DNA from: a virus | Virus record (IMG/VR): IMGVR_UViG_3300045988_002166 | Coordinates: 1-5,887 of that record | Strand: one strand, 5' to 3' | DNA length: 5,887 nt | Shown here: one piece after another, positions 1-5,887 of the stretch | Layout: every line of letters starts with the position of its first letter | Position numbering within the stretch: the first letter of the stretch is position 1 | The notes under the pieces: generated by a model | The model's input: the letters and a program-made list of their open reading frames with translations, nothing else | Database searches by the model: none | Told to the model about the DNA's origin: nothing | Made by a program: the position numbers and the translations under genes

Positions 1-55
1 TTACTGACATTGCACCAGTTTCGCCCAGCGGTGACTTATCGTTTGCCGCTGTCTG
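1..55. repeat. Terminal redundancy, left copy (circular-contig overlap)
   Basis: ttactgacattgcaccagtttcgcccagcggtgacttatcgtttgccgctgtctg is identical to 5833-5887, compared base by base. Confidence 0.97.
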
Positions 56-1168
56 CACGATTTGGTTGATATTGACGTGATATCTGCCGCCGCCCAGGTA
101 TTCTGGAATCTGCACCGTTTTGTCGCTGATAGTTACATTCCACAGTGCTTGTACCTGTTCGCGGTATCGGCTGCCGCCTCGTGCGAGCGCTTCGTAGTAC
201 TGCTGTACTGCTACGGCTTTTCTCAAGTCGTTGATGGTTGCGGCGGTTACTGCGCTTAGGTCTGTGTACATCCAGCCCCCCGCTCCTGATTCACCTGATG
301 CTCTTTCAACTCCAGTGAATTGCATTTGCTTTTTTTCGTTGGGTTTTCCTGCTATGTTCTCGTATCCTAGACTTCCCGGTACGTTTTGACTGGCATTTCT
401 ACTTAGCACCATTTCTACTGGTCCAGCGAAATCTACATATGTGCCAAATGTGTCCCCTAGTCTGACTGGTGCGTTTCCTGTCATCGGTACGGGTACTGCT
501 GGCCCGCGCTGAGGATAAGGCAGACAGCTTGTGAAGTAGTCGTGAAATTTGTTTACAGGTAACAGGTTTCCGCCTTTGTACGCGTTGTTTTCTGCTTCTT
601 GCACCAAATCTTCTTTTCCAAATTCGTAGTCTACGTTTGCATCGTCTGTTTTTAATACTGCTGCGTTATCTACGTTTTCATCTCTGAAAAATTCATTCCA
701 GATTTTTACATACGCTCTTATTGGTAGTGAGTTAATGCTAAATTCTTTTTTAATTTTGGTCGGTACTCCCATATAGTCCAGTATGGATCTTTCGTTTGGT
801 TTTGGTTCTGCGTCCGTTCCTTTGATTTTGATTTGCGGCACTGCGTATTCTTTGCTTGGCATCCATGGCGTTTCTTCTATTTCTCCCATGAAGTGTTTGA
901 AGTTGTCCCACAAAATTCTGTTAGGACAATAGAAGTAGTAGAAGTCAATGAATGCATCGTCCATCACTGGATACTTCGGTGTACTCATTCGAACGATTGC
1001 TGCCGTGTCTACGCTGAAGGTATCGCCCGGTAATACCTCGTCAAGATAAAAAGGAATCAGCTTGCCGGAATCGAACGTTGTTAAAATTGTCTGGTCGCGG
1101 TTAAACCGCGTTCGACTTGCTTTCATTTCTGGAATCTGATTAAAGTGTCTTTCGTTGTTTCGATTCAC
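1..1168 (-). CDS. VP1: Major capsid protein VP1 (F-like jelly-roll), 5-prime part; continues by circular closure at 5832->5327 (full length 557 aa)
   Basis: The minus frame is open from GTG 1168-1166 to the window edge (hand-translated throughout, no stops). N-terminus: MNRNNERHFNQIPEMKASRTRFNRDQTILTTFDSGKLIPFYLDEVLPGDTFSVDTAAIVRMSTPKYPVMDDAFIDFYYFYCPNRILWDNF. Later motifs: LPIRAYVKIWNEFFRDEN, NKFHDYFTSCLPYPQRG, ATINDLRKAVAVQQYYEALARGGSRYREQV, IPEYLGGG. These are hallmark motifs of the Microviridae capsid protein (Pfam Phage_F type). A GGAGG Shine-Dalgarno within AAGGAGGAAG lies 7 nt upstream of the GTG. The ORF is absent from the track because it runs off the window edge. Confidence 0.96.
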   Translation of the reverse strand, partial: MNRNNERHFNQIPEMKASRTRFNRDQTILTTFDSGKLIPFYLDEVLPGDTFSVDTAAIVRMSTPKYPVMDDAFIDFYYFYCPNRILWDNFKHFMGEIEETPWMPSKEYAVPQIKIKGTDAEPKPNERSILDYMGVPTKIKKEFSINSLPIRAYVKIWNEFFRDENVDNAAVLKTDDANVDYEFGKEDLVQEAENNAYKGGNLLPVNKFHDYFTSCLPYPQRGPAVPVPMTGNAPVRLGDTFGTYVDFAGPVEMVLSRNASQNVPGSLGYENIAGKPNEKKQMQFTGVERASGESGAGGWMYTDLSAVTAATINDLRKAVAVQQYYEALARGGSRYREQVQALWNVTISDKTVQIPEYLGGGRYHVNINQIVQTAANDKSPLGETGAMSV

Positions 1169-1563
1169 TTTTCTTCCTCCTTTGCTTCCGGTTCTGTTTT
1201 TGTTTCTGCTGCTGCCATTTTTTGCAGTTCTTCAAGTTTCATGGCGTTTGCCTGTGCGGTCGCTACCATACGATGATATTCATGAATATTCTGCGGAAAT
1301 TCCGTAATATCCGTGTATGTATCGTTTAATGCTCCCTCCGACAGACTTTTCAGAAACTGTGGGTCAAAACTTGCTTTTCGGACGATGCTTTTGATGTCGC
1401 ATTCGTCAGAATAGCTTTCAATTTCCTGTTGGATGTCGATTGGTGCAGTTTCTTGCAGCACTTCTTGCCCTTTTTCGTCCTTTGTCCAGACGTATTGTTT
1501 TTGAAATTTTTCTCCTGATTTTGAAAAGAAGGGCTTTCGCCCTTCTTCGTATCGTTTATTCAT
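1165..1563 (-). CDS. VP3: Internal scaffolding protein VP3 (132 aa from ATG 1563; the track gives a 172-aa form from ATG 1683)
   Basis: Sequence: MNKRYEEGRKPFFSKSGEKF...ESYSDECDIKSIVRKASFDPQFLKSLSEGALNDTYTDITEFPQNIHEYHRMVATAQANAMKLEEL. The DECDIKSIVRK block and the downstream YTD...P...H...AQ segment resemble Chlamydia-phage-type VP3 (Pfam Chlamy_scaf), recalled from memory. The gene lies directly upstream of VP1, and its TGA overlaps the VP1 GTG (GTGA). A GGGAGGG SD sits 8 nt before ATG 1563, and that ATG overlaps the VP5-like stop (ATGAATAA). ATG 1683 has only AAGG abutting it, and its first 40 codons overlap the VP5-like gene out of frame. Confidence 0.8.
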   Translation of the reverse strand: MNKRYEEGRKPFFSKSGEKFQKQYVWTKDEKGQEVLQETAPIDIQQEIESYSDECDIKSIVRKASFDPQFLKSLSEGALNDTYTDITEFPQNIHEYHRMVATAQANAMKLEELQKMAAAETKTEPEAKEEEK

Positions 1564-1795
1564 GCGGCTTGCCCTCCCATACCTTTTTCTTGTCGTTGGT
1601 AAACTCACCGTTTTCGTCTTCAAACTCTGCCAACTTAAAACCGGCGTAGTCACCAGGTGCCTGTCCGACAAACGTTTTTTCATCCTTCGCCATTACGTTG
1701 CACATACGTGCAAAGGTTGCATCGTTCTTGCTCTCGCCTACCCATGCATAGCACTTTGCTACACTGTCCCACAGGCCAAAATATTCATGCTTCAT
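1556..1795 (-). CDS. VP5: VP5-like (gokushovirus ORF5-type) non-structural protein, 79 aa
   Basis: Sequence: MKHEYFGLWDSVAKCYAWVGESKNDATFARMCNVMAKDEKTFVGQAPGDYAGFKLAEFEDENGEFTNDKKKVWEGKPHE. The layout (short N-terminal strand, ...F.R..., P.DY..F.L.EF.D..GE) resembles the gokushovirus ORF5/VP5 family (PEDY.L..IG.FDD.TG type), recalled from memory. A GGAG SD within AAGGAGAG lies 10 nt before ATG 1795. The position upstream of VP3 fits. Confidence 0.6.
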   Translation of the reverse strand: MKHEYFGLWDSVAKCYAWVGESKNDATFARMCNVMAKDEKTFVGQAPGDYAGFKLAEFEDENGEFTNDKKKVWEGKPHE

Positions 1796-1812
1796 GATGT
1801 TTACTCTCCTTC

Positions 1813-1914
1813 TTACAGCCGGATGCCACCGCGCATAGGTTTCTGGCTAAGGTTGATGGTTTTGGTTTTTCGTGCGGTTACGTTGAACATACGGCGGTCT
1901 TTTGCGCCGCTCAT
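1813..1914 (-). CDS. Small highly basic protein, candidate J/ORF8-like DNA-binding (packaging) protein, 33 aa
   Basis: Not in the ORF track because it is too short. ATG 1914-1912 to TAA 1815-1813 encodes MSGAKDRRMFNVTARKTKTINLSQKPMRGGIRL, with 9 K/R against 1 acidic residue. The C-terminal PMRGGIRL resembles the conserved C-terminus of gokushovirus ORF8/J-like proteins (MRGGIR[LF]), recalled from memory and not searched. It fills the otherwise empty 123-nt gap 1796-1918. The ATG lies 4 nt after the upstream TAA and has no obvious SD. Confidence 0.6.
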   Translation of the reverse strand: MSGAKDRRMFNVTARKTKTINLSQKPMRGGIRL

Positions 1915-1918
1915 CTTT

Positions 1919-2143
1919 TTACGATACGCCATCGTTATACTCCCTTCTCATGAGTTCTACTTCAATTGCGTTTGCAAAGCTCTTCATTTGCCAAATTTCG
2001 TCCATCATTTTTTTTGCATCTTCAATTTTGGACAATTTGCTTAGCATTCTGTAAGCCGCTTTGATCTCTTTGTATTTTTTTGTTAGCATTGTTTCGAGAT
2101 TTTCTTTGGTCTCGTCTCGTACGTTCCAGGTTTTGTTTACCAT
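1919..2143 (-). CDS. Hypothetical protein, 74 aa (charged, helical-looking)
   Basis: ATG 2143 has an AAGGAG SD 6 nt upstream and lies 3 nt after the preceding stop. Sequence: MVNKTWNVRDETKENLETMLTKKYKEIKAAYRMLSKLSKIEDAKKMMDEIWQMKSFANAIEVELMRREYNDGVS. No family recognised. Confidence 0.6.
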   Translation of the reverse strand: MVNKTWNVRDETKENLETMLTKKYKEIKAAYRMLSKLSKIEDAKKMMDEIWQMKSFANAIEVELMRREYNDGVS

Positions 2144-2146
2144 GGC

Positions 2147-2266
2147 TTACTCCTTTTCGTTTTTCATTTCATCATGCAATGCGTGGTAGATCTCGTCAAG
2201 TTTTTCGAGGATCTGCATCATGATGTGGATTGCCTGCTTGACGTCCTTAATCGAAATAAGTGCCAT
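2147..2266 (-). CDS. Hypothetical small protein, 39 aa (the track gives a 70-aa form from ATG 2359)
   Basis: ATG 2266 lies 1 nt after the peptidase TAA, with an AAAGGGGG SD 6 nt upstream. Sequence: MALISIKDVKQAIHIMMQILEKLDEIYHALHDEMKNEKE. The longer form would overlap the peptidase gene by 92 nt out of frame. No family recognised. Confidence 0.5.
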   Translation of the reverse strand: MALISIKDVKQAIHIMMQILEKLDEIYHALHDEMKNEKE

Positions 2267-2267
2267 G

Positions 2268-2657
2268 TTATACCCCCTTTCTGTACTTTTTAGTGCGTGT
2301 GTCGATGTGTACCCAAGTACTGTAAACGATAATGCCGCATTCATCCGGTATGATTGCATTCAGCTTGTTGGCAATTTCTTTTGCGGTCATACCATTGACC
2401 CGTATGTCTGCTGCCATTCCTCGCATGTGGTATGAGTACTTTGCACCGCCTACCGCTTTATTCCTTGTCGGTGTCCGGTATCCACTGTTGATGTATACCG
2501 GCTTACCGACTTGGCTTCTTAAGATGTCTAGGATAGACACTAGGTAGTCATCTATAAAAACTACTTGTGAGCCATCTTTACAAGCAAATTCTCGTACTTT
2601 AAAGTGCTTTCCTACTTTTTCGTTTGCGTCTGTATCCATGATATAGCATTTAATCAT
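2268..2657 (-). CDS. Zinc D-Ala-D-Ala carboxypeptidase-like cell-wall hydrolase (Peptidase_M15_3 / M15A family), candidate lysin, 129 aa
   Basis: Sequence: ...FKVREFACKDGSQVVFIDDYLVSILDILRSQVGKPVYINSGYRTPTRNKAVGGAKYSYHMRGMAADIRVNG...WVHIDTR. This shows the SGYR...N..GG...S.H..G.A.D....H.D layout with H/D/H zinc ligands typical of Peptidase_M15_3. The preferred start is ATG 2657, with an AAGGAG SD 10 nt upstream; it overlaps the upstream stop as ATGATTAA. The track start at 2666 is a TTG only 2 nt from the SD. Confidence 0.88.
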   Translation of the reverse strand: MIKCYIMDTDANEKVGKHFKVREFACKDGSQVVFIDDYLVSILDILRSQVGKPVYINSGYRTPTRNKAVGGAKYSYHMRGMAADIRVNGMTAKEIANKLNAIIPDECGIIVYSTWVHIDTRTKKYRKGV

Positions 2658-2847
2658 TTTTGTCAAGCTCCTTTTCTGTAAAGTACATTGCTATGGTGTC
2701 AATTTTTTGTAGCGAGTAGAGACCTGGGTGCCGGTTCGCGTAGTCCTTTGCTCTTTCTTTTGCATATTTTGGTTCTGCTTCGAGTTTAAGGACTGTTGTT
2801 ATACTGTCGTCATCGTTGAATCTTCTAAGTTCATAGGTGTGTTTCAT
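2650..2847 (-). CDS. Hypothetical protein, 65 aa, first gene after the promoter
   Basis: ATG 2847 has an AAAGGAAG SD 9 nt upstream. The track start at 2856 is a GTG abutting the SD. Sequence: MKHTYELRRFNDDDSITTVLKLEAEPKYAKERAKDYANRHPGLYSLQKIDTIAMYFTEKELDKND. No family recognised. Confidence 0.6.
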   Translation of the reverse strand: MKHTYELRRFNDDDSITTVLKLEAEPKYAKERAKDYANRHPGLYSLQKIDTIAMYFTEKELDKND

Positions 2848-2874
2848 TTTTAGCACCTTCCTTTCTGTAATTAT

Positions 2875-2903
2875 ATTTTATCATTTTTTTAGAAAAAAGT
2901 CAA
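2875..2903 (-). promoter_or_regulatory. Sigma70/sigmaA-type promoter with extended -10
   Basis: The minus strand reads aaaatttcaaaaaaagc TTGACT tttttctaaaaaaatga TAAAAT. The -35 TTGACT is at 2903-2898, the spacer is 17 nt, and the -10 TAAAAT is at 2880-2875, preceded by TGa (extended -10). An A-rich UP-like tract lies upstream. It sits about 28 nt upstream of the first gene's ATG. Confidence 0.6.
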
Positions 2904-2962
2904 GCTTTTTTTGAAATTTTAATTGATATATTAGCAGTCGGTTTTGCTCCTTTGTTTTGAAT

Positions 2963-2976
2963 GGCGCTTTAGCGCC
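2963..2976. other. Short hairpin GGCGC-ttta-GCGCC, function unknown
   Basis: Perfect 5-bp inverted repeat with a 4-nt loop, about 60 nt upstream of the promoter -35. Related GGCGCT/AGCGCC arms recur at 3251-3280, and AGCGCT occurs at 3024-3029. Confidence 0.7.
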
Positions 2977-3037
2977 TTGCCGTATGGAGCGTATGCGGAA
3001 TGCGGCTTAATCCATTCATTTTTAGCGCTGTGCGCGT

Positions 3038-3149
3038 TTTCAACAGTTTCAACAGTTTCAACAGGTTTTCAACAAAATATTGCACAATGATTTCCGTCAT
3101 TTTGACGAACTTTCAACATTTCAACAAATTTTCAACAAATCTTTCAACA
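3038..3149 (+). repeat. Iteron-like array: 8 direct copies of TTTCAACA in two clusters of four
   Basis: Copies are at 3038, 3047, 3056 and 3067 (spacing 9, 9, 11) and at 3111, 3119, 3130 and 3142 (spacing 8, 11, 12), all in the same orientation. The 36-nt spacer between clusters contains the small hairpin CGTCA-ttt-TGACG (3095-3107). A given 8-mer is expected about 0.09 times per strand in a window this size. Confidence 0.9.
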
Positions 3150-3173
3150 CTGTTTTTTGCTTTTTATTTACGC

Positions 3174-3185
3174 TTTAACGTTAAA
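3174..3185. repeat. Perfect 12-nt palindrome TTTAACGTTAAA
   Basis: Read directly from the sequence. It lies between the iteron array and the DnaA-box-like motif. Confidence 0.8.
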
Positions 3186-3194
3186 TTTTAGCAC

Positions 3195-3211
3195 TTATCA
3201 ACTTTTCCACA
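3195..3211 (+). promoter_or_regulatory. DnaA-box-like motifs: TTATCAACT (7/9) abutting TTTTCCACA (fits TTWTNCACA)
   Basis: TTTTCCACA at 3203-3211 differs from the canonical TTATCCACA at one position and fits the relaxed consensus. It has the same orientation as the TTTCAACA repeats, three of which read TTTTCAACA (8/9 to the relaxed consensus). The function is inferred only. Confidence 0.3.
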
Positions 3212-3250
3212 TTGCCTACTACTACTCCTACAACAAGTTATATATTATAC

Positions 3251-3280
3251 GGCGCTTGTGAGCTTGCGAACAATAGCGCC
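3251..3280. other. Hairpin GGCGCT-(18 nt)-AGCGCC enclosing the -35 and spacer of a candidate weak minus-strand promoter; its -10 lies just outside at 3244-3249
   Basis: A 6-bp perfect stem. The minus strand reads TTGTTC (3273-3268), an 18-nt spacer, then TATAAT (3249-3244). Confidence 0.6.
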
Positions 3281-3287
3281 TAAAGAG

Positions 3288-3332
3288 TCGCGCGTGCGCG
3301 CGTGCGCGCTTCGCGCGCGTGCGCACGCGCGA
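3288..3332. other. Long GC-rich hairpin with alternating purine/pyrimidine arms, function unknown (candidate origin or structural element)
   Basis: 3288-3308 pairs with 3332-3312: 21 consecutive pairs (19 Watson-Crick plus 2 G-T) around a 3-nt loop CTT (3309-3311). 37 of 45 positions are G/C. The arms are built from CGCGCGTG-type units, and other pairing registers are possible. Confidence 0.9.
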
Positions 3333-3349
3333 TAAAGTATAGCTATTTG

Positions 3350-3367
3350 ATAGACTGAATAGACTGA
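3350..3367 (+). repeat. Perfect tandem 9-mer ATAGACTGA x2
   Basis: 3350-3358 equals 3359-3367. It lies between the Rep-proximal terminator hairpin and the GC hairpin. Confidence 0.85.
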
Positions 3368-3380
3368 TACATGGAGTCTT

Positions 3381-3423
3381 TAGACGACAAAAGCCCAGTA
3401 CCTTACTTGATAGGTACTGGGCT
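3381..3423 (-). terminator. Rho-independent terminator candidate downstream of Rep (VP4)
   Basis: The minus strand reads AGCCCAGTACCT-atcaagta-AGGTACTGGGCT followed by TTTGTCGTCT. This is a perfect 12-bp stem (3392-3403 / 3412-3423) with an 8-nt loop and a T-rich tail. It begins 11 nt after the Rep TAA (3437-3435). Confidence 0.6.
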
Positions 3424-3434
3424 AGGTGACACCG

Positions 3435-4454
3435 TTAAAGTGTCCCTTTCTTCTTCATCTGCTTCTTTATCACTCTCTCTTTCGTTTTGCACTGATCTGC
3501 AAAGTCTGCATTTTCGTACTTTAGTCGGTTTTCTGCTATGGCCGCTGCTTGTCTGTTCTGTTTAATTCTCCACAATCTTTGTGGGTTTTCCGCTTCCATC
3601 ATTTTTTCATAATAACGTGGAATTTGTGCGCGTTTGCCGTTTGTGCATTGGATATACCCTTGTTTCCAGATTTCTGCTTTGTGTTCTTGATAGTAGTGAT
3701 CTCCTAGACCTGGCTTAAGGCTCATACATGCAAAAGGTTTTTGTTGCCCTAGTTCGTAGTATGCGTTTGCTTTTTGACCGTCAATTTCGTACATCTTTTT
3801 TGTAACGTACCCTGCAACATATCTATATGTTGCTGGTACTGCTTGTGCTATTTGTATTTGACCCATGCCCCATAGGTCTGCCAGCCATTTACTCGTGAAA
3901 TATCCGTTGTGTTGTATCTTGTATAGGTGCTCTAGGTCTGTTGGTCTCCATCCATATAGAATCATATGGTAATGCGGCCTTGCCGTCTGTTCTCCGTATT
4001 CTCCCGCTACGAAATAGCGTAATTTGCCTCTATAAGCCTTCCTGAGGCGTTTTAAGAACTTTTGAACGTCAGTATATAGTAATGTTTGGACGCTTTCTGG
4101 ACGCTTCTCTCCCGGTTTCCAGACGTATTGCACTTTTCTCATGATTTCGCCTGTGTTTACAATCATTCCTGGTACGTGTTCATCGTCATAGGTTAACGTT
4201 ATAAACCAAACTTCTTCTCTTGGATAGTCTCGTGCTTCTAATTCTATTCGTGTTGTCCAGTCCTCCCTTTGTCTGATTCTGCATCCGATGCATTGCCCGC
4301 ATGGTATCAACATTACATCTTTTCTATACATTAAATCTTCATACTTTAGCTGTTTTCCCGCTAACTGAGAAAAGCGGGAGAGTGAATACACCCTCCCGCT
4401 AATGTTTTTGTCGTTAGGGTTGTACAGCCGTATTAACGGTTTGTAACAACTCAC
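3435..4454 (-). CDS. VP4: Rolling-circle replication initiator protein VP4 (HUH endonuclease, phiX174 gpA-like), 339 aa
   Basis: The sequence shows MSCYKPL... and the N-terminal Cys cluster PCGQCIGCRIRQREDW. It carries RCR motif 1 FITLTYDD, motif 2 (HUH) RPHYHMILYGW, and motif 3 with two tyrosines, YRYVAGYVTKK (compare phiX174 A protein YVAKYVNK). The start is GTG 4454-4452, overlapping the VP2 TGA (GTGA), with a GGTGAT SD-like element 8 nt upstream. Confidence 0.95.
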   Translation of the reverse strand: MSCYKPLIRLYNPNDKNISGRVYSLSRFSQLAGKQLKYEDLMYRKDVMLIPCGQCIGCRIRQREDWTTRIELEARDYPREEVWFITLTYDDEHVPGMIVNTGEIMRKVQYVWKPGEKRPESVQTLLYTDVQKFLKRLRKAYRGKLRYFVAGEYGEQTARPHYHMILYGWRPTDLEHLYKIQHNGYFTSKWLADLWGMGQIQIAQAVPATYRYVAGYVTKKMYEIDGQKANAYYELGQQKPFACMSLKPGLGDHYYQEHKAEIWKQGYIQCTNGKRAQIPRYYEKMMEAENPQRLWRIKQNRQAAAIAENRLKYENADFADQCKTKERVIKKQMKKKGTL

Positions 4455-5287
4455 TTTTTAACATCACCGCCTTTTCCACCGTGCGTTGCTCCGGCTTTAC
4501 TTTTGTGTGTTTTGCTTCCTTCTGGTACGTTTTTTTCAATTGCTTTGCTTGTGTCGTCTCCGATTCCGGTTAGTGTTTTCATCAGTCCGTAGGGTGTCAT
4601 TTGCGTTGTGCTTAGCATTTGTTGCCAGCTTTGTGCCGCGTTGTACCAGTCGCTTTTGCTCCAGCTGCTGCTTTCGTATGCGTTAGGTACAAATCCACCG
4701 CTTCGGCTTACTCCTAGTGCGCTGCTGCTTGCAAGTCCCATACTTGCCCCACTGATTGTTCCTGCACTTCCTCCCGGTGTGCTTGCGCCGCCGTTTGCGA
4801 ATGCTAAGATAGGGTTAAGCCCTGCTTTTTTCATGTCCTCAACGGCTCGCTGGTACGCTGTGCTTGACATGTGCTCTTGCCAGTTCCTGTTTGCTAGTGC
4901 TTCTGCGCTGTTGTAGTTCATTGCTACACTGTTTTCGATGTGGTTGTATACGCCTTGCATGATTGCTTGTAGTGTGTTATAGCCCATCTGTTTTAACATA
5001 CTCTGGCTGTTGTATTTGCCTTGCATGGCTGCTTCTTGTCCTTGGTATGCGTATGCCTGTTTTAGCCAGTCATTGACTTGCTGTACGTTGGTACCCGATT
5101 GACTTCCGCTTTCGGAGTGTCCGCCGCCTTGGCTTGTGCTGCCGCCGCTACTTTGGCTATTTCCTGTCTGTCCCCATCCGCCAAATGCTCCGGCTATGTT
5201 TTTAGCTGCTCCTGCAAAGGTTCCGATTGTGTTTGCTACGTTTCCCGCTACGTTTAGTGCTGTTAAGAGTCCAGATAGTCCACTCAT
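4451..5287 (-). CDS. VP2: Minor capsid / DNA pilot protein VP2, 278 aa
   Basis: The central block NRNWQEHMSSTAYQRAVEDMKKAGLNPILAF matches the conserved gokushovirus VP2 motif (N...W.E.MS.TAYQR.V.DMK.AGLNPIL), recalled from memory. The N-terminus is hydrophobic and Gly-rich, and there are Gly/Ser low-complexity segments. The position directly after VP1 fits. Confidence 0.9.
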   Translation of the reverse strand: MSGLSGLLTALNVAGNVANTIGTFAGAAKNIAGAFGGWGQTGNSQSSGGSTSQGGGHSESGSQSGTNVQQVNDWLKQAYAYQGQEAAMQGKYNSQSMLKQMGYNTLQAIMQGVYNHIENSVAMNYNSAEALANRNWQEHMSSTAYQRAVEDMKKAGLNPILAFANGGASTPGGSAGTISGASMGLASSSALGVSRSGGFVPNAYESSSWSKSDWYNAAQSWQQMLSTTQMTPYGLMKTLTGIGDDTSKAIEKNVPEGSKTHKSKAGATHGGKGGDVKK

Positions 5288-5315
5288 TTAAAAATAGCCC
5301 GGGTTTTGCCCGGGC
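5288..5315 (-). terminator. Intrinsic terminator-like hairpin (attenuator) between VP1 and VP2
   Basis: The minus strand reads GCCCGGG-caaaa-CCCGGGC (5315-5297; 7-bp all-GC stem, 5-nt loop) followed by TATTTTTAA and then the VP2 ATG (5287). The only SD (AAAGGAGGA, 5325-5317) lies upstream of the hairpin. Confidence 0.55.
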
Positions 5316-5326
5316 ATCCTCCTTTC

Positions 5327-5887
5327 TTACAGTTTATACAAGCCCGGTACGCTGTATAGTGGCATCCGTCTTGTGGTTTTGTTCGCTATGCGGATAGCGC
5401 CGAAAAATTGCGGCTCATCCTGCACGACGAGTGTGCGTGCAATTTCGGTCTTGCCTTCTTCCATCCATTCTTGCGACAGTGTTGGTACGGTTGAATAATT
5501 GTCTGCGTAGTGCCAGAAATCCAACGTGCCTGTTGCGTTGCTTCGCATGAGGCCGCTTACCCGGTTTGGTTTCATTCGGTAGTCCGCCCAGGCTTCCTGA
5601 TAGCCAAACGTTTCTTCGTCCGTTGCCGTGCCGGTCAACATGATTTCCTTTTTCTTTACAGGCTGCTCTCCCAGGTTTGCAAACTGTGGTACATAATAGT
5701 CGAGCCTGTCGCTTCTGCTCCAGAAACGTTCCAAGCCTTGCTGATAACTGCGATTATGTCGCACACAACAGACACCAATTACAAACCCGTGTTCTTCAAA
5801 AGATTTGGTAAAAGAGCTTTCGTTTATCGGCGTTACTGACATTGCACCAGTTTCGCCCAGCGGTGACTTATCGTTTGCCGCTGTCTG
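5327..5887 (-). CDS. VP1: Major capsid protein VP1, 3-prime part (5833-5887 duplicates 1-55)
   Basis: Track ORF 5327..5842 stays open upstream to 5887 and is in frame with 1..1168 (position 1 = 5833). Length is 1168 + 506 nt = 1,674 nt = 557 codons + TAA (5329-5327). C-terminal motifs FGYQEAWADYRMKPNRVSGLMRS and LDFWHYADNY are typical of gokushovirus-type VP1. Confidence 0.96.
   Translation of the reverse strand, partial: QTAANDKSPLGETGAMSVTPINESSFTKSFEEHGFVIGVCCVRHNRSYQQGLERFWSRSDRLDYYVPQFANLGEQPVKKKEIMLTGTATDEETFGYQEAWADYRMKPNRVSGLMRSNATGTLDFWHYADNYSTVPTLSQEWMEEGKTEIARTLVVQDEPQFFGAIRIANKTTRRMPLYSVPGLYKL
5833..5887. repeat. Terminal redundancy, right copy (circular-contig overlap)
   Basis: Identical to 1-55. 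It lies inside the VP1 coding sequence, so it is not a biological terminal repeat. Confidence 0.97.

Follow-up and report, generated by a model that had tools for sequence, protein, structure and literature searches.

Why should a small single-stranded DNA phage carry a compact array of short direct repeats, and what binds to them? This question is raised by the window analyzed here, the 5887-nt stretch of IMGVR_UViG_3300045988_002166, a gokushovirus genome in circularly permuted form, all of whose genes are on the minus strand. In GenBank, gokushoviruses of the human and pig gut come closest to it, with ~84% identity. Pfam recognized VP1 (Phage_F), VP4 (REP_ORF2-G2P), VP3, VP5, and an M15 peptidase in the window, and small ORFs are also present. 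The array is located in the sole large non-coding region, a 578-nt intergenic region (2857-3434) from the VP4 end to ORF68. According to Pfam, the window encodes no replication protein other than the HUH-type VP4, no iteron-type Rep, and no DNA-binding domain in any of its small ORFs.

The repeat TTTCAACA occurs in eight exact copies in the window, all on the plus strand, at 3038, 3047, 3056, 3067, 3111, 3119, 3130, and 3142, so that the array extends over 3038-3149 with spacings of 9, 9, and 11, then 44, and then 8, 11, and 12 nt. The expected count is 0.36, and eight copies were reached in none of 200 dinucleotide shuffles. The original prediction of two clusters of four same-strand repeats was thus confirmed, and the inter-cluster hairpin, the downstream palindrome, and two adjacent motifs that it had described were likewise all found in their places. 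With up to one mismatch from the 9-mer TTTTCAACA, the window contains 12 hits, nine of which are inside 3037-3211, all on the plus strand. The complete element, which we refer to as the cassette, consists of four boxes, a hairpin, four boxes, an AT-rich spacer, two degenerate boxes, TTGC, trios, and an AT-rich tract (Table 1). The tract 3212-3249, which is 3' of the end coordinate of the original prediction, belongs to the same element.

Table 1. Positions of the cassette, its parts, and its surroundings in the window.
Feature	Position	Strand	Remarks
Best sigma-70-like promoter	2875-2903	-	TTGACT-17-TAAAAT with TG; for the ORF68-M15-VP5-VP3-VP1 block
Whole cassette, DnaA-box/DnaA-trio module	3036-3249	+	~212 bp; BLAST boundaries sharp at 3036/3037 and 3247
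Box cluster I	3037-3074	+	Four head-to-tail boxes: TTTTCAACA, GTTTCAACA, GTTTCAACA, TTTTCAACA
Inter-cluster hairpin	3095-3107		CGTCA-TTT-TGACG; fold weak
Box cluster II	3110-3149	+	Four boxes: CTTTCAACA, ATTTCAACA, TTTTCAACA, CTTTCAACA
AT-rich spacer	3150-3194		Contains palindrome TTTAACGTTAAA at 3174-3185
Proximal tandem box pair	3195-3211	+	TTATCAACT (3195-3203) and TTTTCCACA (3203-3211); overlap of one T
4-nt spacer	3212-3215	+	TTGC (GCCC, CCCC, or TACT in relatives); counterpart of the 'GC cluster'
DnaA-trio tract	3216-3236	-	Top strand CTA CTA CTA CTC CTA CAA CAA; minus strand 3'-GAT-5', read 5'-TAG-3'
AT-rich tract	3237-3249		GTTATATATTATA; putative unwinding element
GC-rich hairpins, outside the cassette	3250-3332		GGCGCT..AGCGCC at 3251-3280; 21-nt arms at 3288-3332; from folding
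12-bp hairpin just after VP4	3392-3423		Terminator-like on the minus strand; loop is ACTTGATA on the plus strand
VP4 replication initiator	3435-4454	-	Pfam REP_ORF2-G2P
VP2	4451-5287	-	
VP1	Spans both window ends	-	Pfam Phage_F

Comparison with relatives clarified the nature of several of these parts. The proximal pair reads TTTTCAAC-TTTTCCACA or TATTCAACA-TTTCAACA in relatives, and because of the latter, TTATCAACT and TTTTCCACA can be regarded as degenerate copies of the repeat. The third box of cluster II is the canonical TTATCCACA in some relatives. An inverted repeat between the clusters is a constant feature with differing sequence, for example GCACAAA..TTTGTGC or GTTAAAC-TTTAAC, and the conservation of the palindrome TTTAACGTTAAA among the representatives is limited to its CG...CG core. 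At the other end of the element, CAACAA and GTTATATATTATA together form the phage-specific invariant CTACAACAAGTTATA; the right end in the window reads TTATCAACTTTTCCACATTGC-CTACTACTACTCCTA-...TTATATATTATA.

The flanks of the cassette are distinct from it. The two GC-rich hairpins stand between the cassette and the hairpin that follows VP4, with a predicted folding energy of -48 kcal/mol for 3286-3334, and GC-rich alternating tracts of a similar kind adjoin the cassette in relatives. The best sigma-70-like promoter is outside the cassette at a distance of 130 nt. A tRNA-like appearance of the left flank of relatives (GTTCGATTCCGGAC) was not substantiated, as ARAGORN was negative in eight genomes and the sequence is a GC hairpin. 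We also considered genes within the cassette itself: a 63-aa plus-strand ORF (3000-3191) has no Pfam match, and no Rfam family scored above its threshold in 2800-3500.

The order of motifs right of the array resembles that of the basal unwinding system (BUS) of the bacterial origin oriC, the criteria of which are reportedly due to Richardson 2016/2019 and Pelliciari 2021. The DnaA-trio, with the consensus 3'-GAT-5', is a single-strand binding element of bacterial origins, and the spacer between box and trio averages 4 bp (PMC8287927). In C. difficile, the trio is 5'-CACCTACTACTATTACTACTATGA-3', with DnaA boxes before it and the unwinding element after it (PMC7561715). Published search rules allow up to two mismatches in the box and a spacer of up to 16 bp, and they demand at least three trios (PMC8287927; PMC7561715). 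Strand separation by a BUS depends on ATP-DnaA and needs the boxes as well as the trios.

The strict box and trio pattern occurs once in the window and in none of 2000 resamples. TTTTCCACA has one mismatch from TTTTCAACA, the box of the presumed host lineage, and one from TTATCCACA; the second box, tandem and in the same orientation, is TTATCAACT, with two mismatches from TTTTCAACA where up to four are allowed. Counted from the trios, the proximal box is 4 nt (TTGC) and the distal one 12 nt away, in the permitted range of 0-16 bp, and the gap is partially GC-rich in the window and GCCC or CCCC in relatives. At least three trios with a central A are required on the strand that runs 5' away from the boxes, and the cassette has 3'-GAT GAT GAT GAG GAT-5' in the same polarity as in host origins. 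The AT-rich tract beyond, GTTATATATTATA, has only 13 nt before the GC-rich hairpins begin, whereas host tracts are longer. As box pair, short GC-rich gap, trios, and a short AT-rich stretch follow each other in order, this part of the window has the architecture of a BUS, and the proximal pair is the apparent equivalent of DnaA-boxes 6/7 in the BUS of B. subtilis. The location between VP4 and ORF68 is not that of chromosomal origins, which in Firmicutes are in the dnaA/dnaN neighborhood, and we file the element as one that would work like a BUS, as distinct from a chromosomal origin.

The cassette is widespread among microviruses. A BLAST search of GenBank phages with the intergenic region as query returned 51 microvirus records, many of which match 3036-3249 only. 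MG945781, which BLAST missed over the cassette, has the same architecture in the same place with more diverged boxes. Among 80 close relatives (IMG/VR genomes with VP4 91-97% identical to that of the window), 74 have the array in the orientation of the window, and six have it inverted between collinear flanks, with sharp breakpoints at 3036/3037 and 3247. The inverted cassettes are ~80% identical and their flanks up to 97%, which speaks against a simple recent inversion and for replacement by recombination. In KT264784, the cassette is between VP2 and VP4 instead. As inverted and relocated copies exist, we regard the cassette as a portable module of ~212 bp that is indifferent to orientation and exact position.

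A wider collection, obtained from two IMG/VR scans for boxes plus trios together with earlier loci, comprised 207 unique microvirus-sized contigs, all with the phage-type tract CTACTACTAYNNCTACAACAA. Relative to the window, their VP1 identity is 35-87% (median 52%) and their VP4 identity 37-97%; the cassette has the orientation of the window in 165 and the opposite one in 42. When 32 representatives sharing less than 80% identity were aligned, conservation of at least 90% was seen in the columns of the boxes, of the proximal pair, and of the trio/AT tract, as well as in the CG core of the spacer palindrome. Conservation in related microviruses, which the original prediction had named as a check, was found for the array and its motifs; its position and orientation vary. 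Two relatives (L173 and L156) are without the trio end and one (L187) is without cluster I; parts of the cassette may be dispensable, or these contigs may be defective.

In 2.9 million IMG/VR contigs, the BUS pattern with the box spelling of the presumed hosts was present in 107 viral stretches, ~100 of which are microvirus-sized. Viral contigs of ~95 kb with TAGTAGTAG-N-TGTGGAAAA turned out to contain conserved coding sequence and not a BUS. BUS-like modules were also found in tailed-phage contigs. Four distant microviruses (L540, L541, L590, and L596; 4.7-kb contigs), with VP1 and VP4 only 33-36% and 28-31% identical to those of the window, have after VP4 four to five TTATCCACA boxes, TTTCCACATTTCCACA, ATGC, (CTA)5-6, and an AT-rich tract. 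In this distant lineage, the spelling of the boxes has thus changed while the architecture has been kept, which would be expected if each phage matches the DnaA of its own host, and which is the opposite of what would be expected of Rep-specific iterons.

Whose boxes are these? When one genome per bacterial species was scanned for three copies of TTTCAACA with gaps of 0-4 nt, many contigs of Oscillospiraceae, Ruminococcus, and Ruminococcaceae were obtained. In six of these contigs, a gene with the Walker-A and signature motifs of DnaA is immediately followed by dense clusters of 10-15 copies per 250 bp, and in two loci (L261 and L223) dnaA and dnaN on either side were confirmed by Pfam. As a safeguard against selection bias, we also examined 80 Ruminococcus/Oscillospiraceae dnaA loci that were picked by DnaA homology alone. 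In these loci, TTTTCAACA tops the 9-mer counts both downstream and upstream of dnaA, with 192 copies downstream (135 in the sense orientation and 57 as the reverse complement) and 125 upstream (88 and 37), and the canonical TTATCCACA is almost absent, with three copies downstream and two upstream. The original suggestion of host DnaA as the ligand is supported and strengthened by this agreement in sequence. The same prediction had considered the repeats low-affinity sites at best due to the A at box position 6; as A is the norm at this position in Ruminococcus/Oscillospiraceae origins, this objection falls.

The host origins share more than the box with the cassette. CTACTACTA is strand-specific downstream of dnaA: in the 80 loci, all of its 73 occurrences there are on the sense strand of dnaA. 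The dnaA-dnaN spacers end, for example, with GTTTTCAACAGTTTCAACACCCC-CTACTACTACTACTA followed by AT-rich DNA, in the layout box-box-GCCC-(CTA)n, and the boxes that precede the DnaA-trios by 4 nt are TTTTCAACA. The host DnaA proteins have the signature GGRDHST(I/V)VY in 69 of the 69 proteins in which the motif was found, and DnaA of B. subtilis (PDB 8BTG) and Aquifex reads RDHTTVIH at the same motif. In the E. coli domain IV-DNA structure, reportedly described by Fujikawa in 2003, Thr435 and His439 are said to contact bases, and the substitutions in the host signature would fit an altered box preference. Altogether, the repeats are probably DnaA boxes in the 'dialect' of Oscillospiraceae/Ruminococcus, which on the same grounds would be the probable host lineage. 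Spo0A, WalR, and PhoP, whose sites resemble TGTTGAAA, were dropped as candidate ligands, as the host origins match the motif exactly.

A direct connection between these phages and bacterial genomes was also sought. No VP4 relative or prophage link was present in 185,579 reference genomes, and there were no microvirus genes in 120 bacterial loci with TTTCAACA triplets. PLSDB contained no match that would point to a plasmid source of the cassette. A donor origin with the phage-type CTACTACTACNNCTACAACAAG was not recovered either, as its 26 genome matches are, with one exception, Thr/Tyr-rich coding repeats; the exception is a microvirus contig binned as Bacteroides CAG:545. The invariant CTACAACAAGTTATA/CAACAAGTTATA is present neither at the host origins nor at bacterial origins of the reference genomes.

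In our view, the cassette is, with a probability of about 70%, a phage-borne mimic of the oriC BUS, through which host DnaA is brought to the double-stranded replicative form. Host DnaA-ATP would occupy the ten head-to-tail boxes of the replicative form, the proximal pair would then pass the DnaA oligomer on to the trios (3216-3230; 3'-GAT-5' on the minus strand), and the trios and the adjoining AT-rich tract would melt, with an opening over 3216-3249. From the motifs and their conservation, we infer DnaA binding, opening of the DNA, and a use of this opening, for which helicase loading, help for the phage nickase, and DnaA titration are the candidates. We favor loading of the host helicase and primosome, so that the chromosomal initiation pathway would serve to replicate or prime the replicative form. 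In Firmicutes, helicase loading at the chromosome proceeds via DnaD, DnaB, and DnaI. Titration of DnaA by the multicopy replicative forms would be an unavoidable side effect that may itself be selected. As judged from the alignments, it is exactly the box and trio motifs that selection appears to have kept across very divergent phages.

Several aspects count against the interpretation as a BUS mimic. By the textbook, a phage that replicates by rolling circle and encodes an HUH initiator should not need DnaA, the AT-rich tract of ~13 nt is shorter than host unwinding regions, and the invariant CAACAAGTTATA is without counterpart in host origins and is not explained by the BUS model. The latter could be a VP4 nick site that is bared by DnaA melting, which would explain the behavior of a self-contained origin and predicts flips of strand polarity. 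A more far-reaching version, that the cassette is a complete, self-contained origin in which DnaA melting bares CAACAAG/TTATATA for nicking by VP4, or which replicates in theta mode via helicase loading, is in our opinion possible but doubtful. If theta mode applied, the replicative form would resemble an oriC minichromosome in a non-integrative carrier state, and if the nick site were inside the cassette, the packaged strand of the 20% flipped genomes would be antisense to their genes, which would be unprecedented for Microviridae.

Could the boxes serve for binding alone? The cassette might be a sponge or switch that binds host DnaA and is selected for titration, by which initiation at the host chromosome would be shut down, or for DnaA-controlled transcription and not for opening DNA. 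Titration has precedents, as initiation in B. subtilis is inhibited by DnaA-box clusters on multicopy plasmids (inc regions) and the datA locus of E. coli acts by titrating DnaA. Each copy of the multicopy replicative form has ten boxes, and the indifference to orientation and position would suit a pure binding array. Nevertheless, boxes alone would suffice for a sponge, whereas the columns of the 4-nt spacer, the trios, and the AT tract also rank with the best conserved ones and have exactly the host geometry, and for a switch the nearest good promoter is at least 130 nt away and the cassette moves relative to it. We therefore regard this alternative as rather unlikely. An origin of the complementary strand, at which a DnaA primosome would assemble on the incoming single strand for conversion to the replicative form as at the A site of R6K/pBR322, is clearly improbable. 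The majority orientation does put the 5'-TAG-3' repeats, which DnaA binds as single-stranded DNA, on the coding-sense strand, but with all ten boxes pointing in one direction a hairpin cannot contain a box in duplex form, so that the hairpin-nucleated ABC primosome of the original prediction does not fit; furthermore, the orientation is opposite in 42 of the 207 genomes and also in the distant L541, which a strand-specific signal would not tolerate unless the packaged strand flips as well.

The original prediction also raised iterons, in the plasmid or HUH-Rep sense, and phased curved DNA upstream of a promoter. Short direct repeats that adjoin a hairpin in non-coding DNA, with an HUH Rep encoded in the same genome, indeed recall geminivirus, circovirus, and plasmid origins, and a phage protein such as VP4 or a small DNA-binding protein could be envisaged as the ligand. 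Yet the repeat is invariant while VP4 drops to 37% identity, it coincides with the most frequent 9-mer at the origins of a bacterial lineage, the distant microviruses have canonical DnaA boxes in the same architecture, and the small ORFs of the window are without a DNA-binding Pfam domain, so we consider such iterons very improbable and have abandoned the label. Even less weight is given to the view that the cassette is a non-functional passenger, an assembly chimera, or curved or UP-like promoter DNA. The tract is AT-rich, phased, and host-origin-like, as this view would have it, but the cassette is present in GenBank genomes of several laboratories and in >200 IMG/VR contigs, its conservation is specific to the motifs, outside of which it is no copy of any host origin, and it moves and flips relative to the promoter.

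The original prediction held that such an array is undescribed for Microviridae, and we found no relevant paper in the literature searched. No paper combined gokushoviruses or Microviridae with iterons, DnaA, or DnaA boxes; searches for the origin or intergenic region yielded general virome papers only, searches for DnaA-trio and bacteriophage only general replication and unrelated papers, and searches by motif sequence only primer sequences. In this literature, a compact, portable copy of a host origin unwinding module in a tiny ssDNA phage is thus not described. The BUS itself is known, and the new part is an oriC-type box/trio module in ssDNA rolling-circle phages that is apparently tuned to the box variant of the host.

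If the BUS-mimic reading is true, there would for the first time be evidence that DnaA, the initiator of the host chromosome, is co-opted via a miniature origin-unwinding module by Microviridae, the family on which textbooks base their account of rolling-circle replication with a nicking initiator, and the presence of BUS-like modules in tailed phages suggests that the phenomenon is possibly general. The cassette would also offer studies of the DnaA mechanism a natural minimal BUS of 50 nt that was selected for compactness. The DnaA-box variant TTTTCAACA and the DnaA signature RDHSTIVY in Ruminococcus/Oscillospiraceae are apparently undescribed. As the box variant of a phage should match that of its host's origin, hosts of uncultured gut microviruses, which are largely unknown, might be predicted from sequence.

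How does the cassette compare with known replication systems? Plasmid iterons are 17-22 bp long and bound by plasmid-encoded Rep proteins of the RepA/Pi/TrfA type. Iteron plasmids with auxiliary DnaA boxes (pSC101, R6K, RK2, P1, and F) share with the cassette the clustered direct repeats, the AT-rich DNA, and, probably, the recruitment of host DnaA, but the phage repeat unit corresponds to a 9-bp DnaA box (8-9 bp with a period of 8-12 bp), and with HUH VP4 as the sole replication protein, no such Rep is encoded. In geminiviruses, circoviruses, nanoviruses, and pMV158, short direct repeats also flank a hairpin near the rolling-circle origin. These HUH-Rep iterons co-vary with their Rep, whereas the phage repeats match the sites of a host protein, and the same TTTCAACA boxes accompany VP4 proteins of 37-97% identity.

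phiX174 and G4 belong to the same family and also recruit host replication proteins by non-coding signals. Their (+) origin of 30 bp within gene A and their (-) origin hairpins, which depend on PriA or primase, are strand-specific single sites, in contrast to box arrays with trios, and no involvement of DnaA in them is known. At the A site of R6K/pBR322, DnaA nucleates the ABC primosome on a small replicon, but this requires a duplex DnaA box in the stem of an ssDNA hairpin, which is precluded here by the single box polarity.

The bacterial oriC BUS, as in incC of B. subtilis or oriC2 of C. difficile, has the same tandem box pair, 4-nt spacer, at least three trios, and AT-rich DNA, with further box arrays upstream that point to the trios. 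It differs in that the phage cassette is on a 5.9-kb ssDNA genome with its own HUH initiator, away from dnaA/dnaN, is condensed into 212 bp, can be carried in either orientation, and has a short AT tract, the phage-specific invariant CAACAAGTTATA, and no second (upstream) origin half. With the dnaA-dnaN spacers of Ruminococcus/Oscillospiraceae, finally, the cassette shares an identical geometry of box pair, 4-nt spacer, and trios.

A non-canonical DnaA box, TTTTCAACA, appears to be used by the Ruminococcus/Oscillospiraceae lineage. In the dnaA-flanking spacers of 80 loci of this lineage chosen by DnaA homology (L322-L401), TTTCAACA occurred 483 times versus only 5 occurrences of TTATCCACA, and the DnaA proteins bore the signature GGRDHST(I/V)VY, not RDHTTV(I/L)H, wherever the motif was found (69/69). 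A full-text search of the literature for this box motif matched unrelated primer sequences alone. A complete-looking gokushovirus contig with the cassette (L624; CAVKUS010000079.1, 5739 bp) is labelled Bacteroides sp. CAG:545 and was binned in a Bacteroides MAG. As its boxes read TTTCAACA, they argue for a host in the Oscillospirales rather than Bacteroides, and the Bacteroides label is probably a binning artefact.

The composition of the cassette varies between contigs. The proximal box/trio unit is duplicated in L454, the trio end is missing in L173 and L156, cluster I is absent from L187, and L560 and L532 retain little beyond the proximal box pair and the trios, which adjoin coding sequence. 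If these contigs represent intact genomes, such variants provide a useful natural deletion series.

A separate DnaA cassette is present in a distant 4.7-kb microvirus lineage (L541, and likewise L540, L590, and L596). It lies on the coding strand directly after the Rep gene, with a slight overlap with the 3' end of the latter, and is followed by a TTGTGCTATAAT promoter-like site. Modules combining a box array with trios were also found in large viral contigs (L580, L524, L586, L594, L598, L477, L506, and L466/L491), which raises the possibility that tailed phages have DnaA-dependent origins built along the same lines. In L580, a Cas4-like PD-(D/E)XK nuclease borders the module on one side and a DNA methylase on the other, and a divergent beta-clamp is encoded close by. 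Some of the modules other than that of L580 could be host origin DNA within contigs classed as viral.

Features around the cassette and in related modules (window positions unless a contig is named)
Feature	Position	Description
GC-rich alternating hairpins (CGCGCA/TGCGCG)	2963-2976, 3020-3035, 3250-3332	On both sides of the AT-rich cassette
Perfect tandem direct repeat	3350-3367	ATAGACTGA x2; between GC hairpin and post-VP4 hairpin
12-bp hairpin	3392-3423	Directly after VP4; loop ACTTGATA on the non-coding strand
L541-type cassette	L541, 3245-3420	4-5 TTATCCACA boxes, box pair, (CTA)5-6, AT-rich DNA
Box-array + trio module	L580, ~300-560	76-kb IMG/VR contig

One of the GC-rich hairpins next to the cassette has 21-nt arms and a folding energy of -48 kcal/mol, and similar GC-rich tracts border the cassette in relatives. 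Possible roles for these hairpins are as a complementary-strand origin or in the recombination that swaps and flips the cassette.

The hairpin after VP4, the phage Rep, may serve as the nick site for VP4, as a terminator, or in both roles. It was found in 84 of the 207 cassette-bearing contigs, in every case with the polarity seen in the window, its stem shows compensatory changes among these contigs, and the 43-nt hairpin is ~90% identical even to those of Ciona- and Apis-associated microviruses. In L541, the arrangement GTCCGC..ACTTGATATATAT..GCGGAC is located upstream of VP4 on the coding strand. The loop of the post-VP4 hairpin matches, at 8/8 positions, the core of the phiX174 origin, (A)ACTTGATA(T).

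Follow-up and report, generated by a model that had tools for sequence, protein, structure and literature searches.

What is the role of a long, GC-rich palindrome in the otherwise AT-rich intergenic region of a single-stranded DNA phage? Few ssDNA phages of gut and aquatic viromes are as abundant as gokushoviruses, in which, to our knowledge, no cis-acting replication signal has so far been mapped. The window studied here, i.e., the whole stretch of 5,887 nucleotides that was analysed (IMG/VR record IMGVR_UViG_3300045988_002166), represents a circular gut gokushovirus with a unit of 5832 nt, in which the minus strand carries every gene. A first-pass annotation drew attention to a hairpin at positions 3288-3332 and offered several roles for it, among them a complementary-strand initiation signal, a packaging or Rep recognition element and a block to transcriptional read-through. 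Here, we weigh these and further possibilities against one another.

Structure and sequence environment of the hairpin

The hairpin, TCGCGCGTGCGCGCGTGCGCG-CTT-CGCGCGCGTGCGCACGCGCGA on the plus strand, consists of two 21-nt arms (3288-3308 and 3312-3332) that are separated by a 3-nt spacer, the loop CTT at 3309-3311, as retrieved by an inverted-repeat search. By hand reading, the arms form 19 Watson-Crick and 2 G-T pairs, and 37 of the 45 bases are G or C. The stem had been described in just this way in the first-pass annotation and its pairing holds, while its context has to be corrected, as the strand described is antisense to all genes. The two wobbles, G3300.T3320 and T3303.G3317, are conserved, and T3295-A3325 is a covarying pair. 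The arms are made solely of CG, TG and CA steps, and purines and pyrimidines alternate strictly over 21 nt (3289-3309) and 20 nt (3312-3331), very much as had been proposed for each arm. The slipped registers that had been foreseen also exist, including 13-nt arms with a 9-nt loop as well as an 11-nt inverted repeat; with registers shifted by 2, 84% of the alignment cells still pair in 41 relatives. When the region 3240-3380 was folded as ssDNA, both strands proved stable, with -42 kcal/mol for the plus strand (z = -5.2, equalled by none of 200 shuffles) and -37 kcal/mol for the minus strand (z = -4.2), where two C.A mismatches break the stem.

The setting is indeed AT-rich, with a local GC content of 0.26-0.30 over 3050-3250 versus 0.62 over 3250-3349. 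On the 5' side and on the same strand, eight exact TTTCAACA iterons in a single orientation occupy positions 3038-3149 (0.36 expected; 0 of 200 shuffles reach eight), and a perfect DnaA-box-like TTTTCCACA is present at 3203-3211. Matches to TTWTNCACA with one mismatch number 17 in the window where 13.9 are expected, which is no enrichment, and a reading of the iterons as DnaA boxes was rejected because enrichment is limited to the exact TTTCAACA repeat. A conserved box, CTACTACTACTCCTACAACAAGTTATATATTATA (3216-3249, plus strand), abuts the 5' side of the GC hairpin or of an optional insert in most relatives, and its reverse complement includes TATAAT. An interpretation of the box as a dif/XerCD site was discarded (about 18 of 28 matches to Escherichia coli dif, counted by eye, with a poor XerD arm). 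Five relatives have an inverted iteron block in its place, which abuts the hairpin. The optional insert between box and GC hairpin is a second conserved plus-strand hairpin at 3251-3280 (GGCGCT at 3251-3256, AGCGCC at 3275-3280), which folds and whose loop is conserved; many relatives lack it, and its stem variants keep pairing (GGCAC/GTGCC, CAGCGC/GCGCTG, CAACGC/GCGTTG). On the 3' side, the plus strand contains a tandem of two ATAGACTGA units (3350-3367) that includes TGAATAG (3356-3362), a string that recurs directly 5' of the nick hairpin, described below, in distant gokushoviruses.

Conservation and covariation

By way of the neighbouring nick hairpin, 88 IMG/VR relatives were gathered. 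A comparable hairpin of 39-55 nt is found at the same position in 84 of them and in all 8 GenBank relatives that share the region. The outcome by which the first-pass annotation would have been refuted, absence from close relatives with the same intergenic region, is thus not what was observed. It is absent or truncated in L050, L095 and L021; these gaps may be assembly errors or a sign of dispensability. The modules on either side vary and are even inverted, while the hairpin stays. Altogether, there are 66 distinct sequence variants, and they contain the compensatory changes for which the first-pass annotation had suggested looking: among 41 distinct sequences, 96.7% of the cells pair, double-sided changes occur in 8 pairs (39 cells), and none of 500 shuffles matches the observed covariation score. 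In a broader census, A stands opposite T 170 times and opposite C 11 times. A central pyrimidine-rich loop of 3-4 nt is always retained (CTT, TTT, CTAT, TCTA and similar). We conclude that the hairpin exists and is maintained by selection.

The alternation of purines and pyrimidines is likewise unbroken in all 820 cells of the 41 distinct relatives, in which only transitions occur. Such unbroken alternation exceeds what a simple hairpin model requires.

A predicted Rep nick site downstream of the hairpin

The gene for VP4, the Rep protein, occupies positions 3435-4454 on the minus strand. Its translation contains the HUH motif HYHMIL and the tyrosine motif YVAGYVTK (Y-x-x-x-Y) and matches PF23343 (E = 3e-18). 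The VP4 stop codon (3435-3437) abuts a plus-strand module that consists of a perfect 12-bp inverted repeat, AGCCCAGTACCT / AGGTACTGGGCT (3392-3423), with the loop TACTTGAT (3404-3411), and a conserved 3' flank, CTAGGTGACACC (3422-3433), which is non-coding and lies between the hairpin and the stop codon. The loop presents CTTGATA (3406-3412). CTTG^ATA is the nick motif of phiX174/pC194-type Reps, and on the model of CAACTTG^ATA in phiX174 a Rep nick is predicted between G3409 and A3410; the motif and the HUH and tyrosine signatures of such a Rep are both present.

Hairpin and CTAGGTGACACC flank occur together in more than 120 IMG/VR microvirus contigs; the 67 distinct stems covary and are 98% Watson-Crick paired, and the loop is invariant. 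The flank is conserved even in gokushoviruses whose Rep is only about 30% identical to that of the window, and Chp2 has the same architecture on its coding strand. In phiMH2K, no recognisable TACTTGAT...TAGGTGA element was found. The first-pass annotation had taken 3381-3423 for a separate canonical terminator. A Rep nick site is the likelier identity in view of the gokushovirus-wide occurrence and the CTTG^ATA loop; in this genome the VP4 transcript may nevertheless end here too, and a terminator scan gave 3392-3423 a terminator-like score on the minus strand. The clade-specific form of the nick-hairpin pattern had no match in 185,579 species genomes, which gives no evidence for integration. 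The string TAGGTGACAC is part of the SP6 promoter.

Strand asymmetry of base pairing

The GC hairpin is not equally well paired on the two strands. Its inner 20 pairs comprise 661 Watson-Crick pairs, 156 G.T pairs on the plus strand and 3 A.C oppositions in 41 sequences, a static census that is phylogenetically non-independent; Rep within the clade is about 91% identical to that of the window. G-T pairs thus make up about 19% of all pairs on the plus strand and A-C oppositions are almost absent, so that the strand that folds is the plus strand, antisense to the genes. The plus-strand hairpin is the stabler one in 65 of 66 variants (on average -24.3 versus -18.8 kcal/mol). The stems of the nick hairpin served as an internal control and are poor in G.T (1441 Watson-Crick, 16 G.T, 9 A.C), which makes the high G.T content a property of the GC hairpin in particular.

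On a minimum spanning tree, the edges comprise 36 exchanges between GC and GT, 11 between AT and GT, 6 double compensatory changes, 4 exchanges between GC and AC and 2 disruptive ones. The resulting G.T:A.C ratio of 47:4 has to be compared with about 4.8:1 as predicted from the skew at 4-fold sites, so that the excess is only marginally significant (P about 0.05), and it could in part stem from a strand-specific mutation pressure that makes the plus strand T-rich. That G-T pairs are tolerated on one strand only agrees with an element that works in single-stranded form, and a complementary-strand initiation signal has to work in that form.

Orientation of the predicted nick hairpin and the probable packaged strand

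Since the better-folding strand is antisense to the genes, the initiation signal envisaged in the first-pass annotation can work only if the antisense strand is packaged. Among genomes whose coding strand is clear, 80 of 90 small gokushoviruses have the nick hairpin on that strand, as do Chp2 and SpV4; of those larger than 5 kb, 77 of 82, almost all from the clade studied here, have it on the antisense strand. The coding-strand A/T skew at 4-fold sites flips with this orientation (Mann-Whitney U = 0, p = 2e-4): it ranges from -0.85 to +0.36 in the former class (n = 85) versus +0.47 to +0.72 in the clade (n = 80) and +0.37 to +0.68 in five unrelated antisense genomes. With +0.31, phiMH2K falls at the border of the two classes. 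Based on nick-hairpin orientation and 4-fold-site skew, we infer that the plus strand, complementary to all genes, is probably the one that is displaced and packaged, which means that the clade may package its non-coding strand.

According to the textbook view, Microviridae are positive-sense. Nick-hairpin orientation, synonymous-site skew and wobble asymmetry agree in suggesting that this is not uniformly so. A wider proposal, for and against which we see the balance as even, is that the clade, together with no fewer than five to ten gokushovirus lineages unrelated to it, represents negative-sense Microviridae, that inversion of the nick hairpin relative to the genes sets the polarity, and that the GC/TG hairpin with its obligatory G-T wobbles is a complementary-strand origin that folds on the packaged strand and not as a cruciform in the replicative form (RF). 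If true, this would bear on the reading of strand-specific virome data, on genome orientation and annotation, and on the design of any synthetic 'resurrection' by which uncultured microviruses would be brought back from ssDNA or dsDNA. According to Roux 2012, complementary-strand genes are otherwise unreported, and searches of the full-text literature, PMC9865509, PMC7062461, PMC9753089, PMC3394797 and PMC3135560 included, found no description of the GC hairpin, the TACTTGAT nick hairpin or a negative polarity in Microviridae, nor any experiment on what the GC hairpin does.

Occurrence in other gokushovirus lineages

In all 84 carriers of the clade, 6-185 nt separate the GC hairpin from the nick hairpin, which lies 3' of it on the same strand. 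Shorter kindred hairpins are present in L123, L134, L172, L185 and L193 and in about 10 more lineages. The T of their G.T pairs is always located on the motif or T-rich strand, be it coding (L172, L185) or antisense. Across lineages, the distance to the nick hairpin can be as short as 6 nt or amount to about 1 kb and above (L123, L134, L172 and L193), the GC hairpin being located about 1 kb 5' of the nick hairpin in L123 and L134. With a spacing that varies in this way, the GC hairpin does not belong to the core of the plus origin. In L134, L123 and L172, it resides within the C-terminal coding region of Rep, 10-20 codons inside the gene, and encodes RARA..ARAR, so that protein-level constraints contribute there.

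The GC hairpin is absent from 85 gokushoviruses that have the same nick hairpin, and a GC-alternating hairpin at the 3' end of rep is not general either, as it was found in 1 of 82 genomes of the coding-orientation class. When 140 genomes were folded in sliding windows, a clear result for strong origin-proximal hairpins on the motif strand was obtained only in this clade (68 vs 7); in the coding-orientation class the same procedure gave a weak trend (35 vs 17) with scattered positions.

Possible functions of the hairpin

Our preferred explanation, which we put forward tentatively, is that the hairpin acts on the virion strand as a complementary-strand initiation signal. A G/C stem of about 20 bp would stay duplex on single-stranded DNA coated with SSB, and such a duplex island could direct host priming enzymes (candidates are RNA polymerase, a primase or a primosome of the PriA type) to the site at which the complementary strand is begun. 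Being located 6-185 nt 5' of the predicted nick, the hairpin would be among the last sequences displaced, an arrangement also known from the intergenic regions of filamentous phages and from rolling-circle plasmids with their single-strand origins. The obligatory G-T wobbles would keep the virion-strand hairpin stable and turn into C.A mismatches in the other strand, and this should weaken cruciform extrusion and reduce palindrome instability in the duplex RF. Two generic traits of single-strand origins are found in the element, i.e., folding on one strand, presumably the displaced one (156 G.T vs 3 A.C; 65 of 66 variants), and a location 5' of the nick site on the same strand in the 84 clade members. 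With these elements, two concrete candidates for gokushovirus replication signals are at hand, a gokushovirus-wide Rep nick hairpin (stem, TACTTGAT loop, stem, CTAGGTGACACC) and, in this clade, a hairpin that folds on one strand and may serve to initiate the complementary strand. The wobble design may be a general way in which a long palindrome can work on one strand while sparing the duplex cruciform and SbcCD-type instability.

Z-DNA, terminator and Rep-accessory roles are less well supported than that of a complementary-strand signal. The conserved alternation invites an explanation at the level of double-stranded DNA, in which the CG/TG tracts of the supercoiled RF adopt Z-DNA or a cruciform, absorb supercoils and thereby tune the TATAAT box or help Rep to open the nick hairpin. 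Two uninterrupted alternations of 21 and 20 nt that undergo nothing but transitions in 41 distinct relatives, adjoining a box with TATAAT in its reverse complement and 6-185 nt away from the nick hairpin, speak for such an element, and the first-pass annotation was right in calling both arms Z-DNA-prone, as they are CG-rich and longer than 12 bp. However, strong A-T/G-C covariation links the two arms, which Z-DNA would not require to be complementary. Since a duplex makes no difference between TG and CA steps, an element acting at that level should not have 156 G.T against 3 A.C oppositions, and for a cruciform the mismatched C.A positions of the opposite strand would come at a cost. The conserved alternation, in turn, may merely reflect transitions via G.T intermediates. 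Z-DNA leaves covariation and strand asymmetry unexplained, and we consider an element that works on the duplex unlikely.

Unlikely to a similar degree is an accessory role in Rep-driven rolling-circle replication or packaging, be it as an aid to pausing or termination shortly before the regenerated nick site, a binding site for Rep or VP5, or a packaging signal on the displaced strand. The hairpin would form on the displaced strand, and its constant location in the clade, on the same strand and 5' of the predicted nick, would have it displaced just before termination; the packaging hairpin of filamentous phages is likewise located 5' of the origins. These points are countered by the lineages in which the distance to the nick hairpin amounts to about 1 kb or more (L123, L134, L172, L193), by the 85 gokushoviruses that manage with the same nick hairpin and no GC hairpin, and by phiX174, in which the origin alone suffices for Rep-coupled packaging.

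The hairpin could also lack a dedicated function and be a (GCGCGTGC)n repeat made by slippage or a relic of an Arg-Ala tract at the Rep C-terminus. It has an 8-nt periodicity, its arms are 81% identical when compared as direct repeats, and (CG)n is automatically self-complementary; the related hairpins that encode RARA..ARAR in the Rep of other lineages and the truncated forms in L050, L095 and L021 would also be accounted for. A repeat of this origin is nevertheless hard to reconcile with 39-55 nt being kept in 84 of 88 relatives despite reshuffled flanks, with A facing T rather than C (170 vs 11), with 8 double-changed pairs and a covariation score that is not reached in 500 shuffles, or with a central pyrimidine-rich loop that is always kept, and we judge it to be quite improbable.

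Slightly more doubtful still is a role on the gene strand, where the hairpin could act on the VP4 (Rep) transcript as a terminator or insulator or stabilise the mRNA at its 3' end. The very stable GC stem follows the Rep stop codon in the clade and is located at the 3' end of rep in L123, L134 and L172. On neither strand is the hairpin followed by a T-run (3' flanks ATAAAGTA on the plus and CTCTTTAGG on the minus strand), and the terminator scan remained silent at this position. In mRNA sense, the wobbles become C.A mismatches and the strand is the less stable one in 65 of 66 variants, and in the three lineages just mentioned termination would truncate Rep, 10-20 codons inside the gene. The GC hairpin was therefore rejected as a terminator, and the suggestion that it forms a hard block to read-through finds no support. 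Finally, the 5' hairpin of a small antisense plus-strand transcript starting at the AT-rich box upstream would profit from the good tolerance of G-U pairs in RNA, agree with an asymmetry in favour of the plus strand and make use of the motif TTATATATTATA directly 5' of the hairpin, but it is highly improbable, given that a promoter scan found no sigma-70-like promoter upstream on the plus strand, that an Rfam 15 scan of the whole window with E up to 1 found nothing at 3288-3332 (the sole match with E < 1 is unrelated, weak and located at 4329-4404), that no conserved ORF or terminator follows downstream and that the hairpin is internal to Rep in some lineages.

Comparison with known systems

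Among the systems to which a complementary-strand initiation signal can be compared, the minus-strand origin of f1/M13 comes close in its layout. There, hairpins [B] and [C] in the main intergenic region are stable on the packaged strand, are located directly 5' of the gpII nick hairpin [D], are needed only for the conversion of ssDNA to RF and mimic a -35/-10 promoter for RNA polymerase. The GC hairpin is intergenic and 5' of a nick hairpin as well. It differs in being a pure CG/TG alternation with a loop of 3-4 nt and is devoid of sequence similarity, and a promoter scan of 3288-3332 on both strands found no -35/-10 site.

In rolling-circle plasmids of the pT181, pC194 and pE194 types, ssoA, ssoU and ssoT are orientation-specific folded ssDNA structures upstream of the double-strand origin. 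They are imperfect palindromes of 150-250 nt with RS_B and CS-6 (TAGCGT). Similarities reside in a Rep with a CTTG^ATA site of the pC194/phiX174 type and in the exchange of modules, for which the reshuffled flanks described here are a counterpart. Unlike ssoA, the GC hairpin is only 45 nt long and its loops contain neither RS_B nor a CS-6-type motif; TAGCGC/TAGCGT strings are found in other parts of the intergenic region and not in the hairpin. With Z-DNA-forming d(CG)n and d(TG)n tracts, the hairpin shares the strict alternation of 20-21 nt per arm, mostly CG with some TG. Such tracts need no inverted symmetry and have no strand preference, whereas the GC hairpin exhibits covariation across its arms and wobbles on one strand.

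Within the Microviridae, hairpins in the Cap-Rep intergenic regions of reekeekee- and roodoodooviruses, folded with DNA parameters, are conserved within clades, exhibit compensatory substitutions and have tentatively been tied to negative-strand synthesis (PMC9865509). They belong to other clades, have other sequences and were described without an analysis of strand asymmetry or a link to a nick motif or virion polarity. The n' (PriA) site of phiX174 and the oric hairpins of G4 are cited as complementary-strand start signals for Microviridae in general (PMC9865509). These sites differ from the GC hairpin in composition, have no sequence similarity to it and are located far from the plus origin; what they have in common with it is the phage family and the principle of an intergenic virion-strand hairpin that is proposed or shown to start the complementary strand.

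Structure and conservation of the GC hairpin

The window carries a 55-nt terminal direct repeat (1–55 and 5833–5887 of 5887 nt) and is therefore a circular genome with a unit of 5832 nt. It is closest to gokushoviruses from the human and pig gut, with 84% identity to KX513868 and MG945514. All recognisable genes reside on its minus strand, namely those for VP1 (5327–5832 plus 1–1126, across the circle junction; 543 aa, Pfam Phage_F), VP2 (4451–5287), VP4/Rep (3435–4454; PF23343), an M15 peptidase (2268–2666), the scaffold protein VP3 (1165–1683) and VP5 (1556–1795). The element studied here, termed the GC hairpin (3288–3332, plus strand), lies in the main intergenic region (2857–3434). A strong sigma-70-like promoter (TTGACT-17-TG-TAAAAT, 2875–2903, minus strand, 10 of 12 matches) is located just upstream of a 68-aa ORF (2650–2856), the first gene past the intergenic region, with the M15 peptidase gene next.

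The first-pass annotation had described the GC hairpin correctly in all details: positions 3288–3308 pair with 3312–3332 around a CTT loop (19 Watson–Crick pairs plus the wobbles G3300·T3320 and T3303·G3317), 37 of the 45 bases are G or C, purines and pyrimidines alternate in both arms (3289–3309 and 3312–3331), slipped registers are present in the inverted-repeat analysis, and the flanking DNA is AT-rich. When 3240–3380 was folded as single-stranded DNA, the plus strand reached −42 kcal/mol (z = −5.2) and the minus strand, in which the two wobbles turn into C·A mismatches, −37 kcal/mol (z = −4.2).

A GC-rich alternating hairpin of differing sequence occupies the same place in 8/8 GenBank relatives sharing the region, and a 39–55 nt hairpin of this kind is present in 84 of 88 IMG/VR contigs that matched an exact-pattern scan for the neighbouring putative nick hairpin; of the four exceptions, one is truncated in one arm, and the hairpin is missing from the other three (one chimeric contig, one contig end, one deletion). 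The hairpin, of which there are 66 distinct variants among the relatives, persists while both flanks vary: on the left, a conserved box (window 3216–3249) with or without a second hairpin (3251–3280), replaced by an inverted iteron block in five genomes; on the right, inserts of 6–185 nt up to the nick hairpin. In three close relatives (L050, L095 and L021) the GC hairpin is truncated or has no loop. Either misassembly at a palindrome or natural deletion could account for these forms, which bears on whether the hairpin is essential.

The compensatory changes that the first-pass annotation had proposed to look for were indeed found. Aligned nearly without gaps, 41 distinct sequences pair in 96.7% of the cells, both sides have changed in 8 of the 21 pairs (39 cells), and the covariation score was matched by none of 500 shuffles. 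With the register slid by 2 nt, 84% of cells still pair because of the dinucleotide period, and double changes are fewer. A strand-symmetric census of the 66 variants found A opposite T 170 times and opposite C 11 times; the minimum-spanning-tree edges between close variants comprise 36 GC↔GT, 11 AT↔GT, 6 double compensatory, 4 GC↔AC and 2 disruptive changes. The pairing is under selection.

The neighbouring hairpin is a candidate Rep nick site

In the hairpin at 3392–3423 (plus strand), a perfect 12-bp stem encloses the loop TACTTGAT; with its 3′ flank, CTAGGTGACACC, the module extends to 3433. CTTG^ATA is the cleavage motif of the phiX174 gene A protein and of pC194-family Reps, and the Rep of the window has an HUH motif (HYHMIL) and a tyrosine motif (YVAGYVTK) matching this type of nick motif. 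The earlier reading of this hairpin as the Rep terminator is too narrow, since its CTTG^ATA loop, invariant across 135 distinct contexts among the matches listed while the two stem arms covary (67 different 5′ arms), makes it a candidate nick-site hairpin. The module occurs across gokushoviruses: Chlamydia phage Chp2 shares this architecture, intergenic and on the coding strand (CTAGCGTATAACAG-TCTACTTGAT-CTGTTATACGCTAG-GTGA), SpV4 has a weaker version, likewise on the coding strand, and at least 120 IMG/VR microvirus contigs match the pattern TACTTGAT-N8-16-CTAGGTGA. Large contigs (L207–L235) from Vibrio, Natronospirillum, Methylobacillus, Pelagibacteraceae and others also contain the general pattern. 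Integrated prophages of gokushoviruses may be the source, in which case host assignments would follow.

The GC hairpin folds on one strand, opposite to the genes

On the plus strand of the window, the inner 20 pairs of the alignment comprise 661 Watson–Crick, 156 G·T and 3 A·C combinations, and on the minus strand only about 80% of the inner-pair cells would pair. The plus-strand form is the more stable one in 65 of 66 variants (−24.3 vs. −18.8 kcal/mol). Two positions have G·T as the majority state (30/41 and 32/41 sequences), and the wobbles are thus tolerated or favoured rather than transient. As an internal control, the nick-hairpin stems (135 distinct contexts among the matches listed) contain 1441 Watson–Crick, 16 G·T and 9 A·C pairs. 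The plus strand is T-rich genome-wide (4-fold sites: T 307 vs. A 64; on the coding strand A 307 vs. T 64), so that mutation pressure alone predicts about 4.8 G·T per A·C. The tree-edge ratio of 47:4 is only marginally above this prediction; the static ratio of 156:3 is far above it, yet phylogenetically non-independent because the Reps of the clade are ~91% identical to that of the window. The GC hairpin is a selected element at the single-strand level, and its folding strand is opposite to the genes.

Virion polarity

Among the matches listed, genomes of up to 5 kb with a clear coding strand carry the nick motif on the coding strand in 80 cases and antisense in 10, and those above 5 kb, nearly all of the window's clade, carry it antisense in 77 cases and on the coding strand in 5. 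Also among the matches listed, the 85 genomes of the coding orientation have coding-strand A/T skews at 4-fold sites between −0.85 and +0.36. The corresponding values are +0.47 to +0.72 for the 80 genomes of this clade and +0.37 to +0.68 for five other antisense genomes, whose Reps share only ~30% identity with that of the window. The skew classes are fully separated (U = 0, p = 2e-4) and motif orientation fully predicts the sign of the skew in ~170 listed genomes (L009–L206); the nick-motif strand is therefore always the T-rich strand among these matches. T-richness is a known hallmark of the packaged strand in ssDNA phages. Motif orientation, synonymous-site skew and wobble asymmetry, the last of which may partly depend on the skew, agree that the plus strand of the window would be the displaced and packaged strand.

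Since motif orientation predicts the sign of the skew, the data suggest that some lineages package the non-coding strand. A surprising possibility is thereby raised, namely negative-sense genomes in this clade and in several other lineages of gokushoviruses; all Microviridae are treated as coding-strand viruses in the literature consulted (PMC3394797). In the cultured Bdellovibrio phage phiMH2K (L099, NC_002643) the coding strand is A-rich (4-fold A/T skew +0.31, whole-genome +0.29), resembling the antisense class; its genome contains no recognisable TACTTGAT...TAGGTGA element.

Related hairpins in other lineages

Among the listed nick-hairpin matches, only antisense genomes have a strong GC-alternating hairpin: 74 of 77 above 5 kb and 5 of 10 of up to 5 kb carry it, against 0 of 85 in the coding orientation. 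L123, L134 and L193 (antisense) and L172 and L185 (coding) have weaker versions. A scan for the GC hairpin itself retrieved about ten further microviruses of 4.5–5 kb. Wherever the coding strand is clear in microvirus-sized genomes, the hairpin strand with the T (G·T) coincides with the motif strand or the T-rich strand, and the hairpin is more stable there.

In L134, L123 and L172 the hairpin lies within the final 10–20 codons of Rep, encoding RARA..ARAR, and here a nucleic-acid constraint is overprinted on a basic protein tail. A shorter CG/TG hairpin covers the last Rep codons in these three and also in L250, L279, L280, L297, L304, L330, L346 and L347. The Arg-Ala tail that it encodes in these small gokushoviruses uses GCG/CGC codons, contrary to their A/T-rich synonymous usage.

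Other elements of the intergenic region

Eight exact TTTCAACA iterons in a single orientation (3038–3149, plus strand; 0.36 expected) are followed by one perfect DnaA-box-like TTTTCCACA (3203–3211, plus strand); in L004, L011, L026, L047 and L071 the iteron block is inverted and directly abuts the GC hairpin. The box CTACTACTACTCCTACAACAAGTTATATATTATA (3216–3249, plus strand) is highly conserved and contains TATAAT in its reverse complement; a likeness to a dif site was only loose by eye (about 18/28 matches) and was dismissed, and no integrated copies of the clade turned up in 185,579 species genomes. The second conserved hairpin (3251–3280, plus strand; GGCGCT...AGCGCC, loop TGTGAGCTTGCGAACAAT), whose stem has undergone compensatory changes among the relatives, is an optional insert: only some members of the clade carry it, between the box and the GC hairpin. 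A tandem repeat of two ATAGACTGA units (3350–3367, plus strand) includes TGAATAG. As TGAATAG-like strings recur just 5′ of the nick hairpin in distant gokushoviruses (e.g., CTGAATAGCCGTAGCACAG), this repeat may be a Rep-binding element.

Possible function of the GC hairpin

The first-pass interpretation, complementary-strand initiation among other roles, is partly supported. Our best guess, held tentatively, is that the GC hairpin is a signal on the packaged strand that starts complementary-strand synthesis: it would stay duplex on SSB-coated DNA and thereby mark the start, and the wobbles would keep it stable on one strand and weaken a cruciform in the replicative form. The loops of the variants and a promoter scan revealed no motif in the hairpin of the kinds that define ssoA or the f1 origin, and this model leaves the perfectly conserved purine/pyrimidine alternation unexplained.

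That alternation could point to an element acting in the duplex as Z-DNA or a cruciform, which we regard as unlikely given the one-strand pairing; the Z-DNA proneness noted earlier stands as a sequence property but is a side property at most. It is likewise unlikely that the hairpin is an accessory of Rep or of packaging; it neighbours the nick hairpin in the window, and it does not belong to the core of the plus origin since its distance to the origin reaches ~1 kb or more elsewhere. A non-functional repeat or relic, for which the truncated forms might speak, is quite improbable next to the covariation. A terminator or stabiliser is very improbable, and termination is ruled out by the cases in which the hairpin lies inside Rep. 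An antisense-RNA hairpin, although the folding strand is opposite to the genes, is the least probable.

Complementary-strand initiation, our preferred reading, has parallels in layout. In the f1/M13 intergenic region a hairpin likewise lies just 5′ of the nick hairpin, and the GC hairpin together with the nick hairpin mirrors the sso–dso arrangement of rolling-circle plasmids. The GC hairpin belongs to a known kind, the intergenic hairpins of ssDNA phages.
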